64,000 nucleotides of DNA from Malacoraja senta. Its lineage: Eukaryota. The stretch lies in contig CM075989.1 of NCBI GenBank assembly GCA_038087875.1, forward strand, positions 1,302,001 to 1,366,000. The letters are read 5' to 3'. Made by a program: the position numbers and the translations under genes. This document shows, in pieces, positions 1 through 64,000 of the stretch (positions are counted from its first letter, which is position 1; each line of letters begins with the position of its first letter). The notes beneath the pieces were generated by a model. The model saw only the letters and a list, made by a program, of their open reading frames with translations. It had not been told where the DNA came from and made no database searches.

Positions 1-88
1 CGCGTGTGTGAGTGTGCGCATGCGCGCGCGGCCGCCAAAAGATTGTGTCCCCGTCCCCTCCATGTTTTGATAGCGAGTTCCGCTCTTG
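1..88. mobile_element. Right end of an hAT-like non-autonomous DNA transposon
   Basis: Near-identical to 46942-47030 and related to 35135-35211. Confidence 0.7.
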
Positions 89-1556
89 GTTAATAGAAAT
101 AGTATGTAACTGGGATCCCAGCACCGAGCCTTGCGGCACCCCACTAGTCACTGCATGCCATTCTGAAAAGGACCCGTTAATTCCTACTCTTTGCTTCCTG
201 TGTGCCAACCAGTTCTCTATCCATGACAATACCCTGCCCCCAATACCATGTGCTCTAATTTTGCACACCAATCTCTTGTGTGGGACTTTGTCAAAGGCTT
301 TTTGAAAGTCCAGATACACCACACCCAATGGCTCTCCCTTATCCATTCTACATGTTACATCCTCAAAGAATTTTAAAAGATTAGTCGAGCATGATTTCTC
401 CTTCATAGATCCATGCTCACCTTGACCGATCCTGTCACTGTTTTCCAAATGCGCTGCTATAACATCTTTAACAATCGACTCAAGCATCTTCCCCACTACC
501 GATGTAAAGCCCCTGTCCCACTTAGGAGACCTCCACAGCAACCTCTGGAGACCTTGCCCGCCACCCATGGTCGCTGCAAGGTCGCCACGAGGTCACTATC
601 CCTAATGGTCGAAAGTGGTTTCCGCGTGGTCGAGGATTCATCGAGGTCCCCGCTTTTTTTCATCATGATGAAAACCGGCCTCGACTAAAAATATGTCGCC
701 GTTTGGTCGAAGCCAGTTGAGTGGGGTCGCTATTTACTTACAGGCAGTCGAAGGCAATCTCCTTCACTGACCAGCCATTTTGATTGGCTCATTTGAGTTT
801 CACGACCTAGAAGACCCACCGGTAGGTAAAATGCCAGCTAAACTTTATTAAACTTCTTAAAACTGTCTCCACCCTTTCTCTCCCCTTCTCCTCCCCTTCT
901 CCCCCCTTCTCTCCATTTCTCTCCCCACTTCTCTCCCCTTCTCCCCCTTCTCTCTCCCTTCTCTCTCCTCTCTCTGCTTCTTTCTGCTTCTCTCTCCGTC
1001 TCTCCTCTTCTCCCCCCCCCCCGCGCTCTCTAAAGGACTTACTCTGTGGCAGCCGTTTACCTTCATCTTCAGACAGCGCTCCTCCACTCTCCATGGCCCC
1101 TACCTTCGTGATGTGTTTGTGTGTGTGTGTGTGTGTGCGGTCTGTAGATGCAGCTCGCGCTTCGGTCGATCCAGCTCGCGGTTTCAACGTTGCCGGTCGA
1201 TCCAGCTCGAGGCTTTCCAGGCGAGTGCCCTTGAGTGACCAAAACCTCCTGTGACCTCGTGGCGACCTTGCGGCGACCATGGGTGGCAGGCAAGGTCTCC
1301 AGAGGCTGCTGTGGAGGTCTCCTAAGTGGGACAGGGGCTTTAGGCTAACTGGTCTATAATTCCCCATTTTCTCTCTCCCTCCTTTCTTAAAAAGTGGGGT
1401 TACATTGACTACCTCCAGTCCACAGGAACTGATCCAGAGTTGAGAGAACATTGGCAAATGATCACCAATGCATCCACGATTTCTATGGTCACCTCCTAGA
1501 GTACTCTGGGATGTAGACCATCAGGCCCCGGAGATTTATCTGCCTTCGGTCCCAAC
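89..1556 (-). mobile_element. CR1-clade LINE RT fragment split by a MITE
   Basis: 89-507 and 1343-1556 are reverse-complement matches to the CR1 ORF2 at 18031 (NVTPLFKKGGREKMGNYRPVSL). Confidence 0.85.
508..1339. mobile_element. PIF/Harbinger-type non-autonomous element (MITE)
   Basis: About 88-bp TIRs beginning agcccctgtcccacttaggagacc. Flanks taa/tta (TWA). Interrupts the CR1 coding sequence. Confidence 0.85.
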
Positions 1557-3116
1557 AGTTTAGAGATACAGCGTGGAAACCGGCCCTTCAGCCCAACAAG
1601 TCTGCACCTAGCAGCAACCCCCACACATTAACATTATTCTACACACATTGGGGACAATTTACAATTTTACCAAAGTCAATTAACCTACAAACCTGTACGT
1701 CAATGGAGTGTGGGAGGAAACCAGAGCACCTGGAGAAAACCCACACAAGTCATGGGGAGAATGTACAAACTTCGTACAGACAGTGCCCGTAGTCAGGATC
1801 GAACCCAGCGAACTGGATCGGTAAGGCAGCAACTCTACCGCTGCCACCCCTGGAAGCGATGTGGAGTTGACTGGTCCTACAACCTGTACACTGACGTGCT
1901 GAGTACATGCTTCTCAATAGCACCGCTGGCAACTCTCTCCAACTTTGTCCCGAAGACTGAGTGTGCCAGTTTGGGTGAAAATCAGCTGGAGTGGGGTTTG
2001 TGTACACTCTTGGGCAATGTTCCACATTGTTGACAGGTGCCAGTACTGCTGGCTACAAGGGGACATCTTGGCTGCAGATCCTGGTGCAGTGGAATGTTGC
2101 TCTGGCCAGCGAGCTGCACTGCATCTCGATATTACTCAATATTTCATTCTTTAGTTTAGTGTAGTGTCGAGATACAGCACAGAAACAGGCCCTTCGGCCC
2201 GCCAAGTCTGCGCCGACCAGTGATCTCTGCACACTTACACTATCCGACACACACGAGGGACAATTTACAATTATAAAAGCCAATTAACCTACAAACCTGC
2301 ACGTCTTTGGAGTGTGGGAGGAAACTGGAGATCCCGGAGAAAACTCCACAGGTCACGAGAATGTAAAACTGTACAGACGGCCCCCTTAGTCAGGATCGAA
2401 CCTGGGTCTCTGGCGCTGTAAGGCAGCAACTCTACCACTGTGCCACCGTGCCACCGTGCCACCCACGGTTTCATGATGTCAGTACAAGTGGACAAATTGA
2501 TTCCAGTCTTTCCTTTCTGACTCCAAAATTCACTCTGTACCTCAGATGGTTGCAATCTCTCTTACCTTATCCATTCGGGCCAGCGGCAATGTGCATGATA
2601 CTACCTCCCCTCAGTAGTTGTCCACCATCACTCACCGCGGGCTCGGGGGTATTGATGTAACCTGTTCACTGTGAATCAGTGAGGTGACTGCATTCTGTGT
2701 TCAGTGCTTAGCATCATGGGGACTGGAGATGCTTCGTCATAGTTTGACCCCTCATTGCCAGCCACACCCTACAACTCCTGGCATCACCACCAAGCTCGCC
2801 ATTGTGATCTGGCCAGATGGTATTGCTTGAGTGATGGGCACATTGAATGATACGGTTGCCAGTGGAGAACGGACCCAGTCCTGCTGCTAATGGAGCAAAG
2901 ACCCCTTGAATGCCCAAGTTTGAACTGCCAGATCTGTGTCAAATCTATCCCATTTGGCACACTGGTAATGGTGTCGGTCTTGGTATTGCTTTATGATTGT
3001 CACGTATGATCAAAAATGTTGTTTTGTGAGTTATCCAGGAAACTCATTCCGTACATGAGTGTGTCAGTTCAAAAGACCATATAAGCAGTGTGCAGAATAT
3101 AGTGTTACAGCCACAG

Positions 3117-3415
3117 GGCATCACGGTGGCGCAGCGGTAGAGTTGCTGCCTTACAGCGCCAGAGACCAGGGTTCGATCCTGACTACGGGTGCTGTCTGTA
3201 CGGAGTTTGTACGTTTTCCCTATCTGCGTGGGTTTTCTCCAGGTGCTCTGGTTCCCCCACACTCCAAAGATGTACAGATTTGTAGGTTAATTGGCTTTGG
3301 TAGAATTGTACATTGGTGGTCGTTGGTAGGATAGTGCGAATGGTCACTAGTCAGCATGGACTCAGTGGGCTGAAGGGCCTGTTTCTGCACTGTATCTCTA
3401 AAGTAAAGTCTAAAG
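3117..3415 (+). mobile_element. tRNA-derived SINE (HE1/V-SINE-like), representative of many copies
   Basis: A-box ggtggcgcagcggtagag, B-box gggttcgatcct, tail ending tgtatctctaaa. Other copies at about 1557-1845(-), 2150-2460(-), 23512-23815, 38860-39105, 40195-40412(-), 40687-41022, 44710-45012, 61940-62248 and 62545-62832(-). Confidence 0.85.
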
Positions 3416-3459
3416 ACACAGAGTAAGAGTACATTTATAAAAGGTAGATTGGAAGATTG

Positions 3460-3995
3460 GGAACTCATCCCCAAGGCTCTATCAAGAGTATTGCGTGTGG
3501 TTCTGGTCACACCATTACTGGAAGGATGTGGAGACTTTGGAGAGGGTGCAGAGGAGGTTCACCGGAATGCTGCATTAGAGGGTTTCAACTACAAGGAGAG
3601 GTTGAATAAACTTGGGTTGTTTTCTTTGCAATGTCAGAGATTGAGGGGAGACTTGATAGAAGTATATAACATTATGAGAGACATAAGGAGGGCAGACAGT
3701 CAGAACTTTTTTCCCAGGGTGGATATATTCAACACTAGAGAGCATAGTTATAGGGTGAGAGGGAGAAAGTTTAATGGAGATGTGTGGGGTGTTTTTTACA
3801 CAGAGGGTGATGGGGGCCTGGAACGTATTGCCTGGGGTGGTGGTGGAGGCAGATACGATAGTGGTGTTTAGGAGGCTTTTAGATAGGCACATGGAAGTGC
3901 AGGGGGTAGAGGGATAGGGATCATGTACAGGCAGACAAGATCAGTTTAACTGGGCATCATGTTCAACACAAACATTGTGGGCTTTAGGACTCGTT
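3460..3995 (+). mobile_element. CR1 LINE 3' fragment
   Basis: NYKERLNKLGLFSLQCQRLRGDLIEVY is the CR1 ORF2 C-terminus. Confidence 0.8.
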
Positions 3996-4399
3996 CCTGT
4001 GCTGTTGCTCGTATGCACTGTGGTATCAAATGTGTTGTCTCTAAATCCTCAGTGATGACTGGTCCAGTGGCAGACCACCACATTACCAAGCCCCGAATGC
4101 TGCAACCCCCTTCCCGACTACCTTTGGCTGTTGAGGCCTTTCAGTTTCATTCTCAACAACACAGTTTAACGAGTCTCATGAGCTCCCCTTAATGCTGATA
4201 TTAGAAAATGCACCATTATTATACATTCTTCCTCTGTTCCTCTCAAGGTAAGTGGAATGTTAACCTTCACTTCAACACATAGCTCGCAATCAGCTATTCA
4301 ACGAATTATGATAAATACCATTTAATAAAATAACCAGGCATTGTTGCCAGGTAGCTAACCTTTCAATAGTAGAGAAGTGAGTTCAGTCGGAGGTGAATT

Positions 4400-4917
4400 A
4401 GAAACATAGAAAATAGGTGCAGTAGGAGGCCATTCGGCCCTTCGAGCCAGCACCGCCATTCATTGTGATCATGGCTGATCGTCCCGTATCAATAACCCGT
4501 GCCTGCCTTCTCCCCATGTCCCTTGACTCCACTAGCCCCTAGTGCTCTATCTAAGTCCCTCTTAAATCCATCCAGTGATTTGTCCTCCACTGCCCTCTGT
4601 GGCAGGGAATTCCATAAATTCACAACTCTCTGGGTGAAAACGTTTTTTCTCACCTCAGTCTTAAATTACCTCCCCTTTATTCTAAGACTGGCCCCTGGTA
4701 CTGGACTCGCCCCACATTGGGAACATTGTTCCTGCATCTAGCTTGTCCAGTCCTTTTATTATTTGATATGTTTCGATAAGATCCTTCTAAATTCCAGTGA
4801 ATACAAGCCTAGTCTTTTCAATCTTTCCTCAAATGACAGTCCCGCCATCCCAGGGATCAATCTCGTGAACCTACGCTGCACTGCCTCAATCACAAGGATG
4901 TCCTTCCTCAAATTAGG
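4400..4917 (-). mobile_element. CR1 LINE 3' fragment
   Basis: Reverse complement of the 3' end seen at 12890-13415. Confidence 0.8.
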
Positions 4918-7900
4918 AGGAATTGTTCATGCAGTGTATATAAATTGTGAATCAGGCGACTGCCAGAGTAAACACACTGCAAGGTTACTTCACTAATCTT
5001 CAACTCCATGAACAAGGGAGTTGAAATGTTTGGGGAACAGTCTATAAAACAGCTACCTGGGAATATATTTCTGATGTTGTCAAGCTGGAAAGAGTACAGA
5101 GAAGATTTACGTTGCCAGGACTCGAGGGTCTGAGCTAGGGAGAGGTTGAGTAGGCTGGGACACTATTCCTTGGAGCACAGGAGGATGAGGGGTGATCTTA
5201 GTGAGGTGTATAAGATCATGAGAGGAATAGATCGGGTAGATGCACTTGTCCAGAGTAGGTGAATCGTGGACCAGAGGACATAGGTTTAAGGTGAAGGGGA
5301 AAAGATTTAATAGGAATCTGAGGGATAACATTTTAACACAGAGGGTGGTGGGTGCATGGAACAATCGTCCTGAGGAGGTAGTTTAAGCAGGGATTAGTAC
5401 AGGTGTCAGGGGTTATGGAGAGAAGGCAGAAGAACGGGGTTAGGAGAGATAGATCAACCGTGATGAATGGCGGAATAGACTTGATTGGCCGAATGGCCTA
5501 ATTCTGCTCCTATCACTTATGACCTTATGGCCTTGTGACTATCCCAATGTTTAAGAGATATTTAGACAGGTACATGGGTAGGACATGTTTGGAGGGATAT
5601 GGGCCAAACGCGGGCAGGTGGGACTAGTGTAGCTGGGACATGTTGGCCAATGTGAGCAAGTTGGGCCGAAGGGCCTGTTTCCATGCTGTATCACTCTATG
5701 ACTATGATGTTATTTCAATCTAACCCTCTTGCCAGGAAACTAATACAATGGTTTGGTTTTCCATTGCTCCCGAGGTCAAATGTGGTGGATCAGGACTCAT
5801 TCTTGCTCATTTATTTTGTATTAATTGTCCAGATCTATTCATTACCTGCAAAGCCAGTAATCTTTGATAGAGGGCTACAGTTTTCAGATGAAGGTAATGT
5901 CCCCATGTTGCTGAACAGGGAATATTGGATCCAGCACTGATGAAGGGCTGGTGATATATTTCCAAGTCAGGATGCGCATGGCTTGGAGGGAGAGCTGCTT
6001 CGTGGTAGCTCCATGGCTTTGAGAGGTGCTATCAGAGTGGACTGGGTAAGTGCAGTGCATTTTGTAGATTATACACTGTATGCTGATAGTGGAGGAAACA
6101 AAGGGTTAGAGTGGTTGATTAGGTGACATACTAGCAGAATGGGGTGAGGAGGGAGAGACAGATAAGCTACCATTGAATGGCCGAGTAGACTTGATGGGCC
6201 AAATGGCCTAATTCTGATCCTATGACTTATGAATACTTTTTCCAGGATGGTGTTGAGCTTCTTGACCCCCAGGGTATTGGTGTCAGAGGACCAAGTGATG
6301 GTCATGCCATTGAGTGCCAGCGGTTGTTAGTTAGCTGCTCATTGGACATGGCCATTGTTTGTCTCCGATGGGGTCTCATGTTTTACCAGTTACTCATTAG
6401 CCCTTGCCTCAATATTATCTAGATCTGGCTGAGGAGTTGCAAATATAACTGAATATTACACAATCAACAGCAAACTATAGGGTAGAGAAGCAAGAACTAG
6501 AGGGTATCAGTTTAAGGAAAGAAGGGAAAGATTTAAGAGGAACCCCAGTGGAAATCATTTCATAGTGAGCATGCTGGATATATGGAGCAAGCTGCCAGAG
6601 GAGGCAGGTACTTTAACAGCATATAAAATACATTTGCACAGATACAAGGATAGAAGGATATGAGCTTAGTTGGGGCATCTTGGCCAGCATTACAAGTTGG
6701 TCAAAGGACCTGTTGCCGTGCTGCATGACTCCATAAATTGATGATGGAAAGAATATCATTGAAGCAGCTGAAGAAGGCTATCTCTCGGACATGATCCTGG
6801 GGAACTCTTCCCGGGATGTCCTGGGACTTCCATTGACCACAACCAGTGGAGATGAGTGATGCTTTGTGAGGTACCATTCTGACCATTGGAATGTTCTCCA
6901 CTTGATGCCCATTAGGTTTTGTTTGATTAGGGTGGCTGGATTGTTGCACCCTGTCAAACGCTGCCTTGATTTCAAAGCCTGTCACTGTCCCCCACCTTCG
7001 GAATCCAACTCTGTGGTCTACATTTGGACTGAGGCTCTGATCTGCCCACCTTCAAAATCCAATTCTAAGTACATCTGGACCGAGGTTCTGATGGAGCCTG
7101 CAGCTGAGAAAAACTCAAAACTGTGCGTTGATGAGCACGTTATGAGCATGTGCAACACGGTGGTGTTGCTGCCTCACAGCGCCAGAGACCCAGCTTCAAT
7201 CCTGACTAAGGGTGCTGTCTGTACAAAGTTTGTACGTTCTCCCTGTGACTGCGTGGGTTTTCTCCAGCTGCTCCGGTTTCCTCCCATATGTACAGGTTTG
7301 TTGGTTAATTGACTTCTGCAAATTGTAAATTGTCCCTAGTATGTAGGATAACGCTAGTTTACGGGGTGTACGGGGCCACATTTAAGAATAAGGGGTAAGC
7401 TATTTAGAACAGAGATGAGGAAAAACTTTTTCACACAGAGGGTTGTGGATCTGTGGAATTCTCTGCCACAGAAGGCAGTGGAGGCCAATTCTGGATGCTT
7501 TCAAGAGAGAGTTAGATGGAGTTCTTAAAGATATGGGGAGAAGGCAGGGGATATGGGGAGAAGGCAGGAATGGGGTACTGATTGTGGAGGATCAGCCATG
7601 ATCACTGTGAATGGCGGTGCTGGCTCGAAGGGCCGAATTGGCCTACTCCTGCACCTATTGTCCATTGTCTATTGTGACCACAGGTTGGTACGGACTCGAT
7701 GAGCCGAAGGTCTTGTTTCTGTGCTGCTTCTCTAAACTAAACTAAACGTATTGAGCCAACTTGGGGGCACCATCGATAATGACTTCCAGCACTTTGCTGA
7801 TGACTGAGAGTGGACTGGTTGAGTGATTAATTGAAAGGCTTAGATCTGTTTGGCTTTATGTGATGACAATGTACCCGGGCTATTTCCCATCTTGTTGCGT

Positions 7901-10651
7901 AGAACAGCTACAGGTGCAGCAGGTTCATGAGCTTCGGTCTTCAGTACCACCACTTGGATATTGTCCGGATCTGTAGCCTTCCATTCATTCCATACCATCT
8001 GCCAACTCATGTTCTAACAGATAGTGAATCAAACTAGCTGCAGATTGATTCTGTGATGGAGGTGATATGATGGAGTCATAGAGTCTTACAGTGTGGAAAC
8101 AAGCCCTTCAGCCCAACTTGCCCACACTGACCAACATGTCCCATCTACACCAGTCCCACCTACCTGCATTTGGCCCATATCTCTCCAAACCTGTCCAAAT
8201 GTTTCTTAAACGTTGGGATAGTCCCTGCCTCAACTACCTCCTCTGGCAGCTTGTTCCATACACCCACCACCCTTTGTATAAAATAGTTCCCCATCAGGTT
8301 CCTATTAAATCTTTACCCGTTCACCTTAAACCCATGTCTTTTGATTCTCGATTCCTCTACTCTGGGCAAATGGCCGTGCATTTACTCGATCTATTCATCT
8401 CATATAATGTTGTACACCTCTATAAGATTGCCACTCATTCACCTGCGCTCCTATGAGCAGAGTGCTAGATTGTTCAACTCCCTATAGCTCAGGCCCTTGA
8501 GTCCTGGCAACATCACCGTAAATCTTCTCTGCTCCCTTTCCAGCTTGGCATCCTCTTATAATATGATGACCAAAACTGAACACAATACTCTAAATGTGGC
8601 CTCAGAATGTCATTGTGACTTGGTGTCCATAAGAGTGAAACAAAAAACTGCAGGTGCTGGAATCCTGAGCAAAGGACAAAGTGCTTGAGGAACGCAATGG
8701 GTCAGAGAGTATAGCAGAGCAAATGGATAGATGATATCTTGGGTCGGGACACTTTTTTGAAGAAAGGTTCCAACCCGAAATATCGTCTATCCTTTATCCT
8801 CCACAGATGCTGCCTGACCCAATTAATTCCTCCATGGCGAATTGAACAGTAAGTAAAATTTGTGCCTCAAGTATTTCTGGAGCTATCTACAGTAAGTGTG
8901 AGCTGGCTCAAGTGGAGAATGATACTTCAATACAATACTCCAATTATACTGCACAAGGAAAAAGCTTTTTATTGCTCTTAGTATGAAGCCAAACATTTAC
9001 ACTGGGACTTGCAGCCCAAAGGACAATGAGTCTCCACTCACTCCCTCTGCACTTAATTCAGTAGGATGGACCTGTGTTATCTCTTGACCTCACCCTTTTG
9101 TCTTTCTCACAGCAGAGTTTATTTCAACAATTTGTGGAGAAGCTGCCAGGATTGAGCAACCTTCACTCAGAGTGCTGCAGCTTTGCTGGCAATTCCTGCT
9201 TGAGCTTAACATTCAGCTCCACGTTTCCTTGCACCCAGGATTCTGTACAATTGAGAGAAGGGCCCTTGTGTTAATTCACATCACAGCACGCCCTCCCCAC
9301 CCTGGTGTGGGTGGGCTCGACAGGGCTGCCATCCAAACTCCCAGTTGGCAGCGGCACATATCTGAGGCGCATATGTCAAATTTGCTTTTGTCAATAAAGC
9401 ACCAACTGTCTCTTTAGCACATTGCATAGTTTAGACCCTGTCACTGTTTTAATGAGGCTTCTACTCCATCCCTCCCTGCACAAGCATTTGCCACTCCAGT
9501 CTCTCACAGTTCACAGCAGGAGAGTGACATTTGTTCTTAAGTCGACCTGAGCTGAGGGTTTAACAGGAGTTTGCTCTCAAAGCCTTGGAACGGAAAGGAA
9601 TTACCATAATAAATTTGAATACTTGATTTGGATGCTTGGCTTGTGTGCTCGCCCCTCATTATGAAGGAAGTATTGAGCTTGAAGCAGCTAGCACGGAGAA
9701 CACAGAAGTGTCATTGTAGCGAGAACCAGGAGCGAGCAGGGAAAGGCTCCCACATGCTGATGGTGGGAGAAAAGCTGAGACTAGATGGCACAACTCTGCA
9801 AGATCTCTACTCCGGCTCCGATCCGGATGCTGTGACCACAGGGAATGCTGTAGGTTAATTACAGGTTGCAAGGAATGTTTCACGGTGCCTTCCTCCCGAT
9901 CCAAAGTGTAATGAGTTTAACTTTGACTCCATACACTGAGGCTGTGTTATTGTTGAGATAATTCTGGGCCACTGCTGGAGATGCGATGGTTTTACTGATT
10001 AATGGTACAGCCGACATCTGTTCTGGAGTCTGTCAGTGGATTTGCCACTTGCAATTTCTCAAATAAATTGTCAGCAGTTTCTCAGCAGAGCCTCAAAGGT
10101 AAAGGAAGTGGTCTTTTAAATGCTGGCAGGTGTGGTAAATGAACAAAAGACCACTTTAATTCTCCTTCCCATTCCCACAGACCTTTCTGTCCTCGGTCTC
10201 CTCCATTGTCAGTGAGGCTAAATGCAAATTGGAGGAACAGCATCTCATATTTTGCTTGGGCAGCTTACAGTCAAGCGGTATGAATTTTGATTTCTCTCAA
10301 TTCAGGTATTCCCGGCATTCCTTCTCTCTTTATCCCTCCCCCACCGTCACACCAGCATCTCGTTTTCACCCAATAAACAGGTAACAATGGCCTGTTTCCT
10401 TTAGCATTCTTACCTTTGTGCATATCTTTCATTCATTGTTCTTTATATCCCTACATCATCGTCTATATCTCTTGATTCACTAATCCCTAACCAGTGTGAA
10501 GAAACATCACCCATTTCTTCTCTCCACAGATATTGCCTGTCTCACTGAGTTACTCCAGCTTTTTGTGTGTATCTTCAGCATCTGCAGTTCCTTCCTACAC
10601 AAAGAATAGGAGGGATGGGTCCACACTCCTTGAGTCCTCTCCGCTATTAAT

Positions 10652-13425
10652 GACTATGAAATAGTTGGGATCACAGAGACATGGCTACAGGGTGACCAAG
10701 GCTGGGAGCTGAACATCCAGGGATATTCAATATTCAGGAGGGATAGACAGAAAGGAAAAGGAGGTGGGGTAGCGTTGCTGGTTAGAGAAGAGATTAACAC
10801 AATAGAAAGGAAGGACATTAGCTTGGAGGATGTGGAATCGATATGGGTAGAGCTGCGAAACACTAAGGGGCAGAAAACGCTAGTGGGAGTTGTGTACAGA
10901 CCACCTAACAGTAGTAGTGTTGTTGGGGATGGCATCAAACATGAAATTAGAAATGCGTGCAACAAAGGTAAAACAGTTATAATGGGTGACTTCAATCTAC
11001 ATATAGATTGAGTGAATCAAATTGGGAGGGGTGCTGAGGAACAGGATTTCTTGGAATGTATGCGGGATAGTTTTCTAAACCAACATGTAGAGGAACCAAC
11101 GAGAGAGCAGGCTATTCTAGACTGGGTATTGAGTAATGAGGAAGGGTTAGTTAGCAGTCGTGTTGTGCGTGGCCCCTTGGGCAAGAGTGACTATAATATG
11201 GTTGAGTTCTTCATTAGGATGGAGAGTGACATAATTAATTCAGAAACAAGCGTTCTGAACTTAAAGAATGGTAACTTTGAGGGTATGAGATGTGAATTGG
11301 CCAAGATAGACTGGCAATTGATTCTTAAAGGGTTGATGGTGGATATGCAATGGAAGGCATTTAAAGGCTGTATGGATGAAATACAACAATTGTTCATCCC
11401 AGTTTGGCAAAAGAATAAATCAAGGAAGGTAGTGCATCCGTGGATAACAAGGGAAATCAGGGATAGTATCAAAACAAAAGATGAAGCATACAAATTAGCC
11501 AGAAAAAGCAGCCTACCAGAGGACTGGGAAAAATTCAGAGTCCAGCAGAGGAGGACAAACGGCTTAATTAGGAAATGGTAAATAGATTATGAAAAAAACC
11601 TGGCAGGGAACATAAAAACTGACTGCAAAAGTTTTTACAGATATGTGAAGAGAAAAAGATTAGTTAAAACAAATGTAGGTCCCTTGCAGTCAGAAACAGG
11701 TGAATTGATCATGGGGAACAAGGACATGGCAGACCAATTAAATAACTACTTTGGTTCTGTCTTCACTAAGGAAGACATAAATAATCTGCCGGAAATAGCA
11801 GGGGACCGGGGGTCAAATGAGATGGAGGAGCTGATTTAAATCCAGGTTAGCCGGGAAGTGGTGTTAGGTAAATTGAATGGATTAAAGGCCGATAAATCCC
11901 CAGGGCCAGATATGCTGCATCCGAGAGTACTTTAGATTTTGGTGTAGTTCCTGAGGATTGGAGGTTAGCTAATGTAACCCCACTTTTTAAAAAGGGAGGG
12001 AGAGAGAAAACGGGGAATTACAGACCAGTTAGTCTAACATCGGTAGTGGGGAAACTGCTAGAGTCAGTTATTAAAGATGGGATAGCAGCACTTTTGGAAA
12101 GTGGTGAAATCATTGGACAAAGTCAGCATGGATTTATGAAAGGTAAATCATGTCTGACGAATCTTATAGAATTTTTCGAGGATGTAACTAGTAGAGTGGA
12201 TAAGGGAGAACCAGTGGATTTGTATCTGGACTTTCAGAAGGCTTTCGACAAGGTCCCACATAAGAGATTAGTATACAAACGTAAATCACACGGTATTGGG
12301 GGTTCAGTATTGATGTGGATAGAGAACTGGCTGGCAAACAGGAAGCAAAGAGTAGGAGTAAATGGGTCCTTTTCACAATGGCAGGCAGTGACTAGTGGGG
12401 TACCGCACGGCTCAGTGCTGGGACCCCAGCTATTTACAATATATATTAATGATTTGGACGAGGGAATTGAATGCAACATCTCCAAGTTTGCGGATGACAC
12501 GAAGCTGGATGGCAGTGTTAGCTGTGAGGAGGATGCTAGGAGGCTTCAAGGTGACTTGGATAGGCTGGGTGAGTGGGCAAATGCATGGCAGATGCAGTAT
12601 AATGTGGATAAATGTGAGGTTATCTACTTTGGTGGCAAAAACAGGAAAGTAGACTATTATCTGAATGGTGGTCGATTAGGAAAAGGGGAGATGCAACGAG
12701 ACCTGGGTGTCATGGTACACCAGTCATTGAAAGTAGGCATGCAGGTGCAGCAGGCAGTGAAGAAAGCGAATGGTATGTTAGCATTCATAGCAAAAGGATT
12801 TGAGTATAAGAGCAGGGAGGTTCTACTGCAGTTGTACAGGGTCTTGGTGAGACCACACCTGGAGTATTGCGTACAGTTTTGGTCTCCTAATCTGAGGAAA
12901 GACATTCTTGCCATAGAGGGAGTACAGAGAAGGTTCACCAGACTGATTCCTGGGATGTCAGGACTTTCATATGAAGAAAGACTGGATAGACTTGGCTTGT
13001 ACTCGCTAGAATTTAGAAGATTGAGGGGGATCTTATAGAAACTTACAAAATTCTTAAGGGCTTGGACAGGCTAGATGCAGGAAGATTGTTCCCAATGTTG
13101 GGGAAGTCCAGAACAAGGGGTCACAGTTTAAGGATAAATGGGAAATCTTTTAGGACCGAGATGAGAAAAACATTTTTTCACACAGAGAGTGGTGAATCTC
13201 TGGAATTCTCTGCCACAGAAGGTAGTTGAGGCCAGTTCATTGGCTATATTTAAGAGGGAGTTAGATGTGGCCCTTATGGCTAAAGGTATCAGGGGGTATG
13301 GAGAGAAGGCAGGTACATTATACTGAGTTGGTCGATCAGCTATGATCATATTGAATGGTGGTGCAGGCTCGAAGGGCCGAATGGCCTACTCCTGCACCTA
13401 TTTTCTATGTTTCTCTGGTTCTATT
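10652..13425 (+). mobile_element. CR1 LINE ORF2 (APE endonuclease and RT), 5'-truncated, with stops and an internal deletion near 11931
   Basis: EIVGITETW, GVVYRPPN, IMGDFN, DFQKAFDKV, KFADDTKL. 3' UTR ends in ctatgtttc-like repeats. Confidence 0.93.
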
Positions 13426-14867
13426 CAGTTAGATTGTGACGGAACTGGGCCATTTCACTTCTTTGTGTAAAAAGGAACATTCATTCCAGAGACGCGGCCT
13501 GTCCCACTGAGTTACTCCAGCATTTTGTGTCTCTGATTTCTCTTCCTTGGTCACCACCATCCCATGATCCCTATACAGTCCAAAACACCATCAATCTTGG
13601 CTTTACTCCCTAGTTGCAGAATCTCTGGTTATTCTCCAACTCTTTGCTTAAAGAATCTTAAACATTCCTAAAGCTCTGATTAGAATAATAGATTCATAGT
13701 CATGCAGCTCGGAAACAGGCCCTTGGGGCCAACTTGTCAGGTTCCTATTAAATCTTTCCACACTCACCTTAAACCTATACTGTCACTTTCTGCTTTTCCC
13801 TACCATGAGTAAAAGTCTATGTGTATTCACCCCTTGCCCCTCATAATGTTATACCCCTCCTAAGAGCAAATGATAGGCTTGGCCTTTAACTGACATTGAC
13901 TTGAAAGGCCAAATGACCTCGTACGATTTGGCAGGTTTTGTGTGATTATCTTGGTTATTCCTGCAGACAGTCGCTCATTCACCCAATGATTTTATTTTCA
14001 TTTGTTGACAGATAACTAGCACAACTAGTGCACACTTTCCTGTGATATTTGCCGCACTCTGATCCTAAGCTGCTGATGCAAGGCTCTTGTCCTCCTCTTT
14101 CTCATTTGGAGTCTTGCATACAATTCTGGTTGCCCCATTACTAGAATGATGTGGAGGCTTTGGAGAGGATGCAGAGGAGGTTTACTAGAATGATGCCTGG
14201 ATTAATGGCTACTGGCTACAGGGAGAGGTTGGACAGGCTTGGATTGATTTTTCTGGAACATCAGAGGCTGATGGGAGACCTGATAGAAGTATAGAAGATT
14301 ATGAGAGGCATAGATAGGCTAGACAATCAAACTGACACTTTATCCCAGAGCAGAAATGTCCAAATATTAGTGCATATAAGAGGCTTTTAGATAGGAGTGT
14401 AGATATGCAGAAAATGGAGGGTTATGTGCAGGCAAAGGAGAGTGTCTTGACATGATGTCCGGCACAGATATCGTGGGCTGAAGGGCCTGTTCCTGCGCTG
14501 TATTGCTCTATGTCCTATGTTTTTCCCTCTGTCCTTATTGCCTTAAGTAATGTTTTCTATTGTGCTTTAGAGTGGTGGAATGGGAGAGTGCAATTCAACT
14601 CACCGTGTCTGCGGCAACTCTGCAATCAACCTGCCCTGATACTTGGCTTAACCTCTTATCCAGCACCTCATGTTGTGCAGCTTGGGTAGCTTACAACCCA
14701 GATGTATGAATGTTGAATACTCTAATTTGAAGTAACTGCCACCTATACTCCTCTACAATATCTTTACAAAGATTATATCTTTGGTATAAACCAGCATCTG
14801 AAGTTCTTTGTTTCTACATGAAAACAGGCCATTTGGCTCAACAATCATGCCAACCATAACTCTCTAA

Positions 14868-17544
14868 AACCCCTGTCTCACGGTGTGAGTCGACCCACGA
14901 GTGACCCCGAGTTTGAAACAAATTTAACTCGTGGTAATCACGTACAATTAACGTAGCGGGAACGTCGGAACTCGTGGACGCAACTTAGCGACTCGTGGCG
15001 CTAACGGCAGGTACGCGGGAAACTTGTTAATTCTTGAAAAATTTCAAACATGTTTAAAGATTTCCACGAGTCAAATTTACTGTTGAAGTTAAAAATTGAA
15101 ACATTTAAACTCGTTGTAAGAACATAGTAGCCCGTGAGTTTACCTTAGTGACTCGTGAGTCTACCGTGGGAACTCTTTAACTCAGCGGACAGGCAGCATC
15201 TCTGGAGAGAAGGAATGGGTGACGGGATGACGTTTCCAAAATTCTACTGCGTCTTTGTGTTACTCCAGCACCGTGTGTTCACATTTTGCAAACCAGCATC
15301 TGCCCTTTCTTGTGTATGACATTATTTGTATCCGTGGCAGTTGATTGTCGCTCCCTTCAGTTTCCCAGGGGGACGGGATGGGACTGGTTGGGAGGGAAAT
15401 GTGGGGGGGTGGGGGGTGGAGGGGAGGGGAGGGGGGGGGGGTTGGGGTGACTTAGTATGGGAGACAAGTGTACTGACTGTGTGGGCAGACACTTTGGTAG
15501 TGATTGCCCATGGGGTTCACTGGTGAGGACTTCATAATGCAGGGAGCATTATAAACAGTGGAGTGATTAACCCTGGAAAGGGGGGAGACTTCTCTCTGAG
15601 TTGGACCCAGGAAACTGAAGCAGGAATTTTCTTGAGGTTATTAACGGCAGATAAATGGATGGGAAGGGTTTAGAGGGCTATGGGCCACATGCAGGCAAAT
15701 AGGACTACCCCAAGACGCCAACTTGGACGGCACGGCCAAGCTGAGCCGAAGGACCTGTTTCCGTGTTCCCAGTCTCAGCTCCTGTTCTACCGAGCGTGTG
15801 GACGTGGACGGGTGGCTTGGTTGGCGGCGGCCCATGGTGTGGCAGAGCCGGCGTGCCCGCTGACTCCCATCCCCCCCCGGTCCGGGGCCACGCTGGGAGA
15901 GAGCCCCCGAGCACCTGCCCCGGGGCGACTGGCACTGACCTGCTGGCGTCGCCGACGTGAAGACGGTGTGAAGCCCCCGCGCCCCGGTGCAATGGGCGGG
16001 GAGCTGCAGAGGGGAGGGAAGGGGTCACACACATGGCCGGGAAGCAGAGGGGTGGGGGTGGGGTGGCGACAGACAGGGCCAACAAAGAGATGGAGAAAGA
16101 CAGCTGTGCAAAGGAGACCTACAATAGTGCATGATCTCTCTCGCGTTATGGCGGGTGATTGTCGCCTGCCCGCAGTTTCTGATGCTAAAGCCTTGGGATC
16201 GTTGCCCTTCGTGTTGGCATGGAGGGGGAGGGGGGTATTGTGCTGTTTGATCGCCCCCTGCTATCCCAGGGACAGGGAGACACAGCGGCTTTTGAGACTG
16301 GTGGGCAATCACTACCAAAGTGTCTGCCCACACAGTCAGTACACCTCTCCCACACTTGTCTCCCGTACTAAGTCACCCCCCCTCCCTCTCCCCTCCCCCC
16401 CCCCACCTTTCCCTCCCGTACTAAGTCACCCCCCCCACTCTCCCCTCCACCCCCCCACCTTTCCCTCCCAACTCCAGTCCCGTCCCGACCCCCTGGGAAA
16501 CTGAAGGGAGCGACAATCAACTGCCACGGATACAAATAATGTCATACACGAGAAAGGGCAGATGCTGGTTGACAAAAAGTGAACACACAGTGCTGGAGTA
16601 ACACAAAGACGCAGCAGAATTTTGGAAACGTCATCCCGTCACCCATTCCTTCTCTCCAGAGGGGCTGCCTGTCCGCTGAGTGACCATACTGAGGGAATTC
16701 CCACGTATATGAAGCAGAGAGAAACGTGAGTTCTACACGGCTCTGCCCGACTTTTGAGAATGGATTCGGTGGTTTGTACCCACTCCCCCTCCCTGCCCAC
16801 CCACCCACCCACCCACCAAGCCAGCCAGCCGGACCCCTCCTCGTTACAGCAGCGGAAGAGACATTTCCAAGAGAATGGAGCAGAGAGCTGGGGCAGGGCT
16901 GGGATGGGAGCAGGGCAGATGAGGCACACCAAAGGAACAAACAAGTTGATGGCTGCAAGGGGCAGGCGACAGAGTTGTTGTGCCCTAGCCTGGTAGACCG
17001 CTCTTCCCCCTGCTAATGCACACACAGAAAGAGGGAGATGAGAGCAGAGAATGATCCCAGCCTAGTTCTGGCACTGGACGGTGCGCATTTTCACTTTGTA
17101 GGTCATATCAATTGACGCAGCCGCGCTGAATTCTATCCTTAACTCAAAGCCGCAGGATGGAGCTGTCTTATTTAACACTGTTGCTTCACCGCCACCCCCT
17201 CCTTGTTGCACAATGGCAGCGAGTGCGGGGCCGAGATCCTGCCTAGTTTTTTTAAGTTCTGAAATTGAATAACTTTCCATACTGAATCAGAATATTCTCA
17301 CTGTATGAGATGCTGTCCAGCTCTTCTATTTGATGCTTAAAACAGGCCTTCATTCATGGTTGGCTCAAGAGTAACTCGGGAGAGGAACTTGGAACATCGC
17401 AGAAATGAGAAGTAAACGACAAACTTAGTCATACCCATGGGAACTCGGTTAAACTCTTGATCATAAACTTGGAATCTCGTACACAACCACGAGTCTTTCA
17501 CTCGGGGTCACTCGTGGGTCAACTCGCACTGTGAGACAGGGCCA
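14868..17544. mobile_element. PIF/Harbinger-type non-autonomous element containing a large internal inverted repeat
   Basis: TIRs ccctgtctcacggtgtgagtcgacccacgagtgaccccgagt / actcggggtcactcgtgggtcaactcgcactgtgagacaggg, with taa on both flanks. Confidence 0.8.
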
Positions 17545-18011
17545 TAAGCCTTTCCGATCCATGTACCTAAATGATGTTATTGTACCTGCCTAAACGACTT
17601 CCACTAGCATCGCATTCCTTATACCCAACACCCTGTTTAAAAAGTGACCCTCGGATCCTATTACATCTTTCTCCTCTCACCTTCAACCTATGTCTTATGA
17701 TTCTTGAATTTCCCTACTCTGGGTAAAAGACATTCAACCTATTGATTTTATACAACTCTGTAAAATTACCCCTTAGTCTCCATGTTTCCAAGTAATAAAG
17801 CTGCCCAGTCGCTTCCTATAGCTCAGGCCCTCGAGTCCTGGCAACATTGTTGTAGATCTTGTCTACATTTGTTTCAGCTTAAAGACATCCTTCCAATAGT
17901 AAGGTGCCCAAAATCGAACACAATTCTGCAATTACTGACTCACCAACATCTTGTACAACTGTTACATAATAATCCAACTTCTATACTCAATCTATAATAA
18001 AAAGGAACCGC

Positions 18012-20125
18012 AAATGCATTTAAAGACTGCATGGATGAACTACAACGATTGTTCATCCCAGTTTGGCAAAAGAATAAATCAGGGAAGGTAGTGCATCCGT
18101 GGATAACAAGGAAAATCAGGGATAGTGTCAAAACAAAAGATGATGCGTACAAATCAGTCAGAAAAAGCAGCATACCAGGGGACTGGGAGAAATTCAGAAT
18201 CCAGCAGAGGAGGACAAAGGGCTTAATTAGGAAAGGGAAATTAGATTATGAAAGAAAACTGGCAGGGAACATAAAAACTGACTGCAAAAGTTTTTATAGA
18301 TATGTGAAGAGAAAAAGATTAATTAAAACAAATGTAGGTCCCTTGCAGTCAGAAACAGACAAATTGATCATGGGGAACAAGGACATGGCAGACCAATTCA
18401 ATAACTACTTTGGTTCTGCCTTCACTAAGGAAGACATAAATAATCTGCCGGAAATAGCAGGGGACCGGGGGTCAAATGAGATGGAGGAACTGAGTGAAAT
18501 CCAGGTTAGTCGGGAAGTGGTGTTAGGTAAATTGAATGGATTAAAGTCTGATAAATCCCCAGGGCCAGATACGTTGAATCCCAGAGTACGTAAGGAAGTA
18601 GTCCCAGAAATAGTGGATGCATTAGTGATAATTTTTCAAAACTCTTTAGATTCTGGAGTAGTTCCTGAGGATTGGAGGGTAGCTAATGTAACCCAACTTT
18701 TTAAAAAGGGAGGGAGAGAGAAAACAGGGAATTACAGACCAGTTAGTCTAACATCGGTAGTGGGGAAAATGCTAGAGTCCGTTATTAAAGATGGGATAGC
18801 AGCACATTTGGAAAGTGGTGAATTCATTGGACAAAGTCAGCATGGATTTACGAAAGGTAAATCATGTCTGACGAATCTTATAGAATTTTTCGAGGATGTA
18901 ACTAGTAGAGTGGATAAGGGAGAACCAGTGGATGTGTTATATCTGGACTTTCAGAAGGCTTTTGACAAGGTCCCACTTAAGAGATTAGTATGCAAACTTA
19001 AAGCACACGGTATTGGGGGTTCAGTATTGATGTGGATAGAGAACTGGCTGGCAGACAGGAAGCAAAGAGTAGGAGTAAACGGGTCCTTTTCACAATGGCA
19101 GGCAGTGACTAGTGGGGTACCGCAAGGCTCAGTGCTGGGACCCCAGCTAATTACAATATATATTAATGAACTGGATGAGGGAATTGAATGCAACATCTCC
19201 AAGTTTGCGGATGACACAAAGCTGGGAGGCAGTGTTAGCTGTGAGGAGGATGCTAGGAGTCTGCAAGGTGATTTGGATAGGTTGGGTGAGTGGGCAAATG
19301 CATGGCAGATGCAGTATAATGTGGATACATGTAAGGTTATCCACTTTTGTGGCAAAAACAGGAAAGTAGACTATTATCTGAATGGTGGCCGATTAGGAAA
19401 AGGGGAGATGCAGCGAGACCTGGGTGTCATGGTACACCAGTCATTGAAAGTAGGCATGCAGGTGCAGCAGGCAGTGAAGAAAGCAAATTATATTTTAGCA
19501 TTCATAGCAAAAGGATTTGAGTATAGGAGCAGGGAGGTTCTACTGCAGTTGTACAGGGTCTTGGTGAGACCACACCTGGAGTATTGCGTACAGGTTTGGT
19601 CTCCTAATCTGAGGAAAGACATTCTTGCCATAGAGGGAGTACAGAGAAGGTTCACCAGACTGATTCCTTGGATGGCAGGACTTTCATATGAAGAAAGATT
19701 GGATAGACTCGGCTTGTACTCGCTAGAATTTAGAAGATTGAGGGGGGATCTTATAGAAACTTATAAAATTCTTAAGGGGTTGGACAGGCTAGATGCAGGA
19801 AGATTATTCCTGATGTTGGGGAAGTCCAGAACAAGAGGTCACAGTTTAAGGATAAGGGGGAAGTCTTTTAGCACCGAGATGAGAAAATCATTTTTTACAC
19901 AGAGAGTGGTGAATCTGTGGAATTCTCTGCCACAGAAGGTAGTTGGCTATATTTAAGAGGGAGTTAGATGTGGCCCTTGTGGCTAAAGGTATCAGGGGGT
20001 TTGGAGAGAAGGCAGGTACAGGATACTGATTTGGATGATCAGCCATGATCATATTGAATGGCGGTGCAGGCTCGAAGGGCCGAATGGCCCACTCCTGCAC
20101 CTATTTTCTCTGTTTCTATGTTTCT
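18012..20125 (+). mobile_element. CR1 LINE, 5'-truncated, with an uninterrupted 641-aa RT-containing ORF
   Basis: ORF 18031..19956. Highly similar to 11350-13420. Confidence 0.95.
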
Positions 20126-22267
20126 AAATGCTGCTTTATACCAAAGATAGATTCAAAATGCTGGAGTAAATCAGCGGGTCAGGCAGCTTCTCTGGAGAAA
20201 ATGGGCAAGCGACGTTTCGGGTCTGAAGAATTGTTCAGACCCAAAACATTTTCTGTCCATTAACTCCAGAGATTCTCCCGCTGAGTTGCTCCAGCATTTT
20301 GCATTTATTTTCTGTACTCAATACCTTGACTGATGCAGGCCAATGTATTAAAAGCATTGTTGACCACCCTGTCTACCTTTGACATCACTGTCAGGAAACT
20401 GGACACTTTACTCCTAGAGCCCTGTACTCTACAATTTCCCTGGGGCCCTGCATTCACTGTGAAGGTCCTGCCTTGGTTTGACTTCCCAAATGGCTACAGC
20501 TCACACATATCTGTATGTAACTGCATTAGCCATTCTTCAGCCCCCTTATCCAGCTGATCAAGATCCTGCTAGAATTGGTGTTAACCTTCGTCATTGTCTA
20601 CACCTACTTTAGTGTAATCCTAACTTTATTTACTAATCATGCCTTGTACATTCTCATCTAAATCCTTAATATAAACCACAGACAGCAATGGGCCCTATTG
20701 CTCAATCAGGTTCATGAGACACGATCTCCCATGTACTAAACCATGCTATCACTATTTGGCCTCTGTCTATCCAATTCCATATATATCTTATCCTGCAGAA
20801 TCCTCTCTGATACCTCATCCACCACAGATGTTAGGCTCACTGGTCTTAAGTAGAAGCACATCATTAGCCACCCACCAGTCTCTCGGCACCTCACCCGTAT
20901 CTAACAATGATTCCTTTATCTCTGTCAGGGCTCCTGCAATTCCATCTCTAACTTCCCACAGTGTCCTCGGGTATATCTGATCAGGCCCAGAAGATTTATC
21001 TACCTTCATATCTTAGAACATCCAGCACCTCCCTGACAGTAACAAGACTGTACTCAAAACATCCCAAATATGTACAGGTTTGTAGGCTAATTGGCCACCA
21101 TAAATTGCCCTTAGTGTGTTGGATGTGAAAGTGGGATGACCTAGACCCAGTGTGAATGGATGATCGATGGTCGGTATGGACTGAGTGGGCTGAAGGGCCT
21201 GTTTCCCTGCTGTATCTTTCAATCAATTAACCAATCAAAGAGATTCTGGATGCAGGGTTGAATAAATTCCTCTTTTTGGCAGATTGGCATGGGCCACTCC
21301 TTGCCCTGACACCATGGCTCCGAGCTCAGTACCTCGTACGTTTGAATATCACCATTCACTCTTCTAAATTCTGGAGAATGGAGGCCCATTTTTCTCAATC
21401 TTCCCACTTAAGGGAACTCCTTCATCCCGGTGATCAATCCCATGGTCTTTTACATCACTGCTGGACAGAGGGCTCCACTTATGCTAGTTCTAGAGGAGCA
21501 GAAGGTGATTAGGAAGGGAGTTGGTCTGTTGATCTCGATTGTGAGGGAGCTGGAGGACACAAACAAGGAAGTCTTGCTGGGATTAACAAGGGTTAGAATT
21601 AGAATTTGGTTAGGAGGGAGAGATAGATCAACCATGATTGAATGGCAGAGTAGACTTGATGGACCGAATGACCTTATGTTTATATATGATTATATATGAT
21701 TATATAGTTAGTTGCTGAAATGTCTTATCGAATTAGATTGAAGTTTTGATACAATGGATCAGTTGTTCATTGGTGTTTTATTGCCACATGTACATGTACA
21801 GTAAAATTCCTTTCCTCCATGTGATAGAGTAAAAATCTAACTAACTATAGGCACAATCATACTTACATACAAGAGTGTAGGATTCATAGTTCACACAGAG
21901 AGTACACAAGAGTTGCCATGTTGTACACCAATGTGTATACTTCAATTTCAGAGTTGTTCAAAATGTAGAGTCTTAACTTGGCCATCAAGTCCTGTTGTCG
22001 TGATGATGGCGTTTGGTGGGAGTTGCAGGGATCGGCAATGTTGTCGATATCCTCCACCACTTCTCCGCAAAGGTCGCGTCCGATCCAGGCGCTAGGCCTC
22101 TTAGGAGTGGTGCCTGATCTAATCGAACCCCAGGGCACCTCCCTCAGCCAACCTCAGAACACCCAGAACACCTCTGAGGGTGTGGGAGGTGAGCAACACA
22201 GCCTCCTTCCACCACTGCTGCTTCCGAGAAGGACGTATAGAAACCTTGCAATCAACACTTCATACAT

Positions 22268-22625
22268 TCATTTTTTTTTATTTCAAAATGGACTGTATTC
22301 GAGAAATAAATATATACAATACATGATCCTTACAAAACTCCATCCGACATTCTCGGAGGCTATACATACATTCAAAACTGTTTACACAAATTACACAATT
22401 TTACCCCACACCTTTGCCACTCATGTGACCCACTGGCATGGAATCCCTTCCCTTATTTTTGACGGGCGTCTCCACCATACCCTGCCCCCCATGTCCAGCA
22501 GTGGAAGGACCCTAGACTGTGGTCCTCCCCCACAGAGCCTTGGTGTTGGCTGCACCAAGCTTCAGTGCATCCCACAGCACGTACTCCTGTAGTCGGCAAC
22601 ATTCCCCGACGGACACCCCGCTCCG
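22268..22625 (-). mobile_element. L1/Tx1-clade LINE 3' end with poly(A)
   Basis: Minus strand reads QEYVLWDALKLGAANTKALWGRTTV*, then a UTR and an A-tail (T-run at about 22271-22279). Confidence 0.65.
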
Positions 22626-24540
22626 CTGGGAGGTCGCCATGACAATGAACCCTGTTATGGGGCATTGTCCTGTGAAGAGCAATTAAGTAGAACTGGCCGT
22701 TTATCAGAGTGGAAGACTCACAGTTTGGAGAGGTTTGGTTCTGAGAGGCCACTTTCTTCACCTGGAGACTGGAACCAGGGATAAGGTCTCAGGTTGAAGG
22801 GAGAAGGTTATTTGGACAAAATGTTACAAGTCTTTGGACATCCCTGGTGCAGGGAGCTGTCGATGCTGTGGACAATTTCAGGGCTGGAGCGGTAGTAGAT
22901 TGACTCTCAGGGAATTGGACGATATGGGATGGTACAACAGAGGGGTTTAGATTTTAGTTTTTTTTTAGTTTTTGAGATATAGTGTGAATTATTACAAACG
23001 TCAATTGACTTCCAAACCCGCACGTCTTTGGAAAGTTGGAGGAAACTGGAACACCTGGAGAAAACCCACACGGTCACGGGAAGAACGTAAAACTCCACAC
23101 AGACAGCACACGTAGTCCAGATCGAATCTGGGTCTCTGCTGTTGTACGGCAGCGCCACCATGTTGCCTTTCTTGAGGCAGCGGGTCTGCAGGTGTGAGAG
23201 GCAGAGTGAGACCATGGGGCTGTATCATTTACTCTTGCTCCCATCCATTCTGATCTGACTTTGGGAAGATGTTGGATTGCTTCAGTGGTTAAATTAAAAT
23301 AAGGTGTCCCATCCCAATTCCAGCTCCCACCGGCCTTGAAATGCTGACCAGCCACAGGTTTAATGGGCTGAATGGTCGACTTCAGACAGATCTGAAGAAG
23401 GGTCCCAACCCAGAGCATCACCTCCATTTTCTCCAGAGATGCTGCCTGACCTGCTGAGTTATTCCAGCATTTTGTGTCCATCTTTGATACCAACCAGCAT
23501 CTGCAGTTCAGGGTAGCACGGTGGAGCAGCGGTAGAGTTGCTGCCTTACAGAGCTGGAGACCCAGGTTCAATCCTGATAAAGGGTGCTGTCTGTATGGAG
23601 TTTTATATTCTCCCTGTGACCTGCGTGGGTTTCCTCCTGGAGCTCCGATATCTCCCTACATTCCAAAGACATGTGAGTTTGTAGGTTAAATGGCTTCTGT
23701 AAATTGAATATTGTCCCTGGTGCGTAGGATGGTGCTGGAGTATGGAGTTATCATTGGTAGGCACCGATCCGGTGGGGCCTGTTTCCACGCTGTATCTCTA
23801 AAGCCTAAAGTGTAAAGTTCCTTTTTATTCCACGATTCCTGTATTACATTATCAGAGAGATGGGACATAAGGGGTCTAGCTGCAGTGACCCAGTTAGAGT
23901 TCCCCAGGGAAGCTACAGGTCTCTACACATGTCCAATAATATTTGTGTAAAAAGAGTTTGTGCTCAAATGTTAAAGGTCTAGATCCTTGTTGACACCCTT
24001 GCATGGCCCTCGTTACTGCCAGCTATATCACCTGGTCTCATTCAGCAAAAGGCAACAAGCAACAAGGCCCAGAAAGCCTTCTGGTCAAAGGGTTATGATG
24101 CACTCCTGCCGTTGCCTGCTGTGTTCCCTTATGTCTGTGTTAATCCAGGCCTTTGCACAGTTTCCACATGTTGCAAGTAAATCCGTTTGGTTATGGTCGA
24201 AATCTGTGAAACGGCTGCTTGATTCATGGGCATTAATTCAGCACGGAAACATGTTTGAAGGAGTGAGGCCAGACCACATTCACCAATTCCTGGGTTCTCA
24301 ATATTGGAAGCACATGGTTTAAATGTGGCATAATCTGGAGGACAACCTGGTTTAATAGTTTCGTTTATTGGCACATGTAGTACCAATGAACAGTGAAAAG
24401 ATTTTTGTTGCATTCTATTCAGTCAGCGGAAAGACTATACATCGAGCCGTCGACCAGATAGAGTTTTTAAAAAGTGGAGAGATGGTAATGAATGTTTGCA
24501 GATCGCCTCCGGTGACCATCACGCAGAGAGACGCAGGGCT

Positions 24541-24869
<329 letters not shown>

Positions 24870-25657
24870 CCATTGGACACATTAATAGTGACAATTTTAT
24901 TGTAAACACCATTTGTGTTCTTCGTTTGAAACAGCAAGAACTTGCTAAATGTTCCAAAGTTGTGATTTTTTTGGTACGTAAGTTTGAACAATGTACAAAC
25001 TTTCAGTCAGAACGGTTAATGACTTATTTGCTGAGGACCCAACATTCCATCCCCCAAATGGAAATCTGGATTTTTATATTCTGGACAGTTTTGAGTTGGA
25101 ATCCAATTTAATCCCATTTGGATTAAAGATTTTGATGTTCAACAAAGAGCCTGTTCATTAATTAAGCATTTCAGAAACTCTACACTTCAGTAACTGGCTA
25201 TCCACAAAGACAGAAAAATAAGGAAACTTCAATGAACTTGAATCGGAGCCAGAACTAATTATTAATTCCAGAAATCGCCACCGATGCATATTCTTACACA
25301 AGCACGGGACAATATGAATGTTGTCACAAGAAACTTGAGCTCAACATGTGCTGGAGTAACTCAGCGGGTCAGGCAGCATCCATGGACAGGCAACGTTTTG
25401 GCTGATTGTAGTTGATGGGAGAGTGGGATAAAAATTGCCTATCCATTCCCTCCACAGTGACTGCCTTATCTGCCAGTTACTCCAGCACTTTGTGTTCTGC
25501 AAAATGAATCCTGTGTTTTTTTTATACAAAAAGCAAGTTTGGGAATGTTTGAGTAATTACTGGAACCAGGGAGCTGGACAGATGATGGAGTTTCTGCCTC
25601 ACAGTGCCAGAGACGCAGGTTCAATCCTGATCTCGGGTGCCATCTTTGTCGAATTTG

Positions 25658-26546
25658 ATTAGATTAGATTAGATTAGATTAGATTCCTTTATTGTCATTC
25701 AGACCTTTCGGTCTGAACGAAATTATGTTGCCTGCAGTCATACACAGAACCAATAATAACAACATACAATAAACACAAATTAAACATCCACCACAGTGAG
25801 TTCACCAAGCACATCCTCACTGTGATGGAGGCAAAGTCTTAGTCTCCGTCTCTTCCCTCCTTGTTCTCACTCTGCGCTGAGGCGATCGATCCAGGCCGAA
25901 GATGCCGCCCTCCAGTCCAGCGGACCTCCGTGGTGATGTCGCCGCCGCCGAAAGCCGGAACGCCGTCTCCGCTCCGAGACGGCCCGCCACAGCATCAGCT
26001 CTGGGCCGCCGCCCCAGCTCCAGGCCGCTGCCCCAGCTCCGGGTCCCGTAGTCTCCGCTCCGGGCCGCCGCCCCAGCTCCGGGTCCCACAGTCTCCGCTC
26101 CAGGTCCCGCAGTCTCCGCTCCAGGCCGCCGCTCCAGCTCCGGGTCCCGCAGTCTCCGCTCCGGACCCCGCTGCATCAGCTCCAGGCCGCCGCCGAAAGC
26201 CAGAACGCCGCACCAGCAAGTCGGGCCACCGCTGCCTCAGCCCCGAAGACGGCCAGCCTCTCGTTGGTAAGTCTTGGCTGGCTCTGCCTCCGTAGCCTCG
26301 GGGTCAGTCGCAGGTTGGAGGCCGCCAGCTCTGCCATTAGGCCTCAGCGCAGACGGAGGCTGAGAAGGGGGATACGACACGAACAAGTCGCATTCCCCCA
26401 AAGGAAGAGACAGAGGACATGTTTCACGCCCCCTAAAACAACCCAACAAACTAAAACTTAACCAAAACAAGACAAAAAAAACAACAGAAAAAAAGTAAAG
26501 ACAGACGGACTGCAGGCGAGCCGCAGCTGTTAACAGCGCCGCCACT
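25658..26546 (-). mobile_element. Non-autonomous retroposon with a (TCTAA)n tail and an internal GC-rich minisatellite, inserted in a SINE
   Basis: attag repeats at 25658-25685 and tandem ccagctccgggtcccgcagtctccgct units at about 25975-26200. The SINE is contiguous on both sides. A related copy lies at about 45645-46420. Confidence 0.6.
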
Positions 26547-26834
26547 TGCACGTCCTCCCTGTGACTGCATGGTTTTCCTCCAGGTGCTCCAGTTTCCTCC
26601 CACATCCCGAAGACATGTGGGCTTGTAGGTTAATTAACCCTCTGCAAATTGCCCTAAGTTTGTAGTGAATGGATGTGAAAGTGGGATAACAGAACTGATG
26701 TGAACAGGTGATCAGCATGGACTCTGTTTTCATGCAGTATCTTTCAAGCAAGAGATCTCTGAGGCTCTGTCTTTGAAGAGAAACGTTCAGAACTTACAGC
26801 TATATTTTCAGCAACAAGGAATACAACTTGGACT

Positions 26835-27738
26835 CCTGCCACCTGCAGAGGTTTTTGGATGACGCTGCAATTGTGGGCTGCATCAGTGAGGGGAGGGAAG
26901 CTGATAGAGTGGTGTAGTCAATGACTTTGTTGAGTGGTGTGGACCGAATCACCTGCAGCTCAACACTGATAAGACTAAGGAGTTAGTGGTGGAATTTAGG
27001 AGGAGAGGAACACCCCTGTCCCCTGTCTCCATCAAGGGTGCGGGTGTGCAGTTTACCAGGGAGTTCAAACACCTGGGAGTGTACCTGGACAGTAAACTGG
27101 ACTGGTCCAGGAATGCTGAGGCACTGTACAAGAAGGGACAGAGCCGTCTCTACTTTCTGAGGAGGCTCCGCTCTTTCAATGTCTGCTGTAAGATGCTGCA
27201 GATGTTCTACCAATAGGTGGTGGCCAGTGCCATCTTCTTCGCTGTGGTGTGCTGGGGCAGCAGGGGGAAGGCCGTGGACACCAATAGAATTAACAAGCTC
27301 ATCACGAAGGCTGGCTCCGTCCTGGGGCCGGAGTTGGATTTACTAGAGATGGTTTTGGACGGGAGGATGCTCCTCAAACTGTGGAGCATCTTAGACAATA
27401 CAGCTCACCCCCTCCATGACACACTGGTCAACCTGAGGAGTACCAGCAACAGACTGGTTCCACCAAGATGCAGCACAGAACGCCACAGGAGATCCTTCTT
27501 CCCTGTGGCTATCAAACTGTACAACTCCTCCCCCTTCTGTTGTGGGGTAGACTGACTCCCGTCCCCTCCCCCCAATATTTGCACATCTCCAATCCTGGAC
27601 TTTCTACTCATCTCTTTAATTTCATGTTTCATGTATCTGGTTGTGTTTTATGACTGTTGGCAGACCAATATCCCTCGTGGGATAAATAAAGTTCTATCGT
27701 ATCATATTATATCATATCATATCATATCGTATCGTATT
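26835..27738 (+). mobile_element. Rex1/Babar-like LINE 3' fragment
   Basis: FLDDAAIVGCI, HLQLNTDKTKELVV, KKGQSRLYFLRRLRSF, HPLH. Tail aataaagttc(tatcg/tatca)n. Confidence 0.8.
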
Positions 27739-28542
27739 GTGATCATATAAAGCCTGAATTTCCATAACCCAGGGCACACACAGAGCATGAAACAGCGGAG
27801 ATGACCTTGCCCACTAGCGTAGCTGAGACCCACACACCGTCAGCTGCCAAGCCCACCAACATTTTTTTAAAAATGCGCATGCCTTGGAACACAGAAATTG
27901 TTGAAAATAATTTAAAAATCAATAATCCAATAATACATGGAAATTCTTGAAAATTTAAATTGTCGTACTTCAAAAATGCTTAAACTTTTTTAAAATTCGT
28001 GTTTGTGTTCGAACTCGCTTGAAATAATGTGAATGTACTAAACCAGCTTTTTCCCTCATGACCATTGCTGTCTATTAAAGCAGAGAGATGAGTGTGGAGT
28101 TGGCATGAAATGCTGGGTGATTCTGGGAATTGAGACTGAGGAAAGCTTCAGTCTATAAAGGTGGAAGTTTTGGACAATACAGGGACCATGGACAGCAATG
28201 TGCTGCTCCAGAATAGTCCTCATCTGGAACTTGAGCAAAGCTAAAGAGACCCACCTTTGTTCCACCATGCTATTGGAAGATGGATGGATTCTACCTCTGT
28301 TTGTCTGTGTTTGATCCAAATGTTTCAATGGACCCAACTTCCACAGTCTCCTGGTGAGAGAGTTTCGGATTCCTTTAACTATGCACAGCTCCCGGATTTT
28401 ATTCCTGAATGGCCTAACTATTGTTTACATATAGTACCCCCAGCTCTGGATAGTCCAGCATTTGTTATCCATTTGAACCTACATGTACACCTTGATTTAT
28501 GATTGTTCGTATCAAGAATTCAATTGAGTCAAATCTAATCTT

Positions 28543-28710
28543 CACAAAATGCTGGAGTAACTCAGCAGACAGGCAGCATCTCTGGAGAGTAGGAATGGGT
28601 GATGTTTTGGGTCGAGACGTCAGATTGAAGAAGGGTCTCATCCCGAAACGTCACCCATTCCTTCTTTCCAGAGATGCTGCCTGTCCCGCTGAGTTACACC
28701 AGCAGTTTGT
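28543..28710. repeat. Fold-back (palindromic) Penelope-derived short element with a hammerhead-like core
   Basis: Arms gctggagtaactcagc...gggtgatgttttggg / cccgaaacgtcaccc...gctgagttacaccagc. Similar copies at about 8640-8830, 20135-20310, 25345-25505 and 45135-45275. Confidence 0.7.
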
Positions 28711-29097
28711 GTCTATGTTTGGTGTAAACCAGCATCTGCAGTTCCTTCCTACACTAATCTTCACACTCAGGTTAACTTCATATTCTTTAATCCCACAAAG
28801 ATCACAATAATCTAGATAATCTTCCCCAGCAATATTAACTTTCTCCCCCTCACCGTTGATAAGTTGAGGTCAATATTCAATGAGCTTTTTACTGATCTCC
28901 AGGCTTATAGGGGATGACAGAGAAAGAGGTTGAGGTTGGTTGAAGAATAGCATATTGCAGTTAAAAAGCATAGACCCAGTGACCATGGATGGACAATGTT
29001 GAAGCGCCAGTGAGTGAGATAAGATCAGGGTTGGAACTGGCTAATCAGACCAGACGACCTTCAGAAGAGGAAAAGGCTTATGACTGGGTTGGGCATG

Positions 29098-29996
29098 TTT
29101 GAGTTTGAGTTTAGTTTATTGTCACGTGAACTGAGGTACAGTGAAAAGCTTTTGTTGCGTACTAACCAGTCAGCGGAAAGACAATACGTGATTACAATCG
29201 AGCGATCCTCTATGTACAGATACATGATAAAGAGAATAACATGAATAATGTTTCAGGCAAGATAAAGTCTGGTAATAGATAGTCTGAGGATCTCCATTAA
29301 GGTAGATAGTAGGTCAGGACTGCTCTCTAGTTGTTGATAGGATGGTTCAGTAGCCTGATAGCAGCTGGGAAGGAACTGCCCCATAATCTGAAGGTGTGCG
29401 TTTTCACACTTCCATTCCTCTTGCCTGATCGGAGAAGGAGTGACCGAGGTACGACTTGTCCTTGAGTATTCCAGTGGTCTTGCAGAGACAGCGTGAGGTA
29501 TATTTGAAGTCAATGGAAGGGGGTTGGTTTATGTCATAGTCTGGGCTGCATTCACAACTGCGGTCTTGGATGGAGCTCAAACCAAGCTGTGATGCATCCT
29601 GGTAAATTGCTTTCTATGGTGCATCTATAGACATTGGTGAGAGTTGTTGGTGACATGTCAAACTAACAAAGCCTTCTAAGGAAATAGAGGGGTTGGTGTG
29701 CCTTCTTGACCATTGTTTCAGCATGGGTGGTCCCAGGACAATTTGTTGGTGAAATTGACCTCCCAGGAATTTGAGGTTTTCAACCATCCCTACTTTGGCA
29801 CCATCAATGCAAACTGAGGTATGTGTACCACTTTGCTTCCTGAAGTCGATCACTATCTCCTTTGTCTTGCTGACATTGAGAGAAAGGTTGTTGTCTCGAT
29901 GCCAAGTCATGAGGTTCTCAATCTCCTTCCTGTACTCCGTCTCATTATTTACAGACGACACCACCATTGTGGGCCAGATATCAAATAATGATGAGA
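29098..29996 (-). mobile_element. Rex/L2-like LINE 3' fragment with an inverted 5' piece
   Basis: Minus strand NNETEYRKEIENL...NLSLNVSKTKEIVIDFRK. Plus strand FTDDTTIVGQISNNDE at 29948-29996. Confidence 0.75.
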
Positions 29997-30034
29997 GATC
30001 GACTTCAGGAACATCTCTGGAGAGAAGGAATGGG

Positions 30035-30102
30035 TGACGTTTCGGGTCGAGACCCTTCTTCAGACTGAAAGACGTTTCAGGTCAAGTCCCTTCTTCAGAC
30101 TG
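30035..30102 (-). ncRNA. Two tandem minimal hammerhead-ribozyme-like motifs (Penelope type)
   Basis: Minus strand CTGAAGA-agggtctcgaccc-GAAAC-GTC and CTGAAGA-agggacttgacct-GAAAC-GTC. Helix I is weak. Confidence 0.55.
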
Positions 30103-32636
30103 AAAGTGTGAAAGACTCGTGTATCCACTGGATACATTACTCCGATTCTAGCCAAACCAATGTATTCCTGTTTTATTTCCGCTGTTGTAAGTGTTTATAC
30201 AACAGCTAGCTCTGTATTAATCATGGTGTGCAATGAATATTATGAAAGGATATTATAAAGGAGGCCTTTATTCATATTATATTGGGGAACGTTACTGCAC
30301 ACATCGTAAATTGCATGTGTGAGGAAAGAAAGGCTTAATTGGAATTTGCATAATTGCCCAAAGTTCATTGTGGAGCCCCTGCTATCTCTGCACTGAGCCT
30401 GTGAGTGGGTTTGCCTCTTGGGGTGACACTAGGGTTCAGGACACTGTCACTACATATTGTGGGTGCTTTGAAGATGCATTCACTCTCGGTTTCACCTATG
30501 GCACTGCGCCACATGGGAAGAACTCCATTAAAACCCTTTTATTAAATTTTTAAAACCCTCTAATTATCAATTTTCATTTTTTTTTGAAGAGTAGAAATAA
30601 TTTAATTAGAAAGTCAGATTTCTCAAAGCGAGAATTATATTAACCATTTTGTCTGGGGAACTTTGCTACTTGCTTCACATATTTGTAAACAGAAAGCAAT
30701 CTGCACAAAGATACAAATCTTTTTCTGACAACTGGATTCAAAAGAGTTATGAATATAGATTTTACACAAATTAAGAAATATTCTGAACATTCAGCTGGTG
30801 GTAAGTGCAGAAGCTAGAAGCTCTCTGCATACAGTTACTGCTGTGATCCCAAACTAGGGCCATCATTGAGAGGGAGCCTCCGCTGAAACCTGTGTGAATG
30901 TGGCTTCCATTGGGGAGAACACGGACATGATGAAAAATATCAACAGTCTGCAAACCTCTCGCATTTAACATTGGGACAGAGGCTGGCGTTCCATTGTGGC
31001 TGCATCTCCACATGGAATAGACCAGGTAGTACCGGCCACATTGAGCCCCAGATCAGGACTGAGCCCCAGATCACATTGAGCCCCAGATCAGGACTGGTAC
31101 ATATACAACCCCACGAGTGAGTGGGACCCGGCTCAGTACCTCCATTCTGCAGTTCATTAGTTGTATGTGTTTTCCCCAATCCCTCCATTGTTTAACCATT
31201 CTTCATAGAAGGGTCTTGACCCAAAACGTCACCCATTCCTTCTCCTGCAGAGATGTTGCCTGTCCCGCTGAGTTACTCCAGCTTTTTGTGTCTATCTTCG
31301 GTTTAATCCAGCATCTGCAGTTCCCTCTTACACAATCCTCATACAGCAAGTCTACTCCGCCATTCAATCTTGGCTGATCTATCACTCCCTCCTATCCCCA
31401 TTGTCCTGCCTTCACCCCATAATCCTGACACCCGTCTCTGCCTGGAATCTGCATGGATTTAGCACTCTGCCTTATATTCATTACCTCATACATTTGATAC
31501 TGGAGACTAGGATAGTTACTAATTGGTAAATCTCATGGATCTATTAGGGGGAAAGCATGCCCCTTATTTTCATCCATACATTCTCTGAAGGCATTCACTG
31601 GGCTTGGAGGAATTAGTAATATTGTTGGCCATTTCTCTGATACTGATAAGTGTATCACACCATGATAGACCATAGACCTAGTGTATAGACCATCACAAAG
31701 TACAGGATAGGAACAGGCCTTTTGGCCCACAATGTTTATGCTGAATATGATGCCAAGCTAAGCTATTTTCATCTGCCTGCAATTGTTTCACATTCTTCCA
31801 TTCCTGCATATCTCTATGCCCATCTAAAAGCCTCTCAAACACCACTATCATATTTGGCTCAAAGTGCTAATGACCAGGAAGTGAATGCCGGTTGGAATTC
31901 TTCTTGGGAACACAGCATGCAGTCAGCATGACGTCCTGTCCAACTGAAGATTGTAAAGTACATCTATTTGAGGAAGGATTTGGAGGCTTTGGAAAGGGTG
32001 CAGAAGGTTATCTTGGACAGACTTGGATTGTTTTCTCAAGAACACCAGAGGCTGAGAAGAGACCTGATAGGTATGTAAAATTGTGAGAGGCATAGATAAG
32101 GGTAGACAGTCAATGGCAAGGGGGGCCAGGCTGCAAGGTGGGAGAGGGAAGTTTAAAGGATTTGTGCGGACAATGTTTTACATTGAGTGTGGTGGGTGTT
32201 TGTAACTCGACCAAAGGTGGTGGTGGAAGCAGATAAGACAGTGGCATTTAAGAGGGTTTTAGATTGGTGTGTGAAAATAGAGGGAATGGAGGGATATGGA
32301 TCACATGCAGGTAGAGGGAACTAGTTTAAGGAGGCATGGACATCATCAGTTGAAGCATGGGCGGAAATCCCGGGGGGTGGGGGGGACGCGTCCCTCCCAT
32401 GTTTGAGAGGTAGGGGACAATCCCCCCCATATTTTGTAATCCGGATTTTTGAAGTTCGGTGAAAAAAAATCTATTAAAATCTCCGCTTTCCACGAGACAT
32501 TGGGGGTGTCACTGTTAAGCGCTTGTTAAATGTCTCTATTAACATCGTATTAACACGATGTGTCACCAATTGTGTTTTGACCTTCAAGTACTACTGAAGG
32601 TATTCACGGAAAATTTCTTAAAGCTGTCTGATGCGG

Positions 32637-34335
32637 TTCTTCTTCTTCGAGTCCGATGCAATCTCAGATGTCGTTCTGCCAGTATCTGGTGCAGGTCACA
32701 GCTGGTCGAGTCGGTTCAGCCAGGTCCTGGGGGCTGCACTGGGGGGCGTCGTCACACTCCAGTAGGTGGGACATTGTCTGTACTGCTCCACAGCTGCATG
32801 TGTCTTCTGCCTGGTAGTTCCATGCTTTCATAAGTGTTTTACACCTCCCCTGCTCCACTCGTAATCTGTTGAGGGTCTTCCAGGTTGGCCATGGGAGGTC
32901 GTGCCCGCTGGCGAGGCATTCAGTCGGAGTGATTCCAGTCGTGGGCTCGTGTGTTGAGCTGGTTCCATTCATCTTTCCAGATGTTGGTCCTTGCTGTATC
33001 TTTGGTTGTCTGGAGAGGTGGGACTGTCTGCAGGAAACTGGCTCTGGATCTCAGTCGGGGTGGAGGTGCTTGTGTGTCCGTGCAGGGGGTGCCTGGTATC
33101 GATCTCCTGTGCTCTCCGCTCGTCTTGGGCGACGATGGATCATCTGATATGGGGGGGGGGCAATACCAGCTAGGGCGTAGAGGCACGGGACTGGCGTTGT
33201 CTTTATGCATCCCGTGATAATGCGGCAGGTGTCATTGAGGGCTGTGTCAACCAGTTTGGTGTGGTGGGAGCGGCTCCAGCTTGAGCACGCGTATTCAGCT
33301 GTGGAGAAGCACAGGGCTAGGGCAGTTGCACGGATGGCTGGTGGATCAGCGCCCCCACTTTGAGTTTACCAGTTTGCGCAGGATGTTGTTGCGAGTGTTT
33401 ACCTTGGCTTTGGTGTTCTGAAGGTGGGTTTTGAAAGAGTGTCCTGTCGAGTGTGACTCCGAGGTACACGGGGTGGAAGTGGTTGGAGAGTTTGTGGCCA
33501 TCCCATGAGACGCTCAGTTGTTTTCCTGCATCTCGATTTTTTAGATGGAAGCTGCATAGTTGGGTTTTTGTTGGGGTTGGGTTTCAGGTGGTTGTTATTG
33601 TAGTAGGTTGTCATCTCTTGGAGGGTGCTTTCCAGGACAGGCTCGATCTTCTGGAAGTTCTCCTGTTGGGTGGTGATGCAGAGGTCATCAGCATAGATGA
33701 AGCGGCGGCATTGTGGGGGAAGTGGTTGGTCATTGGTGTAGATGTTGAAGAGGAGGGGGGCCAGTACGCTGCCTTGTGGTAGGCCATTCTTTTGGGCTTC
33801 CCATTTGCTCTTCTTGTCGTTTAGTTGGACGAAGAAGCGCCTGTTGTTTAAAAGTCTTTTGATGACTTGGCACAGGTCGAGGTCACCAGTCATGTCAAAA
33901 GGTTTCCTGCATGGTGCGGTGCTGGACAGTGTTGTAAGCAGCGGTGAGGTCTATGAAAGCTGCTCCGGTGATGAGTTTGCACTCGAAACCATCCTCGATG
34001 TGTTGGGTGAGGTTCAGTAGCTGCCCGGCACAGGAGCGGCCAGGGCGGAAACCAGCTTGATCTTTAGTAAGCTTGGAGTCTATAAATGGCATAAGGCGTT
34101 GCAGTAGTAGCCTCTCGTAGAGCTTGTAGGTGATGCAGAGGAGGGAAATGGGTCTGTAGCTCTTTGGGGATGATGGGTCCTTTCCAGGTTTTGGAATTGC
34201 GACAGTCTTGGCCTTTCTCCATACAGGTGGGGTTGTTTTCTGTGCCATGCATGAGTTCAGCATTGCTAGGAGCCAGATCTTTGCTTCAGGTCCAAGGTGC
34301 TGTATCATTTCCGTCAGTACATTTCCGTTTGTACA
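32637..34335 (-). mobile_element. Vingi/Ingi-like LINE, 5'-truncated, with a 10-bp TSD
   Basis: PKPGKDPSSPKSYRPISLL, GLPQGSVLAP, IYADD. C-terminal W.TLNRLR...CSCG...H...C. (GAA)n tail. tctgatgcgg at 32627-32636 and 34336-34345. Confidence 0.8.
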
Positions 34336-34518
34336 TCTGATGCGGGTACAATTACCATTTGAATTAATTGGATGTATTGGTGGATGGGAAAGATTTAAAC
34401 GGGTATCGGATTTAAACGGGTCAGGTCATTAAGGGCTCCGGTCGAACGGGTTTCCTGGCTGGCTTGCAGGTAAGTCCCACATTCACGGTCACTCACGTTA
34501 TTTAGTATGTTTTTTTTT

Positions 34519-34519
<1 letters not shown>

Positions 34520-34616
<97 letters not shown>

Positions 34617-34787
34617 CCTCTCCCCCTCTCCCCCTCTCCCCCTCTCCCCCTCTCCCCCTCTCCCCCTCTCCCCTCTCCCCCTCTCCGCCTCTCCGCCTCT
34701 CAGCCTCTCCCCCTCTCCCTCTCCCTCTCCCTCTCCCTCTCCCCTCCCCCTCTCTCCCTCTCTCCCTCTCTCTCTCTCCTCCCCCTC
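34520..34787. repeat. (CT)n / CCCCTCT polypyrimidine tract
   Basis: Direct inspection. Confidence 0.95.
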
Positions 34788-35390
34788 CAAGGTTGGTTCT
34801 TCTGTTTGCCTTTATTTGTTTCAGTTTTATTTGTTTAAGTGTTATTTATCAGATTGTAGCTTTTAAAAGATTCAAGGGTTGAATCGGCCCGTACTCAGGG
34901 CCTTTCATCGCCCGGCGCAGCTTAAAATCAATCTGCTGCATCGAGGCTCCCGATGTTGAAGCCCCCGCCGGCTGATTTTAAGCCGCGCCAGGTGATGAAA
35001 AGCCCTGCGAACGGGCCGATTCAAGCACCACGATTCAGGGTGGACAAAGCTGCTGTTGCTGGAGTTCGGAGTGGTCACCAACCAGGTCAGCTCCCGATGT
35101 TACCGTCCACAGGGCCCATGGCCGAAGCCTCGCGTGCGTGCGTGTGGCCACCAAGAAATTGTGCCCCCCAAATTGTGTCCCCCCATGTTTTGTTAGTGAT
35201 TTCCGCCCCTTCTGAAGGGCCTGTTCCTTTGCTCCTGTTATATGTTCCATGCTCCATTTTAGAATACTGGCTGCCTCTGAACAATTTTGATATTGTTGGA
35301 CAATTATCTTTTTGGTAGTCTTTCTCTATTTCATGGGATTGAATGGCTTTACAAACTTTGATGCTTCTTTCATTGGTTTATGTTTTTTAG

Positions 35391-35520
35391 CTGCCGCTGT
35401 TCTTTGAGCGGAGAAGATCTGAACAGACAGTGGTCGGAGCCAAGTCCTGACCTCCAGCCAACTATTTATCACACAAAGGGACTCCTGAGCTACATGAAGA
35501 GCATTGGAAAAACCCCGCTG
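35391..35520 (+). CDS. AGBL1: Internal coding exon of cytosolic carboxypeptidase (CCP4-like), 130 bp, phase 2 to 0
   Basis: tttttag| acceptor and |gtgagt donor. Translates [43 protein letters not shown], the [13 protein letters not shown] motif of CCP1/CCP4. LQPTIY and SIG.TP favour AGBL1 over AGTPBP1 (from recall of the family). Confidence 0.88.
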
Positions 35521-35909
35521 GTGAGTGTCAGAGTCTCGGGGGGAGAGTCTGAGAATCCAAAAGGTTGAGAAGCTCAGAATTCACTGAACTAACGTGTTCC
35601 ATCTATATCTGTGAAACACAAAGTTCAAATCATTGAGTCACACAGCATAGAAAATACAACGTTATCTATGTTTGGAATTATAGGAGACGACTATCTCGGT
35701 TCAATTGACTTTGAACTTGATTTGCTGCACTGTCCCATTACAGCAGTACAGTAAACCTTTGTTTTTATCGACCTCTTTATAATGGATTTTGGTTACAGCG
35801 GATGGACCTACTGACCTTGTACTGACCATTGCCAGGCTGGGCAGCCAACCCCTCCCCGGCCCGAGCTGCCTACAGGGCCACCTGACGGGGTACCGACCCT
35901 GGCTGCTGC

Positions 35910-36930
35910 CACCCACACTACCACTCACACCCCCACCCCCACCCCCACTCCCACCCCCACCCCCACTCCCACCCCCCACCCCACCCCACCCTCACCCCCA
36001 ACCCACCCCCCACCCCAACCCTCCTCCCCCATCCCCACCCCCACCCACACCACCACCCCCACCACCACCATCCACCCCACCCCACCCCCACCCCCCACCC
36101 CCACCCCACCCCCCACCCCCACCCCCACCCCCACCCCCACCCCCACCCCCCCCACCCCCACCCCCACCCCCACCCCCACCCCCACGCCCACCCCCACCCC
36201 CACCCCCACCCCCCAACCCCACCCCACCCCCACCCCCACCCACATCCCCACCCACATCCCCACCCCCACCCACATCCCCACTCCCATCCCCACCCAAACC
36301 ACCACGCACACCCCCACCCCCACCCCCAACCCCACCCCCACCCCACACCCACACCACCACCCCCACCCCCACCACCACTACCACTACCACCCACACCCCC
36401 AACCCACCCCCCCCACCCCAACCCCCCCACCCCCATCCCCACCACCACTACCACTACCACCCACACCCCCAACCCACCCCCCCCACCCCAACCCCCCCAC
36501 CCCCATCCCCACCACCACCCCCACACCCACCACCACTACCACTACCACCCACACCCCCACCCCACCCCCACCCCCACCCCCACCCACACCCACACCCCCA
36601 CCCCCACCCACATCCCCACTCCCATCCCCACCCAAACCACCACGCACACCCCCACCCCCACCCCCAACCCCACCCCCACCCACACCCACACCACCACCCC
36701 CACCCCCACCACCATCCCCACCCCCCACACCCACCACCACTACCACTACCACCCACACCCCCAACCCAACCCCCCCACCCCAACCCCCCCACCCCCATCC
36801 CCACCACCACTACCACTACCACCCACACCCCCACCCCATCTCCATCCTCACCCCCACCCCCACCCCCCACCCACACCTACCACCCCACCCCCACCCCCAC
36901 CATACTACCACCCCCACCCACACTACCATC
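35910..36930. repeat. About 1-kb C-rich (CCCCCA/CCA)n low-complexity tract with an internal duplication
   Basis: Direct inspection. The block catccccactcccatccccacccaaaccaccacgcac recurs at about 36272 and 36611. Confidence 0.95.
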
Positions 36931-37089
36931 TCTACCACCACTGAGCCGATCCTCGCCTCTCCCCCACCATCAACTCACCTGCTTCATTATAACGAGGGTT
37001 TACTGTATTAAACAAAAACAATCTTTCCAGTACACTGTGTGGTTATTTACATAAAACCTTGATTTTTGTTTCAATTTGGTTTGCACCAG

Positions 37090-37221
37090 GTTTTCTGTGA
37101 CTACCATGGACATTCAAGGAAGAAGAATTCCTTCATGTATGGTTGCAGTGTGAAGGAGACACTGTGGCAATCTGAGTCCAGCATTGACACAGCAACTCTG
37201 AAGGAAGACATTGGCTATCGA
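37090..37221 (+). CDS. AGBL1: Internal coding exon of cytosolic carboxypeptidase with the Zn-ligand HGH motif, 132 bp, phase 0 to 0
   Basis: caccag| acceptor and |gtgagt donor. Translates [44 protein letters not shown]. Phase is compatible with the previous exon. Confidence 0.9.
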
Positions 37222-37426
37222 GTGAGTGCCACCCAGATATATTCCTGTACAGTGAGCCTGCTGCAACTTTCCCTCTTTGTGGTCAATACTTTACCCTTCT
37301 CAAGAAATGTTCCTGTGTGTGAAGATACAGAATCATTGCTCTTCATTCTTAAACTTACACGACTATTGAGTTTAGTTTATTGCCATGTTTCACCGAGGTA
37401 CAGTGCATGCTAACCAGTCAGCGGAA

Positions 37427-37626
37427 NNNNNNNNNNNNNNNNNNNNNNNNNNNNNNNNNNNNNNNNNNNNNNNNNNNNNNNNNNNNNNNNNNNNNNNNNN
37501 NNNNNNNNNNNNNNNNNNNNNNNNNNNNNNNNNNNNNNNNNNNNNNNNNNNNNNNNNNNNNNNNNNNNNNNNNNNNNNNNNNNNNNNNNNNNNNNNNNNN
37601 NNNNNNNNNNNNNNNNNNNNNNNNNN
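37427..37626. other. Assembly gap (200 N)
   Basis: Run of exactly 200 N; the true size is unknown. Confidence 0.99.
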
Positions 37627-40600
37627 GACAGTTTGGAGGGATATGGACCAAACACAGGCAGGTGAGACTACTGTAGCTGGGACATGTTGGCCGTTGTGGG
37701 CAAGTTGTGCTAAAGTGCCTGTTTCCATGCTGTGTCACATTATGACTCTATGTCAGGTATGGTTGATTTGTAACTTTGGACTGAACATTTGTAGGGACGT
37801 GGGACTGGACAATAGTTGACAAATTTAGCAGGGATGTCCTCATGCTATTAAAAAGAAATGTTCAGCAGATAAAGGGGCATCTCTGGAAAAGGTAGAGTTT
37901 CGTTTAGAGCATGGAAATGGGCCCTTCGGTCCAACAAGTCTAGCACGACCATCCATCCGTTCACACTAGTTCTCTGTCATCCCACTTTCTCATCCACTCC
38001 CTACACACTAGCGGTAATTTATCAATCAACCAACAAAACCCGCTCGTCTTTGGGATGTGGGAGGAAACCAGAGCACCTGGAGGCAACCCACATGGTCGCA
38101 AGGAGAACGTGCAAACTTCACACTAACAACACTAACAGCACCCGAGGTGAGGATTGAACCAAGGTCTCTGGTGCTATGAGACAGCAGATCTACCAGCTGC
38201 ATCACTGTGCTGCCCTAAAGGCAGTCATAGAGTTATACAACATGGAGACAGGTCCTTCGGGCCAATTTGCCTATGCCAACCAAGATGCCTCATCTACACT
38301 AGTGCCACTAGACACAGTGGCACAGCAGTAGAGTTGCTGCTTTACAGCGGCAGAGACCTGGGTTCAATCTTATCTACGGGTGCTGTCTGTACAGGGTTTG
38401 CACCTTCTCCCTGTGACTGCTTTTCTCCAAGTGCTCCAGTTTCCTCCCACATTCCAAAGATGTGCAGGTTTGCAGGTTAATTGGCTTCTGTAAATTGTCC
38501 CTAGTGTGTAGGATAGAACTATCCTACAACGGTAGTATAGTATATGGGTGATCAATGGTCAACATGAATTCAGTGGGCCGAACAGCCCGTCTACACTCAG
38601 TTGAAAGTGTGTTAGAAACATAGACAAGGCATGCGCACAGTCACAAGGAACTGCTGCGGGGTCAGGCAGCATCTCTGGAGGACATGGATAGACGAGGTTT
38701 CAGAACGGGACAACTTCTTCAGATGTCCTTGCACTAATGTCGTTGTTTGTGAAGTAATTATTGTCATCATCCTGTGGCACAAACTATGAGGAATCTCACT
38801 CATTCTGAGGTAGAAGTCATTCTGACTTCTCTAATCTCTAGATTGGTGGAACATCAACTAGGGCGACACGGTGGCACAGCGGTAGAGTTGCTGCCTTACA
38901 GCGCCAGAGACCCGGGTTTGATCCTGACCGCCAGTCCCTCCAACACTCCAAAGATGTGCGGGTTTGTAGGTTAATTGGCATCGGTAAGTTGTAAAATTGT
39001 GCCTAGTGTGTAGGATAGTGTTAGTGTACGGGTGATCGCTGGTCGGTAAGGATCGATGGGCCGAAGGGCCTGTTTCTGCGGTATTTCTCTAAAATCTAAA
39101 GTAAATTCTAAATCACGTTTCATACGAGCAAAATGATTCTCATGCACACTTTGGCACAAACAATAGGTGCAAACAAATCCAATTTCTCAGGATAACTGCA
39201 AGGTTTTATATCTGTGATCTGCTGCCCCCTTTGTTTCTTTGTATCTTGTGCTCTGGAATAGGAATTGAATTTTAAACATAAATGTCTTGTGAAAGTTTCC
39301 ATTTTGCTGCTTTTTATTAGAAGGTGCACTGGATGAACAGTAAACACATTAACGGATCTGTAAAGGGATGCTGTTACTGGGGGAAACAATTCACTGAACT
39401 GTCAGTGCAGCAACACAACAGTAAAACAAAGTGACAGATCTTTAAAAATAAATAGAAAATGAGAAGACAGTGAGAACAGCATCGGAGCAACCATTAACCA
39501 CCCTCATTAACACTGTCAATGGTTGGCACAATTCCAAATAATCCCCTCATTCCAAATGTAGGTTCAAGAATCTGAACAAAACGTTTCACCAGGCAGGGAC
39601 AAAAATCAATCTGTATTTTCAGCCGATGCAAGAAGAAATAACAATAAGAATTGTGTAGGAAGGAACTGCTGGTTTAAGCCGAAGATTGACACAAAAAGCT
39701 GGAGTATAACTCAGCGGGAGAGGCAGCATCTCTGGAGAAAAGGAATAGGTTTCAGGACGAGACCTTTCTTCAGATCGAGAGACTGGGGAAAGGGAAACTA
39801 AAGATACAGACAGTGATGTAGAGAGATATAGAACAAATGAATGAAAGATATGCAAAAAAGTAACGATGACAAAGGAAACAGGCGATTGTTAGCTCAGGGC
39901 TAGGTGAAAACGAGTACAGACAATGAGACTCAACAAGACGACTTGAAGTTAGTGCGACTTGGGTGGGGGAGGGATGGAGAGAGAGGGGATGCAAGGGTTA
40001 CTTGAAATTAGAGAAATGACAATAGGAAATGACAGTCCTGCTCAAATGTTTACAATGCATTTTCTTAACTCAAAGTTGCACTAGGCAGATCAACCTCTGC
40101 TGTGGCAACAGTTCTGTGGCTGCACATTGTACCTTGTACCTTGTGGTCATCACTTCTGAATAGTCCACCAGGGACTATACTGGAAGTTGGACAATTTATA
40201 CTGGACAATTTTTACATTTATCAAGCCAATTAACCTACAAACCTGTACGTCTTTGGAATGTGGAGGAAACCGAAGATCTTGGAGAAAACCCACGCAGGTC
40301 ACGGGGAGAACGTACAAACTCCGTACAGACAGCACCTGTAGTCGGGATCAGACCCGGGTCTCCGGCGCTGCATTTTTGGTGTAATGCAGCAATTCTACCG
40401 CTGCGTCACCGTGACTGTAAATCCGTGCTTACTAATGACATGGTTTTCACTGTACACGTGACAATAACTAAACTAGACTAAAAGGTGATGGATGCACTTC
40501 ATACCTGGCCCCTCCACCTATTGCCAACCTTGCCTGGTGTACCAGCATTGTACCTGGATGGGCTGCTGACCTAGTAAAGGGTCAATTCTGGTCATATTTT

Positions 40601-42208
40601 CATTTAGTTTTCTTTATTTTGCATTTTATTTGCTTTTAACCATTTTACAATTGGTTAAAGTTTAATTGAATTTATTATTGTTTTCTTTTTAACAATTTTA
40701 TAGGATGGCGCAACTGGTAGAGCTGCTGCCTCACGGTGCCGGGGGTCCCGGTCCTGACCTCGGGTGCTGTCTGTGTGGAGTTTGTACGTTCTCCCTGTGA
40801 CCACGTGGGATTCCACTGTGTTCTCTGGTTTCCTCCCACATCCCAAAGATGTGCAGATCTGTCGGTTAATTGGCCTTTGTAAATTCCCCCCCAGTGTGTA
40901 GGGAGTGGATGAGAAAGTGGGATAACATGGAACTTGTGTGGATGGATGATCGATGGTTGGCATGGACTCAGTGGGCTGAAGGGCCTGTTTACCTTCTGTA
41001 TCTCTAAACTCTAAACTAAACCAAACTCTTACCTCTTCTAAACAATAGTCATGTTTTAAATGTATTTAAATCCATTTTAAAGCAGGGAAGGACATGGGTT
41101 TATGATGAGGGGGGAAGATTAAATAGGAACCTGAGGGGTAAGTCTTGGTGGTGGGTGTATGGAAGGAGCTTACCAGAGGAGGTAGTTGGAGCAGGTATTA
41201 TCGCCAGGTTTAAGAAACATTTAGACAGGTACATGGATACGACAGGTTTAGACAATAGACAATAGACAATAGGTGCAGGAGTAGGCCATTCAGCCCTTCG
41301 AGCCTGCACCACCATTCACTGTGAACATGGCTGATCATCCACAATCAGTACCTCATTCCTGCCTTCTCCCCATATCCCCTGACTCGGCTTTCACTAAGAG
41401 CTTTATTTAACTCTCTCTTGAAAGCATCCAGAGAACCAGCTTCCACCGCCTTGTGAGGCAGAGAATTCCACCGACTTACAGTTCTCTGTGTGAAAAGGTT
41501 TTTCCTCATCTCCGTTCTAAATGGCTTACCCCTTATTCTTAAACTGTGGCCCTTGGTTCTGAGGAATATGGGCCAAATGCAGGCAGGTGGGACGAGTGTA
41601 GATGGGACATGATGGCTGGTGAGGACAAGTTGGTCCGAAGGGCCTGTTTCCATGCTGTATCACTCTGTGACTCATGAGGGTGTCACAGGTTATGGGGAGA
41701 AGGCAGAAGAATGGGGTTAGGAGGGAGAGACAGATCAGCCATGCTTGAATGGCAGAGTAGACTTGATGGGCCGAATGGCCTTTCTACTCCTATCACTTAT
41801 GATCTTATGACTCAATGAGTCTAAGTGCCTCTGTCAGCAGTAGGGTGGTGGGGGGGGGGGGGAGCATCAGCTCAACTTCCTGGGTCCTGAGGCCAGACTG
41901 CCACTTGGCCCCTTGAGGAGAGGTAGGGCATTGGAGACCCTAGTATAGTGGGTGGGGTCACGTCATGGCAGTGCAGTCATGTGGGACCTGGCATGGTGAG
42001 GGGTGGTGGACTGTTAGACCCACCCTGACCCAAACCATGAAACCCTCGCTCAGAGCGTGCGGGCTGGTGGCACTGGGGCAATACCAGCCTCACCAACGAT
42101 GCCCACTGCATCACTGGATCCAGTAAGGAGAAGCAAACAGCATTAAAACTGCTGAACCAAGCTGCAAAGGTCCACGCGAGTCATTGATCAATTCTTTGTC
42201 TTGAGCAG

Positions 42209-42363
42209 GGTCTGCAGATCGGAACCAGGGAGTTGGAGGAGATGGGAGGCAAGTTCTGCACGGCACTGCTGAAGTTGTCACCCAACATGCCACTGATGTG
42301 CCAGGACGCTGCCCTGCTCAATCTGGATAGCGAGCTGAACAATAACAAGAACTTATCATGCAA
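42209..42363 (+). CDS. AGBL1: Internal coding exon of cytosolic carboxypeptidase, 155 bp, phase 0 to 2
   Basis: ttctttgtcttgagcag| acceptor and |gtaagt donor. Translates GLQIGTRELEEMGGKFCTALLKL..., the conserved post-catalytic CCP1/CCP4 segment. Not present in the supplied ORF track. Confidence 0.85.
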
Positions 42364-42974
42364 GTAAGTCAGGGTTGTTCATTGTACAGTTATGGAATGA
42401 TTTATAATGTTCATTGTCAGTGAAGGACTCATAGAGCTATACAGCACGGAAACAGATCAATCAGCCAACCTTGACCATGTTGACCCAGTTGGCACAGTGT
42501 GCTGGTCCCGCTTGCTGCATTAAGCCCGTAGCTCACTAAAGCCTATATTCTATAAACCCTCAATCTCTGTTCCTGTCCACATTTATTTTAAAAGTTGAAA
42601 TTGTATCTACTTATAATGCTTCATTTGTCACCTCGACCAGATGAGGACTACCCTCTGAATGCAAAGGTTGCTCCTGAGGTCCCTCTCACTCCCCTCACCT
42701 TGAGCCTATGTCCTCTAGTTTTAGAATTCTCCACCTAACTTGTATATGTGATTTTCCTGGTAACTACAGTACATATTCAATATTTGAGAAACATATCCAG
42801 TACCCACTAGGACAGGATGGAGGGGGAGAGAAGATGATGTACAGCAGTGAGCAGTGAGTGGACGCAGTCAGACCTGGTGTTTGGATTGTAAAGGAGGTCC
42901 AACATTGTGAGAGAGAATGGTAGATGTAGCACAGAGACTGATGGGATGGAACCCCCAGGCCCAGGCACCCCCAG

Positions 42975-43975
42975 GGTCAGCCAAACCCAAACTCAGTCAC
43001 AAACTCAGTCCCAGACAAATTCAGACGCAATCTCAGACTCAATCTCAGACAGTCCCAGACTCAATCCCAGACTCTCTCATGGGCCTGTCCCACTTGGGCG
43101 ATTTTTCAGGCGACTGCCGGCGACTGTCAAGTTGCCGTCAGTCGCCTGAAAAACCGGCAACTGGAACGGTGACTGTCAGAGTGGAACACACACACACACA
43201 CACAAACACATCGCTTCCTTCACCAGCCCGTTATGCAGGTGGGGAACAGGGCAAGCGGGGGGGAGCGCTGTCTGAGTGAAATCCACACGGTGCAAAGCCA
43301 AGGTGTTACAGACACAACAGGATGGCGTTGTAAGCACATTGTACAGTAAGTCTTTTAAAAGAGGGGGGGAGGGGGGTAGGAGAGGGGGGAGAAGAGGGGA
43401 GAAGGAGTGGAGACAACTTTTAAGAAGCCAGAGATACATGGCTGTGAAGCTCGGCAGGCATTAATATTACTGGTCGGTTATCCTTGGTTCTGAAAACGAC
43501 TTTTTATGGGGGGTTTTTCCCAATGAGCCAATGAAATTCACCGGTCAGCACTGGCTACAACCTACGAGAACCTTTGACCTCCTGGCGACCCACCTACGGC
43601 ACGAGAATTCTCGTTACTCTCCATGGCGGCTTCATTCTAGTCGCCGCTAATTTGTCAACATGTTTAAAAATTCACGGCGACCATAATGAGGCCGTGACCA
43701 GTTCCCAGAATACGGGAACTACTCACGACCATGAAGGCGACTCCCCGGCAACCACCCACGGACATGTGATGACCGCATAGTCTCCTAAACAGTCGCCTAA
43801 GTGGGACAGGCCCATATGTTTCAGACTCAGTGCCAGACGAAGTTCCAGACTCAATCGCAGAATCAATCTCACTTTGTCTCAGACTCAGACCCAGGCAGCC
43901 CCAGACTTAGACAGTCCCAGACCCAGACTCAGACAGTCCCAGACTCAGTCCCAGACTCAGACAGTCCCGATCTCA
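42975..43975. repeat. (CAGACT/CAGTCC)n-type tandem repeat split by a MITE
   Basis: Repeat units at 42975-43079 and 43820-43975. Confidence 0.8.
43080..43814. mobile_element. PIF/Harbinger-type MITE related to 508-1339, opposite orientation
   Basis: TIRs tgggcctgtcccactt / aagtgggacaggccca. Shares internal blocks (CA tract, purine-rich tract) with the 508 element. TSD is imperfect. Confidence 0.75.
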
Positions 43976-46422
43976 GCCACCATCTTTCGGTGCATACAAG
44001 TGTTTATTTACCGTAGAACCGTCATTGCAAAATACAACCTGTCTCTCCCTCCAGAAACCAGAAATTAATCTGATTTTTGTTTAGTAGGTAAACTGGCATA
44101 AGGAGCTGACAGTTGAATCTTGTATTCAGCATTGTTGCCAATACTGTGTCCTCCTGACCTATTCAACACTTAAAGCAGAGTTTGCTGTAAATTCACTTTG
44201 CACTAACGCTGAACCCACTCACCTACAGACCTACACAGTCTACCTCCCAGAGGTGTCGGTTGTGTACAGCAGAGCCCAGACGGCTCTTGCAACATGGGGT
44301 GTAACCTGCTCCACACAATGCACTGTCGATAGCTTGTGTATCTGTACAATTGCCTCAGCTATTACAGTAGCTACGAGCCACATGTGCCTCATTCAAATGT
44401 GGCTAATTAGATTTTTGATTAGAAAATAAAAGTGAAGTAGGAGATGTCTTTGGAGAGCCATTGATGAAATGTGCATGCTCGCTAATTCAGTGTCTGTTGT
44501 AAAACAATTGGATGGTAGATTTTTAATTGTTCTGTTGTGATTTTTATTTCCTTGGATTCTAGTTATTGACTCTTTACTTAAATAATGTAATAATGTGCAG
44601 GGTGGGTGAAAATCACAGCCCTCCCGTCCACGGGACTAACATTGGTCCAGCAGTCAGAATGACCACTCAGGGTCAGCAATGGACCAATGACCCAGTTACT
44701 GGAGAGAGGCAGCACGGTATGGTGGCGCAGTGGTAGAGTTGCTGCCTTACAGTGTCGGAGACCCGGGTACCATCCTGACCACAGGTGCTGTCTGTACGCC
44801 CCGTGACCATGTGGGTTGTATCCGGGTGCTCCGGTTTCTTTCCACACTCCAAAGACGTGCAGGTTTGTAGGTTAATTGGCTTTTGTAACATAAAATTGTC
44901 CCTAGTGTGTGTAGGGTAGTGTTAGTGTGCGGGGATCTCTGGTCGGCATGGACGCGGTGGGCCGAAGGGCCTGTTTCCGAGCTGTATCTCTATACTAAAC
45001 TAAACTAAACTAAGCAGCAGCTGGCCAGCTGGGCACAGGCCCAATACCGGCCGGCCGTGTTGTCCGTGGTGATGGAGGCCTGGGTCTGAGTGAATGGAGA
45101 GCGGTCACAGTGCAACTGTGAGACTAAACCAAAACAAAGACACAAAGTGCTGGAGGTCAAGCGGAGAACATGGAGAGGTGAAGTTTCAGGTCTGGACCCT
45201 TCACTGACAGCCTGACCCGCTGAGCAGTTTGTGTCTTTTTTTCTAAACCAGCATCTGCAGATCCTTGTTTCTACACTAAATATCAAGTTGCCCAATGTCT
45301 GCTTCATTGACCAGGAATGAGTGGGTTAACATATGATGAGCGTTTGACAGCTGGAGTTTAGAAGGATGAAGGGGTACCTCATTGAAACTTACCGAATAGT
45401 GAAAGGCCTCGATACAGTGGATGTGGAGAGGATGTTTCCACTAGTGGGAGAGTCTAGGACCAGAGGTCACAGTCTCAGAATTAAAGGACGTTGCTTTTTG
45501 GAAGGAGATGAGGAGGAATTTCTGTAGTGAATCTGTGGAATAATCTGCCGCAGGCGGCCGTGGAGGCCAAGTCAATGGATATTTTTAAAGTGGAAATAGA
45601 TAGATAGATTCTTGATTAGTATGGATGTCTGCGGTTATGAGAACAAAGGCCATTTATAGTCACATACACCAATTGGTGCAGTAAAATGTGAGTATACAAC
45701 AGTAGTATAACAACATTATAGAATTTAACATTAAGCATAAAAACATAACAATATCCCCCACAGCGGAATCAACGTTTCCCATTGTGAGTGAAGGCAACAA
45801 AGTTCAGGCCTCTTCCTCTGTGTTCACCCATGGTCGAGGCCTATTGAGGCCTCCACAGTCGCCGCAACGGCGGCCCGAGGTTTCAGACCTCTCGCCGGAT
45901 GTTGGAACTCCGGCATCGGAAGAACACTCTCAGCGGCTTGGAGTTTCCGAATCGGCCGTGGCTCCCGAAGTCCACAGGCCGAGCTGGGTGGAACTCCAAC
46001 GCTGGCGACCTTGGCGAAAGATCACAGGGCTTCGCGATGTTAAAGTCAGCTCCGCCCGCGGCTGGAAGCTCCGCAGACCAGAGCTCCACGGTGTACAAGT
46101 CGTCAGTCCCAGCACTCCGGAGTTCCAACACGACGACTCCCGGTAAGGCATCGCCCGCTCCGCGATGGTACTTCAGTGCTGCACCGCTGCTGAAGCTGAA
46201 ACTCGAGCCGGTCTCCGGCAGGAAAGGCCGTGCCAATCCAGATGGTAGGGGCAAAGATGCGGCTCGGAGGAAAGACGCATCCTCGACCAGTTAGTGACTG
46301 TGAAAAACAGTGTCCCCTTCCCCAACCCATCCCCCACATTAAAAAGACAAAAACAATTCTGACAGACTAAAAATTAAAAAAAGGATGAAAGGACGAACAG
46401 CCACAGGCGGGGCTGCCACACT

Positions 46423-47030
46423 CGAAAACCCGGGGGGGGGGAGCCAGAGGGGACACGTCCCCCCCCCCCATGTTTTGAGAGGTGGGGGACATCCCCCCCA
46501 AGTTTTTGTGATCCGTATTTTAAAATCTCCGCTTTCCGCGAGACAGTGGGGGCGGGACTGATGATCGAGGGCGCGATGATTGGAGGAGGGAGGAGTGGGG
46601 GGCCTGAGGATAGAGCGCGGTGATTGGAGGAGGGAGACGTGGCACAGACCTGCACCTCATCCGCAGGCAGTATCGATCGCGGCCAGCTCTCCGGCGCTGT
46701 CCCAAGTGCCCCCCCCCCCCGAGGCTGTGCCCCCAGGCCCACAGCCAGCACAGAGAAACAGCACTAAACCCAGCTCACTCTGCCTGTCCCGCCAGGTGAA
46801 CCTGCCTGGACTTGCGGGAAATATGGCCAGCGCGGAGAAGCAGCGCTGGTATCCCGTCAGCCCAGGCAGGGCTGTAGTTAACCCGGTGAGAAAGGCAGAA
46901 TTGAGCTGCATTAGCGCTGGATTGAGCCTCCGAAGCCACGCGCGCGTGTGTGAGCGTGCGCATGCGCGCGCGGCCGCCAAAAATTGTGTCCCCCATCCCC
47001 TCCATGTTTTGATAGCGAGTTCCGCTCTTG
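46423..47030. mobile_element. hAT-like non-autonomous element, left end clipped
   Basis: Matches 32364-32500 at the left and 1-88 at the right. Confidence 0.7.
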
Positions 47031-48646
47031 GATGGCGCCACATCTCGGAGAAGGCAGGAGAAAGGGGTTTGGAGGGAGAGATAGATCAGCCATGATTGAA
47101 TGGCAGAGTAGACTCGATGGGTTGAATGGCCTAATTGATAACTTTATATATTAGCACCCGATGAGTATCAGTCAGTGACAAGGCTGTGTGATGGAAGGAG
47201 CAGTGAGTTGGTGGTATTTTACAGTTAGTTTCTGATCGAGACCCTTCTTCAGACTGACCCGAAACGTCACCCATTCCTTCTCTCCAGAGATGCTGCCTGT
47301 CCCGCTGAGTTACTCCAGCTTTTTGTGTCTATCTTCGGTTTAAACCAGCATCTGCAGTTCCTTCTTAAACAGTTAGTTTCTGATGTTTATTTGTTTACAT
47401 GGCTCGTGGTATTGCTGCCGATGTTATTGCCTGGTTTACATGGCATTGTGTGGATAACCTGCATGTAGAGCCAGTGACACAAAAACATTGATTACTCTCA
47501 ACCCATCTGATTCAACATGGCAAGTGATATCACAATGCAATTTAAATGGAACACGTTTCATCTCAGCAGCAGCATCGGACTAACTTCAATGGTACATTTG
47601 GGAGGCAATGAGAAGCATTCTGTGATGTTGTTTGAGATTGAATTTTTCTAATAGTTCACAAGCAGGTCAGGTCAATATTTCCTGCCCATTCCAAGCTCCC
47701 TCTGAGCTTCACGACTTGCTAACTTGTTTTAAAGGGCGGTTAAGAGGCAGCTCGAAAGCTTCTGGTCTGGGATTGCAGGTTGGCTGATGTCAAGAGTGTC
47801 TTATTGTCGTAAGTCCCAGACGGAACAATGAGATTCTTACTTGCAACAGCGCAATAGAATATGTAAACATAGTACACTGTAAACAATATAATAAACGAGA
47901 ACAAAAGGTCAGTGTGTGAGTGTGTAGGAAGGAACTCCAGTTGCTGGTTTAAACTGAAGATAGACACAAAATGCTGGAGTAACTCAGCCAGACAGGCAGC
48001 ATCTCTGGAGAGAAGGAATGGGTGAAGTTATGTGTCGAGACCCTTCAACAGACAGAGTCAGGGGAGAGGGAGATACAGGCAACGAGCCAAAGGGGATGGA
48101 GAACAAGGAACATGTAGAACACGAGAAGGTAATAATAAAGCAAACAGAGGTGCAATGTAAACAAGGACAGTCAGGCTGGTCGGTGAATTGGGAAGGGGGG
48201 AGGGATGGAGAGAGAGGGAAAGCAAAGGTTACTTGAAATTGGATGGCATGGTGGCACAGCAGTAGAATTGCTACCATACAAAGCTTGCAGCGCTGGATGG
48301 TACAATGCTTGCAGCGCTAGCATTCTCCCTGTGACCTGCGTGGGTTTTCTCCGAGATCTTTGGTTTCCACGCACACTCCAAAGTTGTACAGGTTTGTTGG
48401 TTAATTGGCTTGGTATAAGTGTAAATAGGAAGATTAAACGAGAACTTACCAGTTTGAAGTTTGATCTTTATTTTATGAGAAGTTGCGATGAGGGATTACG
48501 TGAAGAAGCCCGCCAGCCCGCATGCGTGTCAACCTTCAAAGCAGCGGTGTGAAATCACAGAAAACAGTTGCTGAACTGATTATAGGAAGATTCGAGAACT
48601 AGAAGTACCACATGATCTTTATGAGAAGAGGGTTGGGAGTGGAGGG

Positions 48647-48756
48647 CACGTAATCCCTCATCGTAACTTCTCATAAAATAAAGATCAAACTTCAAACTGG
48701 TAAGTTCTCGTTTAATCTTCCTATTTCACTTCGAAGTCATGTGAGTGACTACGTGA
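48647..48756. repeat. DIRS copy 1 internal complementary region (ICR)
   Basis: 48647-48726 is the reverse complement of the terminus 48423-48502. About 48723-48756 is the reverse complement of the other terminus, about 53277-53309. Confidence 0.92.
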
Positions 48757-48942
48757 TGACTTTAAAGATCTGTGATTTCATGCCGCGAACACGAGTCCAT
48801 GCAACACACTGCATTAGTTGACCAGAAATGATTTGAAAAGATAATGCATTCAGACATGACATAGCTTTAAAACATGCTAGTGCTTTTAATAAAGAAATGA
48901 TAATAATAATAATAGTGATCCCTTACATCCGGGAAAAGCTAA

Positions 48943-49913
48943 TTATTGAACAGAACTTAAAATTGAGTTGGCAAACGAACCCGGCCTGGCAATTGGTTTA
49001 TTATAAATGGTTTGGAAAGTCCGCTCCTTCGACCATCCTGCAGTCACCAGGATGTGGTCCAGCTGAACCTCCATGAACCTCGCTGCTGAAGTTGTTGCAG
49101 CCCTGGTGGAGTGAGATTTAAAAACATCAGTGTCCATTCCTGCACAAGCCAATACATGTCTTAACCACCTGGAGATGGTCTGCACTGATACCCTCTTGTG
49201 TGTTTTTTTATGACTAACAAACATTGCCAGTTCAGTGCCTCTCAGGTTCTTTGTAGCCTTAACATATTGTTGAATATGTGTGACCACACACAATCTATGG
49301 TCCATGGGATTCCAGCTTTAGCCCTAACAGTAGCCCCTGGTCTACTTTGTTTAATTAGCTCATGTACATAAAACGTTATTTTGTTGGTAGAAATAACCAT
49401 TCTGTCCAGCCGCAGCTTATGCAACGACTGGACGCGTTGTGCTGAAACTAGCACCATGAGCATCACTACTTTATATGTGAGCCTGACCAAAGATAGGGAT
49501 GTAGCTGGAGCCCACCGGCGAAGCAAAGTTAATACAATGTTAACATCCCATACCACTGTGTACCTGGGCCTGGGAGGATTAATGTTAAAGATACCCTTCA
49601 TAAATCTGGATATCAGCGGATGAGACCCGACAGAGTGGTGTCCCAATCCCAGCAACAAGTATGATGACAAGGCACTTTTGGCACAGTTAATGGCACTATA
49701 ACTTAATCTTTCGTCAAAGAACAGTTTTGAGAGAAACTCCAAGACATCAGCTATCCGTGCTGTATCGTACGTTATGTTGGAATTAAAACAAAACACTTCC
49801 CATCTCCTGATGTAAGAGATGTACTGCTTCTTGGTGCTATCTCTCCAAGCTGCAGTGATCACGTCCACGGTTCGGTCTGACAATCCGAGCCACAAGAAAG
49901 GTCTTCTCAAAGT
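48943..49913 (-). pseudogene. DIRS copy 1 tyrosine recombinase (frameshift/deletion)
   Basis: SAQRVQSL (catalytic R box) and FKSHSTRAA...AGWS...TFQTIY (H-x-x-R, W, Y) in ORFs 49242..49919 and 48943..49305. Confidence 0.9.
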
Positions 49914-51835
49914 CTGCAAATCAATAAATTGATTCTATCATGCAGAGGGTGGCCTTCCCGAGTCACGGGATGAACCAGCAAATTGTTGTGTTTCGAAATA
50001 ACCATATAAGGCTCTATTATAATTCCCAATATCAGCAGGACCCATGGCTGCGTAGGCCAGTCAGGCACTACCAATATGCCTGAAGCGGAATCTTGCTGGA
50101 GTTTTTGCAAGCACCGACTGATGAGGCAAAATGGAGGAAATGCATAAAAGAACATTCCTCCTCAGTGTAGTGAGAATGCATCTATCGCCACTGCTCCTGG
50201 GTCTGGCTCCCATGCAACATAATTTGGTAACTGGTGATGAGCCTAGATGCAAACAAATCGATATCCGGTGTTCCATACCGAGCAACAATGTCGTTAAATA
50301 CTTTATGATCCAACATCCATTCTGTGTTGTCATTGAATTTGCGTGACCTGGTGTCCACCACCATGTTAAACCTACCTGGCAAGTAGGTAGGTGAAATCCA
50401 AATGCTTTTTTCGATACACCAGTGCCAAATGAGGTTAGCTAAATTATCACAGGATACTGACTTGATTCTACCCATGTGATTAATATATGCCACCGCTGTA
50501 GTGTTGTCAATCTGTAGTTCAACATGCAGATTATGCATATTCCCACAATAAGCTTTTAACCCATAAAATGCCCCCATCATCTCCAGGTAGTTGATACCAT
50601 GTAACTGAAGAATTGATAACTCATGCACATCCCATCTGCCACCGCAACTAGAGATGGTATTAGTAGCTCCCCATCCTTGAGAACTAGCATCAATTTGTAA
50701 TATAACTGAAGGTTTACTGACCAAAATGTTACTGGAGCAATGCCGAATATTGGTCATCCACCATTATAATTCTGATATAGCTTCAGCTGGTAATAGCATA
50801 GGTCTGTTAAAGTGACCTAAATGGTATTTGAGTGCTTGCTCCTTTGCACATTGTAAATTCTGATAATGCAAAGGCCCAAATTGTGCAGCTGGAAAAACAG
50901 CCACTAATTTGCCAATTGCACTAGCCACCTGTTGAATAGATGGCTGATCCATAACAACAAGGTTGTTACAGGTTTCTATTAATTCTAATCTCTTGCCCCA
51001 GGGCAGTCACAGACATATTAATAGAGTTAATGGTAAATCCCAAATAATTAATAACTCTAGTTGGTATCAACTTAGATTTAACTGGATGGATGAGAAACCC
51101 CAACTTCTCAAATATGAGTTTCGTGGCTGAAACAGCTAATTTAGCCAATTTCAGCGTTTTTCCTATGATTAGAATATCATCCAGTTATGCCATAATAATG
51201 TTTTTGAGCTCTGAGCAGCCCAAGCACCGGTTTTAATAATTTGGTAAATAACCTGGGGGCTGATGTTAACCCATTAGGCAACGCTTTAAACTGCCACAGT
51301 TGCCCCATCCAGCTAAATTTCAAATATCTCCGGTGATCCCTGTGAATGGGCACCGAACAGTATGCATCTTTGAGATCGATGCATGCCATAAAGCATCCTT
51401 TGGAAATCAGTTGTTTGACAGTACGAAGTTTTCCATTTTAAAATGTCTATACTGCACATAAGAGTTAAGTTGTGTTAAATCAAGGATGATCCGACATCCT
51501 CCATCTTTCTTTTGTCTAGAGAAAATATTGGAGACGAATTGGTGATGTTCATGACTTGACTTCTCGATTACCCCTTTTGTGTATAATGTGTGAATTTCAG
51601 CTTGTATATCCAAACCTTCTTGTTTGGAATGAACAAATGTCCAGCTTGGTGTATGTTGTGTGGGTGGCATTGAATTGGGAAGAAATTCAATTTGGAACCC
51701 TTGTATACTGTGCAGTATAAATGGATCTGATGTTATCCATCGTCATTCGTGCAAAAACAAGTGTAATCTACCACCAACTTGTAACTGGTCCACACACCCC
51801 ATGTTCCGGAAAGAACCATACCCACCTACCTCCAT
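49907..51835 (-). pseudogene. DIRS copy 1 pol: RT, RNase H and methyltransferase-like domain (fragmented)
   Basis: Fragments GGCRIILDL, IDLKDAY, LPNGLTSAPRLFTK, QIDAS..GWG, INYLE, IDNTTAVAYIN, DIDLFASR and FYAFPPF across several frameshifted ORFs. Confidence 0.88.
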
Positions 51836-51882
51836 GGTTACCGGTGGTCTTATGGTAGGCCCAAAGGCCCCTGATGCGGGTT

Positions 51883-53097
51883 CTATTTCTGTCCTCGAGG
51901 TTTGGAGGGTAGGACTGCTGGAGTGCGCGGATTGCGCATTTTCCATGAGGGCCGGCTTGGGCCTTGGCCTAAAAAATACCTCTGCCCAGAGAAATCAGCT
52001 TTCGAGCTGCCACCAACTTCAGTGAACCACTTACTGCTGATGGAGGCGTAGGGGTGTTGTCGCCGAAACGGTGAAGCTTTGCTCATCGTTGGTGCCTTGA
52101 TTAGCCCAACAGCTTTTGCATCCTCATCCAGGTCTTTTACCTGTTTGGGTAGATCTTCCCCGATCAGAAGATTCGGCGGCTGGACATTGCTGGCCTTACA
52201 TAAGCCTGCAAATTTGGGATTTAATGCAGGTCTGATGGCGTTCTTCCAAAAGCAGTTCATTTCGAAGTGCGCATTGCACACCAACACCAGGGCATCCTGC
52301 TGGACGTCCGATAAGGGCCCGCCATCCATAGATCTGGTAAATGCCGTAATGCCTGAAGCCAGTAATTTTAAAATTCTTTGGAGTTTCATTTCCTGGGCTT
52401 TGATGCCCCCTCCAATGTATCCCCAGAGAGAGCTGTTCACTGCCGGCACTTTCAGGGATGCACAATTTACAGGTGTATGGTATTTGGCAGCCGTTTCAAC
52501 CATCTCCTGTTCCTTTTATAGATGCGACGTGAGGTAGTTGTTGCTGGAAGCCAGCTCTTCTTACATTTGCGAGGGTATCGCAATCCTTGATGCCATGGCA
52601 GGCAATTCTTGAACCTCACTCATGTCATGCATTCCAGTATGTTCCACGGACATACCTCCGAGTTCGGAGTCAGTCATATACTGACCCCGTACACTCCCCT
52701 CCTCAGAGTGGGAGACATTAAGCAGCCCTGGACCAGGCGCAGCCACAGGCACGAAAGGAGACCTGCGCTGATATGTTTCCTTTTCACGGAGCATATCATG
52801 ATGGAGCATCCTTTCCATAAGGTGCTCCATCCGGGATAAACGCCCGAAGATGCTATCCATGTTTGTAGGAGGAGAATCCTCCTGGCCTGACTCGTCTGAG
52901 TCTACAGGCCTATCAGACTTCCTTTTGGCTTTGCTCCCTTTCGGGGTTGCCAAAGTGCTTTGGGCAAGCATCAAGTCTGAAGTCACTGTCAGTGACTCGG
53001 ACGGCGAAATCGACGGTCACCGGCTACCCGAACTCCCGTGGTCCTCCGTAGCCGGTCTCCCCGCGGCCTGTCTGGGTTTCGCCCTGGATTTTTCCAT
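51883..53097 (-). pseudogene. DIRS copy 1 gag-like ORF (single frame, two premature stops)
   Basis: ATG at 53097 (MEKSRAKPRQAA...) is in the same frame as ORFs 52561..52986 and 51883..52503. Homologous to copy 2 gag (PAVN.S.WG.IG, IRPALNPK). Confidence 0.8.
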
Positions 53098-53417
53098 AAT
53101 TCATTCAGCAATTGGAACTCTGTAATGAGAATTTTTCACCAAAAAACTACCTCAGAATAAGTTTGAAACTTACCTGCAGGGTTTTAAACTTACCGCTGGA
53201 GGAGCGACGCTCCTCCCAGCCAGTCGTGCGCCATGCGTTGGACGTATTGACGCGCATGCGGGCTGGCGGTCTTCTTCACGTGGTCACTCACATGACTTCG
53301 AAGTAAAATTGTCCCTCGTGTGTGTAAGATAGTGTTAATGTGGGGAGATCATTGGTCAGTGCGGACTCAGTGGGCCGAAGGATCTGTTTTCACATAGTAT
53401 CTCTAAACTAAACTAAA

Positions 53418-54580
53418 CTAGATGTCAATATTCATACCACTGGGGTGTAAGCTGCCCATGCGAAATATGAGGTACTGTTCCTCCAATTTGCGCTGGGCCT
53501 CACTCTGACAATGGAGGAGGCCCAGGACAGAAAGGTCAGATTGGGAATGGGAGGGGGAGTTAAAGTGCTGAGCAACCGGGAGATTAGATAGGTTAAGGCG
53601 GACTGAGCGGAGGTGTTCAGCGAAATGATCGCCGAGTCTGCGCTCGGTCTCGCCAAGATACAGGAGTCCACACCTGGAACAGCGGATACAATAGATGGGG
53701 TTAGAGGACATGCAAGTGAACCTCTGCCGCATCTGAAAAGACTGTCGGGGTCCTTGGATGGAGTCAAGGGAGGAGGAATAGGGACAGGTGTTGCATCTCC
53801 TGCAGTTGCAGGGGAAATACCTGGGGAGGGGGTGGTTTGGGTGGGAAGGGACGAGTTGACCAGGGAGTTGCAGACGGAATGGTCTCTGCAGAAAGCGGAA
53901 AGGGGTGACGGTGGGAAGATGTGACTTGTGATGGAATGCTTTTGGAGGTGGCAAAAATGCCAGAGGATTATGTGCTGTATACGGCGGCCGATGGGGTAGA
54001 AGGTGAGGACTAGGGGGACTCGGTCCATATTGTGACTCGGGGAGGGGGAGCAAGGGTGGAGCTGCAGGATATCGAGGAGACCCTAGTGAGGGCCTCATCT
54101 ATGATGGAAGAGGGGAACCCCCGTTGCCTAAAGGATGAGGACATCTCCAATGCCCTGGTATGGAACAACTCATTTTGGGGGCAGATGCGGCGTAGATGGA
54201 GGAATTGGGAGTAGGGAATAGAGTCTTTACTAGAAGCAGGGTGGGAAGAAGTGTGGTCTAGATAGCTGTGAGAGTCAGTGGGTTTATAATAAATGTCAGT
54301 CGATAGTCTATCTCCTGTGATGGAGACTGTGAGAACAAAAAATAGTAGGGAGATGTCGGAGATGGTCAAAGTAAATTTGAGTGCAGGATGGAAAATAGAA
54401 GTAAAGTTAATGATGTCAGTGAGTGCTGCATGGGTGCAGGAGGTAGCACCGATGCAGCCGTCAATGTAGTGGAGGTAGAGTTCGGGCCAGTGTACAGGGA
54501 TACATTGAACAGGGATTGTTCAATGTACCCTAAAAAGAGGCAGGCATAGCTGGGGCCCATGCGAGTGCCCATAGCTACGC
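53418..54580 (-). mobile_element. Penelope-like element, RT and GIY-YIG fragment (degenerate)
   Basis: MGTRMGPSYACLF, TDIYYKPTDSHSYL..SSHP...SIPYSQF, IYCIRCSRCGLLYLGET. Further 3' fragments at about 10165-10560, 39660-40015, 48040-48240 and 63060-63390. Confidence 0.88.
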
Positions 54581-54634
54581 CTAGGATTTGGAGCCAGAGT
54601 ACGCCTGGAACAAGGATTGTTTGACGTACCCTAC

Positions 54635-54675
<41 letters not shown>

Positions 54676-55044
54676 TCATATATATGTATATATGTAATAT
54701 ATATTTATATAGATATACATGTAGGCGTACATACAAATATAAACCAACAGTAATATTGTAAAAAGACAAACCCAATGTCCCCAATTCTGTGTAGTTCAGA
54801 GCTTGCAGTATATGAGGTTGTAGTGTTTAATAGTAAGATTAAACGAGAACTTACCAGTTTGAAGTTTGATCTTTATTTTATGAGGAGTTACGTTGAGGGA
54901 TTACGTGAAGAGCCCGCCAGGGCGCATGCGCGACATATCTTCAAAGCAGTGGTGTGAAATCACAGATACGGTAGTCGAAATAACATAGTAAGATAAGAAC
55001 AATAATACCAGCTGACCTTTATAATAGAGGGTGGGCGTGGAGGG

Positions 55045-55157
55045 CACGTAATCCCTCAACGTAACTCCTCATAAAATAAAGATCAAACTTCAAACTGGTA
55101 AGTTCTCATTTAATCTTCCTATTTTACTTCGGAGTCACGTGAGTGACTACGTGAAGA
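55045..55157. repeat. DIRS copy 2 internal complementary region (ICR)
   Basis: Reverse complement of 54829-54907 joined to the reverse complement of about 59612-59649. Confidence 0.92.
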
Positions 55158-55330
55158 TTTTAAAGCTCTGTGATTTCATGTCACGGAACAAGTCCATGCT
55201 TCACACCCTGCTGTCGTAGACTGAGGAGGAAGTATGTTAACAAATCCAGACATGAATCAATTGTTAAAAAGAAACAACAAGTGATTTATTAACACAAATT
55301 ATAATAATGATCCCTATCCTTCAGGGCGTA

Positions 55331-56312
55331 TTATAAAACAGAACTCAAAATAGTATCTGCAAAAGTCATAGGCTTAGCAACTGGCTTATTATAAAATTCT
55401 TGGAAGGTCTTCTCCCTGGACCATCCTGCCGTACCCAAGATGTGATCCATTGGAACCTCCATGTGCCGTGCTGCCGATGTGGCTGCAGCCCTGGTGGAAT
55501 GAGATTTGAAAATATCAGTATCCACCCCTGCAGCCCCCAAAACCTGTCGAAGCCACCTAGATATTGTTTGGGTCGATACCCTGTTGGGAGGTCTTTTGTG
55601 GCTCACTAATAGTGCCAATTCTTGGCCTCTTTCTTTAGCTGTTAGTTCAATGTAAAGTAACAGATGTGTCATAACGCATAAGCGAACATCTGTAGGGTGT
55701 GCCCGAAACTCTAGTTTGAGGCCTGATGACTGACCCTGGTCTGTTTTGTTTTACCAGTTCATGAATATAAAATGTTGTACCATTTGTCCCTTTGGCCATC
55801 GAGTCCAGTCGTAATTTGTGTAGCGATTGCACCCGCTGGGCCGAGACCAGTGCCATCAGCATTACCAATTTAAGGGTAAGTTTCTCCAGGGACAGGGATG
55901 TTGCTGGTGACCAACCCCGAAGCAACGTCAACACAATACTCACATCCCAAATGTTAGAGTATCTGGCCCTAGGGGGATTCGAGTTAAATATACCCCTCAT
56001 TAGTTTGGAAACCAAGGGGTGAGACCCCAGTGAATGGTGGTCAAATCCCCACCACAAATAGGTGGATAGGGCACTCCTGGTGCTGTTGATGGCACTGTAG
56101 CTAAGCCTTTCATCAAAATGAAGGTTAGAGAGGAACTCCAGGACATTAGTTACAATGGCTGAGTTATACTTAACATTAGTCCTGGAACAATAACGTTCCC
56201 ATTTCCTGATATAAGTCAGGTACTGTTTTCTGGTAGACTCTCTTTGTGCCGCCGCGATCATGTTGATGGTTCGGTCCGTCAGTCCAAGATCCGGAAGTGG
56301 CCTATTCAAATT
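55331..56312 (-). pseudogene. DIRS copy 2 tyrosine recombinase (one frameshift near 55720)
   Basis: SAQRVQSL, KSHSTRAA, AGWS...TFQEFY. Confidence 0.92.
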
Positions 56313-58241
56313 CTGCAAATTAACAGATTAGTCCTGTCATGGCATGGATGACTTTCGCCAGTTACAGGATGGACCATTAAGTCTGGTCTTTTAGTGACGG
56401 CCATACATGGTTTTGAAACCATGTCGAGAACCACAGGGAACCATGGCTGCGTAGGCCAGTCGGGTACTACCAAAATACCTGACGCAGAGTCTTGTTGTAT
56501 TTTGCGTGAGACCCGACTGATGAGGCAGAAGGGGGGAAATGCATAGAAAAACAAATTTCCCCAGTGCAGCGAAAATGCGTCCATAGCTGCTGCCCCAGGG
56601 TCTGGTTCCCACGCAACATATGTCGGCAACTGGTGGTTAAGCCTAGATGCAAATAGATCGATATCTGGTGTTCCATATCTTGCTATGATGTCTGCAAACA
56701 CTTTGAGGTCCAACATCCATTCAGTGTTGTCATTAAATTTCCGTGACCTGGTGTCTGCCACTGAATTAAGTTTACCTGGTAGGTAAATAGCAGATATCCA
56801 AATGTTTCTCTTGATACACCATTGCCAGATTGAATTGGCCAGATCATCACATGATATCGATCTGATTCCACCCATGTGATTAATATAAGCCACCACAGTG
56901 GTATTATCTATTTGCAGGCGAACATGCAAATGATGCATTTTTTAACAGTACGCCTTCAAACCATAGAATGCTCCCAACATTTCCAAATAATTTATACCAA
57001 GTGTATAAAGCAAAGATGATTCATGCACATCCCATCTGCCCCCACAACTGGAGATGGTGTTGGTGGCACCCCAACCTTGAGCGCTGGCATCAGTCTGTAA
57101 TACAACTGACGGGTTGCTAATAATAATGGAGCTGTAGGAACGCCGAATGTTATGTGTCCACCATCGCAGTTCCAAAATAGCTTTTGTTGGTAATTGCATT
57201 GGTCTATCGAAATGACCAGCATGATGTTTAAGTGCTCGCACCTTTGCTCTCTGTAAATTTTGATAGTGCAAAGGTCCAAAGTGTGTCACTGGAAAAACAG
57301 CTATGATTTTGCCAATTACCCTTGCAAGTAGTCTGATAGATGGTTGACTGATGACAGCAAGGTTGCTGCAAACTTCCATTAATTCAGTTGCCTTTCCCCT
57401 AGGTAAAGTCACAGTCATGTGAACTGAATTAATGGTGAATCCCAAATAGTCCATAGTCGTGGATGGTGTTAACTTTGATTTATCTGGATGGATGATAAAC
57501 CCCAGTTTCTCAAATAGACCTATGGTAGCTGTAACAGCTAAATAGGCTAATTCGTAGGTTTTACCCACGATTAGTATGTCATCTAAATACGCCATGACTA
57601 TATGTTTTTGTTTCAGAAGAACCGCCAGAGCTGGTTTCAGTAATTTAGTGAATAATCTGGGGGCTGAGGTCAATCCATTAGGTAGTGCTTTGTACTGCCA
57701 AAGCTGCCCCATCCAGTTAAACTTCAGATATCGGCGGTGATCCTTGTGTATAGGCACCGAATAGTATGCATCTTTTAAATCGATGCATGCCATGAAGTAG
57801 CCTTCGGAAATCAATTGTTTGGCCGTGTCAAAGGTTTCCATTTTGAAGTGAGTATACTGCACAAATGTGTTCAATTGTCTTAAATCAATAATGATGCGAC
57901 ATCCACCATCTTTTTTTCTTTTTTGTGAAAATGTTTGACACAAATTCTTGAGACTCATGTTGAGATCTCTCAATTACACCCTTAGTATAAAGCCTCTTAA
58001 TTTCGGCATGACCATCCAACTTCTCTTGTTGTGATAGTATAAATGATCTGATGGGTGCATGCTGAACCGGAGGAAGGCGTTTGTTTTCGAATTCAATTTC
58101 ATATCCTTGAACACTATGCGGTATATAAGAATCAGAGGTTATTGATCTCCATGCCTCACTAAACCAGTGTAACCTACCACCAACAAGTGTATCCATTGCA
58201 CCCGCTATGTCCTGCGAGGAACCAGACCCACCTACCTCCAT
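56306..58241 (-). pseudogene. DIRS copy 2 pol: RT (YLDD), RNase H and methyltransferase-like domain
   Basis: ORFs 57885..58325, 56942..57973 and 56306..56938. One frameshift in an A-run near 57915 and one in-frame TAA at 56942. Motifs IDLKDAY, AYLDDILI, TDAS, DLFAS, YAFPPF. Confidence 0.92.
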
Positions 58242-58258
58242 GGTTACCAGTGGGGTGT

Positions 58259-59449
58259 TCATCTCTTCTTCTTCTGTTTCTTGGCCGATTGAGGTGCTTG
58301 TATTTGGGGTTGGCGCATCTTCCACGAAGGTCGCTCTGGGCCGTGGTCTAAAAAAGACCTTTGTCCTTGAGCTGCGGCCTTTGAGCTTTCACCAGCTTCG
58401 ATGTGACGTGGCCTGCTGGTGGATGCGTAGGGGTGCTGTCGCCGAGGTATTTTCCCCGATGCCTGATGAGCCCGGCGGCTTTCGCCTCTTCATCCAGGTC
58501 TTTAACCTGTTTGGATAGGTTGCCCCCGAATAACAAAATTGGCGGCGGTGTGGTGTTGGTCTTACACAGATCCGCACATTTGGGGTTCAAGGCTGGGCGG
58601 ATGGAGTACTTACGGAAACAGTTGATCTCGAACTGTGTATTGCAGAGCATCGCCAGCGTATCTTGCTGTGCCTCTGTCATTTCCGTGTCATCCACCGACC
58701 GGGCAAATGCTGTAATCCCAGTTGTTAAAAGTTTGAGGATTTTCTGCATTTGTACCTCCTGTGCCCTTACACCTGCACCAATATGTCCCCAGATGGAGGG
58801 ATTCACTGCTGGGACATTCAGTGAAGTACAGTTCCCTGGTGCCAGGTATTTTGCAGTAGTTTCATTAACTGCCTGTTCTTGTAATTGATGGGTTGATAGG
58901 TAGTCAATGCTGGCTGCTAGTTGTTGTTTCAGCGGCTGCCCTGACTGTGGAGGCACCGTAAACTTTTTCACCATGCCCAGCATCTTCTCTTCTGGCACCC
59001 CCAGCACACTTGAGGTATCTTCAGCCAACCCTTGTTCGGAGTCAGCCCAGAAATGATTCCCAATGCTCCCCTCTGTCGAGGGAGATGCATTGTGCAGCCC
59101 TGAAAAAGGTACTGCCATGGGCTTCCTCGGAGGCCCGTAGTGACTTGACTCCTGCTCACGGAGTTTGTCACGGTGAAGCAATTGCTCCACCAGCCGTTCC
59201 AGACGTGTAATGCGACTACTGTCGCTATCTGCCGGCGGCGTTTGCTCATGGCCCGATACATCGGAGTCCATGAGCGTGTCCCATCTATTGGCGTTCCTGT
59301 CAGCCTGTGGCGACCCAGGCTGCACAGGTGCCGGGACAGAGACCGCTGATCGATGCTGCAGTCGGCTGCTGCTGGCTCCCGGTACTCTCGCGGTCCTCCT
59401 CAGCCAGTTTCTTAGCGGCCCGTTTGGACTTGGTACGGGTCCTGTCCAT
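58259..59449 (-). pseudogene. DIRS copy 2 gag-like ORF (two frameshifts)
   Basis: ATG at 59449 (MDRTRTKSKRAA, homologous to the copy 1 N-terminus). Core is ORF 58348..59325. The C-terminus RSFLDHGPERPSWKMR matches copy 1 RYFLGQGPSRPSWKMR in another frame. Confidence 0.8.
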
Positions 59450-62400
59450 CGTTGTCCTTCCTGGAACAGAAAGACACCCGAAAAAACGACCTCAGAGTAA
59501 GTAACTTACCTGTAGGTCTCTGTTTTAAGCTTACCGCTGCGGGGAGCGGTCCCCCCCCTCCTGTCGCTCTCAATGCGCTAGCGATATGTCGCTCATGCGC
59601 CCTGGCGGGCTCTTCACGTAGTCACTCACGTGACTCCAAAGTAAAATAGCCTGATCACTGTACGGAAGAAGCTGTTCCTGTATCTTCTTCCCAAAGGCAG
59701 GAGGAAATGAGTCTGTGGCCAGAATAGTATAGACCTCTGATGATGCTGGCTCGCTTGTTGAGGCAGTGTCTCTTGTAGATCCCTTCAATGGTGGGGATGT
59801 CAGAACCCGTGATGGACGGGACAGAGTTCACCACTTTTTGCAGTCTTCTTGAGGGATGGTAGTTTTACTTCACAGCCCTGAAGGATTACAATGAATCATG
59901 GAGTCATCCAGCACGGAAATAGGCCCTTCGGCCCAAGTCGTGCATGGCAGCCAAGGTGCCTTTCCCAATGTCTTCTTCATGTTGTTATGCACCTGACTCA
60001 ACTACCTTCTCTGGCAGCACATTCAATATACCCGTCAACCTCTGTGTGAAAAAGTTGTTCCTCGTGCCTATTAAATCTTTTCCCTTCCAGGAATAAAGTT
60101 CTAGCCTGCCCAACCTCTCCCTATAGCTCAGGTGCTCGCTTCTTGACAACATCAGGTGTGCTTTTTGCAATAATAAAAACAGAAAGTGCTGGAAACACTC
60201 AACAGGTCAGGCAGCGCTGGGAGAAAGAAGTGGAAAGAATGTGGGCCCAGTGTAGTAAACCTGCCACAATTTGAAGTGGATGTTCTCCTGGTGAAGACCT
60301 GGAGTGTTAATCTTAGGATCCAAGATGGCGTCCAACCCAGGCAACTCTTTGTGTACTGGTCACAGAAGTGGGTCTGCAATCACGCTTTACATTTGCTCCA
60401 CTCTTTTAAATTTCTATTCTGACAGCAACATTCCTTACTTTAAATCTGCTCTTCGTAATCTCCGTTCAGGCATTCTTTATGGCTGGCTTTATCGTGCACT
60501 AAATGTCATTGACGTTATTCCCTTTATCATTTATCTGTACACTGTGGATGGCTTGATTGGAATCATGTAGGGTCTTTCTGCTGACTGGTTGGCACCCAAC
60601 AAAAGCTTTTCACTGTACCTCGATACACATGACAATGAACTAAACTCAATACAAACTCAACTCAAACTCAACTCCAGCCCTGCCCTAAGTTCACTCTTCT
60701 GATCCGAGCTGTTTGTGCTGTTGCTGCCTGGGCTCCACTGTGTGCCCCAGGCCTATGCTGAGAAAAACAAATAGCTTCCACTCAGGCATTGTGCCCTTTG
60801 GGTGAGTGTTCTGACTCGCCCAGCTGGTGGAGGGGTTGTGGGGAAAGATAAGGTGTAAGTAACATGTGAGAAAGATTGGTCTGTTATCAGAAAAAAAACG
60901 GATAAAATGCCTACATTTCTGAACAGGCAAGTAATGGACTTATTCTATATTGATTCAAAGTTCATTCATTTGAGCAGCATGGTTATATTTTGCCACCACA
61001 ATGTTTATTGACGTTTCACTATGTGGCTACATTCAGCCTAACCAACTTTAAACAAAATAATGCTCAATTGTATGCGGAACAATTGTGTAGAACTGTTGGT
61101 TTATACCAAAGATAGACACAAAGTGCTGGAGTAATGGATACTATTTCTCCAGAGATGCCGCCTGACCCGCTCAGTTACACCAGCACTTTGTATCTCCTTT
61201 AGTGAAGGTGTATGTTCTGCAAGCCCTGCCTCCTGGCAAGTGTAACATTCAAAAACAATTGAGGTGGGAACTATTCCCTTCAATCCCACAGCAGCTCCAA
61301 CCTTCCGCTACAATTCTCACACCCACCCCAAAATCCATCCCGAATTCTCACTCCCTTCCATTAGTAGAATGACGTGAAACGTTCAATGTTGGTTCCACCA
61401 AGACTTCCTCCCAGTCTGGGCCCTGAATGTGGTAGACCTGCCACACGTTCCAGCCACATTCGTGGACCTAGCAGGAATGATTCAATGTACATATTATGTG
61501 CAACTCACTTCTTCTGGGTTCATTATACAAATCGACCATACTTATTAACCTGTTCAGTGCCACCCCTGAGTATACTCAGGCCACGGGCAATAGCAAAATA
61601 TTTTTTGGCAGTGAACAGGTTAAAGTCAGCTCCCTTCTTCTGAAGAGCCCTGACCTGAAATGTCACCCTTCCCCAGATGCTGCCTGACCCATAGAGTTCC
61701 TCCAGCACACTGCGTTTCAACCAGGATTGCATCATCTGCAGTTCCTTAAGTCTCAATATTTATTAAAATGTAAGGCATTGTGTATTTGTACTGCAGTCCA
61801 GTCAGAATAAGTTAGTAGACACAAAAAGCTGGAGTAACTCTCTGGAGAAAAGGAATAGGTGATGTTTCAGTTCAAGACCTTTCTTCAGACTCAGAGTTAA
61901 GAGAGAGGGAAACTAGGTATGAAAAGGTTCAGAACAAGCGTGGCACCGTGGCGCAGCGGTAGAGTTGCTGCCTTATAGCGTTTATAGCACCAGAGACCCG
62001 GCTTCGATCCCAACTACGGAGTTTGTACATTCTCCCCATGACCGTGTGGGTTTTCTCCGAGATCATCGGTTTCCACAAACACTCCAAAGACGTACAGGTT
62101 TGTAGGTTAATTTGGCTTGGTATAAATGTAAAATTGTCCCTGGTGTGTGTAGGATAGTGTTAGTGTGCGGGGATCGCTGGTCAGTGCAGACTCGATGGGC
62201 TGAAGGGCCTTTTTCCCACGTTATATCTCTAAACTAAACTAAACTAAACACACCACAGACGTATTCAGGCATTATTCTGCATCGTTGTGCTGACAGGAGA
62301 CCATCGATGAATGTCTTCCCCATTCTGAGAGTCAAATCTATTTCTGACACACATCACATCCTGCACATTTAGTCAATCTTGTTGGATGGTGCAATATATC

Positions 62401-64000
62401 CTTCTGTGTCCTTTCCCCACTGTCATTACCCTTGTGCCAGTAATGTTAAAAGACAAAAAGCACCTTTTAAAAAAGTTTTAAAGACATTTATGAAATGCAG
62501 GTTCTTTGGATGATTGACATAATCTGATAAACATCTTTGTTTAGCTCAGTTTAGTTTAGAGATACAGCGCAGAAACAGGCCCTTCAACCCATCGAGTCTG
62601 CGCTGACCAGAAATCCCTGTACATTAATCCTACACACACTAGGGACAATTTACACTTATACCAAGCCAATTAACCTGCAAACCTGTACATCTTTGGAGAA
62701 TGGGAGGAAACTGGAGATCCCAGAGTAAACCCATGCAGATCAGGAGGAGAACGTACAAACTCCATACAGACAGCACCCATAGTCAGGATTGAACTCTAGT
62801 GCTGTAAGGCAGCAGCTCTACCGTGTCGCCCGTTTGAATCTGTCTTCATAACAAGTCAGTTGGGATAAAGCAAGTAAAGTTACAAGAAGCTGGAGTAACT
62901 CAACAGGTCAGGCAGCAGGTACACAAAAATGCTGAAGAAACTCAACGGGTGCAGCAGCATCTATGGAGCTTTACACAGAAATGCTGGAGAAACTCAGCGG
63001 GTGCAGCAGCATCTATGGTCAGGCAGCATCTCTGCAAAACATAGGCAGGTGACATTTCAGGTCAGACCGCTTGTGGTGGTGGGAGGGGTGAAAGCTGGAA
63101 GAGAGGCGGAGCAGGACCAAGCTTGGCAGGTAATAGGTGAACACAGGTGAGGGTGGCTATTGATAGGCGGGTGGTTGGACCAGAAATGAAAAAAAAACAG
63201 GAGTTAGAGAAAAGGATTGAAGAGTTGTGATTTGTGAAGTCATAGGAAGGAATGTAGGTGTCAGGAGAGGGTGAGTGTAGAAATAGATGTGAATCCAGGT
63301 GGGGCACAGGGGAGGGGGGGGGTAAGAAAGTGGGGTGCATGGGAGAAAGGGAAGGGGGACTGGGTGGGAGTTGTTTAAGTTTCCAAATGTTGGATCGTTT
63401 TTGAATCAGTAGAAGGGTCCTGACCTGAGGCAACACCTACTCATGTTCTCCAGAGATGTAGCCTGACCTACTGCACTACTCCACCACAATGTGTCTTATT
63501 TTACAAACCATCATCTGCAGTTCCTTGCTTCTACATTCTTCCCCATCAATAGTCAGCGCGGAATAGAGGAGAAAATATGTAGGGTGATCACTGTGGGAAT
63601 AATAAGGTGGTATGAACAGGTGATTTTACCTTCCTGACATTGACTGGCAGTGCCACACTGTGAAGCATTTGGACGCGATTTGTTAAATGCATCCAGAAAG
63701 TTTTCTCAAGCAATAAGTAGATGGGTCCACTCTACAGCAGTCAACACATGACCTTTATTGGCAATGAGGCAGGACAAATGGCTGAGGTGTCAGTGGGGGA
63801 ATATTCTAGGCACAGGGCGGCATGGTGGTGCAGTGGTAGAGTTGCTGCCTTACAGCGCCAGAGATCCAGGTTTGACCCGAGTTGTTGGGAGAGTCCAGAA
63901 CCAAGAGTCACAGATTAAGAATAAGGGGTCGGCCATTTAGGGCTGAGATGAGGAAAAACTTTTTCACCCAGAGAGTTGTCAATCTGTGGAATTCTCTGCC

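Follow-up and report, generated by a model that had tools for sequence, protein, structure and literature searches.

DIRS1-like retrotransposons of animals appear, on balance, to share an undescribed two-switch expression code, in which a −1 ribosomal frameshift and an intron spanning pol would let one transcript yield Gag, Gag-Pol and Gag-recombinase. The splice donor would be placed to escape nonsense-mediated decay, the acceptor would have moved among three in-phase positions, and the cartilaginous-fish lineage would have gained a stop-start ATG from which Pol and recombinase could also be made free of Gag. Comparison with distant elements lends strong support to a pol-spanning intron that feeds the tyrosine recombinase (YR) frame, and the recombinase is probably made from the spliced RNA, fused to Gag and a transframe peptide, by way of a predicted −1 frameshift at the gag end.

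Two DIRS1-like elements and their families

Both elements in the window (the whole 64,000-nt stretch of Malacoraja senta DNA analysed), numbered here as in the earlier note on this DNA, are dead copies of a DIRS1-like retrotransposon, damaged in gag, pol and YR (Table 1). Copy 2 belongs to family A and copy 1 to family B, which are ~70% identical; families C and D, also in the genome, share 68-81% identity with A, with B and with one another. Self-alignment of both copies reveals inverted terminal repeats as well as an internal complementary region that matches both ends, with a circular junction of 3 nt, and only inverted matches are found inside each element, not the split direct repeats by which Ngaro/PAT elements are recognized. 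The pol frame encodes a reverse transcriptase (RT; PF00078, E 4.9e-22), and in natural intact copies YR matches PF00589 (27.5 bits, cut-off 27.1) and PF13495 and carries the HSTR motif. The match to the Dam methyltransferase (PF05869) is weak, with an E of 0.026 that is under the cut-off; RNase H has no Pfam match, a YAFPPF motif is present, and gag, likewise without a Pfam match, is assigned by position (an ORF of 400-407 aa in five natural copies). No relatives were found among viral contigs.

Table 1. Features of the two DIRS1-like copies (window coordinates)
Feature	Position	Strand	Remark
Copy 2, DIRS1-like element (family A)	54829..59647	-	ATT at both ends; indels and stops
Copy 2, 5' leader	59461..59534	-	donor-like GT at 59534 and 59509; polypyrimidine/CAG acceptor ending at 59461, just ahead of gag ATG
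Copy 2, gag (ORF1)	58259..59449	-	frame shifted here; 400 aa in natural intact copies; gag-frame stop TGA 58261-58259
Copy 2, U UUU UUA heptamer	58349..58355	-	predicted −1 site, gag to pol frame
Copy 2, open transframe segment	58236..58355	-	40 codons, pol frame, heptamer to donor; includes gag-frame TAA 58246-58244 and ATG 58241-58239
Copy 2, predicted phase-0 intron	56313..58235	-	1923 nt; GTAGGT...CTAAT...TTTGCAG; donor GT 58235, acceptor AG 56314-56313; contains RT, RNase H region, methyltransferase-like domain
Copy 2, YR exon	55331..56312	-	frameshifted here (intact copies: 325 aa); SAM-like domain at the N-terminus, and catalytic domain
Copy 2, internal complementary region with AAT circular junction	55045..55157	-	self-alignment
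Copy 2, right terminus (inverted terminal repeat and extension)	54829..54939	-	conserved GGTAAGT motif
Copy 1, DIRS1-like element (family B)	48424..53309	-	broken; ~70% identical to family A
Copy 1, 5' leader	53120..53193	-	donor-like 53193, 53173; acceptor 53120, ahead of gag
Copy 1, U UUU UUA heptamer	51970..51976	-	predicted −1 frameshift site
Copy 1, open transframe segment	51830..51976	-	49 codons; gag stop TAG 51885-51883; ATG 51835-51833
Copy 1, predicted phase-0 intron spanning pol	49914..51829	-	1916 nt; donor GT 51829, acceptor AG 49915-49914
Copy 1, YR exon	48943..49913	-	first Met codon 105; frameshifted here

In their inverted terminal repeats, AAT-bearing internal complementary region, terminal ATT and content of a gag-like ORF, RT, putative RNase H/methyltransferase and YR, these elements resemble the DIRS1-like members of the order DIRS as described in the available parts of PMC3266345, PMC9210276, PMC5633606 and PMC7192593. 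The short pol/YR overlap is a further likeness: the earlier note had set it against a long canonical overlap, a contrast that does not hold, since the available text of PMC3266345 gives long overlaps for only half of 28 elements. The difference from the described elements is the predicted expression plan, which is the novel part here.

Splice signals around pol

Six exon nucleotides separate the start of the ATG from the donor in both copies, which places the predicted intron in phase 0 and in frame with YR. The phase-0 donors after ATG-GAG, the acceptors and the intron lengths of the earlier note all proved correct, and both sites are family-wide: the donor GT stands in all copies compared (30/30 in family A, 30/30 in family B; 60/60), with the full GAG/GTAGGT donor, cut between GAG and GT, in 25/30 and 28/30, and the acceptor YAG occurs in 30/30 family-A and 28/29 family-B copies (58/59; one B copy lacks the region). 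Donor and acceptor are identical in families C and D, and an exact 19-nt donor motif is found 1604 times in the genome, compared with 0 for its reversed control. The sequence hallmarks of a spliceosomal GT-AG intron, from the 5' site through a branch-like motif and a pyrimidine tract to the YAG, are present and kept in frame. The pyrimidine tract is modest in this genome (9-10 of 17), and the acceptor sits within conserved pol codons (Cys-Arg), AGR already accounting for 65% of pol Arg codons.

The genome holds no exact intron-less match for the pol intron versus the 1604 unspliced donors (three loose matches are not DIRS), and no intron-less copy for one family-A leader junction. Joints at the predicted sites were likewise absent from those listed (9 in one listing, 15 of 56 in another) for two contig sets (1955 and 1233 million letters), both from one study, of unrecorded kind, probably genomic and uninformative on expression.

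Distant elements and competing explanations

The comparison of donors and slip sites covered the 27 element clusters that have the region, 24 of them non-fish. The best-scoring donor lies in phase 0 in 22/27 clusters; donors of at least 5 bits are in phase 0 in 16/27, in phase 1 in 3/27 and in phase 2 in 0/27, as against 0.6% of 1298 overlapping pol windows used as control. Donor and conserved xGGRL motif are a variable 21 to 90 nt apart, within sequence that otherwise cannot be aligned. Near the gag end, a slippery run in the pol frame is present in 25/27 clusters (17 U UUU UUA, 5 A AAA AAC and 3 U UUU UUG), compared with 13/470 30-codon control windows. Hairpins of −17.6 to −21.5 kcal/mol follow all five A AAA AAC sites, downstream structure reaches z < −1 in only 8/25 clusters, and no stimulatory hairpin was found after the heptamer in the families of this genome (z 1.3, 0.4 and 0.0, in a test that covered hairpins). 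In 24/24 scorable clusters, three having been dropped, the gag stop is located 8-53 nt upstream of the donor. A stop codon that near upstream of a junction lies inside the distance that escapes nonsense-mediated decay. Two clusters depart from the pattern, L111 having a slip site without a donor and L132 neither.

In 37/43 scorable clusters an in-phase acceptor is followed by an open YR frame. The acceptor is of two types: a YAG at YR codon 1, directly upstream of which the frame is closed (13/43), or an in-phase YAG directly after pyrimidine-rich PPF codons, with ~70 open codons down to YR (24/43). No cluster has both and six have neither, among them L068, L119 and L132; control −1-frame windows are open in 10/194 cases. 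When the first PPF-site AG is absent, an AG stands four codons later in 10/13 clusters, as opposed to 1/17 when it is present. As the two types separate at what is essentially a single branch of the YR tree, the Fisher test (p = 1.5e-8) amounts to one event. The switch between the +0 and +4 acceptor positions takes five changes on the tree, of which well-supported branches force only one, the YR and acceptor trees both being quick trees. Two candidates were discarded: L132 as a long-overlap element, whose 702-codon open 'YR frame' a frame check traced to an indel, and a U-run plus AG before pol as a general second acceptor, the AG missing at 9/25 sites and A AAA AAC standing instead in five. 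Three NCBI gene models, which are predictions, connect gag and a transframe-like segment with YR and leave out RT, two from Amphiura (XP_072032829.1, XP_072043497.1) and one from Phlebotomus (P0173). None of 225 fetched YR proteins begins with M-E at YR codon 1.

The earlier note had proposed that one start codon serves both products and that the intron switches between RT and recombinase; the distant elements strongly support the intron to YR, whereas the shared ATG is probably neither general nor the main start. A version in which the splice is real and both RT and YR begin at the ATG six bases ahead of the donor, through re-initiation past the gag stop or a spliced leader, to give Pol and Met-Glu-YR without Gag, is in our judgement unlikely. 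The ATG (−3 A, +4 G) is found in 60/60 copies of families A and B and in families C and D, and a gag-frame TAA stands two bases ahead of it in all four, gag in C and D in fact ending at this TAA. In families A and B, however, gag ends 17 and 47 nt before the ATG, with further ATGs between the heptamer and this one. The heptamer and the open transframe segment are retained in all four families, the frame from heptamer to donor being open in 37/46 copies of this genome that have the heptamer. An ATG two codons ahead of the donor is confined to the four families of this genome and missing from 24/24 non-fish clusters, and in 18/22 non-fish clusters with a donor the open frame leading up to it contains no in-frame Met at all. 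A spliced leader would find suitable sites in this genome, with an AG/GTAAG donor (cut between AG and GT) in 21/24 family-A and 22/23 family-B copies and an acceptor YAG in 24/24 and 25/25, and an AG after the heptamer could make the heptamer double as acceptor; yet the leader donor is present in at most 3/11 invertebrate elements with a mapped 5' end, and the AG is missing after 9/25 slip sites. Because the frame is open back to the −1 heptamer within the gag end, the front part common to both products is likely Gag with the transframe peptide. The ATG just ahead of the donor may be an additional, lineage-specific Gag-free start, since the gag-frame TAA precedes it by two bases in all four families.

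It is quite improbable that nothing is spliced and that YR is reached by ribosomal frameshift from pol within the short overlap, the splice-like motifs being by-products of conserved codons. The YR frame does lie at −1 relative to pol and overlaps its end: the acceptor AG is where the earlier note placed it, just before YR, but pol runs one codon beyond this AG before its stop, and in copy 2 five open codons, rather than four, precede the acceptor in the YR frame. A slip of this kind has been published for Ngaro (Poulter and Butler 2015, as quoted in the available part of PMC13003380), and no junction was seen in the genomic copies or among the joints listed for the two probably genomic contig sets. 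We nevertheless rejected it, as the 6-8-codon overlap lacks an X XXY YYZ heptamer in the four families, and such heptamers appear in only 11/43 clusters, with varied sequences. It also leaves unexplained the phase-0 donor in unconserved sequence of most clusters and the opening of the YR frame at an in-phase YAG.

Least probable, and hardly to be expected, is a solitary YR product of a short RNA (spliced from leader donor to YR acceptor, or transcribed from an internal promoter) that begins at an internal Met or near-cognate codon. In its favour, the families of this genome conserve the strong leader donor CAG/GTAAGT (cut between CAG and GT), which, at only ~50 nt from the gag acceptor, may find its partner in an acceptor further downstream, and the first Met is YR codon 2 in family D, 18 in copy 2 and family A and 19 in family C. 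In family B, however, it is usually codon 105, where a start would lose the SAM-like domain (residues 23-85). Ahead of the first Met of families A and C, codons 3-17 carry a coding signature, with identities of 0.79, 0.82 and 0.48 at the three codon positions, and most invertebrate elements lack the leader donor. These Met positions are a small correction to the earlier note's account of the YR start.

A predicted two-switch expression plan

In the model that we prefer, a Gag-transframe-YR fusion from spliced RNA, gag (~400 aa) continues past U UUU UUA, from which point the −1 frame stays open into pol. A fraction of ribosomes would slip at this heptamer, producing Gag-Pol from the unspliced RNA. 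Splicing from the GAG/GT donor, which follows the gag stop by 8-53 nt, to a YAG located at the first conserved YR codon would take out RT and the putative RNase H and methyltransferase, and the identical slip would then lead to Gag-YR. The unspliced RNA would accordingly specify Gag and Gag-Pol, and the spliced RNA Gag and Gag-YR. By analogy with established retroelement biology, the Gag part would bring RT and YR into one particle, and the unspliced RNA would stay the template for new copies.

The arrangement is what would be new, the component mechanisms being known and the biochemistry not new. Retroviral env and foamy-virus pol are expressed by splicing, and U UUU UUA and A AAA AAC are the −1 frameshift heptamers of HIV-1 and of MMTV/HTLV, respectively. 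The predicted plan is similar to the former in that a spliced RNA skipping pol would express a downstream gene, and to the latter in its identical heptamers and in a −1 slip close to the gag end that would create an enzyme fusion. In contrast to retroviruses, the donor here is downstream of gag, so that splicing would exchange the frameshifted partner (Pol or YR) with gag retained; a tyrosine recombinase serves as integrating enzyme, and neither protease nor env is seen. Ty1/copia elements such as EVD also balance their proteins by conserved alternative splicing, as described in the available part of PMC5580714, but the EVD splice yields a short-Gag RNA and Gag alone, whereas here splicing would give the recombinase and be combined with a frameshift. 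Ngaro shares a YR frame without a start, in the −1 frame and overlapping the pol end, and differs as another superfamily, with split direct repeats and a proposed pol-to-YR slip (available part of PMC13003380) for which the present elements have no slippery site.

In agreement with the earlier note, which knew of no such arrangement, we found no published description of a pol-spanning splice combined with a gag slip in DIRS elements, in a search whose coverage was without two key reviews, Repbase reports and supplements. The strings 'splic' and 'intron' do not occur in the available text of PMC3266345 and PMC9210276, and the passages on DIRS1-like elements there and in PMC5633606 and PMC7192593 describe neither a splice nor a gag-pol frameshift. 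Translation of the DIRS recombinase has hitherto been left open or ascribed to a pol-to-YR ribosomal slip, and the present model gives exact junctions and a frameshift site. If it is true, a Gag-recombinase fusion would explain how an element without protease delivers its integrating enzyme to the cDNA, host splicing would be a control point for an abundant transposon group, and ORF-based annotations of these recombinases would carry the wrong N-terminus.

DIRS1-like copies and pol-flanking splice signals in the Malacoraja senta genome

The two window copies, representing families A and B, are about 70% identical and belong among the DIRS1-like elements, carrying ITRs, an ICR with an AAT junction, ATT ends, RT and YR (tyrosine recombinase), which are diagnostic features according to PMC3266345. 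Pfam did not confirm RNase H or methyltransferase domains in the element. The closest named proteins come from Leucoraja erinacea. The window also contains broken RT and GIY-YIG-like frames, which we take to resemble a Penelope-like element, and two LINE-type RT stretches separated by 6.7 kb; these are 92-96% alike and represent recent copies or a local duplication.

Positions of the elements, predicted splice sites and accompanying features in the window
Feature	Position	Strand	Remark
DIRS1-like copy, family A	59647-54829	minus	broken
DIRS1-like copy, family B	53309-48424	minus	broken
Predicted donor and acceptor, family A	58235; 56313		phase 0, intron 1923 nt
Predicted donor and acceptor, family B	51829; 49914		phase 0, intron 1916 nt
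TAA-CY-ATG stop-start	58246-58236	minus	
Leader donor(s) and acceptor	59534-59461; 53193-53120	minus	acceptor directly before gag ATG
Right terminus	54855-54829; 48450-48424	minus	GGTAAG(T), then TCGTTTAAT
RT and GIY-YIG-like frames	53418-54704	minus	broken; between the two DIRS copies
LINE-type RT stretches	11012-13213; 18001-19956	plus	

An earlier note had proposed an intron spanning pol (the RT frame), and its donors, acceptors, intron lengths and phase were all confirmed. Among the genomic copies scored (the best 30 of 40 and the best 30 of 47 matches, one set per window copy), the donor GT and the ATG before it are each present in 60/60, and the acceptor YAG in 58/59. The YR frame is mostly stopped 5-8 codons above the acceptor and, in intact copies, continues for 325 codons past it, with the first Met mostly at codon 18 in family A and codon 105 in family B. 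Twenty additional copies, hand-picked from 123 genomic matches, define families C and D, which have the same donor and acceptor and a first Met at codons 19 and 2, respectively. Since copies within one family are recent relatives, only the four families count as independent. Across these, YR codons 3-17 display a coding pattern, although in A and C the first Met comes only after them. On sequence grounds, the predicted pol-flanking splice signals are a real, conserved feature. Many family C copies among the 123 scored matches have a stop-free YR frame, and this family looks younger than those in the window. In families C and D (loci L143-L162), the gag stop lies 2 bases before the ATG in a TAA-CY-ATG stop-start; families A and B retain this TAA despite an earlier gag stop.

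Donor and acceptor across distant relatives

Using a YR alignment search, we fetched the best 80 of 194 metagenome loci and 2 genome-contig loci; 79 elements, including four copies from this genome, could be anchored and formed 48 clusters at 85% identity, 27 of which contain the start of pol. Named proteins related to the fetched elements come from molluscs, cnidarians and echinoderms. Nearly all 27 clusters carry AG/GTRAG in phase 0, within unalignable sequence upstream of a conserved xGGRL motif. Scored with metazoan donor frequencies, phase 0 holds the best donor in 22/27 clusters; scores of at least 5 bits occur in phase 0 in 16 clusters and in the other phases in 3 and 0, and 0.6% of 1298 control windows reach this value. 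The ATG ahead of the donor is present in 0/24 non-fish clusters. The splice put forward in the earlier note is probably right, and its claim that RT and YR share a start codon is probably wrong as a general rule. As the main start, the shared ATG is unlikely, though favoured by a gag-frame TAA two bases upstream of it in all four families.

The acceptor could be scored in 43/50 clusters (five dropped for lacking an in-frame PPF motif, two as too short). In 13 of the 43, among them this genome's four families, YAG lies at YR codon 1, the tract is richer in pyrimidines, PPF is followed by Cys, and 2-8 stops interrupt the preceding 70 codons. In 24/43, an in-phase YAG directly follows PPF or comes four codons later, with the YR frame open from there; chance-open windows of this kind number 10/194. 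Both types occur together in 0/43 clusters and neither in 6/43. The two types fall on opposite sides of one branch in a quick tree, so the contrast counts as one event. The two upstream positions are mutually exclusive (16 and 10, both in 1, neither in 3), and switching between them takes 5 changes on the quick tree, of which strongly supported branches require only 1. As a point against the splice, the acceptor shares its bases with conserved pol codons, and AGR makes up 65% of Arg codons.

Predicted frameshift at the gag end

In 25/27 clusters, the pol frame stays open from the donor upstream as far as an in-frame run of U6 or A6 (17 U UUU UUA, 5 A AAA AAC and 3 U UUU UUG), and these runs are classic -1 frameshift heptamers. 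Runs occur in 13/470 control windows of 30 codons, a rate that, over searched regions of 34-117 codons, predicts roughly 3-10% by chance. In this genome, the heptamer is in the correct register in intact gag frames of 400-407 aa (5 copies) and is kept in 46/60 genomic copies, in 37 of which an uninterrupted -1 frame reaches the donor in phase. No outstanding hairpin lies behind the heptamer in this genome's families; strong hairpins are found 3' of A AAA AAC sites. In 24/24 scorable clusters (L082, L111 and L132 dropped), the donor follows the gag stop at a distance of 8-53 nt, with p ~1e-3 for this spacing under a uniform null that assumes a donor after the stop and wrongly takes clusters as independent. 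Such a distance is compatible with escape from nonsense-mediated decay. Three predicted NCBI models, two of them from Amphiura and one from Phlebotomus, join gag and a stretch resembling that between heptamer and donor to YR, with RT absent. A slip from pol into YR with no splicing is quite improbable, as the pol/YR overlap has no heptamer in the four families.

Two DIRS-like elements, L141 and L142, lie on contigs of bacterial MAGs whose titles name Nitrospirales and Anaerolineae, and are probably eukaryotic contamination of the bins; L142 carries slip site, donor and acceptor. The distant element L132 (positions 1000-1500) has neither slip site nor donor, and its gag, seemingly in frame into pol across a possible short intron, appears to follow a different expression plan.

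Termini and expression model

Nearly all family A and B copies retain, in the leader, one or more strong donors along with a polypyrimidine/YAG acceptor, spanning about 50 and 74 nt. This predicted acceptor is a site of the kind that PMC4495291 inferred within the DIRS gag captured as LAP2alpha. Expression of YR alone, by the leader splice or an internal start, is the least probable alternative, slightly below the pol-to-YR slip. The right-terminal motif, in which TCGTTTAAT comes after a donor-like GGTAAG(T), is also kept in distant invertebrate elements (L061-L065, L071, L102, L119) and may bind U1 or mark a recombination site.

The predicted donor-to-acceptor junction is absent among joints listed from two sequencing runs of unrecorded kind, which is uninformative on expression. 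Although spliced RNAs of other retroelements are often left unpackaged, finding no intron-less copy in the genome, against 1604 unspliced donors, speaks mildly against abundant, packaged spliced RNA, given that the DIRS-1 RT can work in trans (PMC7192593).

DIRS1-like elements are a known family whose expression plan is apparently undescribed. No description was found in the available sections of PMC7192593, PMC4495291, PMC9210276, PMC3266345, PMC13003380, PMC6681497, PMC4157794, PMC5633606, PMC5580714 and bioRxiv 10.64898/2026.05.21.726589; the sole statement on translation there is a frameshift proposal for Ngaro, as quoted in PMC13003380.

The signals, their phase, the open frames and their conservation are directly observed, and from sequence the pol-spanning splice is highly probable. 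Splicing, slipping, fusion and co-packaging are steps that we infer, and the full model combining both RNAs is reasonably likely. Unspliced RNA would yield Gag, plus Gag-Pol by -1 slippage, and double as template, and spliced RNA would yield Gag and Gag-YR.
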